Positions 1 through 64,000 of a stretch of DNA of 64,000 nt are shown in pieces. Origin of the DNA: Ignavibacteriales bacterium (GTDB lineage: Bacteria; Bacteroidota; Ignavibacteria; UBA10030); the NCBI GenBank assembly GCA_016193365.1, contig JACPSI010000017.1, forward strand, positions 8,679 to 72,678. The letters are read 5' to 3'. The translations under genes and the position numbers were made by a program. Each line of letters starts with the position of its first letter. Position 1 is the stretch's first letter. The notes beneath the pieces were generated by a model. That model was not told where the DNA came from. It made no database searches and saw only the letters and a program-made list of their open reading frames with translations.

Positions 1-66
1 AATGGCGCCGGAAGCAGTAGCATCCGGCTTTTGAAAGTAGGTGATTTTCAAATGAGATTCAAACAT
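1..66 (-). CDS. Possible 5' end of a gene running off the left edge (MFESHLKITYFQKPDATASGAI...)
   Basis: ATG at 66 preceded by GAGG; frame open to the window edge; co-oriented downstream of porU. Too short to identify. Confidence 0.35.
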   Translation of the reverse strand, partial: MFESHLKITYFQKPDATASGAI

Positions 67-138
67 CGTTTCCTCAAGGTTAAAGGTCATTCATGACGCT
101 GAGAAAAGCTTCGTTCAGATGTCGCCATTGGTCGAGAA

Positions 139-234
139 AAGCTTCCGAAGGTTCACCTGGAAGACTCCCGGAGTCTTACCAGGTCAACCTTTGTGAGACT
201 CCGGGAGTCTCATTTATGACCTTCGGAAGGTCAT
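139..234. repeat. Cluster of REP-like palindromes (nested pairs)
   Basis: AAGCTTCCGAAGGTT 139-153; ACCTGG-AAGACTCCCGGAGTCTT-ACCAGGT 155-184; TGAGACTCCGGGAGTCTCA 194-212; ATGACCTTCGGAAGGTCAT 216-234. Confidence 0.75.
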
Positions 235-3200
235 CGCAACACGGCCATTTTCCCAAGAACCTCGACGGACTTTTGTTGATCTTGGGTTTTTGCTATGATT
301 TTGTAAAAATACACACCGTTAGCCAGCTCGTTGCCGTCAGCATCTCTGCCGTCCCATGGGATTTGTGCAAATCTTTCGGCAAGGGCGTATGAGTTGACCG
401 TCTGTATCAGCCTTCCCGCGATGGTGTAGATCTTCAACTCTACGTCAATCGGATCGGGCGAGTTCCTCTGGAACGTGAACACGGTGTTTGAAGAAAACGG
501 ATTTGGAAAATTGACGACATGGTAGATGGCAAAATCTGTTTCCGAGCGCACTTCAAAAAAGATTTCTGATTCGGACGAATTGTTGTATGTGTCCCACGCC
601 TTTACGGTGACGGAATGCCTCCCCTCGGAGAGACTTGTGAGCGGATATCTCACCTGGCCGCTTTGATACGTATCCAGGTTACTACGGTAGTAGTCCATAA
701 GGTCGATTGGCGCCGACTGACTGCTCAAGACGGCCTGCAGGCGATGCCCGATGCCGGCGATCGAGGTGTTGATACCGTTGTCATCGAAAAGATCCACTAA
801 AAGCGTTGCGTTTGGCTTGATTAAGTCGCCGGACCTGAATTCCTGGTCTTCAAAATAGATGGAAATTTGCGGCCCAACGGAATCCGGGACCGCGGCAGAA
901 TCCGTGCTTGCGATCGTAACATTTTCTGTAAACCCGATTGCGTCCGTGGAGTCGCTCCACGCATACAATGAGATTCGGGACCTTGCTCCAAACGAGACGT
1001 CCTTTGGGAGCGGAAAAACGTTCTGGAATGAACCGTTTATTACAGAGACTTCGCCTCTGTACAGCAGGCTTCCATTCACTTCATAGGAAAATCCAAACCA
1101 TTCGTTCACAACATTCTGTCGTTTTGCATCCAGTACTTCGATAATGCCCCTGCCGTTGAAATTCGTCCACACGGCCCCGTTTGGTCGTTTGACGTTCCCC
1201 CTGACATTCACTTTCGCAAGCGATTGCATTGGAACAAGTTGCGCGGTCGTGTTCCCGTTGACAGAGTCTATCGAAGCATTCGCGCGGGGCGTATTGAGCC
1301 TGATGGTTGGGTCGGCAAACAAATGATATTTCATATCGTTAATGTCCGTGAGCAGCTGTTTTGTTTGCCACATCGCGTCACCGACGCGAGCAGAGCGGCC
1401 TAACGAATCACGCTGAAAAAGATAACCGTAGAATGTGTTGTTCAGAATCGAGTTCTGTCCGGAATACACGGCTCTCGAAGATGTCAAAAGACCGATCGCT
1501 CCTCTTTGATCCATGGCCATGAGCAATTCTCCCGAGCTTTGATCATGAGGGTCGTCGTATTGAGCGTAATTACACGTTGCCGCGACCACAAAGGCAAGCT
1601 TGTTTCCGTTCGCAAGCCGAGGGATATCGCCTTCTCGAGTGAACACAGCCTCATGGGCCCAGAGATTCGGATTACCGTGCCCCGTGTAGTTTACGATCAA
1701 TGTCCCCGTGTTGAAAGCCCCAACAATATCCGTATTGACATCCGGCTTTCGCCGACCTGTCGCGCTGCTTACCGTTGGATATTCGATCAGGTAGATTTTT
1801 TTCTGCTCAAAACTCGACGGTGTATAGAATTTTGCAAGTTCTTCAGCCTGTGCAGTGTGAAGATTTCCATCATTACCTGATGAAGTCAGCCCATCATCGG
1901 CGACAAATGTTATTCTGTTGCGCCAGGTGTCAAACGGAACAGCCGTCTCGTATGCAATAATCTTATCGACCATCGTTGCGGCTTCGCTCAGAGAACGGGC
2001 CGGAAGCCTTCCCGAAGCTAGAGAAACACGATTGCTCCCGGCGTCAAGAAACAGGTAATGGTCGTCGCTCGCATATGTATTTATCTGAAAGTTCGATTCC
2101 AAGGATTCATACGGCGGGATCCAGTTTCTCGCAGACGTTGATATGTTTTTGTAATCATAATGTCCGCCGCCGAAAAACAAAACGTATCGTGGTCGAAGCG
2201 TCCAGTTTGTTTTTGCGTATCTAAGGAAATCCCGGACTCCTATCGGGTCTGGAGCGCCGCCTGAGAATTCGTTGAAAACGTGCTCAATATTGATGACGGC
2301 TGTTTTCAAAGAATCCTGTCGCTCGCGATGTGCTTTGAGGCGTTCGGCCACGTTCAAAAATTCAGGAGGTGTAATGATGAGGAACTCGGCTCCAGGCACG
2401 ATGTTGTGAACATTCGAGTTTTGAACCCGTCGCGGATTTAACGGCGTTTTGAATCCCGAAACCCCTACAACAGCAATCTCGCTTATGCCACCCGACGTGT
2501 GAGACAACTGAAATGTTACGATTGTAGAAATCGCAGTATTAAAATCAAGTTGTACGATTCGTTTGATTGCATTGTGGGTCGTTACATCAAAAACCATCGT
2601 CTTGCGATCCGTCAAGTTACTGACGGTATATTTGACTATTGCGGTTGTGTCCGGCGATGAGAACAGCAAAAAGTCGCCTGCCGCTTCGAATAGCCGGCGA
2701 TAGTGAATTTCCACCCAGTCCAGCCAGCCCCTTGATTCCTGGTTTCCGGTTTCAAACACGACCTTCAACGTGCTTTTGTTGTTTGTCAATTCACCTGTTC
2801 GGACAAAGCTTGTCACAGGTGATCGATAAGCGTATTCTCCAATTTGATCGATTGCCCCGACATCGACAGTACCCACGATAATGGGATTCCCTAGCAGCGA
2901 GTCGCTTTCTAACAGCCGGAACGCATCAACCGTTTTTGACCGGCTAAGAACCACTGTTTTATAAAGTGTGGGCGATGTGAAGACATGCCCCGCGAGGGTG
3001 TGAACATAAACCGACGTGTTATTGAGGTTATCAAACGACTGGCCAACCCATTGACGCCCGGAACGCACAAGATTAAACCGTTCCTGCTCGATGAATAGCT
3101 TTTCCTGGAAATCCGTTGCCTCCACCCCCCCCGTAAGTGATGCCACAGAGTCCATTTGAATGCCCGCTGTATCTCCGAATGTCAGAAAATAATAACTCGA

Positions 3201-3614
3201 CTCAGTAAAATGGTTGATGTAGTGGCTAAAAGTCTTCGATGCCGGATTATAATTCCATCCGCGGGTCGCCCTGCCAAAAAAGATGATATAGTCGTCAGAA
3301 TCGAAGGACCCGTCAAGGTCATTGTCCACAACGTACCGGGCGATTTCTTCCAGCCCGTTTGGTCTGGGCACATTCAAGTTTTCCGGCAATTCCCTCCCTC
3401 CGTTTCCGAAAATCCGGACAGTGTTGATGTTCCCAATCGAACTGACCGCGATACCGGCGTCGATAAAGAATTTCTGGTCCAGTTTGTACAGGCCAGTTTC
3501 CCGTACCTCCAACTGATACCAGCTGCCTTGCGCCAGAGGAGAGTCGGAAACTTGAGCCCGCGTTGTTTGTTGCGCGATGTTTGCCAGAGCAAACACCAGA
3601 AGAATTTTTCGCAT
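231..3614 (-). CDS. porU: Type IX secretion system sortase PorU (peptidase C25)
   Basis: Signal peptide MRKILLVFALANIA from ATG 3614 (the ORF-track start at 3929 runs through an RNA leader). GLYKL and IFGNGG N-terminal motifs; catalytic YTGHG and AATC; C-terminal FPNPFS...WDGRD...LANGVYFYK domain. Confidence 0.9.
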   Translation of the reverse strand: MRKILLVFALANIAQQTTRAQVSDSPLAQGSWYQLEVRETGLYKLDQKFFIDAGIAVSSIGNINTVRIFGNGGRELPENLNVPRPNGLEEIARYVVDNDLDGSFDSDDYIIFFGRATRGWNYNPASKTFSHYINHFTESSYYFLTFGDTAGIQMDSVASLTGGVEATDFQEKLFIEQERFNLVRSGRQWVGQSFDNLNNTSVYVHTLAGHVFTSPTLYKTVVLSRSKTVDAFRLLESDSLLGNPIIVGTVDVGAIDQIGEYAYRSPVTSFVRTGELTNNKSTLKVVFETGNQESRGWLDWVEIHYRRLFEAAGDFLLFSSPDTTAIVKYTVSNLTDRKTMVFDVTTHNAIKRIVQLDFNTAISTIVTFQLSHTSGGISEIAVVGVSGFKTPLNPRRVQNSNVHNIVPGAEFLIITPPEFLNVAERLKAHRERQDSLKTAVINIEHVFNEFSGGAPDPIGVRDFLRYAKTNWTLRPRYVLFFGGGHYDYKNISTSARNWIPPYESLESNFQINTYASDDHYLFLDAGSNRVSLASGRLPARSLSEAATMVDKIIAYETAVPFDTWRNRITFVADDGLTSSGNDGNLHTAQAEELAKFYTPSSFEQKKIYLIEYPTVSSATGRRKPDVNTDIVGAFNTGTLIVNYTGHGNPNLWAHEAVFTREGDIPRLANGNKLAFVVAATCNYAQYDDPHDQSSGELLMAMDQRGAIGLLTSSRAVYSGQNSILNNTFYGYLFQRDSLGRSARVGDAMWQTKQLLTDINDMKYHLFADPTIRLNTPRANASIDSVNGNTTAQLVPMQSLAKVNVRGNVKRPNGAVWTNFNGRGIIEVLDAKRQNVVNEWFGFSYEVNGSLLYRGEVSVINGSFQNVFPLPKDVSFGARSRISLYAWSDSTDAIGFTENVTIASTDSAAVPDSVGPQISIYFEDQEFRSGDLIKPNATLLVDLFDDNGINTSIAGIGHRLQAVLSSQSAPIDLMDYYRSNLDTYQSGQVRYPLTSLSEGRHSVTVKAWDTYNNSSESEIFFEVRSETDFAIYHVVNFPNPFSSNTVFTFQRNSPDPIDVELKIYTIAGRLIQTVNSYALAERFAQIPWDGRDADGNELANGVYFYKIIAKTQDQQKSVEVLGKMAVLR

Positions 3615-3623
3615 AATAGAAAT

Positions 3624-3658
3624 AAAAAAGCCGAACAGGAAAGCCTTCCCGTTCGGCT
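3624..3658 (-). terminator. Intrinsic terminator about 10 nt upstream of the porU start
   Basis: Minus strand AGCCGAACGGGAA-GGCT-TTCCTGTTCGGCT followed by TTTTTATTT. Confidence 0.8.
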
Positions 3659-3670
3659 CAAACTTTTTTT

Positions 3671-3771
3671 GAGCATCGCCGAATTCAGTAAAGGCTTTTA
3701 CATCAAAGTTCCCGAGCGCGACATGTACTCGACTCAGGAACGAAACCTTTACCAAACTTCGATAGATACTC
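3671..3771 (-). ncRNA. Candidate structured RNA (101-nt rod hairpin), sRNA or porU leader
   Basis: Nested helices GAGUAUC/GAUGCUC, GUUUGGUAAAGGUUU/AAGCCUUUACUGAAU and GUUCCUGAGU/GCUCGGGAAC. Several G-U wobbles form only on the minus strand. A terminator follows. Confidence 0.6.
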
Positions 3772-3870
3772 CGAGTTTCTCGACCAGTGAACTTGGACAC
3801 AAGATAATGAATCGCTTCTGAAGAGTCAAGAACGGGCTCTTCAATGTGATTCGCGGCAAATACTGATGTT

Positions 3871-3916
3871 AAACCTGACAGGTCGCAAAAGAATTCCAAA
3901 GACACCTGCCAGGTTT
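3871..3916. repeat. REP-like inverted pair (ACCTG.CAGGT family)
   Basis: AAACCTGACAGGTC 3871-3884 and CACCTGCCAGGTTT 3903-3916; same motif recurs at 36317-36360. Confidence 0.7.
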
Positions 3917-4003
3917 CACTGTGGTTCATTCCGGTTTCGAATTGCGATTGGAGAAAATTTTGGCTAAATTGAGTGGGTGACTATGATTTTTGCCTCGTTT
4001 TGA

Positions 4004-5497
4004 ATGTCAAGACCCATCAACATTCTGTTCGTTTCAAGTGAAGTAGACCCATTTGCGAAGACCGGCGGTCTCGCCGATGTCTCCAGCGCCCTGCCAAAGG
4101 CCATCAAAGAGCTTGGACATGAAATTCGCATCATGATGCCCCGTTATCGCTTCATTGGCGAACGCAAATTCAAGCTTCATGATATTATCCGGCTCAAAGA
4201 AATTCCTATTCCCCTCGGGAACCAGTCGGAACTTGGCAACGTCAAATCCTCGTTTATCAGCAACATGAAGGAAAAGGTCCAGGTCTATTTTTTGGACAAC
4301 GAGAAGTTTTTCGGGCGAGACGGCGTCTACCAGAGTCCACAGAGCAAGAAAGACTATAAAGACAACGATGAACGGTTTATTTTCTTTTGCCGCGGTGTGC
4401 TGGAAACGCTCAAACGCCTCGGCTGGCAACCCGACATTATCCATTGTAACGACTGGCAAACAGGATTGATTCCTGCCTATCTCAAGACGATTTACACGAA
4501 CGACTCATTCTATAAAAACAGCAAGACTGTTTTCACGATTCACAACATGGCCTACCAGGGCGCTTTTCCGGCAGAATCATTCGGAAAATCAGGGCTTCCA
4601 AAAGCGGCTTTTAAATCAGACGGCGTCGAGGCTTACGGAAAATTCAACTTCCTGAAGGCCGGCCTTTATTTTGCCGACACGATTACAACGGTCAGCGAAA
4701 AATACGCGCATGAAATCTGCAGTTCGAACGAGTTTGGTGCCGGTTTGAATGGACTCCTGGAAAGCCGGAAAAAGGACCTCAAAGGCATCCTCAATGGAAT
4801 AGACTATCAAATGTGGAATCCGCTCTTTGATGACCACATCTACCGAAAATATGATGCGAAGTCGATTGAAGCGAAGGTGGACAACAAAAAGGCTCTTTGC
4901 GCCAAGTTCAACCTCACTTTTAAAGAGTCCACACCTGTCATAGGAGCTATTTGCAGACTCGTGGAGCAAAAAGGGTTTGAGCTTGTCCTGGAGATTCTCG
5001 ACGATATGCTCAAGCTGGACGTTCAATATGTCATGGTTGCTTCTGGAGATAAAGATCTCGAGAAGAAATTCGAATCGGCCCAGAAGAAGCACTCACACAA
5101 GCTCGGCATTTTCTTTGGGTTCGATGAAGAGCTCGCCCATCTCGTTGAAGCCGGGAGCGACATGTTCTTTATGCCCTCCAAATACGAACCGTGCGGACTG
5201 AACCAGATGTACAGCATGAGGTACGGAACAATCCCCGTTGTCCGCGCCACGGGAGGCCTGGACGACACGGTTGAAGACTATTCGGGAAACGGCAAGGGAA
5301 CCGGGTTCAAATTTGAAAAATACGACTCCAAGGAATTGCTCAAAGCCATCCACCGTGCTCTCAAAGTCTTTCAGCAGCCCGAAGAATGGAAAAAGATAAT
5401 GCGCAACGGCATGCAACGGGACTTTTCTTGGGAGCATTCTGCCAAGAAATACATCAACCTCTACAAAGACCTCCTGAAATATCATCGTGAAGTTTGA
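4004..5497 (+). CDS. glgA: Glycogen synthase (GT5)
   Basis: KTGGLADV, HCNDWQ, FTIHN, PSKYEPCGLNQM and RATGGL motifs. Confidence 0.95.
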   Translation: MSRPINILFVSSEVDPFAKTGGLADVSSALPKAIKELGHEIRIMMPRYRFIGERKFKLHDIIRLKEIPIPLGNQSELGNVKSSFISNMKEKVQVYFLDNEKFFGRDGVYQSPQSKKDYKDNDERFIFFCRGVLETLKRLGWQPDIIHCNDWQTGLIPAYLKTIYTNDSFYKNSKTVFTIHNMAYQGAFPAESFGKSGLPKAAFKSDGVEAYGKFNFLKAGLYFADTITTVSEKYAHEICSSNEFGAGLNGLLESRKKDLKGILNGIDYQMWNPLFDDHIYRKYDAKSIEAKVDNKKALCAKFNLTFKESTPVIGAICRLVEQKGFELVLEILDDMLKLDVQYVMVASGDKDLEKKFESAQKKHSHKLGIFFGFDEELAHLVEAGSDMFFMPSKYEPCGLNQMYSMRYGTIPVVRATGGLDDTVEDYSGNGKGTGFKFEKYDSKELLKAIHRALKVFQQPEEWKKIMRNGMQRDFSWEHSAKKYINLYKDLLKYHREV

Positions 5498-6116
5498 AGA
5501 CGTCGGGATTTTTTTCGATAGAGACGGCACCATCAATGTCGAGGTGGATTTTCTCAGCGACCCGACTGACCTCGAACTTATTCCCGGGGTGGCCGAGGCT
5601 CTTCGCGAGGCCAATGGATTCGGTATCAAGGTGTTCGTTATTACGAATCAATCCGGTATTGCTCGGGGCCTCTTGACGGAAAAGGACCTGGCAAAAGTCC
5701 ATCGACGGCTGGAGGATCTTCTTTCCGTTCATGGTGCACGAATTGACGAAATCTACTATTGCCCGCATCATCCCGAACTGGGAAAGCCTCCGTATAACAT
5801 TTCCTGCGATTGCCGAAAGCCGAAAACTGGCATGTTGACAGCAGCGGCGCGGAAGTTTGGCATCAATTTGTCGCAATCGTTCGTTGTCGGGGACAGATTT
5901 ATAGACATCAAAGCCGGCGAAAACGCGGGCTGCACGACTGTCCTGGTGTTAACGGGCTACGGCGAGGCGGAAAAACAGGATTGCCTCGACCGTTCACGAG
6001 TGGACTATATTGCGAAAGACGCTTCTCAGGCATGGACATACATCAAGGGCGAGATCATGAAAAAGGGGAAACTCGGCCAGAAAAGACGCCAACGGGTGAA
6101 AGGGGTCGCCGGTTGA
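5487..6116 (+). CDS. gmhB: HAD phosphatase, D,D-heptose 1,7-bisphosphate phosphatase GmhB/HisB-N family
   Basis: DRDGTIN, TNQSGIARG, CPHHP...CDCRKP and VGD motifs; GTG start overlaps the glgA end. Confidence 0.85.
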   Translation: MKFEDVGIFFDRDGTINVEVDFLSDPTDLELIPGVAEALREANGFGIKVFVITNQSGIARGLLTEKDLAKVHRRLEDLLSVHGARIDEIYYCPHHPELGKPPYNISCDCRKPKTGMLTAAARKFGINLSQSFVVGDRFIDIKAGENAGCTTVLVLTGYGEAEKQDCLDRSRVDYIAKDASQAWTYIKGEIMKKGKLGQKRRQRVKGVAG

Positions 6117-7273
6117 AATTCATCTGCAGCAACTGGGCTTCATTTTTCTTTTTCGTTTTTCTCATTGGCTGTGTGGATGATCCAAGCTCAGTTGGCGGCG
6201 CGCTCTTGCCAACAACCGACCAACCTGTCATGAAGGTCGACACCGTGTATGCTTCTTCTCACTCCGTTTCACGCGGCCTCATTAATACGTCGGGCTCTTC
6301 GAGAATCCTCGTTGGGAAATATCAATCGTACGAATCCTGGGGAATGGTAAAGTTTTCGCTACCCGATTCACTCGCCAATGTGTCGGTGACGGATGTGAAG
6401 CTTACGCTTCGGGCCGGGTACCATTTTGGCGACTCCACGGCCATGCTGTCGTTTGATGTTCTTCAAGCGAGAAGAAATTGGCTAGGGGACTCATTGACAC
6501 TGGATTCCCTGAAAACAGGAGATTACAATTATCCCTCAACTGTCGGCAGCTTGCCACCCATAGTAGTCAATGACAGCGATAATGTTCCGCTTTCACTCGA
6601 CACGACAATGGTCCGTATTTGGTTTGCCAACATCCCCGATACAAATCAGGTGAATAACGGCATCATTCTGCGGCCGACGAATACGGATGTGATTAACGGA
6701 TTAAAATCATTCAGCAGCTCGAATTCAGAAGCTCAGAGGCCAAGGCTTACGGTACACTACGTCAAAAACGGAGTGCCGGACACGATCGATATTTCGTCCG
6801 GGCTTTCACGATTCGTTGCCAACATCTCTCCTTCAGACCTCATCCAGAATCCTGAACGAATCTATGTGCAGGCCGGAATTGCTTATAACGGCTACGTGAG
6901 CTTTATTTCCACGGCTCCCGTTCCCTCCAAGGCTTCCATTCACAAGGCCGAGCTTGAGCTTGTGATGGACCAAAGCGCGTCTCGTTTGAATCCCCACAGC
7001 ATTGATTCTCTCGTGGCTTACTATGTGACACCTAGTGGCGTCAATTTCTTCTCCGGAACTCTCAGCGACACCGCGCTGGTTTCCGGGCAAAAAGTTTATC
7101 GCTTTCAAATCCAATCCTATGTGCAGGAATGGGTACGTGGCGCAACGGCCAGCGTAGCCCTTTTCACGTACTCGCAGGCGGAAGTTCTGGATCTCTTCAC
7201 ATTTTTTGGCGAGAACGCATCAAAAGAACTTCGGCCAAAAGTCATTGTGACGTACTCGCCAACACATCCATGA
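6113..7273 (+). CDS. Lipoprotein, DUF4270-like
   Basis: TTG at 6113 overlaps the gmhB stop; hydrophobic stretch and lipobox LIGC; beta-rich with RPRL/RPKV repeats; glgA-DUF4270 synteny is typical of FCB bacteria. Confidence 0.65.
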   Translation: MKFICSNWASFFFFVFLIGCVDDPSSVGGALLPTTDQPVMKVDTVYASSHSVSRGLINTSGSSRILVGKYQSYESWGMVKFSLPDSLANVSVTDVKLTLRAGYHFGDSTAMLSFDVLQARRNWLGDSLTLDSLKTGDYNYPSTVGSLPPIVVNDSDNVPLSLDTTMVRIWFANIPDTNQVNNGIILRPTNTDVINGLKSFSSSNSEAQRPRLTVHYVKNGVPDTIDISSGLSRFVANISPSDLIQNPERIYVQAGIAYNGYVSFISTAPVPSKASIHKAELELVMDQSASRLNPHSIDSLVAYYVTPSGVNFFSGTLSDTALVSGQKVYRFQIQSYVQEWVRGATASVALFTYSQAEVLDLFTFFGENASKELRPKVIVTYSPTHP

Positions 7274-8505
7274 GAATCACCAGACTTCTCATTTCCTTCA
7301 GCCTGTTTCTGACATCGTTCAGTTTTTCATCAGGCCCGACGTATTCGAGGTTCGGGCTTGGGGAGATTCTTTTTTTTGGAGGAAGCCGCATCAGCGCCAT
7401 GGGTGGTGCAGGGATAGGCTTAACCGGCGACCGATTCATAAACAGGTACAACCCCGCAGGGTTAGCACGGATATCGTTCACGCGCATTTCTGCCGGGTTC
7501 GAATATTCAAGAGTGTCATCAGAGGACAACACGGGGTCTTCCGACTATGCTCGCGGAGATTTTGCAGGACTGGGATTCGCCATTCCTATTTCACCTGCCG
7601 ATGGAATCGTTTGGTCTCTTGAATCGGCTCCCTACAGCCGTGTGAACTACGCGATTGAGCGCGCAGATAGCCAATTGGGGATTCAGTCGAAACAGGTTTA
7701 TGCGGGTTCCGGAGGTCTTTCAACCGTGAGCACGGCGTTGTCGTGGAAAGTGGTCGAAGATTTCACAGTTGGCACGAAGTTCTCCTACCTGTATGGCCGC
7801 ACCCGCCAGTCAGCCGAATTCAACTTCACAGACCCGACATTCGTCGACAGCGATATCTCCCGCTCAACGTATTACTCCGGATTTTTGTTTACGGGCGGGG
7901 TCATGTATGAGGGGATCTCCAGCGCTCTGAACATTCCCACTTTGAAATCACTCTCTTTGGGGGCAATCATCACCACGCCTGCCACGCTCTACGCGGATGA
8001 CGAAGATCTTCTTACGACCCGAACGTCGTTCGACACGACCCGAACAGCATCATCGAAGTTTGATGTACCTCTTGGGCTCGGCCTCGGGTTTTCGTATACT
8101 TTTTCCGAACGATACATTTTTACCGGGGACTACGTTACACAGCAGTGGTCCAAGACAAATTTGCCAAGACTGGGTGGAGTGGATTTCCAAAACAGTTCCA
8201 GGGTAGCGCTCGGGGTCGAGATTTTGCCGGAGCGCGAGGTTGAAACGTATATGCGGCGGATTGCGTATCGGCTCGGGTTCTCCTATCACTCAAGTTATCT
8301 CAAAGTAAGCGGAGAGCCCATCACTGAGTTTTTTCTGACCGGCGGAGTTGGATTGCCTATTGCCACGGAAGCCCGTATGAACATCGGTTTGCATCTTGGA
8401 TTCCGCGGAACGATCTCCAACAATCTTCAGAAGGATACAGTTTTCAGACTCTCTTTCTCGTTGAGCGCGAGCGAACCGTGGTTCATCAGAATCGAAGAAG
8501 AATAA
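7270..8505 (+). CDS. Outer membrane beta-barrel protein (FadL/PorV-like superfamily)
   Basis: ATGA overlap; signal peptide; YSRFGLG, AMGGAG and NPAGL motifs; C-terminal amphipathic strands and E.WF. Confidence 0.75.
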   Translation: MRITRLLISFSLFLTSFSFSSGPTYSRFGLGEILFFGGSRISAMGGAGIGLTGDRFINRYNPAGLARISFTRISAGFEYSRVSSEDNTGSSDYARGDFAGLGFAIPISPADGIVWSLESAPYSRVNYAIERADSQLGIQSKQVYAGSGGLSTVSTALSWKVVEDFTVGTKFSYLYGRTRQSAEFNFTDPTFVDSDISRSTYYSGFLFTGGVMYEGISSALNIPTLKSLSLGAIITTPATLYADDEDLLTTRTSFDTTRTASSKFDVPLGLGLGFSYTFSERYIFTGDYVTQQWSKTNLPRLGGVDFQNSSRVALGVEILPEREVETYMRRIAYRLGFSYHSSYLKVSGEPITEFFLTGGVGLPIATEARMNIGLHLGFRGTISNNLQKDTVFRLSFSLSASEPWFIRIEEE

Positions 8506-8507
8506 AC

Positions 8508-8945
8508 ATGATTGCCCTCGGCAGCGACCACGCAGGATACGAATACAAGGAAAAGATCAAAGCGATGCTTCAGGAGTTGAAATTATCATGCAAGGATTTT
8601 GGGACGAATTCAAAGGACTCGACGGATTATCCCGATTATGCTCATAACGTTGCGCAGGCGGTTTCCTCGGGCGAATGCGACAGGGGAATTCTTGTATGCG
8701 GAACGGGGGTCGGGATGGCAATTGTCGCGAACAAGCACAAAGGCATTCGTGCTGCGGTATGCGAGTCATCGACAGCGGCACGTCTCTCCCGGCAGCATAA
8801 TAACGCAAATATTCTTACGCTCGGCGAACGCATTACCGGTTGGGAAACGGCGGCAGATATCGTCCGGACGTTCCTTTCGACGCCTTTTGACGGAGGCCGG
8901 CATGAGCAACGTGTGGAGAAAATCACAAAGCTGACGAATTTGTAA
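8508..8945 (+). CDS. rpiB: Ribose-5-phosphate isomerase B
   Basis: GSDHAG, DYPD, CGTGVG, HNNAN and GGRH motifs. Confidence 0.95.
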   Translation: MIALGSDHAGYEYKEKIKAMLQELKLSCKDFGTNSKDSTDYPDYAHNVAQAVSSGECDRGILVCGTGVGMAIVANKHKGIRAAVCESSTAARLSRQHNNANILTLGERITGWETAADIVRTFLSTPFDGGRHEQRVEKITKLTNL

Positions 8946-8949
8946 TACC

Positions 8950-9174
8950 GTGAATCCAGCAGAGAACTTTAACGAAACCTATCTTCAAGTTCTTCGCACC
9001 TTGCCTGGCGAACGCCGGTTGCTTCTCTCATTCGAACTCTTCGAAATGGCGACCCGGTTAACAACGGCGGGTATACAATCCCAGCATCCAACATTTACCG
9101 AAGAAGAAGTTGCGACCGAACTCCGAAAAAGAATCAGCTCCCAGACAGGAGAAGTTGCTCCTCCTCGTTATTGA
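8950..9174 (+). CDS. Small helical protein, probable partner or antitoxin of the downstream nucleotidyltransferase
   Basis: 74 aa, GTG start, overlaps the next ORF; LR.LPGERRL...GI.SQHP...EEEV pattern recalled from proteins found upstream of such NTases. Confidence 0.6.
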   Translation: MNPAENFNETYLQVLRTLPGERRLLLSFELFEMATRLTTAGIQSQHPTFTEEEVATELRKRISSQTGEVAPPRY

Positions 9175-9685
9175 GCGTCTCAACTCACTGGCTATCCCGT
9201 ATATGATAACACGGTCCGTTGCATCGAGTTTCTACGGCCTGCCCCGAACCACACATGATTTTGATTTCGTTGTGGAAATCCATGCACGTCTTATTCCGAA
9301 CATCGTTCAAAGTTTCAGCAAGGATTTCTACGTCAGTCTGGAAGGGATGACAGATGCACTTGAACATAAGACAATGTTTAATGTCGTTCATCATGAAACG
9401 GGGATTAAAGTTGATTTTTGGATTCTCGATCGGACCAAAGAGTTTGATGTGCTGTGTTTTCAACGTCGTCAAAAGCAAAATTATTTTGGTACAGAAATCT
9501 CTATGACCTCGCCGGAGGACCTTGTTCTCATGAAGTTGTTTTGGATGAAGGAATCTCCTTCTGATAGACATATCAATGATATTAAAGGGATTATAGCTGT
9601 CCAGCATAATCTTGAAAAGGACTATATGAGACATTGGGCAGAACGCCTTTCGCTTCTCCAATCTTTAAATTCATTCCTGAACTGA
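9110..9685 (+). CDS. Pol-beta-like nucleotidyltransferase (DUF6036/AbiEii-like)
   Basis: YMIT(R)[37 protein letters not shown] and Y..HWA..L. The conserved Gly is replaced by Arg. Confidence 0.75.
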
Positions 9686-9702
9686 CGACATGGAATGAAG
9701 AT

Positions 9703-10998
9703 ATGAATAATTTAAAACATGGTGATATCGAGATTTACGGTGCCATTCGAAAAGAAATCAATCGCCAGAACACCAAGTTGGAGCTCATTGCCTCAGAAAA
9801 CTTCGTGAGCCTTTCAGTTCTCGAAGCGATGGGGACGGCGTTGACGAACAAGTATGCGGAAGGCTATCCGGGAAAGCGCTATTACGGCGGCTGCGAGTTT
9901 GTTGATGTCGTTGAAAACCTTGCGCGGGACCGTGTCAAAAAACTCTTCGGGGCGGAATATGCAAACGTTCAGCCTCATTCCGGGTCACAGGCGAACATGG
10001 CCGTGTATTTCACGTTTTTGAAACCCGACGCTACGGTGTTAGGAATGAACCTCTCGCACGGCGGCCACCTGACACATGGATCACCCGTAAATTTTTCCGG
10101 TCAGCTGTATAAATTTTCTGCCTACGGGGTCTCAAAAGATACCGGGATGATAGATTACAACGAGGTTGAAGACATTGCGAAAAAAGAAAAGCCGAAGATG
10201 ATCACGGTCGGCGCGAGCGCGTATTCACGCAACATCGATTATAAAACCTTTCGGACGATTGCCGACCAGGTGGGTGCTTTTTTGTTTGCGGACATCGCTC
10301 ATCCGGCCGGGCTCATCGCCACCGGTTTTCTCAACAACCCTCTTCCCCACTGCCATGTTGTGACATCCACAACGCACAAAACACTCCGTGGCCCACGCGG
10401 CGGACTGATCCTCATGGGAAAGGACTTCGAAAATCCTTTTGGAGCCGTTGCACCTAAATCGGGAAGGAAGAAGATGATGTCGGAATTGATCGATTCCATG
10501 GTCATCCCCGGTATCCAGGGCGGCCCGCTTATGCATGTCATTGCCGCAAAAGCAGTAGGATTTTTCGAAAACCTTCAGCCCGACTTCAAGAAATACTCCG
10601 GACAGGTTATTAAGAATGCCCAAGCTCTCGCCGCCGCTCTGTCAAAAAAAGGTTACAATATTATTTCCGGGGGCACAGACAACCATCTCATGCTCATTGA
10701 CCTGCGAAGTAAGGACATCACCGGCAAGGAAGCTCAGGAAACTCTTGATTTGTCCGGAATTACGGTGAACAAGAATGCCGTGCCGTTCGATGACAAATCT
10801 CCGCTCATCACGAGTGGAATCAGGGTCGGTACTCCGGCTCTTACGACAAGAGGGATGAAAGAGCCGGAAATGGAAGCTGTTGGCGAATTCATCGACACCG
10901 TGATCACCAACCGAAAACCTGATACTTTTGTATCCGTAAGTAACAAAGTAAAAGAGTTGTGTTTAAAGTTCCCATTGTATCCCGAGCTGAGGAATTAG
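9703..10998 (+). CDS. glyA: Serine hydroxymethyltransferase
   Basis: [33 protein letters not shown] and GTDNHL motifs. Confidence 0.97.
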
Positions 10999-11002
10999 AA
11001 GC

Positions 11003-11800
11003 ATGCAATCGGTCCTCTCGAAATTCTTGAAAACCTCGTCGGCGGATAACGGTGAGTCAAGTCAAAAGGAAATGTCCTTTCTTGAACATCTCGAAGAGTT
11101 GCGATGGACGATCCTCAAGGCGGTCCTTGGAGTTCTCGTTGCCGCGATTGTTTGCGGAATTTATGCCGACTTCATCGTCCAGGATATTCTCCTCCATCCG
11201 CTAAGGACTGCGGGGCTCAAGGCGCAAGTGTTGAGTCCTTACGGAATCGTGTTGCTCTACATGGAAACAGTTTTGATTTGCGGGCTGATCCTGAGCATGC
11301 CGAACACGACTTTCTGGCTCTGGAAGTTTGTGGCCCCGGGTCTGTTGCCGAGTGAGCGGCGGTATATTTCCGGCATCGCGATTTTCACTTCTCTCTGCTT
11401 TTTTGCCGGTGTTGCTTTCGGCTACTTTATTGTGCTGCCCACGTCGCTGAAATTCTTTGCGCAGTTTGGGACGGCCAATATCGACCTCAACATCGCCATC
11501 GACCGCTACGTCAGCTTTGTGCTTGCTCTACTTCTCGGTGCGGGCCTTATTTTTGAGCTCCCCATGGTTTCGTATTTTCTTTCAAAAATGGGGCTGCTCA
11601 CACCGGCATTTATGCGGCATTACCGCCGGCACGCAATCGTTGGCATCTTGATTATTTCAGCTGTCGTCACGCCGACACCGGATATCGTTACACAGGTGCT
11701 GTTGGCCATGCCGATGCTCCTGCTCTATGAACTCAGCATCTTTATCTCGAAGGTCTCGCAGAAAAAAGAGCCAGAGATCCTGAAAGAAGAACAATCGTGA
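11003..11800 (+). CDS. tatC: Twin-arginine translocase subunit TatC
   Basis: MSFLEHLEELR, FVAPGL, FELP and TPTPD motifs; six TM segments. Confidence 0.95.
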   Translation: MQSVLSKFLKTSSADNGESSQKEMSFLEHLEELRWTILKAVLGVLVAAIVCGIYADFIVQDILLHPLRTAGLKAQVLSPYGIVLLYMETVLICGLILSMPNTTFWLWKFVAPGLLPSERRYISGIAIFTSLCFFAGVAFGYFIVLPTSLKFFAQFGTANIDLNIAIDRYVSFVLALLLGAGLIFELPMVSYFLSKMGLLTPAFMRHYRRHAIVGILIISAVVTPTPDIVTQVLLAMPMLLLYELSIFISKVSQKKEPEILKEEQS

Positions 11801-12792
11801 ACCTTCTCAGTACGACATCCGCAACGCTGGATTCCATCAAGGAACCGGTCAGCGCGGAGTTGAAGACGTTTGACCGTTTTTTCCGGGAGGCCATGCGGTC
11901 GAAGGTCGGCCTGGTGGATGTCATTGCCCGCTACATCATTCGGCAAAAAGGGAAGCGTGTGCGCCCTCTGCTTGTCCTCTTGAGCGCCAAGGTGTGCGGT
12001 GATATCGGCGAGAGCACGTATCGTGCAGCAACCCTCGTAGAGATTCTCCATACAGCCACACTCGTGCACGACGATGTTGTGGACGACGCCGACACGCGCC
12101 GCGGCCTGGCGTCGATTAACGCTGTCTGGAAAAACAAGGTATCGGTGTTGATGGGCGATTACTTGCTCTCACGAGGACTCCTCATCTCTCTCGAACACAA
12201 CGACTACTATTTTCTTCATTCCACGTCCAACGCCGTCAAACGAATGAGCGAAGGCGAGCTGCTCCAGATTCAAAAGAGCCGTCAGCTGAACATCGACGAA
12301 GAGACCTATTTGAAAATTATCGGAGACAAAACGGCTTCTCTGTTCTCAACATGCACGGATATCGGCGCTGCGAGTTCGACGGAAGATTCCGGCAAACGTG
12401 AATTGATGCGGAATTTCGGCGAATCTATCGGGATGGCGTTCCAGATCCGAGATGATTTGCTTGATTATGAAGGAAGGAAAAGCATCATCGGAAAACCCAC
12501 GGGGATCGACATCAAAGAGAAGAAGCTCACTCTCCCCCTGATCCATGCCCTTCACTCAGGCCCCCGCAGGGAAGCTCGTCAAGCATTGCGGCTCATCAAG
12601 AATGGTGCGAAACGGAAGGACCTTGATTGGGTTATCGACTTCGTCAAAGCAGCTGGTGGGATCGACTACGCGTTCGCCAAAGCCGAGCACTTTGCATCAC
12701 TCGCCCGACACAACCTCACATCTTTTGCCGATTCTCCTGCGAAACATTCCCTCCTGCAGTTTGTTCATTTCGTCATGGAGCGGACGAGCTAA
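11797..12792 (+). CDS. Polyprenyl diphosphate synthase (IspB-like)
   Basis: GKRVRP, HDDVVD...RRG and FQIRDDLLD motifs. Confidence 0.92.
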   Translation: MNLLSTTSATLDSIKEPVSAELKTFDRFFREAMRSKVGLVDVIARYIIRQKGKRVRPLLVLLSAKVCGDIGESTYRAATLVEILHTATLVHDDVVDDADTRRGLASINAVWKNKVSVLMGDYLLSRGLLISLEHNDYYFLHSTSNAVKRMSEGELLQIQKSRQLNIDEETYLKIIGDKTASLFSTCTDIGAASSTEDSGKRELMRNFGESIGMAFQIRDDLLDYEGRKSIIGKPTGIDIKEKKLTLPLIHALHSGPRREARQALRLIKNGAKRKDLDWVIDFVKAAGGIDYAFAKAEHFASLARHNLTSFADSPAKHSLLQFVHFVMERTS

Positions 12793-12810
12793 GGCATTCA
12801 GGTTGCGTTC

Positions 12811-13929
12811 TTAATGAAGCTTTCCCTGTTTGGCGGAAGCTCCCAGGACTATTGGTAAAGCCGCTTCAAGTTTCTTCATTTCTTCATCAGTTCCCATGCT
12901 CACACGGCACCAGTCTCCATAAGGTGGGAACGGTCTGGCAACAAGAACCCCATGTTCTTTCATTGCCGGACGAAAGTTTTCGATCTGTTGACCGGAGCGG
13001 AAAAAAACAAAATTTCCTTCAGAGCGCATGTACCTGAGCTCATGTTCATCGAAAAGGCGATACAGCAGCTCCTTCCCTTCCCGGCACTTTTTCTTTGTGA
13101 AATCCTGAAAGTCCTTATCCTTGTAACTTGCGATGGCCCCGCGCAAACCGACGACATTCACGCTCCCCGTCATCAAGCGCTGAAGTTTCCTCATCGTATC
13201 AGGCTGGCCAATCCCGAAGCCAACTCTCATGCCTGCAAGTCCATGAATCTTCGATGCCGTGCGTGAAACAATAACGTTGTATCCTTTTTGCACGAGAGGC
13301 ACCATGGAATGGTAATCCGGATCCTCGACATATTCGTGGTAGGCTTCGTCGACAAAGACGAGAGCCTGCTTCGACACATCTTCGCAAAAAGACTGCAAGG
13401 CTCCGCTCTTTACCAGGGTTCCGGTAGGGTTATTGGGGTTGCAAACGTAAACGAGCGTCGTTTTGCCCGTAACGCGACGATGCATTTCCGAAAGGTCATG
13501 TCTCATGGATTCATCCAACGGAACCTGCTGAACCGCCGCACCGATGTTGCGAGCATAATCCACGAGCGACTCAAACGTCGGGTGGGCGGCAACGATTTCC
13601 GCTTTTTCCCTGCCCGCGAGCAACGGCGCAACTTTGAGAATTTCCGCCGAGCCCGCGCCGACAACGATGTGTTCTTGAGTGACTCCGATAACCTCCGCCA
13701 TGAGCGCCCGAAATTCCTCCGTCGGAAGCCCCGTATAAAGATTCCCCTCGTTGAATGCCTCAGCCATTGCTTTCCGTGCCGCGGCAGACGGGCCGTAGGG
13801 ATTCTCGTTTGATTGCAGTCGTGCTTCTCCCCCGAGCCGAAGCGCCCTGGCTGGGAATACATTTGCCGGCCCCACAACCTGGGCGGCTACGAGCGCTCCG
13901 GTATTCCAAAGCCAACGTCGTCTATTCAC
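12811..13929 (-). CDS. Class I/II PLP aminotransferase (HisC-like) with twin-arginine signal peptide
   Basis: GTG at 13929 is 6 nt from AGGAG; N-terminus NRRRWL plus hydrophobic stretch; NENPYG, CNPNNPTG, DEAY and RTASKIHGLAGMRVG. Confidence 0.85.
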   Translation of the reverse strand: MNRRRWLWNTGALVAAQVVGPANVFPARALRLGGEARLQSNENPYGPSAAARKAMAEAFNEGNLYTGLPTEEFRALMAEVIGVTQEHIVVGAGSAEILKVAPLLAGREKAEIVAAHPTFESLVDYARNIGAAVQQVPLDESMRHDLSEMHRRVTGKTTLVYVCNPNNPTGTLVKSGALQSFCEDVSKQALVFVDEAYHEYVEDPDYHSMVPLVQKGYNVIVSRTASKIHGLAGMRVGFGIGQPDTMRKLQRLMTGSVNVVGLRGAIASYKDKDFQDFTKKKCREGKELLYRLFDEHELRYMRSEGNFVFFRSGQQIENFRPAMKEHGVLVARPFPPYGDWCRVSMGTDEEMKKLEAALPIVLGASAKQGKLH

Positions 13930-14014
13930 AGACAACTCCTTTCATGACCTCCACATTGTTTCCTTTTGGTGGGAACAGATCTAAGGTTGAAGGCGCGGAG
14001 AACAATACGAAAAA

Positions 14015-14608
14015 CTAAACGAACTCCTTTTCACCGCTCCTTACAACGAGCACTGGACACGGCGCTTTCCGGACGACTTTTTCAGCGGTGCTGCCAAATA
14101 AGATGTGTTCCATCCCGCTATGGCCGTGCGTGGCGATAATAATCAGGTCGATGTCCTCTTCTGTTGCGTACTGGTTGATTTCGTAGAAAGGCTTTCCCGT
14201 CCTGACGGAAAAACGTGCGGGGAGCCTCCGCCCGATTTCTTTTTTCATGAGGGTTTCGAGCTCTTCAGTGCCTCTTTTACGAAGCTCTTCCTCGACATTG
14301 GGAAACCCTACCTGGCCAAAGCTGAAATCGGCAGGATAGATGGCAGGCTCCACAACGTACAACAAATCGACCGACGCCTCGAATTGCCGGGCGAAGGGAA
14401 TTGCGTATTTGAGCGCGTTCTTGGAAAACTCGGAGAAATCGATTGGAACGAGAATCCTACTGAGGCGAATTGGGGAGGAGGCTCTGCGAGACTTTCCGCG
14501 GGCAGGCCCTTTTGTTGCCTTGGATTGGGATGGACGGGCGGGTCCGCGTGCCATATTGCGTCTAGATAGTCGGGCAGGCCGTTCAGGTGATTTTTTCTTC
14601 TTTGCCAT
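14015..14608 (-). CDS. Universal stress protein with basic N-terminal extension
   Basis: ILVPIDFS, ATHG and FGSTAEKVVRKAPCPVLVV. Confidence 0.9.
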   Translation of the reverse strand: MAKKKKSPERPARLSRRNMARGPARPSQSKATKGPARGKSRRASSPIRLSRILVPIDFSEFSKNALKYAIPFARQFEASVDLLYVVEPAIYPADFSFGQVGFPNVEEELRKRGTEELETLMKKEIGRRLPARFSVRTGKPFYEINQYATEEDIDLIIIATHGHSGMEHILFGSTAEKVVRKAPCPVLVVRSGEKEFV

Positions 14609-15167
14609 TGGGCTCTTTCTCCTGTGCCTGAAGTCGATCGAGCTGATTTCTTATTTTGGAAAGTTCCTTGTCCGTTTTTCGCAGTCGCTGCGCGACAATT
14701 TCAGCCAATTTGAGGACGATTTTCGTTCCCAGCCGTGGTTTCTTTTCGATAAGTTCGAACAAATCCGGTCTGAAAAAACCGATCAGCGTGCAGTCCACTT
14801 TGCAAATGGCGTTTGCCGAACGCGGAGATTCGTCGAGTAAAGCAATCTCGCCAAAAAAATCTCCGTCCGTCAGCACAGCAAGCTCTTCTTCCACGCTGTC
14901 TTTGCCGGCTAAAGAAATCGAAACCTCGCCTTCTTGAATTATATACATCCCGAGCCCCGGATCGCCCATATAGAACACCGGCTCGCCCGCGCGATATTGG
15001 CGTTTATGAACAATAGAGGCGACTTCCTTCAGCTCGCGTGTGGTGAGGCTTGCAAAAGCAGGAACCTTGCTCAGAACCTCTTCGGTCGAACCTTCCCGGA
15101 CCATGCGTTCCGAGAAGATGTTCTTCCAGATCGCGCTTTTACCGACAAATTTTGGAACGACTGCCAT
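14583..15167 (-). CDS. Cyclic nucleotide-binding domain protein (no HTH)
   Basis: GDPGLGMYIIQEG, GDFFGEIALL and PRSA cassette; C-terminal coiled coil. Confidence 0.88.
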   Translation of the reverse strand: MAVVPKFVGKSAIWKNIFSERMVREGSTEEVLSKVPAFASLTTRELKEVASIVHKRQYRAGEPVFYMGDPGLGMYIIQEGEVSISLAGKDSVEEELAVLTDGDFFGEIALLDESPRSANAICKVDCTLIGFFRPDLFELIEKKPRLGTKIVLKLAEIVAQRLRKTDKELSKIRNQLDRLQAQEKEPNGKEEKIT

Positions 15168-15197
15168 AGTTGTGTTCTTTTGCCATGAGTGCTGGTA

Positions 15198-15244
15198 AAA
15201 CCTTCCGAAGGTCGTTGAAAAGCATAGTAAACCTTCGGAAGGTC
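15198..15244. repeat. REP-like inverted pair (ACCTTC(C/G)GAAGGT family)
   Basis: AAACCTTCCGAAGGTC 15198-15213 and AACCTTCGGAAGGTC 15230-15244; same motif at 139-153 and 216-234. Confidence 0.75.
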
Positions 15245-15245
15245 C

Positions 15246-16166
15246 TTATTGAACGAAATTCAGCCAATCGTGTTTGTCATTTCCGTTTTGCACGACGTCA
15301 AAGAAAGCCTTTTGAAGCTCTTTCGTCACCGGGCCGGGCTTTCCTTCGCCGATCGGGATTCTATCCACGGAACGAATTGGCGTAATCTCCGCCGCCGTGC
15401 CGGTGAAAAAGACTTCCTCCGCGGTGAACAACATCTCGCGCGGGAGCGTCAATTCAACAACAGAATACCCAAGGTCCTTCGCCAGCGTCACGATGGAAGA
15501 CCTTGTGACTCCCGGAAGAAGTGCAGCGGCAATGGGTGGCGTAAGCACTGTCTTGTCCCGCACAAGGAAAATATTCTCTCCGCTGCCCTCACTGATGTTT
15601 CCCGTCGTATCCAGCGCGATGCCTTCAACATAGCCGCCGGCGATTGCTTCGAGCTTGATGAGCTGCGAATTCAAATAATTTCCGCCAGACTTTGCGATTG
15701 TCGGGAACGTGTTGGGGGCTGCCCTCTGCCAGGATGATACACAGACATCAATTCCTTTTTCCAGAGCTTCTTTTCCAAGGTACGCTCCCCATTCCCACAC
15801 GGCAATTGAGACGTCCACGGGGCAACCTGTAGGGTTGACTCCGACCTCGCCGTATCCCCGGTAAACGATGGGTCTAATGTAACAAGCTTTGAGATTATTT
15901 GCACGTATGGTTTCTTTGATTGCCTGCTCAATCTGCTGTTTTGTATAGGGAATTTCAGCCCGATAAATTTTGCAGGAATCATACAAGCGGCGCAGGTGGG
16001 CATCAAGGCGGAAAATCGCCGAGCCTTTCTTCGTGTCGTAACACCTGATGCCCTCAAACCAGCTGGAGCCGTAATGAATCACGTGGGAAAGGATATGAAC
16101 CTTTGCGTCATCCCAGTTCGTTAACGTTCCGTTCATCCATATTTTTTCTACCTTTTTTACAGGCAT
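15246..16166 (-). CDS. ilvE: Branched-chain amino acid aminotransferase
   Basis: [36 protein letters not shown] and GTAAE. Confidence 0.95.
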
Positions 16167-16199
16167 GAGAAGCCTCTCTGTTAGTTTATTCGCGTCTGT

Positions 16200-17318
16200 T
16201 TAGATAGCTATGTCGTACAATCGGTACTTCTTGTATAACTCTCCGTTCATCGCCTCCGCCGCCCGGTTCATCATCACATTATTTTCCAGAACCCAGCTTG
16301 CTTCTCCGTAATCGTAGCCCAGAGGCTTCGCCCGCGCCGCCGTCTCGTAGAAGAGCGCCCCCGCGGCCCCCGTGTTCAGATACTCCGGCAACACACCCAA
16401 CACGATTACCCTCGCCAGGTCGATTTGTTTCTTTTTTGTCATGAGATGAAACAATCCTGGCAGCAGCCTCCCCTTCTTGTTATGCTTTAATGCGATATTG
16501 ATATCGGGCAGTGATAACGCAAACCCGATGGTTTTCCCTTTGGACTCCGCAAAAATAACAAGGTCCGGAACAACCACGGGTTTCAAATCAGCTGCAAGCG
16601 CTTCGATTTCTTCCCCCGTCATCGGTACGGCTCCCCAGTTTTTTTGCCAGGCGCGGTTGAAAATATCCTTGATGCGCACGACTTCTTCTTCGAACCGTTT
16701 CATGTCGAGCGACCGAAACGTCAGACCCTGGCGGCGTTTGACAATGTCGTTGGCACGAACGATTTTCTCCGAATACACTGTTTGCTGGCTGAGTTTGTAT
16801 GAAAACAAATCCATCACCTTGTGAAACCCATAAGCCTCTACGAGATGTGCGTAATACGGAGGATTGTACGGCATGAGGACGGCAGGGCTGTATTGAAATC
16901 CCTCGATCAACAACCCAATCTCGTCATTGACCGAAGGTGATGCCGGCCCTCGCATAGTGTCCATCCCATGAGACTTCAAAAAGTTTTTTGCAGTATCGAA
17001 AAGCGTTGTGGCAACAGACTGGTCATCGATGCTCTCAAAAAATCCAAAAAAACCGACCTTGTCGTTGTGTTCCTTGTTATGATTATGATTGACAATCGCT
17101 CCGATCCTTCCCACCATTTCGCCATTCCGCTCGGCAATGTAAAACTCTGCATCCGCGTGTTGATAAAAGGGGTTCTTCTTCCTGTCCATGAGTTTCTTGC
17201 GGTCCATCAGCAAGGGCGGGACCCAATGCGGATCGTTCTTGTAAATTTTCCAGAGGAACTTGATGAAAGCGTTTGTATCGGAGCTTGTTTTGACGGGGCG
17301 GACAGTGACTGTGCTCAT
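16200..17318 (-). CDS. GNAT-fold protein, probable bacterial ceramide synthase (bCerS-like)
   Basis: About 372 aa with WVPPL, GRI.A, GFFGFFE, MPYNPPYY and SWVLENN..M; directly downstream of spt. Confidence 0.75.
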   Translation of the reverse strand: MSTVTVRPVKTSSDTNAFIKFLWKIYKNDPHWVPPLLMDRKKLMDRKKNPFYQHADAEFYIAERNGEMVGRIGAIVNHNHNKEHNDKVGFFGFFESIDDQSVATTLFDTAKNFLKSHGMDTMRGPASPSVNDEIGLLIEGFQYSPAVLMPYNPPYYAHLVEAYGFHKVMDLFSYKLSQQTVYSEKIVRANDIVKRRQGLTFRSLDMKRFEEEVVRIKDIFNRAWQKNWGAVPMTGEEIEALAADLKPVVVPDLVIFAESKGKTIGFALSLPDINIALKHNKKGRLLPGLFHLMTKKKQIDLARVIVLGVLPEYLNTGAAGALFYETAARAKPLGYDYGEASWVLENNVMMNRAAEAMNGELYKKYRLYDIAI

Positions 17319-17344
17319 AGGGCAGAGCTGCGAGTGACAAAAGC

Positions 17345-17378
17345 AAAAAAGCCGCGGCACCCGTCGGCACTGCGGCTT
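17345..17378 (-). terminator. Intrinsic terminator-like hairpin between spt and the bcerS-like gene
   Basis: Minus strand AAGCCGCAGTGCC-GACG-GGTGCCGCGGCTT continuing into TTTTGCTTTT. Confidence 0.6.
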
Positions 17379-17418
17379 CCATCATGAAAGCGCCTGAAGA
17401 GAAAAATGAGGCCCATCG

Positions 17419-18633
17419 TTAATGAATAACCCCGAGCTTCTTACCAACGGCCCCGAACACGTCGAGGATCCTGTTCAAATGCTCATCCTCGTGCGTTGCC
17501 ATATAGCTCGTCCGGAGCATTTCCATTCCCGGCGGAACTCCCGGCCGGATGAAGGCATTCACGAAAACGCCGGCTTCAAACAGATGCTTCCACATCACCA
17601 GGACTTTTTCTGTATCGCCGATGATGACGGGGACCACCGCAGAGTCGTGTTCCCCGACGCGGAAACCCATGGCGTTAAAACCTTCGCGCATTTTGCGGGC
17701 GTTTTTCATCAGCCGGTCGATGCGTTCGGGTTCCTTCTCCAGAATATCTAGGGCGGCCAAAGCCGCAGCAACGGAGGCAGGCGTGGGGCTCGCGCTGAAA
17801 ATCAGTGCGGGTGCGTGGTGCTTGAGATAGTTGATCACCGGCCGGTCTCCGACCACAAATCCGCCAAGTGATGCAAACGTCTTGCTAAAGGTCCCCATGG
17901 TAAGGTCTGTTTCTTTTTCGAGGCCATAATGACTTGCAGTTCCCCTCCCGCCTTTGCCTATGACTCCGACTGCGTGCGCGTCGTCGACGAGGATTTTTGC
18001 ATTGTATTTCCTGGCGACGCGGACCATGTTGGGCAAATCGACGATCTCTCCTGAGGTACTGAAGACACCGTCAGAAACAATGAGTTTCGGAGCCCCGGCG
18101 GGTAGCTTGGACATAACAAGTTCGAGGTGTTTCATGTCGTTGTGCTTGTAACGAACGACTCCTTGCTGGTCATCATCGATGTACGATGCCGCGCCCGCAG
18201 CCATGAGATTGCCAGCAACTATACACGCGTGGTTGTCTTTGTCTGAAACCACAAATTCGCCCCTTTGAACAAGCGTCGGGATAATTCCTTGGGCTGTCTG
18301 GTACCCTGTGCTGTAGAGAAGGCAATCCTCCTTGCCGAAGAATTTTGAAAGCCTTTGTTCAAGTTCAACGTGGAGATCAAGAGTTCCTGTGAGATACCGT
18401 GAGCCGGAACAACCGGTGCCGTATTTCTGCACAGCCCGGGTGGCAGCTTCTTTGACCTTCGGGTGTGCGGTTAAACCGAGGTAATTGTTGGAGCCGGCCA
18501 TGATGACCTTCCTGCCTTCAATCATAACCACCGGCCCTTCGTTTTCCGAGATCGCATGGAAGTACGGATACAAACCCATCGCTTTTGTTTCATCAGCACG
18601 CGTAAAACTTCGACATTTATCGAACAAATCCAA
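17419..18633 (-). CDS. spt: Alpha-oxoamine synthase, probable serine palmitoyltransferase
   Basis: [31 protein letters not shown] and LRTSYMATH; TTG start with GAGGAG; flanked by bCerS-like and SDR genes. Confidence 0.78.
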
Positions 18634-18676
18634 CCGGGGAACTCCTCAAGAGCGAGAGAAAGGAAAGTTGTGCGCT

Positions 18677-18705
18677 TTGCTTGCGAAAAGTTTTTTGAAT
18701 ATACT
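18677..18705 (+). promoter_or_regulatory. Sigma70-type promoter for the SDR/cerR-like gene
   Basis: TTGCTT-17 nt-TATACT. Confidence 0.65.
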
Positions 18706-18726
18706 TTAATAAGCCACGAAAGTCAA
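18698..18726 (-). promoter_or_regulatory. Sigma70-type promoter for spt
   Basis: TTGACT-17 nt-TATATT on the minus strand. Confidence 0.7.
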
Positions 18727-18757
18727 CGAAACTCACAATTATTCCTAAGGTGTTGAG

Positions 18758-19771
18758 ATTGCCACCGCGCTCGTAACAGGCGGAACCGGATTCATCGGAA
18801 GTCATACCGTTGAACATTTGCTGCAACTCGGTTTCAACGTTCGTTGCCTGATTCGTCCCGGAAGACGCAACCTTGGCTGGCTTGAAAGGCTGCCCACCGA
18901 AAACGTTTTTGCCAATCTGCACGAGCCTTCATCCTTACCTTCAGTAGTGGACGGAGTGGATTTTCTCTTCCACATTGCAGGCGTCACGAAAGCAAAACGC
19001 ATTGAGGAGTATTTTGAAGGAAACGTCACGGCAACAAGAAATCTTCTCGAAGCAGCTTCCACAAATCGATCTCTAAAGAAATTCTGCCTCGTGAGCAGTC
19101 TCACCGCCGTCGGACCCAGCAGTGACGGGACGCCTTTGGATGAATCCGCAACGTGCAAGCCAATTACTGAATACGGCCGCTCCAAGCTTCAGGCGGAAGA
19201 AACAGCGCTGGCTTTTGCAGACCGGGTCCCGCTGACAATCATTCGTCCTCCTGCCGTCTACGGACCGCGCGACAGGGATATTCTCGAGCTCTTCCGGACA
19301 GCAAAATGGGGCTTTCGGCCCGTCCTGGGACCCAGGGACAAAACACTGAGCCTCATTCATGTTTCCGACCTTGCACGAGCGCTTGTTTCTGCAACGGTTT
19401 CGGACAAAACAGCGGGGCAAACCTACTTTGCAGCAAATGAAAGCGTTTACTCTTATTCCGAGCTTTATCATGAGCTTTCATCCATCATTGGCCACTCGAC
19501 TTTTCCGCTGCCGATTCCCGACGCCATACTCTATACGATCGCCGGCGGAGCTGAGTTCGTTTCCCGCCTGGGGCCTCGGCCCGCCATACTGAGCATAGAC
19601 AAAGCACGCGACCTCATTCAACGTCATTGGGTTTGCAGCGTGGAAAAATTGCGAAAGGAAGTGGATTTTTTCACCAACATTGAAATCAAAGCAGGGCTCC
19701 GCGCTACCTACGACTGGTATGAATCCCGCAGTTGGCTGAGCTTGAAAACGATGTTCGGCGTTCACGATTGA
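18758..19771 (+). CDS. NAD(P)-dependent epimerase/dehydratase (extended SDR), candidate ceramide reductase CerR
   Basis: ALVTGGTGFIG Rossmann motif lies upstream of the ORF-track start; HIAG, YGRSK and RPPAVYGPRD; start probably ATT at 18758. Confidence 0.8.
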   Translation: MATALVTGGTGFIGSHTVEHLLQLGFNVRCLIRPGRRNLGWLERLPTENVFANLHEPSSLPSVVDGVDFLFHIAGVTKAKRIEEYFEGNVTATRNLLEAASTNRSLKKFCLVSSLTAVGPSSDGTPLDESATCKPITEYGRSKLQAEETALAFADRVPLTIIRPPAVYGPRDRDILELFRTAKWGFRPVLGPRDKTLSLIHVSDLARALVSATVSDKTAGQTYFAANESVYSYSELYHELSSIIGHSTFPLPIPDAILYTIAGGAEFVSRLGPRPAILSIDKARDLIQRHWVCSVEKLRKEVDFFTNIEIKAGLRATYDWYESRSWLSLKTMFGVHD

Positions 19772-19796
19772 ATTTCGCGGGCGATCTTCTTATATT
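19768..19796 (+). promoter_or_regulatory. Sigma70-type promoter
   Basis: TTGAAT-17 nt-TATATT. Confidence 0.65.
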
Positions 19797-19849
19797 GTAA
19801 GGGGCGGATGTTCCGTCAATGTAATCATGGCAAACATTAAACCTCTCCC

Positions 19850-20257
19850 TTGAAAAAAAGCGATGGCATGTTCAAAGCAAAAGTCAAGATTTCAAACCCC
19901 ACGGATCCCAACCGATTCTTTGAAGAAGATTTCTGCGTCGACACCGGAGCACTTTACAGCCTCGCTCCAGAAGACCGTCTCCAGGAGATTGGAGTTAAGC
20001 CACTCCACAGCAGGGACCTCCTCTTGGCTGATGGACGACGTGATCGGCGACTGCTGGGAGAAGCCTTGTTTACTCTGCGAGAATTCAATGAAACCTTCAC
20101 ATGCCCAATAGTGTTTGGGCCAAAGGATTCGCTGTTCCTGCTCGGTGCTACAGCGCTTGAAAACTTTGGAGTCGAGGCCGACCCGGCCAATCAAAAGCTG
20201 AAGCCAGTTTTGGCTATCATTGGCGGTTTTCGTGCCTCAAGGAGGGGGATGAAGTAA
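19850..20257 (+). CDS. Clan AA (retropepsin-like) aspartic protease
   Basis: VDTGA catalytic motif, LADG and LLGATALE; the start may be ATG 19868. Confidence 0.8.
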   Translation: MKKSDGMFKAKVKISNPTDPNRFFEEDFCVDTGALYSLAPEDRLQEIGVKPLHSRDLLLADGRRDRRLLGEALFTLREFNETFTCPIVFGPKDSLFLLGATALENFGVEADPANQKLKPVLAIIGGFRASRRGMK

Positions 20258-20274
20258 CCGAACTTGGTACTCGC

Positions 20275-20347
20275 GGCGATGGAGTTCGCCAAAACCGAGG
20301 CCTATCAATTCGTCAAGTGGATTGAGACGTCTTCTAATGACTCCTAC
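20275..20347 (+). ncRNA. Fluoride riboswitch (crcB motif)
   Basis: GGCGATGGAGTTCGCC-AAAACCG...CTAATGACTCCTAC consensus directly upstream of crcB. Confidence 0.93.
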
Positions 20348-20375
20348 ACTGAAACATCGGTGGTAGGAGTTTTTT
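20340..20375 (+). terminator. Riboswitch expression-platform terminator
   Basis: ACTCCTAC-ACTGAAACATCGGTG-GTAGGAGT plus T-tract, overlapping the aptamer 3' end. Confidence 0.88.
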
Positions 20376-20443
20376 CTTTTTATGGCAAAACTGACGGGCC
20401 TCACGCTGTCCCATTGACCCCGGCGAGGTCGAAAGGATAAATT

Positions 20444-20818
20444 GTGAAGAACTATTTTCTTGTCTTTTTCGGCGGAGGCCTAGGGGCTTCCGCAAGATAC
20501 TGGCTTTCTGGTGCCGTTTACCGGTGGCTGCCAGCGGACTTTCCCTATGGAAACCTCGTCGTAAACACGGTCGGATGTTTTCTCATCGGAATTCTCATTG
20601 CCTCGGTGGAAGAACGCTTCCTGATGCAACCGTCTATAAGAATTTTTCTCGCCATTGGAATACTTGGCGGATTCACAACTTTTTCTTCGTTTTCATACGA
20701 AACCATAGCTCTTTTCAGAGACGGAGAGTCTTTTCGCGCGTTTCTGAACATTTTTTCCACGGTGATTGGATGTCTGGGGGCTACGTGGTTTGGTATGCAA
20801 CTCGGAAGATTTGTTTAA
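20444..20818 (+). CDS. crcB: Fluoride channel Fluc/CrcB
   Basis: GGGLGASARY, VNTVGC and GGFTTFSSF. Confidence 0.95.
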   Translation: MKNYFLVFFGGGLGASARYWLSGAVYRWLPADFPYGNLVVNTVGCFLIGILIASVEERFLMQPSIRIFLAIGILGGFTTFSSFSYETIALFRDGESFRAFLNIFSTVIGCLGATWFGMQLGRFV

Positions 20819-20829
20819 GGAGATCACTC

Positions 20830-21189
20830 ATGAAACTTAACAGGAACGGAAAGCTTCTGCGTATCTTCATCGGAGAGTCGGACAGAGTTGACGGAAAGCC
20901 GCTGTACGAGTTGATCGTTCAGCGCGCCAAAAAGGAAGGGTTGGCGGGCGCCACTGTTTTAAGGGGAGTTGAAGGGTTTGGGGCGGACAGCCGGATGATC
21001 CACACGGCAAAAATCCTGCGACTGTCGGAGGATCTGCCCCTGGTGATCGAAATCGTCGACCAGGAGAAAAAGTTGAAGAGTTTTCTTGGGATTATTGACC
21101 TGCTGTTCGAAAAAGCTGGTTGCGGCGGCTTGATAACTCTGGAAAAAGCGGAAATTATTCGTTATTCGGCAGGCGAGAATGGGGCTTAG
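20830..21189 (+). CDS. DUF190 (PII-like) protein
   Basis: LRIFIGESD, GATVLRG.EGFG and LSEDLP; usual crcB partner; AGGAG RBS. Confidence 0.9.
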   Translation: MKLNRNGKLLRIFIGESDRVDGKPLYELIVQRAKKEGLAGATVLRGVEGFGADSRMIHTAKILRLSEDLPLVIEIVDQEKKLKSFLGIIDLLFEKAGCGGLITLEKAEIIRYSAGENGA

Positions 21190-21234
21190 TGCAACAGAAC
21201 CTCCTTCTCCAAAAGATTGCATGACATCGGCTTT

Positions 21235-22329
21235 TCAATCGCGCACCCTTTGAGCCAGTGCATCTGGATCTGCCACTTCGATAGACTGGCCGGCAAAATA
21301 TTTTTTCTCAAACCACAGCGAGACATTCACAAGGCCGATCAGTACCGGTACTTCCACGAGAGGGCCGACGACGGTTGCGAACGCGACAGCTGAGTTGATG
21401 CCAAAAACGGCGACGGCCACCGCAATCGCCAGCTCGAAATCATTGCTTCCCGCAGTGAACGCCACAGTCGTTGTCTTCGGATACGAGGTCCCCATCTTCT
21501 TCGCCAGGAAAAACGTTGCAAAGAACATGAGTGCAAAATAGATGGAATACGGGATGGCCGCGCGGAGGACATCGAGCGGAAGTTGAACGATGAATTCACC
21601 CTTCAGGGAAAACATCACAAAGATGGTGAACAGGAGTGCGGCGGGAGTCAAGGGAGAGAGTTTTGGAATGAACACCTCGTGATACCAATTCCGGCCCTTC
21701 AGTTTCACAAATATCAGCCTTGTTATCATCCCCGCAGCGAAGGGAATGCCTAGATAAATAAAGACCGTCACTGCTATTTCGCCAATCGAGATTTCGACAA
21801 TCGCACCGCTCAAACCGAACAGCGGCGGAAGCACTGTGATAAAAAAATACGCGTAGACCGAGTACAGAAACACCAGGAAAATTGCATTGAGCGAGACCAA
21901 TCCGGCGGCTAACTCGGCATCTCCTTTTGCCAAATCATTCCAGACGAGAACCATGGCAATGCAGCGCGCCAGTCCAACCAGAATAACACCCACCATCATT
22001 TCAGGCTTGTCCGGGAGAAGAACAATGGCAAGCAGAAACATGAGCATCGGGCCAACAACCCAGTTTTGAACCAACGAGAGCAACAAAAGGCGAAGGTTTC
22101 TGAAGACCACCGGGAGTTCCTCGTAACGTACCTTAGCAAGAGGCGGATACATCATGAGAATCAACCCGATTGCGATGGGGATGTTGGTTGTTCCCGACTT
22201 GAACGTGTCCCAGAAACCGGCTATTGAAGGAAGGAAGTAACCCGCGACCACGCCAATCGCCATGGTGAGAAAAATCCACAGCGTGAGATATCTGTCTATG
22301 AAAGAAAGCTTTCGTGTTGCAGTTTGCAA
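21235..22329 (-). CDS. acr3: ACR3 family arsenite efflux transporter
   Basis: [28 protein letters not shown] and GPLVEVP. Confidence 0.93.
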
Positions 22330-22344
22330 GGAGGAACGAATCCG

Positions 22345-23364
22345 TTAACGAACGAAGAACAAGTTCAGTATCCAGTAGGAAACCGCGGCAAGGAGGGCAG
22401 ATCCCGGGATAGTGAGAATCCAGGCAGCGACTATTCTCTTTGCCACACCCCATCGCACCGCTGAGAGGCGTTTCGTTGCTCCAACACCCATGATAGCGCC
22501 GGTGATGGTATGCGTTGTGCTGACGGCGATACCGAACAATGCTGTCCCTCCGAGAACGAGCGAGGCACCGAACTCCGCACAAAAGCCGTGGATTGGTTTC
22601 AGGCTCGTAATCTTCACTCCCATTGTGCGAACAACCTTCCATCCTCCCAAAAGTGTCCCAAGCGAAATCGCCGTGTGTGCAGCAAGAATGACCCACATCG
22701 GTACATAGAATCCTTCCGATTTATCGTAAAGCCACGCGGGCAATTCGGCTTGCGATGCAAACAGCAAGGCTGCAATAATGCCCATCGTTTTTTGGGCATC
22801 GTTTGACCCATGGCCAAGACTGTAAGCCGCCGAAGAAATGAGCTGACCAACACGGAACACCTTGTCTACTTTGCGAAGAGGAGAGTCCTTCACAATCCAT
22901 GTCACGGCAACCATGAAAATGAAGCTGAAAATCATTCCGATGATGGGAGAAAGCACGATGAAAATTCCGATTTTGATGATCCCCGTGGAGATGAGAGCAC
23001 CAAATCCCGCACTTGCCACACCCGCTCCTGCAAATCCACCCATCAATGCATGAGAGACGCTGATCGGCAAACCATAGTGTGTGCACACATACGTCCAGAT
23101 AATCGAACCGATGAGTCCGCCAAGGATGAGCTGTTCCGTGACGAGGCTCGGATCGACAATGTCCTTTCCAATGGTCTTTGCGACAGCAACCCCAAACCCA
23201 AACGCAGCCACAAAGTTAAAGAATGCTGCCCACAGCACGGCAAGCCGGGCGGGGAGCACCCGTGTCGATACGACGGTAGCAATGGAATTGGCCGCGTCGT
23301 TCATCCCGTTGAGAAAATCAAACACCAACGCAACAAAAACGATAAAAAGGGTCAGAAGAATCAT
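22345..23364 (-). CDS. Inorganic phosphate transporter, PiT family
   Basis: NGMNDAAN, HGSNDAQK and VSTTH. Confidence 0.93.
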   Translation of the reverse strand: MILLTLFIVFVALVFDFLNGMNDAANSIATVVSTRVLPARLAVLWAAFFNFVAAFGFGVAVAKTIGKDIVDPSLVTEQLILGGLIGSIIWTYVCTHYGLPISVSHALMGGFAGAGVASAGFGALISTGIIKIGIFIVLSPIIGMIFSFIFMVAVTWIVKDSPLRKVDKVFRVGQLISSAAYSLGHGSNDAQKTMGIIAALLFASQAELPAWLYDKSEGFYVPMWVILAAHTAISLGTLLGGWKVVRTMGVKITSLKPIHGFCAEFGASLVLGGTALFGIAVSTTHTITGAIMGVGATKRLSAVRWGVAKRIVAAWILTIPGSALLAAVSYWILNLFFVR

Positions 23365-23378
23365 AACGGATTGCGAGC

Positions 23379-24026
23379 TTAAGCGTGCTTTATGAGAATG
23401 CCTTCGAGAACATTTGCCGCGTCTTCACATTTATCCGTGGCAGTTTCCAACCCGACATAAATCTCTTTGAGCTTGATCACCTCGATAGGGTTTTTCACTT
23501 TGTCGAAGAGGTCGGCAACGGCTTGCTCAAAGACCGAATCCGCATCGTTCTCAAATTGATGAACGCGCTGAAACACAGTTTGCAATCCATCCGTTTTTTC
23601 GGGATTCCTGAGCAATCTGATCCCTCCCTGCAGTTCGACGATGGATTGAGATAAAATTTCAATGAGTTTGACCATCTGCGGCGGGCACTTTTTTATTTTG
23701 TACAACGTAAACCGGCCGGCGCTCCCGTCGATGTGGTCGAGAATGTCGTCAAGGGCGGATGTCAGCTTGTAAATATCCTCCCTGTCGAATTCCGTGACAA
23801 ACGTACTGTTTAACTGCGAAAATATCTCGTGCGTCACATCGTCCCCCTTGTGTTCGATTTCCTTGATCTGGCTGACAAGGCGCTCGCGTTCCCGACTGTT
23901 CTTGGTCAACGATAGTTTTTTCAACGTTTCGGACGCACGAACAATATTCTGAGCCGACTCCTCCAGTAAGGGGAAGAATTTGTCTTCATGGGGTAAGAGT
24001 TTGCGAATCCATTGGTCGAGTTTCAT
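23379..24026 (-). CDS. DUF47 / PhoU-like phosphate transport regulator
   Basis: EHKGD, TEFDREDI, DDILD and ETATDKCED; upstream of pit; GGAGG RBS before ATG 24026. Confidence 0.9.
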   Translation of the reverse strand: MKLDQWIRKLLPHEDKFFPLLEESAQNIVRASETLKKLSLTKNSRERERLVSQIKEIEHKGDDVTHEIFSQLNSTFVTEFDREDIYKLTSALDDILDHIDGSAGRFTLYKIKKCPPQMVKLIEILSQSIVELQGGIRLLRNPEKTDGLQTVFQRVHQFENDADSVFEQAVADLFDKVKNPIEVIKLKEIYVGLETATDKCEDAANVLEGILIKHA

Positions 24027-24069
24027 TGTAGACCTCCCTTTTCGTTTTGAATGTTCAATGTTCGTTCGC

Positions 24070-25824
24070 TCATTGCGACCTTTCCAAACGCCGCCGCATA
24101 TCTTTGTGTTCCTCCCATAATTCATCCGGCAATCTTTTACCAAACTTGCCGAAGGAATCTTCGATATTGTCAGTACCTTGCAACCAGCCATCCTTGTCGA
24201 TGGACAAAAGCTCATTCATCGCTTCCGTGGTGATATCCAAGCCGTGGGTATCAATTGACTGCGGAGTGGGAACATAGCCGATGGGCGTTTCAACAGCCTT
24301 GCCGCCGTCGCGCACGCGTTCAAGAATCCATTTGAGCACACGGATATTCTCGCCATATCCCGGCCACAGGAACTTGCCGTCGCTGTTTTTTCTGAACCAA
24401 TTCACGCGAAAAATCTTGGGCTGTTTCTTGATCTGTTTTCCCATCTCCAGCCAATGTCGAAAATAATCCGCCATGTTGTATCCGCAAAATGGGAGCATCG
24501 CCATGGGATCCCGCCGCACTACTCCGACCGCACCAGTTGCAGCAGCAGTTGTCTCTGCCCCCATTCCCGCTCCCATGAACACTCCGTGCTGCCAATTGTA
24601 TGCCTGGAAGACAAGCGGAACAACAGTAGACCGGCGACTGCCAAAAATAATCGCCGAAATCGGAACGCCTGTGGGGGCTTCCCAGTGAGGCGATATGATC
24701 GGACATTGTTTTGCTGGAGCCGTGAACCGGGAATTTGGATGAGCTGCCTTTTCGACGCTGTCCGCATAGCGCCTCCCCTGCCAATCAATCAGTCCCTGTG
24801 GGGTAGAATTCCCCATCCCTTCCCACCACGGCTGAAGGTCCGGCGTGATGGCCACGTTCGTAAAAATTGTGTTGTGATTGATCGTCCGCATGGCGATCGG
24901 ATTCGTTTTGACGCTTGTACCTGGAGCAACACCGAAGAATCCTGCTTCGGGATTGATTGCTCTGAGCTGGCCTTCCTCATCGATGTGAAGCCATGCAATG
25001 TCGTCGCCCACGGTCCATACTTTGTATCCTTCGTGTTCGAGCGTGGAGACCATCATGGCAAGGTTTGTTTTTCCCGACGCACTCGGGAACGCAGCCGCCA
25101 TGTACGTCACCTTTCCCGACGGGTCTTCCAAACCAAGGATGAGCATATGTTCCGCCATCCAACCCTGCCGGCGCGCCATGTAGCTGGCGATGCGCAGTGC
25201 GAAGCACTTCTTGCCAAGCAATGCATTTCCACCGTAGCCCGAGCCGATACTCCAGATGAGCTTCTCTTCGGGAAAGTGCATGATAAAGCGCCGGTCGGGC
25301 GAAAGATCTCCAAGGGAGTGCAGCCCGGGAACAAATTCACGGCTTTTTTCAAGATGATTCATTGCAACATCCCCGACGCGCGCCATGATATGCATGTTCA
25401 CTGCAACGTAAAGGCTATCAGTGACCTCTACTCCCACCTTGCTGTATTCGGATCCAACAGGTCCCATCAGGTATGGGATAACATACATCGTCCTGCCCTT
25501 CATGCTACCGTTGAAAAGCTTCGAGACTTTTTCTTTTGCTTCTTTGGGGGCCATCCAGTTGTTGCTTGGCCCGGCATCATCCCGCTTTTCGGTGCAAATG
25601 AAGGTCAGGTTTTCGGTCCTCGCAACATCGCCCGGATGACTGCGATGAAGGTAACAGTTAGGATAGGTTCTTGAATTCAATTCGAGCAATGTTCCATCCG
25701 CCAGCATTACACGGATGAATCCGTTGTATTCTTCGGTCGAACCGTTGCACCAATGAACCCGGTCCGGTTTTGTCAGCTGCGCGGATTGGTCAACCCACTT
25801 TTCCACTTCGGACCGCATGGACAT
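24070..25824 (-). CDS. pckG: Phosphoenolpyruvate carboxykinase (GTP)
   Basis: DVAR, GYGGNALLGKKC, FPSASGKTN, GDDIAW, HPNSRF and DPMAMLPF. Confidence 0.95.
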   Translation of the reverse strand: MSMRSEVEKWVDQSAQLTKPDRVHWCNGSTEEYNGFIRVMLADGTLLELNSRTYPNCYLHRSHPGDVARTENLTFICTEKRDDAGPSNNWMAPKEAKEKVSKLFNGSMKGRTMYVIPYLMGPVGSEYSKVGVEVTDSLYVAVNMHIMARVGDVAMNHLEKSREFVPGLHSLGDLSPDRRFIMHFPEEKLIWSIGSGYGGNALLGKKCFALRIASYMARRQGWMAEHMLILGLEDPSGKVTYMAAAFPSASGKTNLAMMVSTLEHEGYKVWTVGDDIAWLHIDEEGQLRAINPEAGFFGVAPGTSVKTNPIAMRTINHNTIFTNVAITPDLQPWWEGMGNSTPQGLIDWQGRRYADSVEKAAHPNSRFTAPAKQCPIISPHWEAPTGVPISAIIFGSRRSTVVPLVFQAYNWQHGVFMGAGMGAETTAAATGAVGVVRRDPMAMLPFCGYNMADYFRHWLEMGKQIKKQPKIFRVNWFRKNSDGKFLWPGYGENIRVLKWILERVRDGGKAVETPIGYVPTPQSIDTHGLDITTEAMNELLSIDKDGWLQGTDNIEDSFGKFGKRLPDELWEEHKDMRRRLERSQ

Positions 25825-25866
25825 AGCTAGATTCTCTTGTTGTAAGGAGTTTTTAACATGAGAGTT

Positions 25867-26526
25867 CTATGAGCGGGTTTTCCAATTCCGGATTGTTTGC
25901 ACTTCTATCCTGATTTCGTCGCCAAGGACAGTACTCGGAATTGGGTCGGGATAAAACTTTTGACAGCAGGCATAGGCCTCGAGGCTCGTCATGTTCCAGT
26001 AGGACGGGCAGGAAGCGCAATGAATGTTCTCGCCCTCCAGGTAAAAATCCGTCGAGCGGCAGTTTTCGCTGATACTCATCGCCGTCACCAGCTTTCCACC
26101 GGGCGTGAGGTAGGCGATGATCGGAACATTCTGGTTTCCCTGTGGGTCAAAAAAACGGATCAGCCTGTGCTCGGTGACATCCTTTAACGAGACGACGAGA
26201 AACGGGCCTTCAATTTTTGCTTCGACGTTCCTGCTGGGAATTTTGTCCGATGTGCCAACAACATATTGCATCAGGGCGGGCTGCTTTTCAATCACCGGAT
26301 GATACATCCGAAAGGCATCTCGCACATAAACCATGAGACCGGCAGCAAGAACCGTCAGCAACAAGACCCTCATCAGCCATTTGCTCTTTGCGAGAGTTTT
26401 CGCGGACGAATCCCCGGCCGCGGCGACGACTCCAACGATTTTCGAGCCGCAGTGAGGGCAGAACTTAATCGATTCCTCAATTGCCGAGCCGCATTGTGGG
26501 CATTGTTTTTGCATTTGCTCAATCAA
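25867..26526 (-). CDS. Zinc-ribbon + TM + DUF2318-like Cys-rich domain protein
   Basis: CPQCG...FCPHCG; one TM; AYLTP.G..VTA.S, CASC and CQKFYPDP. Confidence 0.7.
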   Translation of the reverse strand: MIEQMQKQCPQCGSAIEESIKFCPHCGSKIVGVVAAAGDSSAKTLAKSKWLMRVLLLTVLAAGLMVYVRDAFRMYHPVIEKQPALMQYVVGTSDKIPSRNVEAKIEGPFLVVSLKDVTEHRLIRFFDPQGNQNVPIIAYLTPGGKLVTAMSISENCRSTDFYLEGENIHCASCPSYWNMTSLEAYACCQKFYPDPIPSTVLGDEIRIEVQTIRNWKTRS

Positions 26527-26558
26527 CCTTCATTTCAAAACGTGGACTCAAATCACAT

Positions 26559-27053
26559 TCACACTTTTGCGCTCAGGACTTTATTCTGGAGATCCAGTTT
26601 GTATTTTCGCAGTTTCTCGCGTATTTCCGGGTATTTGAGAGAAAGAATTTGACAAGCCAGCAACGCCGCGTTTGCGGCTCCGTCAATGGCGACGGTGGCG
26701 ACGGGAACCCCTGCGGGCATCTGAACAATCGAGAGCAGGGAATCGAGCCCGTTGAGTGCTTTTGATTTGATTGGCAAACCGATGACGGGCAAAGTTGTCT
26801 TCGAGGCGACAACGCCGGCAAGATGAGCTGCTCCGCCCGCCGCTGCGATAATAACCAGAATGCCCCGCCCTTCGGCCTCTTCGGCATACTGAAGAGTTTG
26901 ATCTGGCGTTCGGTGAGCGGAGAGAACCTTGAACTCGAAAGAGACGCCAAACTCCCTCAATATTGTTCGGGCCGGCTCGAGGCTTTCGGCATCCGATGCG
27001 CTCCCCATGAGTATTCCAATGAGCGGTGATGTAGAGGAGTCTGTCGTTTTCAA
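26559..27053 (-). CDS. purE: N5-CAIR mutase
   Basis: MGSASD, SAHRTP, AGGAAHL and [11 protein letters not shown]. Confidence 0.95.
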
Positions 27054-27054
27054 G

Positions 27055-27777
27055 CTATTTCACTTTTGAAGCTGCAACATAATTGGCAATTAAGGCAGCC
27101 GTAGCCCCGGCACCAAAACCGTTATCGATGTTGACCACGGTCAACCCCGGCGAGCATGATTGCAGCATCGACATGAGAGCTGCCTCGCCCTTGCCGCCAT
27201 AACCGTAGCCAATGCTGGTTGGCACTCCGATAACGGGGACAGGCACGAGCCCACGCACGACCGAAGGCAAAGCCCCTTCCATTCCTGCCGCAACGACGAC
27301 TGCAGCAATTTCCTTTTGCACAATTGTTTCCACGGGACCGAGGAGCCTGTGGATCCCTGCAACTCCGACGTCATAGAATGCAAAAACTTCGCAGCCCATC
27401 ACTTCTGCCGTCACCTTCGCTTCCTCGGCAACAGGCAAGTCCGAGGTCCCTGCCGCCAGAACGGCGACCTTTCCACCTGTGGACTTAGGCTCATATTCGT
27501 GCCGCCGCACATGGAGAGTTCTTCCAGTCCTGTTGTGTTGAACGACAACCTTCGAGCTCAAGTGATCCAACGCATATTGCGCGCACACTTCGGAAACTCT
27601 GGTCGCCAGAGCATACCCGGACTTTTCAGCAAGAGCGTCCAGCATGCGTGCGACCTGCTCCGGCGTCTTCCCCTCGGCGAAAATGGCCTCAGGAATACCT
27701 GTCCGGTCCCGCCGTTGGATATCGAGGCGGGCAAATTGTTCGAGAATCTCCATGCGCTCGTGGTTGGGGTCAGACAT
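27055..27777 (-). CDS. larB: Nickel-pincer cofactor biosynthesis protein LarB
   Basis: [40 protein letters not shown] and [10 protein letters not shown]. Confidence 0.9.
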
Positions 27778-27838
27778 GGTTCAAAGATTGGGTTTTTAAT
27801 ATACAAGAAAATCGGAAAAAGAACACACACGAATGGAT

Positions 27839-28822
27839 TTATTCCTCGCCCTTCCTCAAGCGCTGCATCACGGCAACTCCGATTCCGCGTTCCTTAACTT
27901 GTTCCACGAGGATAACGTCAACCCCTTTTTCGTCAAGCTCTCGTATCGCATCAAAAATATCATGAGCAAATTTCTTGACATCAGCGCCCAGTTTGCGTGC
28001 GTTCTTAGCCTCAAAAGAAGACGGTTCGAAAGAGTGGAAAATGACGCCAATCTTCTTTCCGCTCTTCGCAATGGACTCGATTTCCATTGTCGACCCCACG
28101 ATCATCAATTTTGCACGAGGTGCGTAATGTCTATGCCTCGTTCCCGGAGAACGTTTGAGCAATTCCATCGAATCCGTTGAGCGGACCGGGCCAATCATCT
28201 GTTCAATCTGCTCCCTGGTCAACCCGCCTTCCCGAAGAATGACCGGAGGGTCAACCGTGACATCCAGGACGGTTGATTCAATACCGATTTCCGTTGAACC
28301 TGCGTCGAGAATGAGGTCGACCTTGCCTCGAAGATCGTCGAGGACATGTGCCGCCGTTGTGGGACTGGGGCGGCCCGACAGGTTTGCGCTCGGAGCAACA
28401 ACGCCACTCCCAAATTCTCGAATGAGTGCCAGAGCAACGGCGTGGTTCGGCACGCGAAGAGCGACAGTTCTTAATGCAGCCCGAACGATGTCAGGTACTG
28501 TTTCTTTTCCTTGAAGCACAAGCGTCAAGGGTCCCGGCCAAAACTGACCGGCAAGAGTTTTTGCTTTCGGCGGGATGTCTCCTGCAAACAAGCTTACTTC
28601 TCTAAAGTCGCCAACGTGAACAATCAGAGGATTATCAGAAGGCCTTTGCTTAGCCTCAAAAAGCCTTTGAATGGCCGGAACGTTGAAACTGTCCGCTCCC
28701 AAACCATACACTGTCTCAGTCGGAAAGCAAACCAGTCCTCCGCTTTTGAGAACATCAACTGCATTCGCAATGGCTTTCGGGTCAGGATTCTTCGGGGATA
28801 ACTTGATGACTTTCGTAGTCAT
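27839..28822 (-). CDS. sua5: L-threonylcarbamoyladenylate synthase (Sua5 type)
   Basis: PTETVYGL, K.RP.DNPLIVH, PSANLSG, ESTV and SPG..RHYAP with SUA5 C-domain. Confidence 0.93.
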   Translation of the reverse strand: MTTKVIKLSPKNPDPKAIANAVDVLKSGGLVCFPTETVYGLGADSFNVPAIQRLFEAKQRPSDNPLIVHVGDFREVSLFAGDIPPKAKTLAGQFWPGPLTLVLQGKETVPDIVRAALRTVALRVPNHAVALALIREFGSGVVAPSANLSGRPSPTTAAHVLDDLRGKVDLILDAGSTEIGIESTVLDVTVDPPVILREGGLTREQIEQMIGPVRSTDSMELLKRSPGTRHRHYAPRAKLMIVGSTMEIESIAKSGKKIGVIFHSFEPSSFEAKNARKLGADVKKFAHDIFDAIRELDEKGVDVILVEQVKERGIGVAVMQRLRKGEE

Positions 28823-28860
28823 TGTCAACGACTCAGGCCGGTTTGTTCGAAAAGTGAAAC

Positions 28861-29367
28861 TTACAGCGGTTTGAAACGCTCAAACGACTGGCGGCAGGAA
28901 TCGCAGTAATACAACTGCTTGCAGAGGGTCGAGCCAAAAGGACTCTCGAGGTTTGTTTTTGTCGAACCGCAGAATGGACAGGAAACCGGAAGGAGGAGAG
29001 TAACGGGAAGAGTCTCGTTCATTTTGGGTGGAGGTGCGATTCCGAAAACCCGCAGCTTTTCTTTTGTTGGTTCGGTCAAAAGATCTGTCGACCATGATGA
29101 AGTACGGTCGACGTTGACGGTGATTTCGTCGAAACCTGCCTCTCGCAATCGCACTTGTATATCTTCTTTCATACGGTCAAGGGCCGGGCATCCCATGAAC
29201 GTCGGCGTCATTTCCACTTCCACATCGTTGCCCTTTGTCCTGACCGAACGGATGATCTGAAGGTCAACAAGAGAAAGCACAGGAATCTCGGGGTCCTGAA
29301 CGGAATTGAGGGCCTTCCAGGCTTTTTCTTCGACTGAAATATCTATCTGTTTTTGTTCAGATGACAT
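28861..29367 (-). CDS. paaD: Phenylacetyl-CoA epoxidase maturation subunit PaaD (PaaJ)
   Basis: DPEIP, TPTF.GCP, GIAPP, CPFCGS, FGSTLCK and C..C...FE.FK. Confidence 0.92.
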   Translation of the reverse strand: MSSEQKQIDISVEEKAWKALNSVQDPEIPVLSLVDLQIIRSVRTKGNDVEVEMTPTFMGCPALDRMKEDIQVRLREAGFDEITVNVDRTSSWSTDLLTEPTKEKLRVFGIAPPPKMNETLPVTLLLPVSCPFCGSTKTNLESPFGSTLCKQLYYCDSCRQSFERFKPL

Positions 29368-29401
29368 GAACGATTACCTTGCTTTCATCCTCATACGGTA
29401 T

Positions 29402-30231
29402 TCACCATTTCCCGCTTGGCACGAGCTTGTAGACTGATTGCATGTCCTCTATCAGCGCAGATAAAAAGTCGGTATGCTTTCCCCGTCTCCCTCCGTCGTC
29501 CGCGGGAACACATTCGGCACAAGTGAACCATCCTTGTTGCCAACGGGGACAGAAAGTGTCGCATTTTTCAAAACCGGCACAACCTGATTCATCCATGTCG
29601 ATTTGAGTTCGTCATGGCCGGGGAACAGGCCATTTTTTACGAGTTCTTTTTCTGAGCTGAGAGTTTCGAACATCCCAAGAGCCTGAGGAAATGCCTCGTT
29701 CAGGGCCGCTTGCATTCGCCTGTGGCTTTCTTCCGTCGCATCACCGAGTCGTTCAACCAATCCCTGACTGTGCATCACGTGGTAGTTCTCTTCACGGATG
29801 ATCCGCTGAGAAACATCGCGCAATGCCGGCACCGAACTTTCCGAAAGCGCTTTCAACCTCGCCTGCTCGGTCGCGTCGAAAAGATACTGTCGCACCACGG
29901 CGTAAGCAAAATCGCCTTTCGGGTATGAAACAAACCTGCAACAGCGAAAATCCTGCCACGAACGATCAAATGCCATTTCATCTGGGCTTCTTCCCGTGAG
30001 CTGCTCATACATCGTAAACCAGACAAGCGAGTGGCCAAGCTCGTCCTGAGCAATGTTGGAGAACGCAATGTCTTCTTCGAGTATTGGGGCGTATGCCGTC
30101 CACTCAGAATCGCGATGGCCAAGGACGAGCTCGTCGTCCGCAAGGGCAAGAAGGAATTCGGAAACCGCTTCGCGAGAAATTCCCGCCGGGAGGCTTGCCC
30201 CGAAATTTTTCGTTTCGGGGTTAATGCCCAT
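29402..30231 (-). pseudogene. paaC: Phenylacetyl-CoA epoxidase subunit PaaC, frameshifted near the 3' end
   Basis: LADDELVLGHR.SEW, EEDIA..NIAQDE.GH and EE.YH in the main frame. The conserved tail GGRRGKHT...L..MQ.V...W* is in another frame ending at 29402. Confidence 0.8.
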
Positions 30232-30499
30232 CTTTCTCCGGGGCGTCGAAGGCTTTGGGATCTCTGTAACTCTTGTCCGTTACTTGCGCGAAAAAATTCT
30301 CGTCCTGGTAATCGGTCTTCGTCACGTCTTTCGATTTTACCACCCACAGACTCACGCACCGCAGCCTTCGCGCAAACTGATCACGCGCCATCTGAAGCGC
30401 CATTTGTGGGTCGGGTGCGTGCACAGCGCCGACGTACTCATGCGGATCTCCACGCCGAGACTGATGAAACACTTCGTATGTCTCCCACTGAGTGTCCAT
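30221..30499 (-). CDS. paaB: Phenylacetyl-CoA epoxidase subunit PaaB
   Basis: W..YEVF, H..VG.VHAPD..MAL..ARD.F.RR, LWVV and DKSYR. Confidence 0.93.
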   Translation of the reverse strand: MDTQWETYEVFHQSRRGDPHEYVGAVHAPDPQMALQMARDQFARRLRCVSLWVVKSKDVTKTDYQDENFFAQVTDKSYRDPKAFDAPEKDGH

Positions 30500-31437
30500 C
30501 ACGAGGCCGCAGTTGATTTTCGTCCTTTGGCGGCCAGGGCCTCGCGAACCCATCGGCCGTCTTCGTGAGTTTTGCGGCGTGCATCGAGGCGCTCTTTGTT
30601 GCAAGGTCCGTTGCCGTTGATCACCCGCTTCAGTTCTTCCCAGTCCGGCTGCGAGTAATGATAATGTCCTGTTGCTTTGTCAAAACGGCATTCTTTGTCC
30701 GGGACCTCAAAACTGAGGGCGAGGATCTGAGGAACGATGTGATCAACAAACTCCTGCCGCACTTGTTCGTTGGACTTTGTTTTGATTCGCCATTTCAGAG
30801 CTTGCTGAGAGTGAACAGAGAGAGAATCGGGCGGGCCGGACATCATGAGCGTCGGATACCACCAGCGGTCGATGGATTCTTGGGCCATTTTTCGTTGTTG
30901 GGGGGTCCCCTTCGCGAGTGTAGCAATGACATCATAGCCTTGTTTGATGTGGAATGACTCTTCGTAGCAGATTCTCTTCATTGCGCGCCCATAAGGGCCG
31001 TATGAACTTTGTACTAACATTGTTTGATTAATGACAGCCGCTGTGTCTACCAACCAACCAATAACGCCCACATCGGCCCACGTGGGAGTTGGATAGTTGA
31101 ACACATTCGCATATTTGGCTTTGCCGGACAGCAACTCGTCCATCATGTCCTCGCGGGACTTGCCAAGTGTCTCGGCGGCACGATAGAGAAGCTGGCCGTG
31201 TCCGGCCTCGTCTTGCACCTTTGCGACAAGAGTGAGTTTTCGTCGAAATCCGGGGGCGTAGGGAATCCATTTGCCCTCAGGCAGCTGTCCGACAATTTCG
31301 CTGTGCGCATGCTGGCTCATCATTCGGATGAGATTCTTGCGGTAGTCGTCCGGCATCCAATCTCCGGGCTCGATCTTCTCTCCGCGGCCGACCCGTGTCT
31401 CAAAATCTGCTAATTTCTCTTCGTATGATTTTTCCAT
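30499..31437 (-). CDS. paaA: Phenylacetyl-CoA epoxidase catalytic subunit PaaA
   Basis: [27 protein letters not shown] and WW.P.LMM.GP. Confidence 0.95.
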
Positions 31438-31494
31438 TGTCTTCTCTTCTCTGACAAAATATAGCAATTTTTACACTGCAAGTAAAACTCAGCC

Positions 31495-32253
31495 TCACGC
31501 CTGGATTGCCGTGATAATGAGCTTAAATGCTGCCACGAGAAGAACCAGGGCAAGAATCCTTCGGAGGAGCAATCCCGAAAACTTTCTCGCCCCGTAGTAT
31601 GACCCAATCAATCCTCCGCCAAAAGCAGCGAGGATTAGCGGGAAGCTTGTGTCAAGTTCCAACCCTCCACGCAAACCCCTGCCCGCCAGCCCTGCGAGCG
31701 AATTCACAACAATAAACAACGCTGATACAGCCGCCGTTTGTTTCGTTGTTGCCCACTTCATGATGACCATAAGCGGACTGAGAAAAATCCCTCCCCCAAC
31801 TCCGACAATACCTGACAGAAGCCCAATACCCGCACCAACAGGAAGCGAAATTGGCAACTTTACGGCATGAAGCTCATCATTCGCCGGAATGACCGCGGAA
31901 TTTGCAAGCCGAAAAGCGGCAAACAGCAGGACAATTGCCAGAAGGATAAAGTAGACTATTTCAGTAACCGGTATCGACCCTCCGATAAACGCGGCTGGAA
32001 TCGAGGCGAGGATAAAAGGCCAAGCCAAAGTCAGAGAAAGGTGTTTTGCGCGGTAATAAGAAATCAAAGAAAGCCCGGCGACGAGCACATTCAAGAGAAG
32101 AGCCGTTGAGGCCATGAGAGATGGAGCGACCGCGAAAAAAGAGAGGATGGCGAGATACCCCGATGCCCCGCCGTGGCCGACAGATGAGTACAAAGCTGCG
32201 ACGACAAAGATCAAAAAAACAACGATGACAAATGATAAGAGATTGATTTCCAT
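31495..32253 (-). CDS. Sulfite exporter TauE/SafE family
   Basis: YSSVGHGGASGY and SG.VGVGGGIFLSP; highly hydrophobic. Confidence 0.88.
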   Translation of the reverse strand: MEINLLSFVIVVFLIFVVAALYSSVGHGGASGYLAILSFFAVAPSLMASTALLLNVLVAGLSLISYYRAKHLSLTLAWPFILASIPAAFIGGSIPVTEIVYFILLAIVLLFAAFRLANSAVIPANDELHAVKLPISLPVGAGIGLLSGIVGVGGGIFLSPLMVIMKWATTKQTAAVSALFIVVNSLAGLAGRGLRGGLELDTSFPLILAAFGGGLIGSYYGARKFSGLLLRRILALVLLVAAFKLIITAIQA

Positions 32254-32275
32254 AATTGCCTAAAGGTAATTCAAC

Positions 32276-32307
32276 CTGTAGGGACACGACATGTCGTGTC
32301 CCTACAG
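32276..32307. repeat. Perfect 32-bp palindrome, GTAG-family REP
   Basis: CTGTAGGGACACGACA|TGTCGTGTCCCTACAG; GTAG...CTAC ends are typical of RAYT-associated REPs. Confidence 0.85.
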
Positions 32308-32314
32308 CAATTTT

Positions 32315-33078
32315 TCATCGCAAAAACAGGATTGCCACGCCGGCCACGGCCACGAAAGCTCCAGCGATGGCCTTCCACGTGAGAATCTCCTTTTGCAAAT
32401 ACCTGACCATGGGAAGCATCATGATGGGCGACGTGGCCATAAGCGTCGCTGCAATTCCAACAAACGTTTTGTCATCACAGCAATCGGATAGAGAACGAAA
32501 ATGGCGGGGACAACGCGTACAAAAGTTGCAACAAGTCCATGAATTTCACCTTCGTCGAACGCCAAACGCGCAAAAATCAAACCGGCTCCCTGCCCCAGCG
32601 CTCCAAAGAAGCCATAGAGCAAACCGATTCTTGTGAGCGAGTGTTTGGCGTCCTCGCGCCTGTCGGAAGCGACGACGGCTATCCCGCCGATCGTTACGAG
32701 CATTCCGAGAATACCCCAGAGCGAAAGGATTTCACCAATGAGAAAATACGCAAGAAGTGCAGAAATCGCCGGCGCGACGGACATGATGAGCATGCTGACA
32801 CGCGCGCCATTGTAAATGTACGATTGAAATAAAAACGTGTCGCCAAAGACGAGGCCGATAAGTCCGCTGACCGCGAGATTTCCAATTTGAGACCACGAAA
32901 GTCGAACATTCAGCCCCATCAGGACAATCGTTGCCAGAAGCAGGAACGCAGCGATAATGAGCCTCGCCACATTGACATGAACGGAGCCAATGCGTTGAAT
33001 CGCTGCTGCAAACACAATGGAACTTCCGGACCACAGAAGAGCCGTCAACAATGCGGAGAGTTCACCGAGGAGGGGCAT
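32315..33078 (-). pseudogene. DMT/EamA transporter with internal deletion and frameshift
   Basis: EamA repeat 1 is intact. After ...MTKR (about 32462) the family C-terminus VGIAATLMATSP...KE..TW.AI.GA.VAV.GV..LF continues in another frame to TGA at 32315, with about one TM missing. Confidence 0.75.
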
Positions 33079-33115
33079 TCTTGTTTTTGCCACGACTTTA
33101 AAGTCGTGGCAAATT

Positions 33116-34909
33116 CTAGTTCCGTTTCATCTCTTGCACACCCCGCACCGCGGCTCTGAGCGTTCCATCCTGACGCTCCCCAATCTGTTGCCGCCACATT
33201 GCGTAATACAGGCCCATCTGGTCGAGCAGGTCTTTGTGTTTTCCAGATTCCACAATCCGGCCTTTTTCCAGCACATAAATCCTGTCAGCGTGCATGATGG
33301 TGGAGAGACGATGGGCAATGAGAAATGATGTGATGTCTTTTTGTTTCGAGACTTCGCGAATCGTCCCGCTGATTTCCTCCTCGGTCAACGAATCGAGCGA
33401 TGACGTTGCTTCATCAAACACCAAAATATTTGGCCTTCGGAGTAACGCGCGTGCAATAGAGAGGCGCTGTTTTTCTCCTCCTGAAACCTTGACGCCCCCC
33501 TCTCCGATAATGGTGTCAAGTCCCCTGTCCGCTCGCGCGAGAAGACTTTGACACGCGGATTTTCTCAGTACCTCCAGGCATTCTGCATCAGATGCTTTGG
33601 GGTTCACAAACAGAAGATTCTCACGGATAGAACCAGAAAACAATTGTGTATCCTGCGTGACAAAACCAATCTGCTCACGAAGTTCTTCAAGGTCAATGTC
33701 CGAGTGAGGAATTCCGTTGTACAGAATCCTTCCCGCGTGCGGCCGATAAAGGCCAACCAGCAATTTCACGAGAGTCGTTTTTCCCGACCCCGACGGTCCG
33801 ACAAACGCTATGGTGTCGCCAAGTTGGGCACCAAAAGAAATATCGCTAAGAGCGTGCGTTGTAGACGACAGATGCTGGAAGGTGACTTTATCAAACTCGA
33901 GTCTCACAGCCTTTCCAAGCCGAGCCGGCGCCGGCGGTTTCGGCTCTTTTGGAGCATTGATGATATCCTCGAAATTTTTCAGCGAAACTTCAGTCTCCCG
34001 GTATGTACTAATAACTCCGCCCAATTCCTGTAGCGGGCCAAAAATAAAGAACGAATAAATCCAGAGCGAAAAGAACTGGCCGAACGTTATCTCCTGTGAA
34101 TAGATTAGATAAAGCATCAGGAAGAGAATACTGGTTCGCAGCGCGTTGACGGATGTCCCCTGGATAAAACTGAGGCTGCGAATGTATTTCACCTTTTTTA
34201 GTTCCAGCTTCAGAATCTTGCCTGTCGTGCTGTTCAGCCGCGTGATTTCCTGCTGGGCGAGCCCGAGGCTTTTCACGAGCTCAATGTTGCGGAGCGATTC
34301 CGTGGTGGACCCGGCCAGAGCCGTGGTCTGTGCAACGATTTCCTTTTGAACCTTCTTGATTTTCTTGCTCAACACGTTGCTTAAGCTGCCCAGGATTGGC
34401 ACGGTCAAGAAGTACACAGGAGCTATGATCCAGTGAACGCTCAACGCGTACACCATGACAAACACAACGCCGACGAGTGTCGTAAAGAGAACGTTGATAA
34501 AGACAGAAATGAGTCGTTCAACATCAGTGCGTACTTTTTGGAGCTTCCCAAGAGTTTCTCCACTTCGCTGATCCTCGAAAACCTGGTAAGGCAATTCAAG
34601 CGAATGCTTTAACCCGTCGGAATAAATCTGCGCGCCCAGTCGCTGCGTAATATTGTTGATGAAATAATCCTGAAAATTCTTTGCAACACGGGAAACGAAT
34701 GCAACTCCAACGGCGGCAGCCAGCAACACACTAACACCTTTGAAAAACTCGGACTGAGTGTACTTCGTGTATTGCAGCGCGTATTCATCGATCACATACC
34801 GGAAAATGAGGGGATCCAGAAGCGAAAACACTTGATTGATCGCCGCCAGCACCAGGGCAAAAACCACCAACTTCCAGTACTGTTTTAAGTAGGAATACAA
34901 AATTTTCAT
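33116..34909 (-). CDS. ABC exporter, fused TMD + ATPase
   Basis: GPSGSGKTT, SGGEKQR, DEATSSLD and IAHRLST. Confidence 0.93.
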   Translation of the reverse strand: MKILYSYLKQYWKLVVFALVLAAINQVFSLLDPLIFRYVIDEYALQYTKYTQSEFFKGVSVLLAAAVGVAFVSRVAKNFQDYFINNITQRLGAQIYSDGLKHSLELPYQVFEDQRSGETLGKLQKVRTDVERLISVFINVLFTTLVGVVFVMVYALSVHWIIAPVYFLTVPILGSLSNVLSKKIKKVQKEIVAQTTALAGSTTESLRNIELVKSLGLAQQEITRLNSTTGKILKLELKKVKYIRSLSFIQGTSVNALRTSILFLMLYLIYSQEITFGQFFSLWIYSFFIFGPLQELGGVISTYRETEVSLKNFEDIINAPKEPKPPAPARLGKAVRLEFDKVTFQHLSSTTHALSDISFGAQLGDTIAFVGPSGSGKTTLVKLLVGLYRPHAGRILYNGIPHSDIDLEELREQIGFVTQDTQLFSGSIRENLLFVNPKASDAECLEVLRKSACQSLLARADRGLDTIIGEGGVKVSGGEKQRLSIARALLRRPNILVFDEATSSLDSLTEEEISGTIREVSKQKDITSFLIAHRLSTIMHADRIYVLEKGRIVESGKHKDLLDQMGLYYAMWRQQIGERQDGTLRAAVRGVQEMKRN

Positions 34910-35121
34910 TCGACGCTCCGCTTTGACTTGACCTTTTGTCTGAACTTTTGAATCAACTTCTTTGCCCATTGAAACTCCGTCGCGAGGATTGCAATTCCCG
35001 CGGGGATGAGAATGAATGCCGGGCCAGGCAGGACGATGAGAGCAATTCCAATAAGGAGTACGGTAGTACCCACAATGGCAATGATGATTCGTTTAATCGA
35101 TTTGAGGCGTTCTGAGATCAT
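34906..35121 (-). CDS. Small membrane protein, PGPGW family
   Basis: LIVLPGPA...GIAILATEF.WA; ATGA overlaps at both ends. Confidence 0.8.
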   Translation of the reverse strand: MISERLKSIKRIIIAIVGTTVLLIGIALIVLPGPAFILIPAGIAILATEFQWAKKLIQKFRQKVKSKRSVE

Positions 35122-35801
35122 TTTTTGAGCCCGCCGTAGATTGCCATCGGGCCGTTCTTCCAAAAACATTCAGGTTCCTGAAATCCAGCCGCATGCAGAG
35201 CGGAGAATTCTTCGGAAAGTGAAAAATAGGTGTCTTCCTCATCCCACTCTGCAAAATGTTTCTTCACTTCCTCATCTGACATTCCTTGACTTTTCATAAA
35301 ATCCGACCACACACGAAGCTCGCTTTCCTGGACGGTTTTCTGTTGACTCATGGTGCAATCTCCGTTGAGAAAGATCCCGGGCGAACCGAGGGCTTGAAAG
35401 ATGTTTCGGTAGATGCGGGTTTTTTTCGCCATGTCATCGACATGATGAAGCGCAAGCGTCGCAACCACAGCGTCACATTGAGGAAGCGGCTCATAAAACG
35501 ATGTCGCAGAAAGCTGGACACGGCTTCCGAATTCCGAAAGGCGCTGTCGGGCAACATCCAGCATTTTACCGTCCGTGTCTCGTATCTCCAGTTTGGCGCC
35601 GGGAAAACCTTTGACGATCGCTTCCGCGAGCGAACCCGTGCCTCCGCCCAGGTCAATCACAAATCCGCCTGAACGTAAGGTGGAACCCAACCATTTGACG
35701 ATTTCCCGGAGAATCTCATCGTATCCCGGTATGAACGTTCTGATAATCCGGTCGTATTCAACCGCCTGTAGACGGAGATGTTCTTCAACCGAGTGCGGCA
35801 T
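35118..35801 (-). CDS. Class I SAM-dependent methyltransferase (CmoA-like)
   Basis: YD..IR.FIPGY, IDLGGGTG and LALHH; exact start uncertain. Confidence 0.85.
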   Translation of the reverse strand: MPHSVEEHLRLQAVEYDRIIRTFIPGYDEILREIVKWLGSTLRSGGFVIDLGGGTGSLAEAIVKGFPGAKLEIRDTDGKMLDVARQRLSEFGSRVQLSATSFYEPLPQCDAVVATLALHHVDDMAKKTRIYRNIFQALGSPGIFLNGDCTMSQQKTVQESELRVWSDFMKSQGMSDEEVKKHFAEWDEEDTYFSLSEEFSALHAAGFQEPECFWKNGPMAIYGGLKK

Positions 35802-35864
35802 TGCCATTCTCATGAAGACGAAAAAAAAACTCAACGCAGTCGAGGGCAACCGGAACGCTTGAAC

Positions 35865-36284
35865 TCATTCCTTGCCTTTCCATGTGCCATCTTCGACCCC
35901 TGTTCCCCAGCCGTCATACTGTCCCTGAAAAGGTGCAACCAATGACATGAAATACCTCCTCAGTGTAGCAAGATTTTTAGATGTTGGCGCGATTTTCTTC
36001 ACTGCGAAACAAAGCCAATCCCTTCTGCTGCCTTTGTCGACCTGGACGTCGAAACCTGCCTTTTGCAGTTCTGCCCCGACCTTGTAAGCTTCTTCTTCTG
36101 ACGACAGGTAGAGAAAAAACTCGACTTCCCTCGTTTTCCTCGTATCTCCGCCCATCTGAGCAATAAGCTCGAGAACTCTTCTGTCCGCGCGATCTGCGAC
36201 AACCAGATGATCCAATTTGCCCGCGGAGGGTTTCTGTGCACGTTTGCGCGCTAAGTTAACCCCTGTCAGCTTCTTTCGCTTCAT
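35865..36284 (-). CDS. RraB-like (DUF1260) domain protein
   Basis: D..VL..I...G.D....REVEFF and G.YDGWG. Confidence 0.75.
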   Translation of the reverse strand: MKRKKLTGVNLARKRAQKPSAGKLDHLVVADRADRRVLELIAQMGGDTRKTREVEFFLYLSSEEEAYKVGAELQKAGFDVQVDKGSRRDWLCFAVKKIAPTSKNLATLRRYFMSLVAPFQGQYDGWGTGVEDGTWKGKE

Positions 36285-36316
36285 CGTAGAGAAGACGTGA
36301 GGCGTTTCACCACAAA

Positions 36317-36360
36317 AACCTGACAGGTCCCCAGAGAGTACAAAAGAGACCTGTCAGGTT
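36317..36360. repeat. REP-like inverted pair (ACCTG.CAGGT family)
   Basis: AACCTGACAGGTC 36317-36329 and its exact reverse complement GACCTGTCAGGTT 36348-36360. Confidence 0.78.
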
Positions 36361-36364
36361 CAAA

Positions 36365-38047
36365 TTATTTTTGTTTCCAGCCCGGTCCCCGAACAACCTG
36401 GCCCGGTTTCGCCCCGGAGTGTTCTCCGTTCTTCAACACCTGGACGCCATTCACGAACACATGGACCATTCCGATTGAGTATTGGTGTGGTTTTTCGAAC
36501 GTTGCATGGTCTGCAATCTTGTTTGGGTCAAACACCACGACGTCCGCGTAATACCCGGGGATGAGTGCACCCCTGTTCTTGATTTTCAAGTTTGCTGCGG
36601 GCAGCGTCGTGAGCTTTCGGATTGCTTCTTCAAGCGGTATAATCTTTTCATCGCGAACGTATTTGCCCAGCAATCGCGCAAAATTCCCGAACGCCCTGGG
36701 GTGAGGGTTCGATTTCAAAAACACTCCCTCCGGAGCCGATGACTCGGCATCCGAGCCAAAACTTACCCACGGCAGCTTGATTTGCTTCTTCACGTTTTCC
36801 TCGGACATCAGAAAATACACAGTTTCGACCCGGCTATTGTCATCAATGACAAGGTCCATGGCCGTCTCTTCGGGAGATTTCCCGCGCATTACGGCGACTT
36901 CCGCCAGGGTTTTCCCGGTGAGATACTTCAAGCTGTCCGATTTAAACCCGGCCAATAAGACATTTTTTGGCGACCCTGCTCCAAGATAAAGATTCTCCCA
37001 TGCGTCTGTCGGCATTGTCATTTCTTTGTGCACTCGTTTTCGGATTTGAGAGTCCTGAAGTCTTTTTCTCCGTTCTTTGATACCGCCTTCCTGCACCCAC
37101 GGCGGCATCGATGCGTCGAGGCCTGTTGCGCCCGCTGTGTAGGTATACATGTCGGCTGTAATCTTCAATCCTTCCGACCGAGCCTTTTCCACTTTTCTTA
37201 TGACGTCATCGATCTTTTTCCAATTCGACTGCCCTGCCGCTTTCAGATGGTAAATCTCTGCGTTGATCTTTGCCTCGCGCGATATGGCGATCAACTCATC
37301 GACAGCCTCCAATAAACGATTTCCCTCGCTCCTCATATGTGAAATGTATAATCCGCCGGATTCCGACGCGACTTTGCAGAGTTCAATGAGTTCCGGCGTC
37401 TTCGCGTAGAATGCGGGCGCATAGATCAAAGAAGATCCGACTCCGAGAGCTCCTTCCTCCATCGCCTGCCGTACCAACTCCTCCATTCTCGTTAACTCTT
37501 GAGCAGTTGGAACGCGATCTTCATAGCCCAACACATGAATCCGCACCGTGGTGGTTCCGACGAACGAAGCCACATTGGTAGAGATACCGCGCTTCACAAG
37601 GTATTCCAAATACTCGCCCAGCGTTGTCCACTCGATCTTATATTTGATATCCCCCTGCTGCTCTTCGGACTCCTTTTTCATCGCTTCGCTGAGTGGCCCC
37701 ATAGACCATCCTTCCCCAAACACTTCGAGCGTCACACCCTGACGGATATCACTCTGGGATCGCCCATCGTGAATCAGAGACTCAGTTGCCCAGCTCAGCA
37801 TGTTGATAAACCCCGGCGCAATTGCCAAACCCGTTGCATCGATTTCGGTTTTTCCGCGAATGTTGTCCCATTTGCCCGTGGCTACAATCTTGTCTCCGTT
37901 GAGAGCAACATCGCCGACGATACCCGGCTTTCCACTTCCGTCGAAAATGGTTCCGTTGCGTAGAATGACATCGTACACAGTTTCCTGACCGTATCCTGCA
38001 ACGAGCGGGAACCCGAACATGGTGATATATGCAAAGAGCTTCTTCAT
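36365..38047 (-). CDS. N-acyl-D-amino-acid deacylase (amidohydrolase), exported
   Basis: Signal peptide; APGFINMLSW, SHMRSEG, YHLK, GSD, HPRAFGNF and G..AD.V.FD. Confidence 0.85.
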   Translation of the reverse strand: MKKLFAYITMFGFPLVAGYGQETVYDVILRNGTIFDGSGKPGIVGDVALNGDKIVATGKWDNIRGKTEIDATGLAIAPGFINMLSWATESLIHDGRSQSDIRQGVTLEVFGEGWSMGPLSEAMKKESEEQQGDIKYKIEWTTLGEYLEYLVKRGISTNVASFVGTTTVRIHVLGYEDRVPTAQELTRMEELVRQAMEEGALGVGSSLIYAPAFYAKTPELIELCKVASESGGLYISHMRSEGNRLLEAVDELIAISREAKINAEIYHLKAAGQSNWKKIDDVIRKVEKARSEGLKITADMYTYTAGATGLDASMPPWVQEGGIKERRKRLQDSQIRKRVHKEMTMPTDAWENLYLGAGSPKNVLLAGFKSDSLKYLTGKTLAEVAVMRGKSPEETAMDLVIDDNSRVETVYFLMSEENVKKQIKLPWVSFGSDAESSAPEGVFLKSNPHPRAFGNFARLLGKYVRDEKIIPLEEAIRKLTTLPAANLKIKNRGALIPGYYADVVVFDPNKIADHATFEKPHQYSIGMVHVFVNGVQVLKNGEHSGAKPGQVVRGPGWKQK

Positions 38048-38070
38048 AAATTGCCTTGTGATTCTCTGTT

Positions 38071-39585
38071 CTATTTTTTCTCGGCTTTTTTGAAGTCTCC
38101 AACGCCTTCCCACTTCATGAGTTCTACCTTCCCGTCGCTGTTCAGCGTAAACGTGATGAAGTCTTTATCCATTTTTTTGTCACGCCAGACAACTTGAAAA
38201 GCATCATAGTTCCAATGATCTACGTTGCCGACATAGGTTGGATAGAAACTGAAAACGAGCTTACCGCCTTCCATCGACACTTTTGTCTCCCCATACATCT
38301 CATGCTCATATGTTCCTGTGTAGGAATCCAGTGCGAGCGAAGGCTTCGTTCCCTGGACCCTCGCGTCGAGCTTCTTTTTCTCCTCAGCTTTGCCTTTTTC
38401 TTCCTGATCACGGAAGTTCTTCAGGAGAATCGCATTCCAATCCTTTTCCGGGGCTCCAAAATAATGATCTAAAATCCGATAACCGATGGCTCCGTGCAAT
38501 GGGCTTCGGGATGAGTTCAGTAGAATCACAAAACCGAGTTTTTCTTCCGGAACAAAAGCAACCCGGGCGCGCATGCCGTCGAGTGCACCGTCATGCTGGA
38601 TCAATTTGCGGCCAAGATAGTCTCGCAACGTCCAACCCAATCCGTAGGATGCAAAGTGCATCGACGGCCAGAGTGCTTTCGTCGTGGAATCAAGCGGAAT
38701 GATCGCCTGCGGTGATTGCATTTCCTCAACAACCTTTTCACTCAATATTTCTTTCCCGTTGAGCATTCCGTCGTTGAGATTCAGTCGGATCCAATGTGCA
38801 TAATCCACCACATTTGAGTTGACAGTGCCTGCAGCACCGACATTATCGTAGTTCGGCCACTCGATAGGCTGGAACCTATCGTCGATTTTCACGTGATGCG
38901 TTGCGACGTCAGTGAATTTTCGAAGGTCCTTGACACTTGTCGTTGTGGAAGTCATTCCCAGAGGCGTGAAGAGTCTTTCCTTCATAAATTCATCCCAGCT
39001 TTTGCCGCTCACCGCTTCAACCACTTCTCCCGCAGCGATATACATGATATTCTGATAGCCGTACCTGCTTCGGAGGCTCCATGCCGGTTTCAAATGCCGG
39101 ACTCTGCGAATCACTTCTTCCCTGCTGTGAGGGGATTGATACCAGAGCAGATCTCCACGAGCAAGGCCCGAGCGGTGACACAGGAGGTCTCGAACTGTCA
39201 ATTCACGTGTGACATAGGGGTCATAGAGTTGAAACCACGGAAGATGTTTCGTGACCGGGTCGTCCCATTTTACTTTTCCCTCGTCCACGAGCATACCGAG
39301 ACACGCCGCAGCCATCGCTTTCGTTGTCGATGCGCACGCGAAAATTGTTTTTTCTGTTACCGGCGCAGATTCTCCCATCTTGCGGACACCGTATCCCTTT
39401 GCGAAAACGACCTTGTCGTCTTTTACGATTGCGATGGCCAGCCCCGGCGTTTCCCAGTCTCTCATCGCTTTGAGAATGTATTCGTCGAGTCCTTTGATGG
39501 GAGCTTGCTGGCTCCGAACTGCCTGCGCGAGTACAAGCCACACAATGAATCCAAAGGTTACACGTCTCCTCAAGAAATTTCTCAT
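38071..39585 (-). CDS. Serine hydrolase (beta-lactamase/PBP-like + DUF3471), exported
   Basis: ASTTK (SxxK), YQN and HDG; signal peptide; AAGGAGG RBS. Confidence 0.88.
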   Translation of the reverse strand: MRNFLRRRVTFGFIVWLVLAQAVRSQQAPIKGLDEYILKAMRDWETPGLAIAIVKDDKVVFAKGYGVRKMGESAPVTEKTIFACASTTKAMAAACLGMLVDEGKVKWDDPVTKHLPWFQLYDPYVTRELTVRDLLCHRSGLARGDLLWYQSPHSREEVIRRVRHLKPAWSLRSRYGYQNIMYIAAGEVVEAVSGKSWDEFMKERLFTPLGMTSTTTSVKDLRKFTDVATHHVKIDDRFQPIEWPNYDNVGAAGTVNSNVVDYAHWIRLNLNDGMLNGKEILSEKVVEEMQSPQAIIPLDSTTKALWPSMHFASYGLGWTLRDYLGRKLIQHDGALDGMRARVAFVPEEKLGFVILLNSSRSPLHGAIGYRILDHYFGAPEKDWNAILLKNFRDQEEKGKAEEKKKLDARVQGTKPSLALDSYTGTYEHEMYGETKVSMEGGKLVFSFYPTYVGNVDHWNYDAFQVVWRDKKMDKDFITFTLNSDGKVELMKWEGVGDFKKAEKK

Positions 39586-39607
39586 GACAACCTCCTTCAT
39601 AAATTCA

Positions 39608-40870
39608 TCAGCTTAGATTTTCTTCAACTCTTACCAAACGTTTTGAGAGAAACACACATATTACTGTTGCGGAAACGGCGAACGCGCCTACCCATCCAAA
39701 ATTGTGCAGAGCGCGATCAGACCCGCTTACAATCACTAATCCTGCAACAAAAGACCCCAGCCCGGCGGACCAATGCTGAACCGAGGTGTTGAAACTCATG
39801 AAACTCCCGCGATTCTTCGACTCGACGCTTGCCGTAATCATTGCGAATGCGGGGACACCACGGCCTGAAGCCAGAACGAAAAAGAACGCCGAGAACACGA
39901 GTACGAGTATCAACGGAAGCGGTGGAAGCACCGTCATTAAAAAAATCGGAACAGTGGACATGAACGCGAGGTAAACAAAAACGCGTTGTTTACCGTACCG
40001 GTCGGCGAGCCTTCCAATATACCGGGAGCTAAAAAAAGTGCAAAATCCGCCCAATGCATACACGTACGTGAGCTCACCCTCTTCCAGTCCAACATTATAA
40101 ACCAGGTACGGGCTGATGAACGGAAACACGGTAAAACCTGCCAGCATCAGCATGATCATGAATGCATACACTTTAAGGTAGTTCTTGTTCTCGAGCATGA
40201 ATTTTAGCGTCTCGAGCGGGTTTCGGACGATTGCCTGCGCAAGGTGGCCATGAATGGGAGGAACAACCTGGGATGCAATAAGAAGAATAAGTGCACTAAT
40301 GCCGGCGAGAGACGTAAATGTCCAATGCCAGCCAAACTCTGTTGCAATATATAAGCCAATCGGCACGCCGATGACCGTGGCAAGCGAGAACGACGACATG
40401 ATAACACCCATTGCTGCCCCGCGCCTTTCGTAGGGTATGACATCCCCCACGATGGACAGAATGACGGACGCAAGAACGCCTCCAAACGCTCCTGCCAATA
40501 CCCTTGCCGCGATCAAAAGAATGTAATTCGGTGCAAGGGCACACATCCCGGTTCCGATCGCGAAGCCTGTATACAGAAAAAGAAGAGCTGTCCGGCGGTC
40601 AAACCGATCGACAAAGAAAGCTCCGAGCAATCCAAAAAACCCCGAGCTGAACGTATAGGAAGAGACGATAAGTCCGAATTCTTGTGAGCCAACTCCGAAC
40701 ACTCTCATGAACTGCGGGCCTAGGGGCATGATGATCACAAAGTCCAGAATGTTGGTAAACTGGATTGCCGCAAGAACTGCTAACAGAAGGCGCTCTTTCC
40801 GGATGTTTGTTGCCGCCGGTGGCTGTGTCCGGGAGTCCGCTGCGTGCTGTGACTCGGCCATCGTTGACAT
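39608..40870 (-). CDS. MFS transporter
   Basis: DF.I.MPLGP, DRFDRR and GRLADRYGK; about 12 TM. Confidence 0.9.
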   Translation of the reverse strand: MSTMAESQHAADSRTQPPAATNIRKERLLLAVLAAIQFTNILDFVIIMPLGPQFMRVFGVGSQEFGLIVSSYTFSSGFFGLLGAFFVDRFDRRTALLFLYTGFAIGTGMCALAPNYILLIAARVLAGAFGGVLASVILSIVGDVIPYERRGAAMGVIMSSFSLATVIGVPIGLYIATEFGWHWTFTSLAGISALILLIASQVVPPIHGHLAQAIVRNPLETLKFMLENKNYLKVYAFMIMLMLAGFTVFPFISPYLVYNVGLEEGELTYVYALGGFCTFFSSRYIGRLADRYGKQRVFVYLAFMSTVPIFLMTVLPPLPLILVLVFSAFFFVLASGRGVPAFAMITASVESKNRGSFMSFNTSVQHWSAGLGSFVAGLVIVSGSDRALHNFGWVGAFAVSATVICVFLSKRLVRVEENLS

Positions 40871-41749
40871 TTATTGAAGCGGTATGGTGATGAGCACTTT
40901 GTTGCCGGGTGGAAAGAACTGAAGTTCAAGATACTCTCTGCTAATGGCAATACCACGGCCGTGATTATCAAAAACTCTGATTTCATCCAGATTCAAGTAC
41001 TTTTGCCAGTCGAAACCGGACCCCTGGTCCTCAATCAAAAGTGTGAGCTTTGTAGTATTTCGGTTCAACGTGACGCGCACGTACTTGCTCACGTTTTCAG
41101 GCAACTTGAGCCTCCGGTCAACATCAGCGCGCCATGTGCCGTTTGTCACGAGGGCAGTTTTATCGGCATAGGAAATGCCAAGGTTACCGTGCTCAATGGC
41201 GTTAATCAACATCTCCGAAATGCCGAGCACGTTGTTTGGTGAGGGCGTGGCATTTGCCAGCCTTGATGCAAGATACTCCGCCTCGCCGAGTGTTCGGACA
41301 CGGAACTCGGCGTCATACAAGAAGCCAAACGGATTGTCTCCTTCTTTGATTTTCTGAATCAGAGATTTCTTGTACTGCAAGTCGGAGACTGCCGCCTTCA
41401 GAATCGAAAGCATGATGTCTTTTTGAATGGGCTTTGTCAGATAGTAAAAGGCGCCGGCGTCAATCCCCTCCTTAATGTCCTCCGGGCTCATCTTGGCAGT
41501 CTGCATGATGACAGGGATATTCTCGTAGCGGTCGTTTTGCTTCATCCATTTCAACAGATCAATGCCCGACATGCGCGGCATCGTCCAATCAAGAATAATG
41601 GCTGAGAATTCGTCGGGACGTACCTCGATGACCGCCTGCGCTTCAACTCCGTCAGAAGCGCCTTCGGCTTCATAGCCTTCACTCTGAAGAAAAAGTGAAG
41701 TCACTTGCACTATTCCCGGTTCGTCGTCGACTACAAGAATTTTATCCAT
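40871..41749 (-). CDS. Response regulator receiver fused to an RsbW-like HATPase domain
   Basis: ILVVDD, LDWTMP and YLTKP; EMLINAIEHGN, DQGSGF and HGRGI. Confidence 0.85.
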   Translation of the reverse strand: MDKILVVDDEPGIVQVTSLFLQSEGYEAEGASDGVEAQAVIEVRPDEFSAIILDWTMPRMSGIDLLKWMKQNDRYENIPVIMQTAKMSPEDIKEGIDAGAFYYLTKPIQKDIMLSILKAAVSDLQYKKSLIQKIKEGDNPFGFLYDAEFRVRTLGEAEYLASRLANATPSPNNVLGISEMLINAIEHGNLGISYADKTALVTNGTWRADVDRRLKLPENVSKYVRVTLNRNTTKLTLLIEDQGSGFDWQKYLNLDEIRVFDNHGRGIAISREYLELQFFPPGNKVLITIPLQ

Positions 41750-41888
41750 GGTCAGATTCTGAAAACTGAGGCGAGGTGAAATGTAGGAAAATGAATTGTG
41801 AAAAACAGGAGAATTATTCGCTTCCCCTGACCGCGACCGAATTCTGATTTCGCAATTTTGTCTGCGTCGAGGAGAATTCTCAGGGACT

Positions 41889-44198
41889 TCAAAAGAGATT
41901 TGCGACGGAGAGGGTTACAAACCAGTTTGAGGGTGCAGCAAAACGGCGGGTGCAATCCAATCGCAAGAGTCCGAAGATCCTGCTGATTCCTATTCCCGCC
42001 TCAGTATACCAACCGTTTGTGGTATTCACAGCAGGTTGAGAAAATGATCCTCGGCTCCATGAACGCGCGATCGTCCCCTGAACAATCAGCTCGATCCCAT
42101 TCTTGTACAAGAAAGGGACGTCAAGGAGGAGGAATGGTGTGCTGCGGAAGTTGTGTTCGGCCGTGAGGAGCACAAACCGGTCTCCGCTGAATTCTTTTAA
42201 TCCTGCACCTCGTAGGACTCCAGGTGGCGCGTAGCTCAGAAGGGGGGAATCGAGAATGAACATACGTTGCGGCGGAAGGGCACCGGTGGATGTTCCGGCG
42301 GTAAGTTTGACATGAAACGAAGGAGGAAATAGGACTCGGGATAAGAATGTCGTAAAGCGATACTCGGATCGAACCAGGAGACGGGTAAAGTCATAATCGC
42401 CTGAGAACGAGGATGGAGAAAACTCCGCTTCACACTCAACGAAATCCCTCGAGATGATATTCAACAGGATGGGATCCTGTCCATACCGCGCTTGGAAAGA
42501 AATGCTTCTCAAGGTTCCCTCCATCGCCGACGGATTGGTCCTGTAAAAATCCCCTTTGTAAAAGAGGCTGTAATTTGTCGTTTGAGTGGCGATTCTGTGT
42601 TCCTCAGCCCGGAATGCAGCGTCGATGCGCAGGAGACGAAGCGGCTTGAATGAGGCGAATACCTTCCACCCTCTTAGATAGTAATAATCCCTATAATCAA
42701 CCTTCGACAGCAAAGTTGATAATGCGTTTGAGAAATCTGAATGGAAGTTCTCGTCAGGGAAATGGCCGATTCCATGGAATCCCTCGAGGCCGAAGCTTAC
42801 TGAACGTATGGAATCAAGGAAAACTTCAGTCCCGACATTCCATTTCCCCTTCCTGTCGGAGAATCCATATCCGAGCGAAGCAAACGTCCGGAGAAAGGAA
42901 GTTGTGCTGTCGAAATCAAGGTTGCCGCCAAGAAAGAGGCCTTCTACGCGGTTGAAGCGAAGGCTCGCGTATTTTAGGGTCGAAGCAGCTTCTCCAAGGG
43001 CAGTCAACGGCCCGCTTGGTTGAAACTGTCTCTGAAAGGTCTGCGTGCTGTCCAGTTTTTGGTAGGCCACTTGTTCTTCCTTTGTGAGCGGGAGGACTTC
43101 ATGCCGTACCCAGAAGGAAGAATCGAATGATGATGCCTCAGCGCTGGTGGTTCGCCGCGGCTTTTTGAAGATGCTGTCGGGCAATTCGATGTTGATTTCG
43201 TAATCATAAATGGATGAGAGCGACTCAAACCCAATGCGCGGGAAGGTGACACCGGTAATTCCGATCTCTGCCGAACCATTCAGCCGTATATCCACAGGCA
43301 TCCAGAAGCGATTCTCGTACAACGAAAAATGTTGACTGTAGCGAAGCTGAATGTCGGTCACAAACGGCATAGCAAAAGACTCATTAGGACTCACTTCTAC
43401 CCCGGCCAGCACAAACCGGTCGTCCACAACATCGAGAGACCCTCGAAAGAGAGGCATCATACGGCTTTTAGGGTTGAGTTGAATAGTAATCACTTTTGTG
43501 CCTGCCAACTCCCTGGTTTTCTCCAGTTTGAAATCATAGTAATCAAAAGCGTCGGGCGCCGTCGGGCCGACGAAATTGAAACCGGCAAAGCGAATTTCGT
43601 CAAGATAGAAATTTACAATATTTCCGACACTTGCGATATTTGACGCTGCGGGGATATTGGCGGTTTGTCTTTTCTGCTTGATCACTTCTCTCAGAGTATC
43701 ACCCTGCTGCCAGTAGCCAGTCGAATACGTTTCGGCAATACTTGCAATGGACGTGTCGCGCAAGATGGTCTGGCGCGTGAAAGCCTGGAACTGATATGTC
43801 TTCAATGATTTCATCCATCGGCTTTTGCTTTCAATCACGCGTCGCATGATTTGAATCGCAGGGTCTTCTCCCGAGATGATGACCTCTGCCATCTGAATCG
43901 GCGCGGGCTGAAGTACAACATTGTATGCCGTGTTCCCTGCCGCCCTGATCCTGGCAGAGTCTGGCCGATATCCTACGTAACTAAATGTGACAAGGTGTGA
44001 ACCCGGCTCGAGCGAGATGCGGTACTCACCCTGGGCGTTCGAAATCGTTCCTTTTGACGTTCCGACAATCCTGATCGCTGCGGCAACGAGCGGTTGTTTT
44101 GTTTCCGCATCACGAACAAAGCCGGAGAGCGTAAAAGTCTGTGCGACAACAGATTGGAAGGTTTGGAGGAAAAATAAACATGAAGCGGAGAATCGCAT
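41889..44198 (-). CDS. Outer membrane protein, CarboxypepD_reg-like + DUF5686
   Basis: G.VRDAET..PL, GT.SN..G.Y, FSYVGY and FNRVEG; C-terminal barrel strands. Confidence 0.8.
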   Translation of the reverse strand: MRFSASCLFFLQTFQSVVAQTFTLSGFVRDAETKQPLVAAAIRIVGTSKGTISNAQGEYRISLEPGSHLVTFSYVGYRPDSARIRAAGNTAYNVVLQPAPIQMAEVIISGEDPAIQIMRRVIESKSRWMKSLKTYQFQAFTRQTILRDTSIASIAETYSTGYWQQGDTLREVIKQKRQTANIPAASNIASVGNIVNFYLDEIRFAGFNFVGPTAPDAFDYYDFKLEKTRELAGTKVITIQLNPKSRMMPLFRGSLDVVDDRFVLAGVEVSPNESFAMPFVTDIQLRYSQHFSLYENRFWMPVDIRLNGSAEIGITGVTFPRIGFESLSSIYDYEINIELPDSIFKKPRRTTSAEASSFDSSFWVRHEVLPLTKEEQVAYQKLDSTQTFQRQFQPSGPLTALGEAASTLKYASLRFNRVEGLFLGGNLDFDSTTSFLRTFASLGYGFSDRKGKWNVGTEVFLDSIRSVSFGLEGFHGIGHFPDENFHSDFSNALSTLLSKVDYRDYYYLRGWKVFASFKPLRLLRIDAAFRAEEHRIATQTTNYSLFYKGDFYRTNPSAMEGTLRSISFQARYGQDPILLNIISRDFVECEAEFSPSSFSGDYDFTRLLVRSEYRFTTFLSRVLFPPSFHVKLTAGTSTGALPPQRMFILDSPLLSYAPPGVLRGAGLKEFSGDRFVLLTAEHNFRSTPFLLLDVPFLYKNGIELIVQGTIARSWSRGSFSQPAVNTTNGWYTEAGIGISRIFGLLRLDCTRRFAAPSNWFVTLSVANLF

Positions 44199-44292
44199 TA
44201 CACGAGATACCAGACTACATAAAGGACCTGCAAGGAACGGTGACCGCCACCAAGTGGCGGCGTTATCCGCGTTTCATCACTCATTGGCGCAA

Positions 44293-44496
44293 CTAGCCTG
44301 CTTTTCGAACTTTCTCAAAAGTATGAACGACCTTTTGGTTTCCGCCTATGAGTTTAGCAACGATTGCAACGTCTCCATCCAATTGAGCAAGCCTGTCTTT
44401 CGCTTCCTTTACTGCTTCGCTTTCCGAATCATAAACCGCAGTAAAAAGGTTTTTAGGGACATCGAGGGTTTTCGTGACGAGAATTCGGTATTTCAT
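44293..44496 (-). CDS. Small hypothetical protein (67 aa)
   Basis: AGGAG RBS; fills an intergenic gap; co-oriented; protein-like composition. Confidence 0.6.
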   Translation of the reverse strand: MKYRILVTKTLDVPKNLFTAVYDSESEAVKEAKDRLAQLDGDVAIVAKLIGGNQKVVHTFEKVRKAG

Positions 44497-44521
44497 TGCG
44501 CTCCTGTTTTGGTTGTTGATT

Positions 44522-46237
44522 CTACTTTTGAAACATAATCTTCCCCCCGACGATGGTATACTCTATGTGCGCAGAGGGAATTTCATCTTCTGGAATTGTC
44601 ATAATGTCTTTTGAAAGAACTGTCATGTCTGCAAGTTTGCCCGGAGTTAATGACCCCTTGATATTCTCTTCAAATGCTCCATACGCCGCATTCAGCGTAT
44701 ACGATTTCAGCGCCTCCTCCCGGCTCATTTTTTGACCGCCGTAGAAAACGGAACCGTCTTTGAGTTTTCTTGTCACCGAGGCGTAAAAGCTCGCAAGAGG
44801 GTCAACATCTTCCACGGGGGCATCTGTGCCGTTCAGAATGACAGCGCCCGTCTTCATCAGCTTTTGCCAGACGTATGCTCCTTCCTCAGCGCGCTGAGCA
44901 CCCAGTCGAGCAATGACATAAGGCGCATCCGACGTGCAATGAATACCCTGCATCGAAGCGACAACGGCAAGTTTTCCAAACCTCGGAATGTCTTGGGTGC
45001 TGAGGTGCTGGGCATGCTCAACTCTCCACCGGAGCTCCTTTTTATTTGGATATTGCCCAAAAACCTGCTCAAAGATGTTCAGTGTCTCTCTGTTTGCTCT
45101 GTCGCCGATTGCGTGCACGCAAAACTGGTAGTCATGTTCGATTGCGAGTTTTGCTGTCATCATCATTTCCGGGACGGGGATGGTGTTGAGTCCTGTACTT
45201 GACGGCGAGTCCGTGTATGGTTCCAACAGCCAGGCACCCCTCGAGCCTAATGCCCCGTCAATAGACTTCTTGATTGCTCGAACGGTTAATCGGTTGTCGC
45301 CATAGCCAATCATCTTGTATTGTGCCAAATTCTTGGCGAGCAGGTCATTACTTTCTCGAATCATGACCCACAGCCGGAGGCGCAGATTTCCTTCGTCAAC
45401 GAATTTTTTGAGAAGGTCAATTATGCCAAACGAAGAGCCTGCGTCCTGGAAACTTGTGATACCTTTCGAGAGACACTCCTGCATCGCAAGCTCGATTTCC
45501 CTGCGGTCCATCGTTTCCTTTTCCTCGGGCGACCTTTTTGACCGTGCCTCTGCAAGCGCTCGCCGCACCAGGCCCTGTGCAGTTTCTCTCAGAACACCGG
45601 CCGGATTCCCTTCTTTGTCTTTGAGAATCTCGCCTCCAACAGGATTCTTCGTGGACTTTGTAATCCCCGAAATCTCGAGAGCTTTCCCGTTTACAAACGA
45701 TGCGTGTCCACTCGCATGTGTGAGTATTATTGGATTATTCGGCGAAACTTTGCTCAGAGATTCATGAAGGGGAAATCCTTCCACATGTGGCCCCGGACGC
45801 TTGTCCCATTTTTCCTGATGCCACCCTCTTCCAAGAATCCAGTCACCGGGTTTGGCCTGTTTGACAGCAGCGGCAACCATTTCAACGACCTCGTCCCAAT
45901 TCTTCACCTTCATCAGGTCGAGGTTCATTTTCGAAGCACCAATCCCGGTAAAATGTCCATGCCCTTCAATGAATCCGGGCACAACGAGCTTGCCGCCGAG
46001 GTCAATGACGTGTGTTCGATCGCCTACATACTGTTCTATCTCTTTGTTCGAGCCAACGGCAACAATCGCATCTCCTCGAACTGCAATCGCCTGTGCAACC
46101 GGGTTCTTTTCATCGACGGTGACAACTTTTCCGTTGCGGAGAACAAGGTCGGCGGGATCGACCTGCGGTGCGGCTCCAAACAACAGGACTCCCAGCACAC
46201 TCAAAGACCTTAATGCAAGGCTCTGACGAATGCCCAT
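44522..46237 (-). CDS. Amidohydrolase_3 (YtcJ-like), exported
   Basis: PGFIEGHGH, DGALGSRGA, HAIGD, RVEHAQ, GTDAP and GKLAD. Confidence 0.88.
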   Translation of the reverse strand: MGIRQSLALRSLSVLGVLLFGAAPQVDPADLVLRNGKVVTVDEKNPVAQAIAVRGDAIVAVGSNKEIEQYVGDRTHVIDLGGKLVVPGFIEGHGHFTGIGASKMNLDLMKVKNWDEVVEMVAAAVKQAKPGDWILGRGWHQEKWDKRPGPHVEGFPLHESLSKVSPNNPIILTHASGHASFVNGKALEISGITKSTKNPVGGEILKDKEGNPAGVLRETAQGLVRRALAEARSKRSPEEKETMDRREIELAMQECLSKGITSFQDAGSSFGIIDLLKKFVDEGNLRLRLWVMIRESNDLLAKNLAQYKMIGYGDNRLTVRAIKKSIDGALGSRGAWLLEPYTDSPSSTGLNTIPVPEMMMTAKLAIEHDYQFCVHAIGDRANRETLNIFEQVFGQYPNKKELRWRVEHAQHLSTQDIPRFGKLAVVASMQGIHCTSDAPYVIARLGAQRAEEGAYVWQKLMKTGAVILNGTDAPVEDVDPLASFYASVTRKLKDGSVFYGGQKMSREEALKSYTLNAAYGAFEENIKGSLTPGKLADMTVLSKDIMTIPEDEIPSAHIEYTIVGGKIMFQK

Positions 46238-46259
46238 TTTGCCTCTTGTATCGTTTTGA

Positions 46260-48281
46260 CTAACCATTTTTTGTCGTTGCCTCGAAAAGAATTTCTGCAA
46301 CATCCTTCACTTGAACTTTCTCCGCCGCGTCTTTTGCCTTGACTCCATCTGTCATCATCGTCATACAGAACGGGCACGCCGTGCCGATGACATCCGGCTT
46401 GAGGCTCAGTGCTTCTTCCGTTCGCTCAATATTCACCCGCTTCCCCTCCCGTTCTTCCATCCACATCCTACCGCCGCCAGCTCCGCAACAGAATCCCTTG
46501 CTTCGAGACCGCTGCATTTCAACAAGGTCAGTCCCGGGAACGGACTCGAGGACCTTTCTTGGCTGGTCATAGACATCGTTGTAGCGCCCGAGATAGCACG
46601 AGTCATGGAACGTGATCGTTCTTGCTTCTTCTTTCGACACTTTGATTCGGCCTTCATTCAGAAGTTTCACCAGAAAATCAGTGTGGTGGACAACGTTGTA
46701 GGTTCCGCCGAACTGCGGGTATTCATTTCTAAGAGTGTTAAAGCAATGCGGACAGGAGGTCACGATCGTCTTCACGCTGTAACGATTCATCGTTTGCACG
46801 TTTTCCTTCATGAGAATCTGCGCAAGATACTCGTTACCGATTCTCCGGGCCGGATCTCCCGTGCATTTTTCCTCTGTTCCGAGAATTGCGAATTTGATTC
46901 CTGCCTGCTGCATCAGGCTCGCAAACGCCTGGGTTACTTTCTTGTATCGGTTGTCATACGATCCCGCACATCCAACCCAAAAGAGCACCTCTGCATCCTG
47001 GGCGTTCGCCATTGTTGGAATATTCATTCCGTCTGCCCAGTCAGCCCTCGCTGAAGCCGGAAAAGCCCACGGCGTAAAATTGTTTTCGAGGTTCTTGAAC
47101 ACCACTTGTACTTCAGGCGGAAAGTTTGATTCCATGAGCACGAGGCTGCGTCGCATTTCGACAATGGAATCGACATGCTCGATGTTGACCGGGCATTCCT
47201 GGACACACGCCATGCATGTCGTGCATGCAAAGAGCTCGTCGGCGGTGATATAATCATGGAGCAACGTCTTGTCCCCGGGCGATTTTTCCTCTTGCCGGCT
47301 TTTTTCCGATTCTCGTCCGCCATCCAATATCATTGTTCCTTTTTCCTCAAGCCTTCTGCGAATGTCAACAATGATCTTTTTTGGCGAAAGGATTTTACCT
47401 GTCGCGTTTGCGGGACACGCCGCAGTGCACCTGCCGCATTCGGTGCACGTGTAGCCATCCAGCAGTTGCTTCCACGTGAGATCCTCGATATCGCTAGCGC
47501 CGAATCTTTCCACGCCCTCGGCTTCGAGGTTGATTGGCTTTAACGCACCCCTCGGTTGGAGAGAGGTAAAATACACGTTAGGTACTGATGTCAAAACGTG
47601 AAGATGCTTTGAATACGGCAGATAATTCAGAAAGCCTAGCACGAGCAGAATGTGAATCCACCAAAAAACGTCGCCAAGAACCTCAACCGTTGTGCCGTCA
47701 AAGGACAAAAACAGGGGCATGAGTTCACCCGAGAGAAAGCGCGCCTGAGCAAGATCCGGATCCCCAAGAAGCATTCGTGTCGCGTTTTGTCCAAGCATGC
47801 TGAGGCAAATGAGCATGATAGCGACAAGGATTGCCGTCGCGTCTATTTGGCCGTGACGGTCAACCTGAAGCCGCTTCGGTTTTGTAACATATCTGCGATA
47901 GAGCGCAACTAGGACGGAAAGAACCACGAGCCCTGCAAAAAGATCCTGGAAAAACGCAATGAGCTCATACGTGCTCACACCGATGAAGAGCAAGGAGAAA
48001 CCGGGAATAAGACCTTCGCCGATGGATTCAATCACAGCTGTCAGGAGAATGATAAAGCCCCAATAAATAAAGAAGTGCAACATTCCGGCGAGGGGCTCTC
48101 TCATTAATTTTGACTGGGCAAACGCAACGACCAAAACATTTTTCAGCCGTTCGCCAATGTTGTCAAAACGATTTTCAGGCTTCCCGAGTTGGAGATGAAG
48201 AATGAGGCGGCGAACGCCGTAGAAGAAAAATCCGAGAGAGGCTGCGAAAATGAAAAGAAAGACGATATTCCTGGTTGTCAT
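46260..48281 (-). CDS. Membrane Fe-S oxidoreductase (FadF/HdrDE-like: TM + 2x4Fe-4S + CCG domains)
   Basis: SKHLH, CTECGRC...CP, CTTCMAC...CP, HDSCYLGR and CCGAGGG. Confidence 0.9.
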   Translation of the reverse strand: MTTRNIVFLFIFAASLGFFFYGVRRLILHLQLGKPENRFDNIGERLKNVLVVAFAQSKLMREPLAGMLHFFIYWGFIILLTAVIESIGEGLIPGFSLLFIGVSTYELIAFFQDLFAGLVVLSVLVALYRRYVTKPKRLQVDRHGQIDATAILVAIMLICLSMLGQNATRMLLGDPDLAQARFLSGELMPLFLSFDGTTVEVLGDVFWWIHILLVLGFLNYLPYSKHLHVLTSVPNVYFTSLQPRGALKPINLEAEGVERFGASDIEDLTWKQLLDGYTCTECGRCTAACPANATGKILSPKKIIVDIRRRLEEKGTMILDGGRESEKSRQEEKSPGDKTLLHDYITADELFACTTCMACVQECPVNIEHVDSIVEMRRSLVLMESNFPPEVQVVFKNLENNFTPWAFPASARADWADGMNIPTMANAQDAEVLFWVGCAGSYDNRYKKVTQAFASLMQQAGIKFAILGTEEKCTGDPARRIGNEYLAQILMKENVQTMNRYSVKTIVTSCPHCFNTLRNEYPQFGGTYNVVHHTDFLVKLLNEGRIKVSKEEARTITFHDSCYLGRYNDVYDQPRKVLESVPGTDLVEMQRSRSKGFCCGAGGGRMWMEEREGKRVNIERTEEALSLKPDVIGTACPFCMTMMTDGVKAKDAAEKVQVKDVAEILFEATTKNG

Positions 48282-49204
48282 GACGGCAGGCACAGAGTCG
48301 AATCCAGAATTGTGACCGCCTCGCCAACAATGGATACATTTTCGACGAAGGAATCCCCGGCTTTCACGCGAATCTTCACGCGCCCAGGACGCCCAATTTC
48401 GTCACCCTGTTCACCGACGAATTCAACGCGACCGTCAGCGAGTGATCTAGAAAAAACACTTCTCCCGGCAGGCAGCACATACTGCTGCAGATATACTCCA
48501 AGCGGACCGTTTGCAGAACCTGTGACAGGGTCTTCGTCAATCCCGACAGGGGATGCAAAAAACCGCGAATGCACTGAGGATTCCCTGTCTACGGTTTCGA
48601 GACAGAACACACAGACGGCAATGACCTTCAACTTCCTCAGGTTCTTATCGAGCTCACGAAAATCTGGTTTGATGGCCTTTATGGTCGAGAGCCGTCGTAC
48701 AGGGACGTATAAAAAAGAGTCGCTGACAATGGGAAGTTTTCTTTCAATGTCTGTCTGCCTGAGCCCAATTGACTTGAGGACTTGCGGGGAGATTTTCTTC
48801 GTTTTGAATTTGGGCACGGGAAGTTCAAACTCAACGCTCGTGCCGAGAAAATTCTTCTCAACTTTGACATTCAACACGCCGCTCTTCGTTTGAAGCCTGA
48901 AATAATGCTGGCCTTCCGGTTTCAATCCAGCGAGGCCTTCTTCTGCGAGAGCATGAAAACTTGCAATGGTCGCATGGCCGCACAACGGAACCTCAGCTGC
49001 CGGGGTGAACCATCTGATTTGAATATCCGCGTCCTTCATTGTCGGACGCAGCACGAATGCAGTCTCCGACAGGTTCTTCTCCCGTGCGATGGACTGCATT
49101 TCTTTGTCAGTGAGTCCGTCGGCTTCCATGACGACTCCGGCGGGATTGCCGGCGAACGCTCTGGAGGTAAAAGCATCTATGTGTTTGATGCGAATCGTCT
49201 TCAT
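48278..49204 (-). CDS. PhzF family isomerase/epimerase
   Basis: DAF....F.GNPA, SETAF, EVPLCGHAT and EDPVTGSA. Confidence 0.9.
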   Translation of the reverse strand: MKTIRIKHIDAFTSRAFAGNPAGVVMEADGLTDKEMQSIAREKNLSETAFVLRPTMKDADIQIRWFTPAAEVPLCGHATIASFHALAEEGLAGLKPEGQHYFRLQTKSGVLNVKVEKNFLGTSVEFELPVPKFKTKKISPQVLKSIGLRQTDIERKLPIVSDSFLYVPVRRLSTIKAIKPDFRELDKNLRKLKVIAVCVFCLETVDRESSVHSRFFASPVGIDEDPVTGSANGPLGVYLQQYVLPAGRSVFSRSLADGRVEFVGEQGDEIGRPGRVKIRVKAGDSFVENVSIVGEAVTILDSTLCLPS

Positions 49205-49623
49205 GTGTTTCCCATGAGCTGGACCACGATTTCACGTTTTCGGGCCCTTGTGTCGAAGTCAATCAGCACGATTTGTTGCCATGTTCCGAGCAGTAATTCA
49301 CCTTTTGAAAATGGGACGGTGAGCGACGGGCCCATCATCGACGCCCTGACGTGCGAGTGGCCATTCCCGTCGTGCCATGTTTCGTTGTGGTGGTACGTGA
49401 TACTTTGAGGCGCGAGGCGTTCCATGGCTGCCGGAATATCTTTGATCAAACCAGGCTCGTATTCCGTTGTGGTGACGGAGGCCGTCGACCCGCTGACGAA
49501 CACCGTAACGTTTCCTTCCTTCAGTTTGCTCTTTGCCACGAAAGATGAAATCTGAGGAGTAATATCAATGATATCTGAGTTTCCTCGCGTAGCGACGGAT
49601 AGATGTTCCGTTATTATTTCCAC
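49201..49623 (-). CDS. YjbQ/UPF0047 family protein
   Basis: DIT, E.EPGL, Y.H...DGNGHSH and LGTWQ. Confidence 0.9.
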   Translation of the reverse strand: MEIITEHLSVATRGNSDIIDITPQISSFVAKSKLKEGNVTVFVSGSTASVTTTEYEPGLIKDIPAAMERLAPQSITYHHNETWHDGNGHSHVRASMMGPSLTVPFSKGELLLGTWQQIVLIDFDTRARKREIVVQLMGNT

Positions 49624-50480
49624 AGGCGCAATGCCGAGAGAATGTGCTGATCTTTGATGAAATACACGCGGTGGCCTTTGATGAAAAACGAGTCCGGTGC
49701 CGGCGCCTTTGCACCGCGTACGAGGAGGTCGGAATACACCTTGTGGTTCTTCTCAATGTCGACAATCTCCAGGTGATTCTCCAACAATATCGAATCGGCC
49801 GTCGAACTCATTGTCTCCGCGTGGTAATTAAAAAGCAGGAATTCTTTTTCCCGGACAAACTCGATATTTCCGTGGATTTGCGTATTCCTGGTCGCTTTTT
49901 TGACCGTTTCCACTATCCGAGGTTCGACCTTATTGAGATCCAGAATTTCCGGAAACCTGTATTCATCCTGGCGCTGTTCTTTTGTGGAGAGCTCGCGTAC
50001 CGCATGAAGTTCCTCAAGGCTTTCGGCATACTCTTGCAGTACTTCTCCTGAGTTTAAGTCCAACGAATAACCTATCCGCCGCTCAAACATCGTTTTGTAT
50101 GCATACACAGAATTCTGATAGCCGAACCAGAACGTCATGTCCTTCTTGTGCCACAGGAGTCGGGCAGTTTCAAGGTCATATGCGCGAATCCCCCTGTGTT
50201 CAGGGAGATCCGGTTTGGCAAACTCGTGCAGAAGCAGGATATCCTTTTGGACGGCTTCCATGCCGACCCACCACGGCTCATCAAGCTTCAGCTCAGCCCA
50301 GATATGATTTCCCGTCGCTTCATCGAGACAAAAAAACGAAGCTTGTTTTGTTTGTTCATTGCGGTTTTCTCCGACAATGCGGCCGTTTTCAGCGAAAAGC
50401 AGGCGCCAAATCGTGGAACCCGAATCGTAGGACCAATCGAGGGTCTGCTTGTGAGTCGAAAAGAAGGAAAGGATTTTCAT
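49614..50480 (-). CDS. DUF4905-like beta-propeller protein
   Basis: IWR, EPWW.G, P.H.GI and DSFF motifs. Confidence 0.65.
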   Translation of the reverse strand: MKILSFFSTHKQTLDWSYDSGSTIWRLLFAENGRIVGENRNEQTKQASFFCLDEATGNHIWAELKLDEPWWVGMEAVQKDILLLHEFAKPDLPEHRGIRAYDLETARLLWHKKDMTFWFGYQNSVYAYKTMFERRIGYSLDLNSGEVLQEYAESLEELHAVRELSTKEQRQDEYRFPEILDLNKVEPRIVETVKKATRNTQIHGNIEFVREKEFLLFNYHAETMSSTADSILLENHLEIVDIEKNHKVYSDLLVRGAKAPAPDSFFIKGHRVYFIKDQHILSALRLWK

Positions 50481-50775
50481 AGCGGCTTGATTTCGGCGTC
50501 AACGTACCGAAATTTTGAGGAAGATTCAAGAATCAAAAAGACATCTTGGACGGCGACAAGGTCCACAACCGCTTTGGGCTAAGAAGAAGGAAGGAGCAAA
50601 AGGAGAACTCTATGTGCTAGCTATGCTGTCGTGCGCGATCCTTTCAGGCTTCATCAGAAAATTTTTGACTTCTGACAAAAACAGGAAACGAGCGAAACTC
50701 GACTATGCTTCACATTTGGGAATCCCCATCGATTCATCCAACAATCTCTTTATCCATCCACCGCCGATTTTCCGT

Positions 50776-51180
50776 CTACTCCATCGCCATCTGGTTAATC
50801 GCATCCCACCAGATTTTTGTCACGGGAACAACAGAAAGCCGGCTGATGCGGACGAGCAGGAAATCCTTGAACATCTTTTCTGCTTTGATTTCGGCAAGCG
50901 TGACCGGCCGCGGTAGTTTTACCTTTGGCTTGATGTCTATCACCGTCAACGTCTTATCTTTGGGGTCCGGATATGGCTCGCTCACAATCTGTGCCAGGCC
51001 AACGACGGCTTTTTCATCCCCCGTGTGATAAATAAAAGCGAGATCCCCCTTGTTCATCAAGCCGATATTGCGAAGCGCAACGGGATTCATGACGCCATTC
51101 CAGGTGGTCTTCTTTTCTTTTACAAGATCGGCGTATGAGTATGTGGAGGGCTCAGTTTTCAACAGCCAGTAATTGGGCAT
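50776..51180 (-). CDS. EVE domain protein
   Basis: YWLLKTEP, W.GV.N, GD.AF.YH and RLSV.PV. Confidence 0.92.
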   Translation of the reverse strand: MPNYWLLKTEPSTYSYADLVKEKKTTWNGVMNPVALRNIGLMNKGDLAFIYHTGDEKAVVGLAQIVSEPYPDPKDKTLTVIDIKPKVKLPRPVTLAEIKAEKMFKDFLLVRISRLSVVPVTKIWWDAINQMAME

Positions 51181-53086
51181 AGCTATGCTTCCTTGAGGAA
51201 TTATGAATTTCAACCAGTTCTACCTTGATCAAGCCTCTGAGCGCATTGCACAAGAAAAGTTCATCCGCTGCGAACAGGTCACGCACAAGTAACACTTTCT
51301 CTTCAGGACTGATTCCCTTACGCCCGAGCAGGTGTTCACGGTAAATTCCGGCTAAAACCCCGCAGCTTAGCGGTGGAGTGTAGAATCTGCCGTCTTTCCG
51401 AATAATGACGTTCGACCTGGCACCTTCTGTTACCTCATCCCGCTCGTTCAGAAAGATGAAGTCGAAAACGCCTGAAGTCTCTGCCCGACGCACGTAGTCA
51501 TCATAGATATCCCTGTTGGTCGTCTTGTGGAAGAAGAATCGATTCCCGGAATTCGTGCCCGTTTGAGAGATTGCGACGCGTTGCACACCCGTCAGGGGCC
51601 GGAGTTTAGAATACTCGACGTCAACAGCTCCATTTCTTGAAAGTGTTAACTTCACGCGGTATGGTCCCGCGTTCGACTGTCTTCGAATACCTTTTTCACA
51701 CCGGCCAAGTGCCTCTTTGATTTCCGGAAGCCGGAACCTAAAATCAAAATATTCCGCTGAGCGTCTCATCCTCCGCAGATGGAGGCGCAAAAACTGCAGC
51801 CCGTCGCGGCGATCCCACCTGATTGTTTCAAAAAGTTTGAATTCCAAGGAGGGCTCTGTGACAAACTTTGCCTTCAGGATGCATTCACGGTATTCTTCCT
51901 CCGGGATGGAATCGTGCACAATGCCGCTCCCAACACCCATTTCGCCTGTTTTCTTCAGGTTGTCCAAGACAAGTGTCCTTATCGCAACATTAAAAACAGC
52001 CTTCCCGTGTGGCGAGAAAAAACCGATCGCTCCGGTGTAGACGCCGCGCGGTTCCCGTTCAAGCTCCTGGATAATTTGCATTGTCCTTATTTTGGGGGCT
52101 CCGGTTACGGAACCGCTGGGGAAAAGTGCTAACAGGATATCTTGTGCCAGCCAGTCTTTGCGAAGCTTTGCGCGAATCATTGAGGTTGCCTGGAAAACGG
52201 TGTCGTATTTTTCGACCTCAAACAATTTAGAGACCTTCACACTTCCAGTTTCAGCCACTTTTCCAACATCGTTTCTTAACAGGTCCACAATCATCAGGTT
52301 TTCCGCTCGATTTTTTTCTGAGCGTCTCAAATCGGAAATTCTTTGAACATCCTCCTCCGGATTCCTCCCGCGTGCCGAAGTCCCCTTCATGGGCTTCAGC
52401 CAAATCTGGCTCCCTTCAACGCGAAAGAACAACTCGGGTGAAAAAGAAAGTACGCTGGTATTTTCCAGTCCCAGAAAAGCGCTATAAGGAACATGTTGTT
52501 CATTGCGAATCCGGCAGTAAAGGGCGCCGGGGTCTCCAGAGAAATCGAATCTGAGCTTAAAGGTGTAATTGACCTGATACGTGTCTCCTTCCCGGATGTA
52601 ATGCCCGATCTTCCCGACAGCCGAAATGTAGTCAGACTTAGAGATTGAAGCACGTAAATCGGAAATGCCTGACGACTGTGCATAGGCGCCCGGCGGTTCA
52701 GGGACAAGATTCTCTTTCCCGCCAAACTGCTTCTTTCTGTGGTCGTAAACGATTGGGCTGTCGTATACGCCGAACCAGAGATAGGGGCCATCCGAACGAC
52801 GAGAAGAGGGCAACGATTGTACAAAAGCAAAACCCGCCTCATAGGAGATGAATCCCGCCGCATGGTGGCCGCTGCTCAGTGCCTCATCGATACGCCGCAA
52901 GCCTGACTCCACCATTTCCAGAGAATCTGCGCGGATGATGTCCACCGGATTCAGGAAAATGTAACTATGTTTGTCATCCGCTCCGGGCCGTGTGTTTTCG
53001 AGAATGACGGAATTCGGCACCGACCCCGCAAAACGCATCAGGTCAATTGAAAAAAATCCGTTCTTGTCTGTGCGCGCGGAAAACAA
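51152..53086 (-). CDS. pabB: Aminodeoxychorismate synthase component I fused to an ADC lyase (class IV aminotransferase) domain
   Basis: YQVN, SPELF, PMKGT, ENLMIVDL.RND and GSVTGAPK; C-terminal H..R, HKTT.R and EG..SN. Confidence 0.9.
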   Translation of the reverse strand: MFSARTDKNGFFSIDLMRFAGSVPNSVILENTRPGADDKHSYIFLNPVDIIRADSLEMVESGLRRIDEALSSGHHAAGFISYEAGFAFVQSLPSSRRSDGPYLWFGVYDSPIVYDHRKKQFGGKENLVPEPPGAYAQSSGISDLRASISKSDYISAVGKIGHYIREGDTYQVNYTFKLRFDFSGDPGALYCRIRNEQHVPYSAFLGLENTSVLSFSPELFFRVEGSQIWLKPMKGTSARGRNPEEDVQRISDLRRSEKNRAENLMIVDLLRNDVGKVAETGSVKVSKLFEVEKYDTVFQATSMIRAKLRKDWLAQDILLALFPSGSVTGAPKIRTMQIIQELEREPRGVYTGAIGFFSPHGKAVFNVAIRTLVLDNLKKTGEMGVGSGIVHDSIPEEEYRECILKAKFVTEPSLEFKLFETIRWDRRDGLQFLRLHLRRMRRSAEYFDFRFRLPEIKEALGRCEKGIRRQSNAGPYRVKLTLSRNGAVDVEYSKLRPLTGVQRVAISQTGTNSGNRFFFHKTTNRDIYDDYVRRAETSGVFDFIFLNERDEVTEGARSNVIIRKDGRFYTPPLSCGVLAGIYREHLLGRKGISPEEKVLLVRDLFAADELFLCNALRGLIKVELVEIHNSSRKHSYAQLLAVEN

Positions 53087-53147
53087 TGGAAGTAACTCTC
53101 AGTTGAGTAAGAAGTTTTGGATTCCGTTAGAATCACGGAGGTCTTTA

Positions 53148-53345
53148 CTAACTCACATCCGACCGTTCGGGAATAATGAACCAACCAATGATGTAGCCGA
53201 TGAGAAACGGGAAAATACCCGTCCCCAGACCAAAGACGATGACCATGAGCCTGATGATTGTCGGGTCGACATCCAGGTATTCCCCGAGGCCGCCGCAGAT
53301 TCCCGCGATCTTCCTATCTTTTTGCGAACGATAGAGTTTTTTCAT
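53148..53345 (-). CDS. PspC domain protein
   Basis: KKLYRS..DR.IAGICGGLGEY..VDPT..R. Confidence 0.9.
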   Translation of the reverse strand: MKKLYRSQKDRKIAGICGGLGEYLDVDPTIIRLMVIVFGLGTGIFPFLIGYIIGWFIIPERSDVS

Positions 53346-54154
53346 TTTTGTTGGACCTCAAATGTCACGGAAGCCCACCAGCTTTCCCAATCCGCATCCT
53401 TATCGTTTGCGACGGGAAGCATATGAACGGTTCTGACAAGCCACGGGCCTCCGTGCGTAAGCCTTATGTAAACGATTCCCTGTTCGTTCGTCCTGGCGGA
53501 TTGTGCGTATGTGTCTGCTTTCTTCGTCGCCCCTGCATACGTCGAAGAAATCAGGGCATTCGACTGCGGTTTGCCTTGAAACAAAAGCTGCACTCTGAGG
53601 GAATCTCCAACTTGTTTGACGTAGGGATTTTCCAACGGCACCAATTCAATGTGTTGGCCTACAACTTTGGAGAGGGCCTCTGAGTTCCCCAATCCATTGT
53701 GAACGAGCGTCTTCACAAAGCGAGAATAGCGCTCCCTGCCGTTCTTGTTTTCTTCACCCCGTTCTTTTCGCATTTTCAGAATATGGTCGAGCCCTTCCGA
53801 CTCGAGATAATGACTGAATTGATCCGGCTTGAGTTCGATCAATCTTGCAGCCCAGTCTAATGCAAACATGTTCAATCCCAATCCTTCGATTGACACGATA
53901 ACGCCGGATGAATCTTTTTCAGGTTCTTTCTTCCTCAAATCGGCCATGCTGGAGCCAAAGCGATGTTCGAATCTCAAGACACGAGACGCGCTCCATTTCA
54001 CGGCGTTTCCAGGAAACACGTCATCAACATGAATCGCGATCTTGACTTTCCCTTTTTCGTTAATAGAAAACGGGGATGGGAAGAGAAAAAAATCATGCCC
54101 CAGCAGGGAAGAAGTCATAAATATGGTGAGGACACTCATTTGCAGGAGTTTCAT
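53342..54154 (-). CDS. DUF4198 domain protein (exported, often metal-uptake associated)
   Basis: Signal peptide then HDFFL.P; E.Y.RF.K, ELVP..NP, LF.GKP and T...G. Confidence 0.82.
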   Translation of the reverse strand: MKLLQMSVLTIFMTSSLLGHDFFLFPSPFSINEKGKVKIAIHVDDVFPGNAVKWSASRVLRFEHRFGSSMADLRKKEPEKDSSGVIVSIEGLGLNMFALDWAARLIELKPDQFSHYLESEGLDHILKMRKERGEENKNGRERYSRFVKTLVHNGLGNSEALSKVVGQHIELVPLENPYVKQVGDSLRVQLLFQGKPQSNALISSTYAGATKKADTYAQSARTNEQGIVYIRLTHGGPWLVRTVHMLPVANDKDADWESWWASVTFEVQQK

Positions 54155-54451
54155 AAGATGCCTTTCTCTTTTATTTGGCCCCGAGTTTAGGACTTTCGAT
54201 TGACCTGTGAGGTTGGATTTCATTTCCATTGTTGAAACGGACATCTCCCACGAGGGAGGGATCAGGAACCTTTGCCTGTACGGTGGCAATCTTCCAAAAG
54301 TTTTGAGCGCTCATGTTCGTACTGAAAATTGGAAAAGGGACGTCCATACCTTTCTCATTCTCGCGGAATGCATAGATTTCTAGAACGATCGTATGAAAGA
54401 ATTTTCTCAAATTCGCAAGATACAGGTCGGCGGATATGACATTCAAAAATT

Positions 54452-54721
54452 CTACAACATTTGTCTCTTTTGGACAATGGATTCATCCGCATAATAATGG
54501 TCGGACAGTGTTCGTTTGTAAAGCCAGATGATCACCGGCAACATGAAAAGCCAGAAGACGATCATGATCTGGGCCGCGATGTCACCGCGATACGATATCC
54601 AGTAGATTCCCAGGGCGCCGGTTCCCAGGTATACGACGCCCACAAACCAGAAAAACCCTGGCTCCATCCACCACACAAGACGTTTTTTGATAGGATTAAG
54701 CTGCCAGTTGCTTAAGCGCAT
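54452..54721 (-). CDS. Small two-TM hypothetical membrane protein
   Basis: Two hydrophobic segments; co-oriented directly after the dinB-like gene. Confidence 0.5.
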   Translation of the reverse strand: MRLSNWQLNPIKKRLVWWMEPGFFWFVGVVYLGTGALGIYWISYRGDIAAQIMIVFWLFMLPVIIWLYKRTLSDHYYADESIVQKRQML

Positions 54722-54732
54722 AGTCACAATCC

Positions 54733-55221
54733 TTAGAGGTTGTAAAACTTCAGGTCGACGCCCTTCCGTAATTTTGTAATATAAATAATCTGCCCCACAT
54801 GACCCGAAAAATGTTCGACGACATGCAGGATCGCTTCAAGGCAAGTCACGTCATATTTCTGGATGTGCCGTTTCTCCAACAACCTGGAAGTATCAAAATG
54901 TTGTAGCGTTTTATCCACCTCCTGGAGAGTTGCCTCGAGTTTTTGCAGGAGCTCAGCCTTCGGCAGAGTTTTTCGTTCGTCGAACTCCTCCTGACGTTTT
55001 CTCGTATCCATTGCCCCGCCGACCCCCGAAACGATCCATTGCCTGACATTGCCGGAAAGATGAAGCAGCAGGTTGCCAATGCTGTTATCCGTTTCATGTG
55101 CGCGCCACCAGATGTCATCGTCGCTCAACTCTTCCACGCAGCGCCGGATTCTCGGAAAATATTCCTGCAACAACTTCCTTCTGCTGAAATCGATCAGTTC
55201 TTTTTCGAGGCTAGTATTCAT
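54733..55221 (-). CDS. DinB/DUF1572 family protein
   Basis: NSIGNLLLHL.GN, R.R..EF and H..EH...H.GQI. Confidence 0.85.
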   Translation of the reverse strand: MNTSLEKELIDFSRRKLLQEYFPRIRRCVEELSDDDIWWRAHETDNSIGNLLLHLSGNVRQWIVSGVGGAMDTRKRQEEFDERKTLPKAELLQKLEATLQEVDKTLQHFDTSRLLEKRHIQKYDVTCLEAILHVVEHFSGHVGQIIYITKLRKGVDLKFYNL

Positions 55222-55642
55222 GTGCGTTGACTTTTCTGAGTTTTTTCTTTTCACCAACCTTTTTCTTGCGTTGTATCCGTGTCTCCTTCGATTGACGCGT
55301 CGCCTTCGTTTTCACTCTTTTCTTCTTCGGCTTTAGCGCATGTTGCAATAATCGAACGAATTTCTCAATTGCATTCTTCTTGTTTTGCCATTGACTGCGA
55401 GATTCCTGGGAAACAACGTGTAAACGCCCTTCGCCATCGATTTTTGATTTGAGATGTTCCCTGATAGCCAATTTGTGGGTATCCCTAAGGCTGCCGCTGT
55501 TCGCTATATTGAAAACCAACTCGACACGCGTTTCAAGTTTATTGACATTCTGGCCGCCAGGGCCTCCGCTTCTCGAAGTGATGAATTCAAGCTCCGACAA
55601 GGGGATAACGATTTCGTTGTTGATGGGGAACCGTTCGATCAT
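55211..55642 (-). CDS. arfB: Alternative ribosome rescue peptidyl-tRNA hydrolase ArfB
   Basis: RSGGPGGQNVNK, RSQ..N and basic C-tail. Confidence 0.93.
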   Translation of the reverse strand: MIERFPINNEIVIPLSELEFITSRSGGPGGQNVNKLETRVELVFNIANSGSLRDTHKLAIREHLKSKIDGEGRLHVVSQESRSQWQNKKNAIEKFVRLLQHALKPKKKRVKTKATRQSKETRIQRKKKVGEKKKLRKVNAHEY

Positions 55643-55656
55643 AGCCTCCAGAAGAT

Positions 55657-55686
55657 AAAAAAAACGCCGGACTTTCGCCCGGCGCC
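55657..55686 (-). terminator. Intrinsic terminator after the S9 peptidase
   Basis: Minus strand CGCCGGGC-GAAA-GTCCGGCG plus T8. Confidence 0.85.
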
Positions 55687-55724
55687 ATTTCCATTAATCA
55701 ACAATCCTCTTCACTCACTCCAAG

Positions 55725-57746
55725 CTACTTACTTCCCATAACCTTCCCCCCGCCATTCCGCCCCAGCTGCGCGTTAAACCAGGCGATCATGCGCTCGCCG
55801 ATATCCTTGATGAACTTCGGCTCTTGCGGGCCATGAGGAGTGCGAGGATATCTGATCATTTCCACGGGGACGCCCCGGCGTTTTAGTGCGATGTACAACT
55901 CCTCGCCCTGCGAAATCGGCACACGCGCATCCCTTTCGCCGTGGATAATCTGCGTTGGCGTCTGGATATTCTTGACGTTAAACATCGCCGAGTGTTTCAT
56001 GTACGCATCCATTCGATCCCAGAATTCACCCTCGAAGTAAGATGGAAGAAAACTCGGGATGTCGGCAGTGCCGACGAAGCTCATCAGGTTCGTGACTCCC
56101 GCTCCCACGCTCGCCGCTTTGAACCGGTTTGTCCTCGTGATCGCAAAAGATGTCATGTAGCCTCCGTAACTCCATCCGCAAATGATGAGGCTGTCTGTGT
56201 GAGCAACTCCCATTTCGATGACCTTATCCACTCCCGTCAGATCGTCATCCAGGTCGCCGTAGCCCCAGTCGCTGATGTTTGCGCGGCGAAATGTCGCGCC
56301 GTACCCGCCGCTTCCCCGGGGGTTTGGACGCAGGACGGCGAATCCGTCCTGTGCAAAAGCCTGCAACGGATAAACGGAACCTACGGCTGTGAAATTCTGT
56401 GTAAAAACTCCTGCCGGACCGCCGTGGATGTTGAGAATCAGAGGATAGCGCCTTCCCTTCTCGTAGTTCACCGGATATGTAAGAAGTCCCTCGATTTCCG
56501 AACCATCTTTCGATTTCCACGAAATGACTTCAGTCTTTCCCATCGCAAGTTTCGGGAAATCTTCGTTGACGTCACTCAGTTTCTTGGGCTCGAACCTCCT
56601 TGTGCTGGAGAAGTACACATCTGGCGGATTTTGCGGGGTTTGATGGATGAATGCCATTGCCCCGCCATCTCTGCTGAAGGAAACTCCGGAATAATTGCCG
56701 CTCCCGGTCGTGAGAATTCTCGGCTTCCCGCCGCCAGTCGGAACTGCGAACACTCGCGGCGAGGTGCGGTCAGTTTCTGTTACAAAAACCTCTTTGCTGT
56801 CTGCCGACCACCCGGCAATGCCAAAGCTACGGTCCGGTGTTTCAGCAAGCTTCTTTGCTTCTCCACCACCGGCCGGCATGAGATACAGGTCGAATGCTCG
56901 TGCCCATTTCGAGTCTCCTTTGTCGGATGAGAACACAATCCATTTGCCGTCCGGCGAGAAGTTCGGGTTTGCATCCGAACCCTTCCACGCAACAAGCGAT
57001 TTCACAGCGCCGCTGTCTGCGGGAACGGATGAAATGTCTGTTGACGGCCAGTCGTCTACCAACGGCGTCGACTGATGCGAAAACACGATCGTTCTGCCAT
57101 CCGGTGAAATATCAAACGAATTCACCTGATATTCCCCTCCGGTGAGTCGCTGGGTTTTTCGGTTTCCCCTGGAGTCTTTTTCAACGGCAACAGTGTAGAG
57201 ATGAGCGTATTTGTAATTCGTGTCTACAAGAATCCAATCCCGCTTTTCTTTTCTTGCTTTCTCTTCCTGTTCCGACTCAGCGTCGGCCGAGCGATAGGCG
57301 ACGAACTTTGAGTTTGGCGACCACTGATAACCCATGACGCCGGACTTTGCCTTTGTGAGCTGTTCGGCTTCTCCACCGCTCAACCGCATGATCCACACCT
57401 GGCTCTTTGCATCAGAACCGCCGCGGGTTGAAACGAACGACAGATATTTGCCATCAGGAGAGAATTGGGGATTTGTACACGATTTATCACCGTACGTGAA
57501 CTGATTGTCCGTTTTCCCGTCCGCTGAAACACTCCAGATGTGCGTCAGAAATTCAGACTTCTCGCCGTCCATCATGGATGTTGACACCGTATAGGCAATC
57601 CATTTGCCGTTAGGAGAAATTGCTGTTCCGCCCACACGCTTGAATTTGATCATGACCTCCGGTGTCCAGCCCGACGGTTTTTCTTGAGCCATCAGGGACA
57701 CACCAATTGCAATCAAGCAAAGGAAAACTTTCTGCATCGTCTTCAT
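55725..57746 (-). CDS. S9 family peptidase (dipeptidyl aminopeptidase / acylaminoacyl peptidase), exported
   Basis: Signal peptide, PD40 SPDG repeats, HGGP, GWSYGG and HGERD.RV; GGAGG RBS before ATG 57746. Confidence 0.92.
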   Translation of the reverse strand: MKTMQKVFLCLIAIGVSLMAQEKPSGWTPEVMIKFKRVGGTAISPNGKWIAYTVSTSMMDGEKSEFLTHIWSVSADGKTDNQFTYGDKSCTNPQFSPDGKYLSFVSTRGGSDAKSQVWIMRLSGGEAEQLTKAKSGVMGYQWSPNSKFVAYRSADAESEQEEKARKEKRDWILVDTNYKYAHLYTVAVEKDSRGNRKTQRLTGGEYQVNSFDISPDGRTIVFSHQSTPLVDDWPSTDISSVPADSGAVKSLVAWKGSDANPNFSPDGKWIVFSSDKGDSKWARAFDLYLMPAGGGEAKKLAETPDRSFGIAGWSADSKEVFVTETDRTSPRVFAVPTGGGKPRILTTGSGNYSGVSFSRDGGAMAFIHQTPQNPPDVYFSSTRRFEPKKLSDVNEDFPKLAMGKTEVISWKSKDGSEIEGLLTYPVNYEKGRRYPLILNIHGGPAGVFTQNFTAVGSVYPLQAFAQDGFAVLRPNPRGSGGYGATFRRANISDWGYGDLDDDLTGVDKVIEMGVAHTDSLIICGWSYGGYMTSFAITRTNRFKAASVGAGVTNLMSFVGTADIPSFLPSYFEGEFWDRMDAYMKHSAMFNVKNIQTPTQIIHGERDARVPISQGEELYIALKRRGVPVEMIRYPRTPHGPQEPKFIKDIGERMIAWFNAQLGRNGGGKVMGSK

Positions 57747-57843
57747 GCTTCCTCCTTCCAAAAAGTGCGCAACAAAATTTGTGATAAAGAAAACTGTTCC
57801 GTATCTGCCTGGAAAGGTACGTGTTTCCTTGAAAGAAAAAAAA

Positions 57844-58812
57844 CTATACCTCGATAACAAACTTTCCATCTTGCATAATCTTCGTCTCGTCCAGCCAAAC
57901 AGTTGGTTCCTTGATGAGCCCGTCGAGGTGGCTCGCAACCCTGACTGTTCCCCCCATGGACTTGTTGTCTCCGAAGGCGATGTGGATTGTGCCCATAACC
58001 TTTTCGTCTTCCAGAATATTGCCTGTCAGAATGGCCTTATCGTTTGTTCCAACGCCAAATTCAGCCACATTCCGTGCCGGTTTGCCATGGGGCTCCAGCA
58101 ATTCAATCAGCTTTTCAGCCTCTTTACCACCGGAAATATTCGTCGCGTAACCATCCTTGGCTTCAATCCGAATTGGCGTCTTCACCAGACCAATGCTTGC
58201 CATTGAACCATCCACGACGACGATTCCGTTCGATTGGCCTTCAAGAGGAGCCAGATACGACTCGCCTGTCGGAAGATTCCCCCATTGCCCTTTTTCACGA
58301 AAAAGGCCGGTGCTGGCATGCGCCGCTCTGCCTTTGATAGGCAAGGTGATGTCCGTTCCACGAGGTGCCCGGACTCGAACAACGGAGGTTTTTTCCATCA
58401 GGGAGCATAACTTGAGAGTCCTTTCCGCAATGCGCGCATAATCGGCATTCATACAGCGCACCATAATTTCCTCGGTCACACCGGGCAGAGTCACAACGCG
58501 AACGCCCTGAGCGCTTGCAGCCCTCCGTGAATCAGTGTGCGTCAGGGATTTTGATGTCGGGCAGAAGACGACATCGACCGCCTTCATCAGTTCGGCCACC
58601 TGGACAGGAGGCTCTTCACCGTTTGTCTGCCGGGGAAGAATTTCCACCATCAGGACTTCGCACCCAAGACTCTTTGCAGCCTCCCAGAGAGCATACCCAA
58701 TTGTTCTCAACGGTTCGTCGGTGACGACGAGGACACGTTCATCGGCCTTGACACCAACACAGTCACGAACGGCGACCTGTGCTGACGAAAAAAGCTCGGG
58801 CGAAGTCAACAT
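57844..58812 (-). CDS. M29-like (aminopeptidase T) metallopeptidase, short type
   Basis: NLPTGE, AEFG.G.N, DEK..GT.HIAFG and HLD. Confidence 0.82.
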   Translation of the reverse strand: MLTSPELFSSAQVAVRDCVGVKADERVLVVTDEPLRTIGYALWEAAKSLGCEVLMVEILPRQTNGEEPPVQVAELMKAVDVVFCPTSKSLTHTDSRRAASAQGVRVVTLPGVTEEIMVRCMNADYARIAERTLKLCSLMEKTSVVRVRAPRGTDITLPIKGRAAHASTGLFREKGQWGNLPTGESYLAPLEGQSNGIVVVDGSMASIGLVKTPIRIEAKDGYATNISGGKEAEKLIELLEPHGKPARNVAEFGVGTNDKAILTGNILEDEKVMGTIHIAFGDNKSMGGTVRVASHLDGLIKEPTVWLDETKIMQDGKFVIEV

Positions 58813-58814
58813 TT

Positions 58815-60134
58815 TCAGGAAGAAGTCTTTGAAGCTTTGATTGTCTCGAGGCCGTGAGCTGCCGGTCCTGTTTCGCTCTTGCGAAGCAACAACGCAAAGA
58901 CAAATCCGATAATGCCGAGTGAGGAGAAAATCCACATCCCAGTGGCATAACCTCCTGGAATCGCTGCGCTTGCTCCGCCTGCATCGTTCGCCATGCCAAT
59001 CGCCAGGTTGAGCGCAAAAAATCCGATTTGCTGGATGAGCGTCATAAGCGCGTAACCCGTTCCGAGCCTGTTCTGCTCAACAATATATGCAACGGAAGGC
59101 CACATGACTGCCGGAATGAGGGAAAACGCGATTCCCATCATCGAAACCGGAATCCACAGCGTTAAACCGCTGTACATCATCATCAGATACACGGGCATCA
59201 GCAGGAAGGAACCAAACAACATGAAGAGTGCTCTCTTGCCGACTTTATCTACAAGGAGACCGAAAAGAGGCGTCGCAAACATAGCTGAGAGTGGTAGCAA
59301 ACTGTTGAAAAACCCCGCAGACTCTCGCGCAGCATCAGGATTCACGCCGGCGAATTGCGTATCCATGAAAAACTTGATGGCAAAAGTTCTAAACGGAAAA
59401 ATCGCGGAATAGAACGTGAAACAAAGGCCGACAATGTACCAATAGGAAGCGTTGAATTTGAAAATCTTGCTGAACTCCAATTTATCCGGCTCTCCGGCTT
59501 CTCCCAGGGAATAACGTCGCTCTGCGATGCTTTCCAGCCACCAGTACACCATCGCAGCGACGACGCCAAGAACCCCTGCACCGACTGCGATCATCAAAGG
59601 CCCCTGCCAGCTTGCAGGTTCAGAAGGCCCGAGCGGATAGAAAACAGAACTTGCCCAAGTCGGCGAGTTGTCGGCAGCAACTGAGGCGAGACGCGCAATA
59701 GTCAGGTTGACCCCAAAGGCGAAGCTCAACTCCTTTCCTTTGAACCATTTTGCAAGCGCAGTCGTCACGGCAACGATAAGCGATTCTGCTCCAAGGCCCA
59801 GGACAACTCTGCCTGAGATCATCACAGCAAAGTTTCCTTTGAGCGAAGTCAACGCCGCACCGAGCAGACACACCGCCGCAAAGATTGCGATGGATTTCTT
59901 TGTACCGAGGCGGTCGACCACAATGCCGCCAATAAGAAGCGTCAAAACGGCTGCAACGCTGTAACTTGAATTCAGCCAACCAACATTTTCATTGGTGAAC
60001 CCAAGCTGCTGAATGAAGATGTCCACAAGCGGGTTGATCGCATCATAAATATAGTAATTGCTGAACATCGCAAGGCTCACAAACAGGAGCACAAGCCATC
60101 TGTAGGAGCGCGGGGGTTGGGGAAGGTCAGACAT
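58815..60134 (-). CDS. MFS transporter, MFSD1-like
   Basis: About 12 TM; NYYIYD and G.GAES......KWFKGKEL.FAFG.NL..AR. Confidence 0.85.
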   Translation of the reverse strand: MSDLPQPPRSYRWLVLLFVSLAMFSNYYIYDAINPLVDIFIQQLGFTNENVGWLNSSYSVAAVLTLLIGGIVVDRLGTKKSIAIFAAVCLLGAALTSLKGNFAVMISGRVVLGLGAESLIVAVTTALAKWFKGKELSFAFGVNLTIARLASVAADNSPTWASSVFYPLGPSEPASWQGPLMIAVGAGVLGVVAAMVYWWLESIAERRYSLGEAGEPDKLEFSKIFKFNASYWYIVGLCFTFYSAIFPFRTFAIKFFMDTQFAGVNPDAARESAGFFNSLLPLSAMFATPLFGLLVDKVGKRALFMLFGSFLLMPVYLMMMYSGLTLWIPVSMMGIAFSLIPAVMWPSVAYIVEQNRLGTGYALMTLIQQIGFFALNLAIGMANDAGGASAAIPGGYATGMWIFSSLGIIGFVFALLLRKSETGPAAHGLETIKASKTSS

Positions 60135-60144
60135 GGCGTGACTT

Positions 60145-62604
60145 TCAGTCGGCGGTGAAGTGTGTTTTCTTTTGGGATTCAAAAAAAGAAATGAAATCCT
60201 TATCGTCGCGGAATTTCTTCAGAAAAATGTCAGTTCTCATGTTATCAAAATCACGCTCCCCCAGATCAACCGCCCTTTGAAGCGTTTGCAGCATTTTCCC
60301 CTTGTCTCCCTTCAGTCCGTACGCACGAGCAAGGTTAAAGACAAAATCGTACCGACTGGGAATCTCCGCTATTGCTTTTTCCACTTCTCGAATCCCTTTA
60401 TCAAAAGCTCCTTCCCATGCCAGAATGCCGCCATGCAACGAGCGAAGCATAGGGCTTTGTGGAAATCTGGCCAGATTCTGTTCAACCGACTGGCGCGCTT
60501 CCCGAAAAAAGTTTTTCGCCTCCTCTTGCTTTCCCTGTTCCATTTTGATGATTCCATGGAACAACGCAAGAAAGGCTTTGAAATCAACTCCATGAGCCAG
60601 AGGTAGAACTGGAAACTTCATTGATCTTTTTATGATCCCCTCCGCCTCGGGCAACTTACCAAGATTTACGAAGAGAGGAATTGCAGCGCCAATTCCTGTA
60701 AGGCTATTAGGATCGTTGTCCAGCAGGTACTTTAAGTCTCTCACCGCTTCATCAAATTTGCCAAAGGAGACAAGAACGGTCGCCCGGGCGCCATAACTAT
60801 CAAGGTGGCTTGGCTCTGCTGTGATTGTTTTGGCCATTGCCTCGAGAGCCGCTTGTTCTTTTCCCTGTAACCCAAGCAAATACCCGTTCATCATTTGCCC
60901 TACGAAGTGATTGGGGTCGAGGGAAATCATCTTGCTTGCGTAGTATTCCAGTTGGTCGGTCTGACGGAGCTCCAAGTAATCGATTGCGAGGTTGTAGGCA
61001 TTGAAAAGGTACAATGGATCAACCTCCATGGCTTTCTTATGAAACTCTACAGCTTTGTCGAAGTCTCCGACGTCTCTGTATGAATTCCCAAGGTAATAGA
61101 GACACTGGGCATCATTCGGATACATTTGATTTTGGCTCAACAAAGTCTGAATGGCTTCGGCGAGGTTTCCTTCCTCACGCTGCAAAAGTCCTTTGACCAA
61201 CATTGCTTCCGGAAGCGTGGGATTCAGCTCAAGCGCGCGCGCAACGTGATTTCTTACCTGGTCAAGAATAGCAGGATTCCTTTCAAAACCAAAAGCGTAA
61301 CGGAAGCGCAACGTCGAAGCAATCGTGGCGTGCGCAGCTGCGTATCCGGCATCTTTATCGATGGCCTGCTCGAGGTATTGAACCGCAAGGTCATTGTCGG
61401 GTTTCGTCCTGCGACGGTTGTGAGTCAGTCCCTTCCAGTAGAGTTCCTGAGCCTCGATGTTCGACGTCCTTTGCGCTTTTATTTTTGTTTGATCCAAGGC
61501 GGAGAAAGTCACCTGGAGAGCCTGAACAATGCTCATCGAAATCGAATCCTGCACGGCGAAAATATCTTTCATTTCGGGGTCAAATTTGTTTCCCCACACA
61601 AGGTTCTCGGTCATGGCATCGATGAGCTGGGCGGTGACGCGAATTTTGTTCGCAGCCCGTTGGATGCTTCCTTCCAGCACATACCGGACATTCAGCTCCT
61701 CACCCACAGAGCGGGCTGAAACAGGCTTGCTCTTGTATTGGAATACGCTGTTCCGTGCTATAACAAGCAAGCCGGGAATTCGTGCAACGTCGGTGATGAG
61801 AGATTCTGTGATGCCGTCCACCAGATACTCGTCTTCAGATTTCTCACCTATGTTCTGAAACGGCAGGACAGCAACGGATTTTTCGGGGAGAGAAGAATTT
61901 GTCTGAATGCGGGAAAGGTAAGTTTCGAAAATGATCCAGCTTATTCCCATCATCAGGAGCAGAAGACCTGTCACGGTCGCCAAGAAACGTGAACGTTTTT
62001 GCCTGAGGAGAAATCCAATCCGGTCGGAAAAAGGAATGAGTTTCCTCTGCCAGGGCAGGAAGACTTTGTAAAGCCCGACGGGAACTTCGATGTTCTTGAG
62101 GTCGCTCCTTCCGAGCCTGAGGAGCGGGTAATCGATTTTATTCTGAACCTGGCGGGCTATGTCCTCCGAGACGCAAATACCGCCCGGCCCCGCCAACGGC
62201 TCGATGCGCGAAGCGATGTTGACGCCATCGCCAAAAACATCCTTCCCGCGGTAGATGACGTCGCCAACGTGCAGGCCAATTTTGAGTTGCACGAGGCGGT
62301 CCGGTTGCACTCTTGTGTTGCGCTGCTCCAGAACCTTTTGAATCTCGATTGCACAGCGAGTCGCATCCAGTGCACTCGGAAATTCGGCCAGAAACGCATC
62401 ACCGATGGTCTTTATCTCATGCCCGTTAAATTTTGAAAAGCAAGACCGAACCAACTTTCGATGTTCCTCGAGCAGTTCAAGAGCCTGCTTTTCATTCTTT
62501 TGAACGAGAGAACTGTAGCCGACCATGTCCGTAAACATGATCGCTGCAAGTTTGCGTTGCTCTTTCTTGTGGGATGTTGAGCGTTGATGTTTTCGCTTTG
62601 CCAT
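60145..62604 (-). CDS. Class III adenylate cyclase + TM + TolB-N-like + TPR repeats
   Basis: FTDMVGYS, KTIGDA, DVFGDGVNIASR; one TM; SVAVLPF.N; TPR array. Confidence 0.9.
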   Translation of the reverse strand: MAKRKHQRSTSHKKEQRKLAAIMFTDMVGYSSLVQKNEKQALELLEEHRKLVRSCFSKFNGHEIKTIGDAFLAEFPSALDATRCAIEIQKVLEQRNTRVQPDRLVQLKIGLHVGDVIYRGKDVFGDGVNIASRIEPLAGPGGICVSEDIARQVQNKIDYPLLRLGRSDLKNIEVPVGLYKVFLPWQRKLIPFSDRIGFLLRQKRSRFLATVTGLLLLMMGISWIIFETYLSRIQTNSSLPEKSVAVLPFQNIGEKSEDEYLVDGITESLITDVARIPGLLVIARNSVFQYKSKPVSARSVGEELNVRYVLEGSIQRAANKIRVTAQLIDAMTENLVWGNKFDPEMKDIFAVQDSISMSIVQALQVTFSALDQTKIKAQRTSNIEAQELYWKGLTHNRRRTKPDNDLAVQYLEQAIDKDAGYAAAHATIASTLRFRYAFGFERNPAILDQVRNHVARALELNPTLPEAMLVKGLLQREEGNLAEAIQTLLSQNQMYPNDAQCLYYLGNSYRDVGDFDKAVEFHKKAMEVDPLYLFNAYNLAIDYLELRQTDQLEYYASKMISLDPNHFVGQMMNGYLLGLQGKEQAALEAMAKTITAEPSHLDSYGARATVLVSFGKFDEAVRDLKYLLDNDPNSLTGIGAAIPLFVNLGKLPEAEGIIKRSMKFPVLPLAHGVDFKAFLALFHGIIKMEQGKQEEAKNFFREARQSVEQNLARFPQSPMLRSLHGGILAWEGAFDKGIREVEKAIAEIPSRYDFVFNLARAYGLKGDKGKMLQTLQRAVDLGERDFDNMRTDIFLKKFRDDKDFISFFESQKKTHFTAD

Positions 62605-62707
62605 GAAGTGGAAAGATTACAGTAAGAGGCCGGCCTTGAAGTCCGTCCGTCGCAGCCGACTTTGACGGAAATTAGACCGACCCCGTAGAGTGTGTGTTCA
62701 GAATGCC

Positions 62708-64000
62708 TTACTTCGTTCCGACTTGCTTCTTGGCATAATAGAACAGCGAGCCTGCAAGTAAGAGAAACATCGCAACAGAAAAGAGATGTGCTGAGCTCAG
62801 GAATCCGATCCCTATGGAGTCGAGAACTTTCGGCCCCACGGCAAAATCTCCCGGCTTCAAGCCGAAGACACCCGTTTGATCCGGACCACTCGGCGTCTCC
62901 ATCAGGGCAATGCCGATGGCTGCAAGACCGAATATCCCTCCCCCTGCGATGAGGCCGCTCGCGTAGAGAGAACCCGAGCTGACTTCACCCTCGCCTTTTC
63001 CGCCCGTGGCTTTGCCTTCAGCAAGCCAACGCACAATGCCGCCGCAAAAGATTGCCAGCGTCGTTCCGATAGAAAGATAGGAACCGACCGCAAATGCCAG
63101 CGAGCGAATTCCCAGTACTTCAATTGCTACGACGAGAAACACGCCAAGCAATACAAGCCCCCACGGAAGTCGTTGATTCAGAATGCCACTGATGACCGTC
63201 GCCATGAGTCTCGCTTGTGGTGCTGCTGCTCGTTCAGAGCCGATTCCCTGTATCCATTGAACTTCGATCTGTTGCGTCTCGGGGCTGTAAAGATATTTTC
63301 CGTCTGGAACCGTTCTGGATCCTATTGCATTGACGAGATAATAATTCTTCCCTTCGTATTCGAATTCCCTGGATTCAACCTGGACGCCTTCGGGAAGCTC
63401 CATAACATTGAGGCTCAATTGAAAAGGTTTGTATTCGGCGAGTCCTTTATTCATGAGGATTAAAGTCATGCCAATCACAAATACGGAGACCATAACGCCG
63501 ACCATGAGTCCAAGTTGCTGCTTCGACGGCGTTGCGCCGACAAGAAAACCGGTTTTCAGGTCTTGCGAAGTGGCGCCTGCATTCGCCGCCGCAACGCACA
63601 CAACTCCGCCAATTGTTATTGCTAACGCCGCATAAGCCCCTCCGGTCCATCCAGCAATAAGAAAGAGAGCGCACGTAGCCATTAACGTGGCGATGGTCAT
63701 TCCCGAAACTGGATTTGCCGACGAACCGATCAGGCCGACAATCCTCGAAGATACCGTGACAAACAAGAAACCAAAAATGACAACCAAAACTGCAGACAGG
63801 AGATTCGCGAGGAGCCCTGTATCGGCGCCGGGCACGGGCATGAACGTCAAAAGCGCCCAGATGAATGCCACAAGAACGATTGACCCGATGATCACGATAT
63901 TCATCGGAAGGTCATTCTCGACACGTGACACACTCTCGACGTGCTGAGTTTTTTCCGCCCTGAGGTCTTTCACACCCGATTTGATTGCGTTGATGATCGT
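62708..64000 (-). CDS. OPT family oligopeptide transporter (3' part; runs off the right edge)
   Basis: IGSSANPVSGMTI, QDLKTGFLVGATP.KQQ, APQA.LM and ASGLIAG. Confidence 0.92.
   Translation of the reverse strand, partial: TIINAIKSGVKDLRAEKTQHVESVSRVENDLPMNIVIIGSIVLVAFIWALLTFMPVPGADTGLLANLLSAVLVVIFGFLFVTVSSRIVGLIGSSANPVSGMTIATLMATCALFLIAGWTGGAYAALAITIGGVVCVAAANAGATSQDLKTGFLVGATPSKQQLGLMVGVMVSVFVIGMTLILMNKGLAEYKPFQLSLNVMELPEGVQVESREFEYEGKNYYLVNAIGSRTVPDGKYLYSPETQQIEVQWIQGIGSERAAAPQARLMATVISGILNQRLPWGLVLLGVFLVVAIEVLGIRSLAFAVGSYLSIGTTLAIFCGGIVRWLAEGKATGGKGEGEVSSGSLYASGLIAGGGIFGLAAIGIALMETPSGPDQTGVFGLKPGDFAVGPKVLDSIGIGFLSSAHLFSVAMFLLLAGSLFYYAKKQVGTK

Follow-up and report, generated by a model that had tools for sequence, protein, structure and literature searches.

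A structured leader RNA family upstream of porU in Ignavibacteria, a putative transcription attenuator

The porU locus and its leader

The window, a stretch of 64,000 nucleotides from an Ignavibacteriales genome (contig JACPSI010000017.1), carries on its minus strand a gene that an earlier, sequence-only reading had named as the sortase gene porU of the secretion system of type IX (T9SS). This naming was borne out by a match to NF033707 with 987.6 bits (cut-off 420) and by a Peptidase_C25 domain. The PorU profile matches from residue 27 of the protein starting at 3614, the N-terminus of which is signal-peptide-like. Located 3' of porU on the same strand, outside the window, are porV (NF033710, 265.2 bits; cut-off 250) and, after porU and porV, a gene for a T9SS-dependent M6-like protein (NF052323, 811.8 bits; cut-off 600).

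The features of the porU leader are listed in Table 1. The leader is headed by what looks like a conserved promoter of the sigma-70 type, which resembles a housekeeping promoter. A consensus scan placed a -35 element (TTGACT) at 3829-3824 and a -10 element (TATCTT) at 3806-3801, separated by a 17-nt spacer and matching the consensus at 9 of 12 positions. Inspection by eye revealed CTTGAC(A/T)-N17-TA(T/C)(C/A)TT at the equivalent place in nearly all upstream sequences of 73 relatives, and in other families too. Transcription would start near 3794. A different palindrome lies 100 nt upstream at 3866-3917, and a few further copies of it exist at other sites of the genome.

Table 1. Features of the porU leader and the gene that follows it
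Feature	Position	Strand	Parts	Basis or remark
Predicted promoter of the leader RNA	3801..3829	minus		consensus scan; upstream sequences of relatives
5' tail, about 23 nt	3772..3794	minus		sequence variable; no co-varying partner
Segment 1 (5' strands of P1, P2a, P2b)	3743..3771	minus	P1 GAGUAUC 3771-3765; P2a UCGAA 3762-3758; P2b UUUGGUAAAGGUUU 3756-3743	fold; alignments A5, A6, A7; pair counts
Upper variable rod	3698..3742	minus	bulge C3742; P3 with apical hairpin 3741-3708; J3/2 3707-3698	fold
Segment 2 (3' strands of P2b, P2a, P1)	3671..3697	minus	P2b 3697-3684; P2a UUCGG 3683-3679; P1 GAUGCUC 3677-3671	fold; pair counts
A-rich linker	3660..3670	minus		length and sequence differ among relatives
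Segment 3	3642..3659	minus	terminator 5' strand 3659-3646; loop 3645-3642
Segment 4	3622..3641	minus	terminator 3' strand 3641-3628; T run 3629-3624, then ATT
porU, type IX secretion sortase	231..3614	minus	ATG 3614-3612	NF033707; Peptidase_C25

The minus strand between 3790 and 3615 folds with -69.7 kcal/mol (z -5.99), a value that none of 200 shuffled sequences attained, compared to -46.3 kcal/mol (z -3.57) for the plus strand of the same stretch, in line with the earlier assignment of the structure to the porU strand. The sequence-only reading had also described a 101-nt rod with about seven G-U pairs and one asymmetric internal loop. All of this was recovered: 3771-3671 forms 39 pairs with -42.3 kcal/mol, 7 of which are G-U, and C3742 faces 10 nt at 3707-3698. 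As a conserved feature the loop was not upheld, since the upper rod differs among genera and is reduced in family f17 to a loop of about 20 nt. The motif GUUCCUGA on the 5' side of the upper rod is kept within the window's family, whereas architecture and length are not; P3 complementarity was better within own sequences than in cross combinations in 49 of 73 members (p = 1e-4, kinship not modelled). The lower helix formed by P1 and P2 spans about 27 bp in the window, and its strands pair with a mean of -22 kcal/mol across the family.

The strong terminator that had been noticed close before the ATG consists of a 14-bp stem (3659-3628) with a T run that stops 9 nt short of porU. The CCG/CGG pairs at its base are invariant in 74 of 74 aligned rows of A5 and 25 of 25 of A7. 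Genus g45 has retained the hairpin with a degenerate U tract, so the hairpin may have another or additional role, for example in translation.

Conservation, distribution and covariation

No Rfam family matches the locus at gathering score, which agrees with the earlier statement that the RNA is neither SRP RNA nor 6S RNA nor a known riboswitch. A dispersed repeat of the MITE type had been named as a possible objection, and the rod proved to be single copy in its own genome by BLAST, by model and by core motif. This core, UAUCG...UUGNUAAAGGUU, lies inside segment 1 and is conserved throughout the class (alignments A5, A6 and A7). It has no other copy in the genome, so there is no regulon pointing to a binding protein. 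Contig C155 holds a 28-nt stretch resembling segment 1; with neither a partner strand nor a terminator close by, it was judged a chance match.

Model R1 matched 78 of the 86 genomes in the window's family; among good-quality genomes the figure was 60 of 64, and 31 of 33 genera were represented. A genome usually has one match, and 3 of the 78 have a second one that is weaker or partial. Two genomes missed by R1 carry diverged copies. The broader model R2 extended the range to six more families in the class, the E-values of both models being rough (f6, 1/1 genomes; f7, 3/4; f8, 2/3; f12, 5/10; f17, 8/10; f19, 2/7). Family f2 also carries it, and inspection of upstream regions revealed no such RNA in front of porU in f4 (L229) and f9 (L233). 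A restriction to the window's family, as suggested by R1 alone, was overturned by this inspection and by R2. Across a sample of the phylum, R2 gave 2 matches outside the class, both short (75 and 97 nt) and weak. A search of the genome collection with the pattern TAAAGGTT-gap-GCCTTT-gap-TTCGG proved too unspecific: it returned at least 120 stretches, and only 2 of the 80 loci examined were true by the model.

The position of the RNA relative to porU is well kept. In 30 of 30 loci, an open reading frame with a signal peptide begins 2-10 nt past the model end. Relative to that end, the ATG is found at -1 to +12 nt in 71 of 72 relatives, and a PorU homologue is encoded directly downstream in 21 of 25 loci of a wider search. 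On the upstream side, glgA is the neighbour in 28 of 30 loci of the family, compared to just 2 of the 21 loci that could be evaluated in other families.

Approximately 95 examples were aligned, 73 from the window's family and 22 from other families, and covariation of the helices among relatives, proposed earlier as a check, was found in both A5 and A7. In A5, which like A7 was fitted to the pairings of segments 1 with 2 (1:2) and 3 with 4 (3:4), 88.0% of the cells are paired, compared to 79.2% in shuffles and 34-52% in slid controls, and 264 cells are changed on both sides versus 85.7, a count reached by 0 of 500 shuffles. The corresponding values in A7 are 80.3% versus 70.1% paired and 112 versus 48 changes on both sides. 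Every P1 pair shows such changes in A5, and the conserved bases of the RNA lie mainly within helices, mostly in Watson-Crick pairs (pair counts in A5 and A7). Other pairings gave no signal in the family: an extension of the rod by the 5' tail and the linker (38 of 73 members), a co-varying partner of the tail in the linker, J3/2 or the start region (73 members), and pseudoknots between tail and J3/2, J3/2 and linker, J3/2 and start region, or the terminator loop and either J3/2 or tail. Pairing of segment 1 with tail, apex or start region is absent or slightly avoided, the own combination of tail and segment 1 being better than cross combinations in only 26 of 73. The comparative data thus indicate that the leader is a conserved structured RNA family and not chance, repeat or coding sequence.

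The alternative pairing of segments 2 and 3

Segment 3 mimics segment 1 (CGAA...GAAGGCU) and so offers segment 2 an alternative partner. According to the computed pairings, the partners of segment 2 are segment 1, which gives the rod, or segment 3, which gives a candidate antiterminator (2:3). In the window, the latter joins 3657-3642 to 3696-3678 with 16 bp and -20.3 kcal/mol. Across the family, own sequences pair with -16.84 kcal/mol compared to -14.43 kcal/mol in cross combinations, the own combination being better in 58 of 73 members (p = 3.6e-8, with kinship not modelled). Measured against shuffles, the mean z is -3.52 and 65 of 73 members lie below -1.64, whereas the reciprocal control, segment 1 with segment 4 (1:4), yields a z of 0.07 and 2 of 73 members; same-sense controls for the 2:3 test showed no signal in the family either. 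Outside the family the signal is weak (16 of 22; p = 0.059, again leaving kinship unmodelled; mean z -1.62).

The antiterminator is also visible in A5, an alignment that was not fitted to it: in 11 column pairs, 87.4% of the cells are paired versus 29-57% when slid, and 18 changes on both sides compare with 8.2, a number that 0 of 500 shuffles reach. Individual clades have extended the helix, by GUUCGGCUGA with UUUAGCCGAAC in genus g17 and by GCUGAA with UUCAGC in g9. The mean energies of the three helices in the family are comparable (1:2, -22.1; 2:3, -16.8; 3:4, -20.4 kcal/mol). A different switch had been suggested from the sequence alone, namely the hairpin GCUCAAA/UUUGAGC. This hairpin does exist in the window, with 7 bp and -8.8 kcal/mol, but a comparable one was found in only 4 of 73 relatives and it does not co-vary (34 of 73, p = 0.6).

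In thermodynamic stability, rod and terminator together far surpass the antiterminator state, and the minimum-energy fold of the full transcript keeps the terminator even when segment 1 is masked. Read-through would therefore need a factor and kinetic control.

Proposed mechanism, rival readings and known systems

The 5' leader of the porU-porV operon is a structured RNA outside Rfam that, more likely than not, acts as a transcription attenuator. An intrinsic terminator sits between the promoter at 3829-3801 and the porU ATG at 3614, an arrangement kept in 71 of 72 relatives, and a conserved alternative pairing that excludes this terminator is present in 2:3, with 1:4 as a null control. The cis-acting porU attenuator of the sequence-only reading thus gains support from comparative evidence (no Rfam match, single copy, covariation, promoter and position), whereas the switch pairing proposed there gives way to 2:3 as the conserved one.

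In the proposed mechanism, the sigma-70-type promoter would start a leader of about 180 nt, in which segments 1 and 2 are predicted to form the long rod (P1-P2-P3) and segments 3 and 4 a strong intrinsic terminator whose U tract adjoins the porU start codon. There is no space for a second promoter, so any porU transcript must pass through this terminator. By default, the rod would form first and sequester segment 2, acting as an anti-antiterminator; the terminator would then form, transcription would end and an RNA of about 170 nt would be released. If segment 1 were occupied during synthesis, segment 2 could pair with segment 3 and the polymerase would enter porU-porV. That would leave segment 4 unpaired immediately upstream of the ATG, and translation start should benefit as well. 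As effector, the best guess is a trans-acting factor, such as an RNA-binding protein, with an ability to recognise the conserved segment 1 in its single-stranded form, and a small-molecule ligand appears less likely because the upper rod is not conserved. It is conceivable, although rather doubtful when taken as a whole, that a trans-acting factor (RNA-binding protein, small RNA or 30S subunit) binds the nascent, conserved and purine-rich 5' strand (GGAG...UAUCG...UUGNUAAAGGUU) and licenses read-through into porU-porV, that the capacity for cleavage and anchoring of T9SS cargo is set after initiation by an RNA switch common to the class Ignavibacteria, and that the terminated RNA, which would be abundant, acts in trans as well.

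Other readings of the same data have to be considered. The transcript might be a free trans-acting sRNA of about 170 nt, with porU expressed by constitutive leak-through and its adjacency being inherited synteny. An own strong consensus promoter and strong terminator as well as the occurrence once per genome, like a housekeeping sRNA, would suit this, as would the default fold, which predicts efficient termination and makes the terminated RNA the expected main product. It is nevertheless rated unlikely: the conserved bases lie inside helices and no conserved single-stranded seed was seen in the alignments, the terminator stays at the porU ATG (71 of 72) and does so across families with differing upstream genes, and 2:3 complementarity lacking a 1:4 counterpart has no role in a plain sRNA. 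The RNA may also have a dual role as leader and sRNA. In known riboswitches the ligand-dependent helices are short, much shorter than the switching helix of about 27 bp (mean -22 kcal/mol) formed here by P1 and P2. A metabolite or ion riboswitch, in which the rod would be the aptamer and the terminator and antiterminator the expression platform, is also improbable in view of the possible pocket parts (P3, J3/2 and apex), which vary in sequence, length and architecture and are reduced to the small loop of f17, and of the conserved bases, which are mostly Watson-Crick paired; what recommends it is the combination of a hairpin and a terminator with an antiterminator in the 3' shoulder, resembling orphan candidates such as the trpB motif as presented by PMC11109978, to which the locus shows a weak model match.

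The likeness between segments 1 and 3 and between segments 2 and 4, as after a duplication, and the g45 variant, which retains the hairpin without a clean U tract, would fit a constitutive structural leader (an mRNA stabiliser, a processing site or an insulator damping a strong promoter) with 2:3 as a by-product of two similar hairpins. Duplication alone should, however, give 1:4 alongside 2:3, in contrast to the observed z values of 0.07 and -3.52, and the clade-specific extensions lengthen the 2:3 helix only, which makes this reading very improbable. Next to no weight is given to a protein-coding origin, either as an N-terminal extension of PorU from ATG 3929 or as a leader peptide with ribosome-dependent attenuation, for which the conserved GGAG at the start of P1 could be cited. 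The porU frame is indeed open across the whole leader of the window, 105 codons upstream of 3614, but this is attributed to chance because only 4 of 72 relatives have it. Relatives differ by indels whose lengths are not multiples of three, no Pfam family matches the extension, the PorU profile and the signal-peptide-like stretch belong to the protein starting at 3614, and the alignments, inspected by eye, show no start codon at a fixed distance after GGAG and no conserved frame. For annotation this means that the 1232-codon frame 231..3929 makes porU 105 codons too long. A dispersed repeat (MITE or REP) or a chance hairpin is just as remote: copies are known for the separate palindrome at 3866-3917, whereas rod and terminator are single copy, a count that already refutes the repeat, and the fold is far better than shuffles, with helices that covary.

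A literature search on RNA leaders of porU or the T9SS in Ignavibacteria found no description of a porU RNA leader, and the RNA family appears to be previously undescribed and, judged by its sequence, built like a transcription stop/go switch. If the attenuator reading is true, a class-wide RNA switch in front of porU-porV would give the T9SS attachment complex a regulatory layer of a different kind, in a lineage that is little studied and mostly uncultured, and RNA biology would gain an orphan family of attenuators whose four-segment design is unusually clear, with about 95 aligned examples. The model predicts that blocking segment 1 leads to read-through.

Classic attenuators that work with terminator, antiterminator and anti-antiterminator are the PyrR-controlled pyr leaders of Bacillus and the trp leader. 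The porU leader shares with them four segments with mutually exclusive 1:2, 2:3 and 3:4 pairings between promoter and first gene, here with comparable helix energies. It differs in that it lacks similarity to any Rfam leader and a conserved leader peptide, its anti-antiterminator is a very long rod with conserved stem sequence, and its genes encode secretion-system components rather than biosynthetic functions. With 6S RNA and SRP RNA it has in common the rod shape, a length of roughly 100-180 nt and one copy per genome. The SRP RNA of this genome (RF00169) lies elsewhere (G000:C138:89493-89592, 70.5 bits) and has no match at the porU leader. The only 6S RNA match (RF00013) is sub-threshold on another contig (C77:6038-6298, 40 bits versus 46.4) with none at the locus up to E 10, and 6S-Flavo (RF01685) has no match in the genome and none at the locus up to E 10.

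The closest Rfam model is the trpB motif (RF04312), an orphan cis-regulatory candidate which the account of Narunsky et al. (2024; PMC11109978) reports from Firmicutes and Fusobacteria in the 5' UTR of amino-acid genes. It is the sole model with E < 0.1 at the locus (E 0.009-0.02), and the aligned letters are mostly generic terminator. Membership was rejected because the 31.3 bits fall short of the gathering score (59 bits) and because lineage and gene context differ, as the porU leader occurs upstream of porU in Ignavibacteriales/Ignavibacteriaceae genomes.

Dedicated regulation of the same gene is documented in other Bacteroidota: PorY-PorX-SigP controls porU and the T9SS in Porphyromonas gingivalis (as described in PMC4800418), and porU of Flavobacterium psychrophilum has an ECF-type promoter (as described in PMC9723704). 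In these accounts, control is exerted at initiation via an ECF sigma factor, whereas the Ignavibacteria leader combines a sigma-70-like promoter with a structured RNA before the porU ATG.

Structure and identity of the porU leader

The strand assignment of the leader was assessed by folding the region 3790-3615 in both directions. The minus strand reaches -69.7 kcal/mol against a shuffle mean of -44.4 kcal/mol (z -5.99, equalled by 0 of 200 shuffles), compared to -46.3 kcal/mol (z -3.57) for the plus strand, which supports the earlier assignment of the structure to the porU strand. Refolding and profile searches recovered the rod, its asymmetric loop, the terminator and the porU ATG where the sequence-only reading had placed them. 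The terminator is the sole terminator-like site within 3500-4100. Downstream of porU, and on its strand, the window's genome carries porV (265.2 bits, cut-off 250), another type IX secretion (T9SS) gene, and a gene for a T9SS-dependent M6-like protein.

Features of the porU leader region, in window coordinates
Feature	Position	Strand	Description and evidence
Leader promoter	3829-3801	minus	TTGACT-17-TATCTT; consensus scan
Rod	3771-3671	minus	101 nt, 39 pairs (7 G-U), -42.3 kcal/mol; predicted fold
Asymmetric internal loop of rod	C3742 vs 10-nt loop 3707-3698	minus	Predicted fold
Intrinsic terminator	14-bp G+C-rich stem 3659-3628, T run 3629-3624	minus	Predicted fold and terminator scan
porU	ATG at 3614	minus	NF033707, 987.6 bits (cut-off 420); Peptidase_C25

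Known RNAs, repeats and coding sequence were considered as identities for the leader. An Rfam scan of the whole window at gathering scores found nothing at this locus, as anticipated from sequence. A permissive scan of the locus gave, apart from noise, only the trpB motif (31.3 bits vs 59), aligned chiefly via the generic terminator, and membership in that family was ruled out by score and taxon. Rfam 15 holds the trpB motif of a 2024 RNA-discovery paper (PMC11109978) but does not match the porU leader. SRP RNA was rejected since the genome's own copy sits elsewhere on the contig, and 6S RNA since the genome's sub-threshold candidate lies on another contig and 6S-Flavo was not found in the genome. 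No other part of the genome matches the 6S RNA model; the candidate (G000:C77:6038-6298, plus strand, outside the window) spans 261 nt, scores 40 bits where the gathering score is 46.4, and could represent a divergent 6S RNA. A MITE or other dispersed repeat, raised earlier as a possible objection, is contradicted by the copy number of the rod: BLAST, covariance model and core motif each find it once in the 3.16-Mb assembly. Upstream of the 3614 ATG a further 105 codons of the porU frame contain no stop, so that the ORF list gives 231..3929 (minus). This mechanical ORF is an annotation trap that extends porU across the leader RNA and terminator. A coding role was discarded, as just 4 of 72 relatives keep the frame open across the leader and the extension has no Pfam hit; the PorU profile match begins at residue 27 of the protein starting at 3614. 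The window's sole Rfam match at gathering score is a fluoride riboswitch (RF01734, 41.3 bits vs 34) at 20266-20353 on the plus strand.

Distribution, covariation and association with porU

BLAST against 41 related genomes matched approximately 3830-3607 in several genera, a stretch that exceeds the rod and takes in the promoter-like region. The covariance model R1, built from seven sequences, matches 78 of the 86 genomes of the window's family (60/64 good-quality genomes, 31/33 genera), usually once per genome. At least two of the eight missed genomes carry diverged copies. In G077 (locus L224, G077:C25, genus g45) the leader, about 170 nt before porU, is G+C-rich, AAAGG/CCUUU is changed to AACGG/CCGUU, and the hairpin beside the ATG is kept with a broken, degenerate U tract (UUGCCGUUUCU); a tRNA-like sequence was seen by eye immediately upstream. 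In G045 (locus L226, G045:C1, genus g39) the leader terminator and the PorU signal peptide are separated by about 200 additional bases that fold strongly, and no ATG was seen where the PorU reading frame begins.

R1 on its own pointed to family restriction, which a wider reading overturned. Inspection by hand of porU upstream regions from five other families of the order revealed the same core in three (f2, f6 and f8), namely GUUCGUUAAAGGUU ... ACCUUUAACGAAC followed by an (A/G)CCGAAU...AUUCGG(C/U)UUUUUU terminator. A second model, R2, derived from 37 diverse sequences, detects the leader in 30 of the 151 class genomes sampled (f1 7/7, f6 1/1, f7 3/4, f8 2/3, f12 5/10, f17 8/10, f19 2/7), the E-values of both models coming from a shortened calibration. 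The lone f15 match was a bare terminator and was counted as false. Outside the class, a phylum-wide sample gave only two short weak matches of 75 and 97 nt. Among the matches listed, contigs with the leader or the closest PorU relatives are labelled Ignavibacteriales or Ignavibacteriaceae bacterium.

The covariation proposed as a check by the sequence-only reading was found in two alignments, both fitted to the model structure: A5 (73 family sequences aligned to R1) and A7 (25 sequences of the wider search). Standard pairs occupy 88.0% of cells in A5, compared to 79.2% in column shuffles and 34-52% with slid partners; both-side changes occur in 264 cells vs 85.7 when shuffled (reached by 0 of 500 shuffles) and at all seven pairs of rod helix P1. 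The corresponding values for A7 are 80.3% vs 70.1% and 112 vs 48. Because of this fitting, an alignment-independent test was added, in which the duplex energy of a genome's own two strands is compared with that of combinations in which one strand is taken from a different genome. The own combination was better in 58/73 sequences for P1, 62/73 for P2 and 66/73 for the terminator, although these counts come from related genomes and are not independent, and neither this test nor the shuffles take phylogeny into account. The upper rod is unconserved overall; the family keeps a GUUCCUGA motif and helix P3 (own better in 49/73). Among relatives the 3' internal loop differs in place and in length (about 10-25 nt), and in family f17 a loop of about 20 nt atop a 16-bp stem replaces the upper part entirely. 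The asymmetric loop emphasized earlier is thus present in the window but is one local form rather than a defining feature.

The leader is closely associated with porU. Reading by eye placed a -35/-10 pair, CTTGAC(A/T)-N17-TA(T/C)(C/A)TT, 25-35 nt ahead of the model start, both in almost all of the 73 family sequences and in the other families. An ORF with a signal-peptide-like start lies 2-10 nt past the model end in 30/30 loci, and an ATG falls at -1 to +12 nt in 71 of the 72 sequences evaluated; the 73rd, L223, yielded no qualifying ATG and is not among the 72. In the wider search a PorU homologue is directly downstream at 21 of 25 loci; the other four comprise two contigs that end too soon, one false match and one locus with another T9SS-tail gene first. 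The upstream neighbour is a divergent glgA in 28/30 family loci vs 2/21 evaluable loci of other families, which argues that the RNA travels with porU rather than with its upstream neighbour. With the U tract adjoining the start codon, there is no space for a separate porU promoter past the terminator, and every porU transcript would have to pass it.

Two further observations concern the flanks. Most relatives (L023, L025, L027 and many others) have an extra domain of about 230 residues after the PorU signal peptide (D-[IL]-R-[IV]-L-x-E...S-x-V-x-E-[FY]-x-P; open frames of about 1350-1380 aa), which PorU of the window's genus and a few others (1127 aa) lacks. Between the glgA start and the leader promoter, at 3866-3917, lies a perfect palindrome of about 45-50 nt (ACCTGRCAGGT ... 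ACCTGTCAGGTT; -23 to -39 kcal/mol as a hairpin). At least two further copies exist, at approximately 36316-36360 (followed by a T run, terminator-like) and at G000:C23:2811-2862, suggesting a small repeat family, REP-like or terminator-like, that is distinct from the leader.

A conserved, putative antiterminator pairing

The leader was divided into segments 1 and 2 (rod 5' and 3' strands), 3 (terminator 5' strand and loop) and 4 (terminator 3' strand and T run). The alternative hairpin suggested earlier, GCUCAAA/UUUGAGC, is present in the window (-8.8 kcal/mol) but unconserved: just 4 of 73 relatives have an equivalent of at least 6 bp, and there is no own-vs-cross signal (34/73, p = 0.6). A different pairing is conserved. 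In the window, segment 3 (GCCGAA-CGG-GAAGGCU) resembles segment 1 (UCGAAG-UUUGGU-AAAGGUU), so that segment 2 can pair with segment 3 over 16 bp (3696-3678 with 3657-3642, -20.3 kcal/mol). With segment 1 masked and the RNA still lacking segment 4, this 2:3 pairing is the predicted minimum-energy fold. The family members' own 2:3 duplexes have a mean energy of -16.84 vs -14.43 kcal/mol for cross duplexes (own better in 58/73, p = 3.6e-8) and surpass those with shuffled segment 3 (mean z -3.52; 65/73 below -1.64). Mean energies are -22.1, -16.8 and -20.4 kcal/mol for 1:2, 2:3 and 3:4.

A mere by-product of two look-alike hairpins would make 1:4 follow 2:3, which renders 1:4 the weightiest control; it is flat (mean z 0.07; 2/73 below -1.64), as are segment 1 with 3 (same sense) and 2 with 4. 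In A5, which was not fitted to this pairing, pairing holds in 87.4% of the cells of the eleven antiterminator column pairs vs 29-57% when slid, and both-side changes occur in 18 cells vs 8.2 shuffled (0/500 shuffles reach 18). Certain clades lengthen the 2:3 helix alone, g17 by GUUCGGCUGA with UUUAGCCGAAC (-16.5 kcal/mol) and g9 by GCUGAA with UUCAGC. Outside the family the signal is weaker (16/22, p = 0.059, z -1.62; without the false match L255 and the family members L224 and L226), partly because column-based segment cutting is poor for some rows. In both alignments an AAGG(C/U) or AAAGG(U/C)CU word, shared with the rod 5' strand, is nearly always present in the loop or upper stem of the terminator. 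We read this word as part of the antiterminator mimicry; alternatively, it could be a repeated protein-binding word.

Proposed mechanism and relation to known systems

Folds and alignments thus show a leader with promoter, covarying rod and predicted terminator in the path of any porU transcript, and a conserved 2:3 pairing whose predicted helix is incompatible with both rod and terminator. The rod would form as soon as segment 2 emerges and act as an anti-antiterminator; the terminator would then form and free an RNA roughly 170 nt long. Were segment 1 occupied during transcription, 2:3 would form instead, leaving segment 4 single-stranded beside the ATG, and polymerase would proceed into porU-porV. 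As effector, a trans-acting factor binding the conserved 5' strand is favoured, because segment 1 is conserved in sequence well beyond pairing needs and disfavours duplexes with the 5' tail and apex of the same leader, and because potential pocket regions are unconserved. The predicted off state is far more stable, the full transcript keeping its terminator even with segment 1 masked, so kinetics must matter. The degenerate U tract of genus g45 is a weak point for this mechanism. A search of the own genome with the core motif returned this locus only, and no regulon or partner was found.

The published control of porU found in two reports acts at initiation, through PorY-PorX-SigP (PMC4800418) and, in Flavobacterium psychrophilum, at an ECF-type promoter induced by low nutrients and high osmolarity (PMC9723704). 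No published description of a porU leader RNA was found in the literature searched. Together with the lack of an Rfam match, the covarying rod and the conserved 2:3 antiterminator, this favours the undescribed porU attenuator proposed by the sequence-only reading, and we rate the leader as a putative new RNA family of known regulatory kind with an unexpected target. In design the porU leader matches classic attenuators such as the trp leader and the pyr leaders controlled by PyrR.
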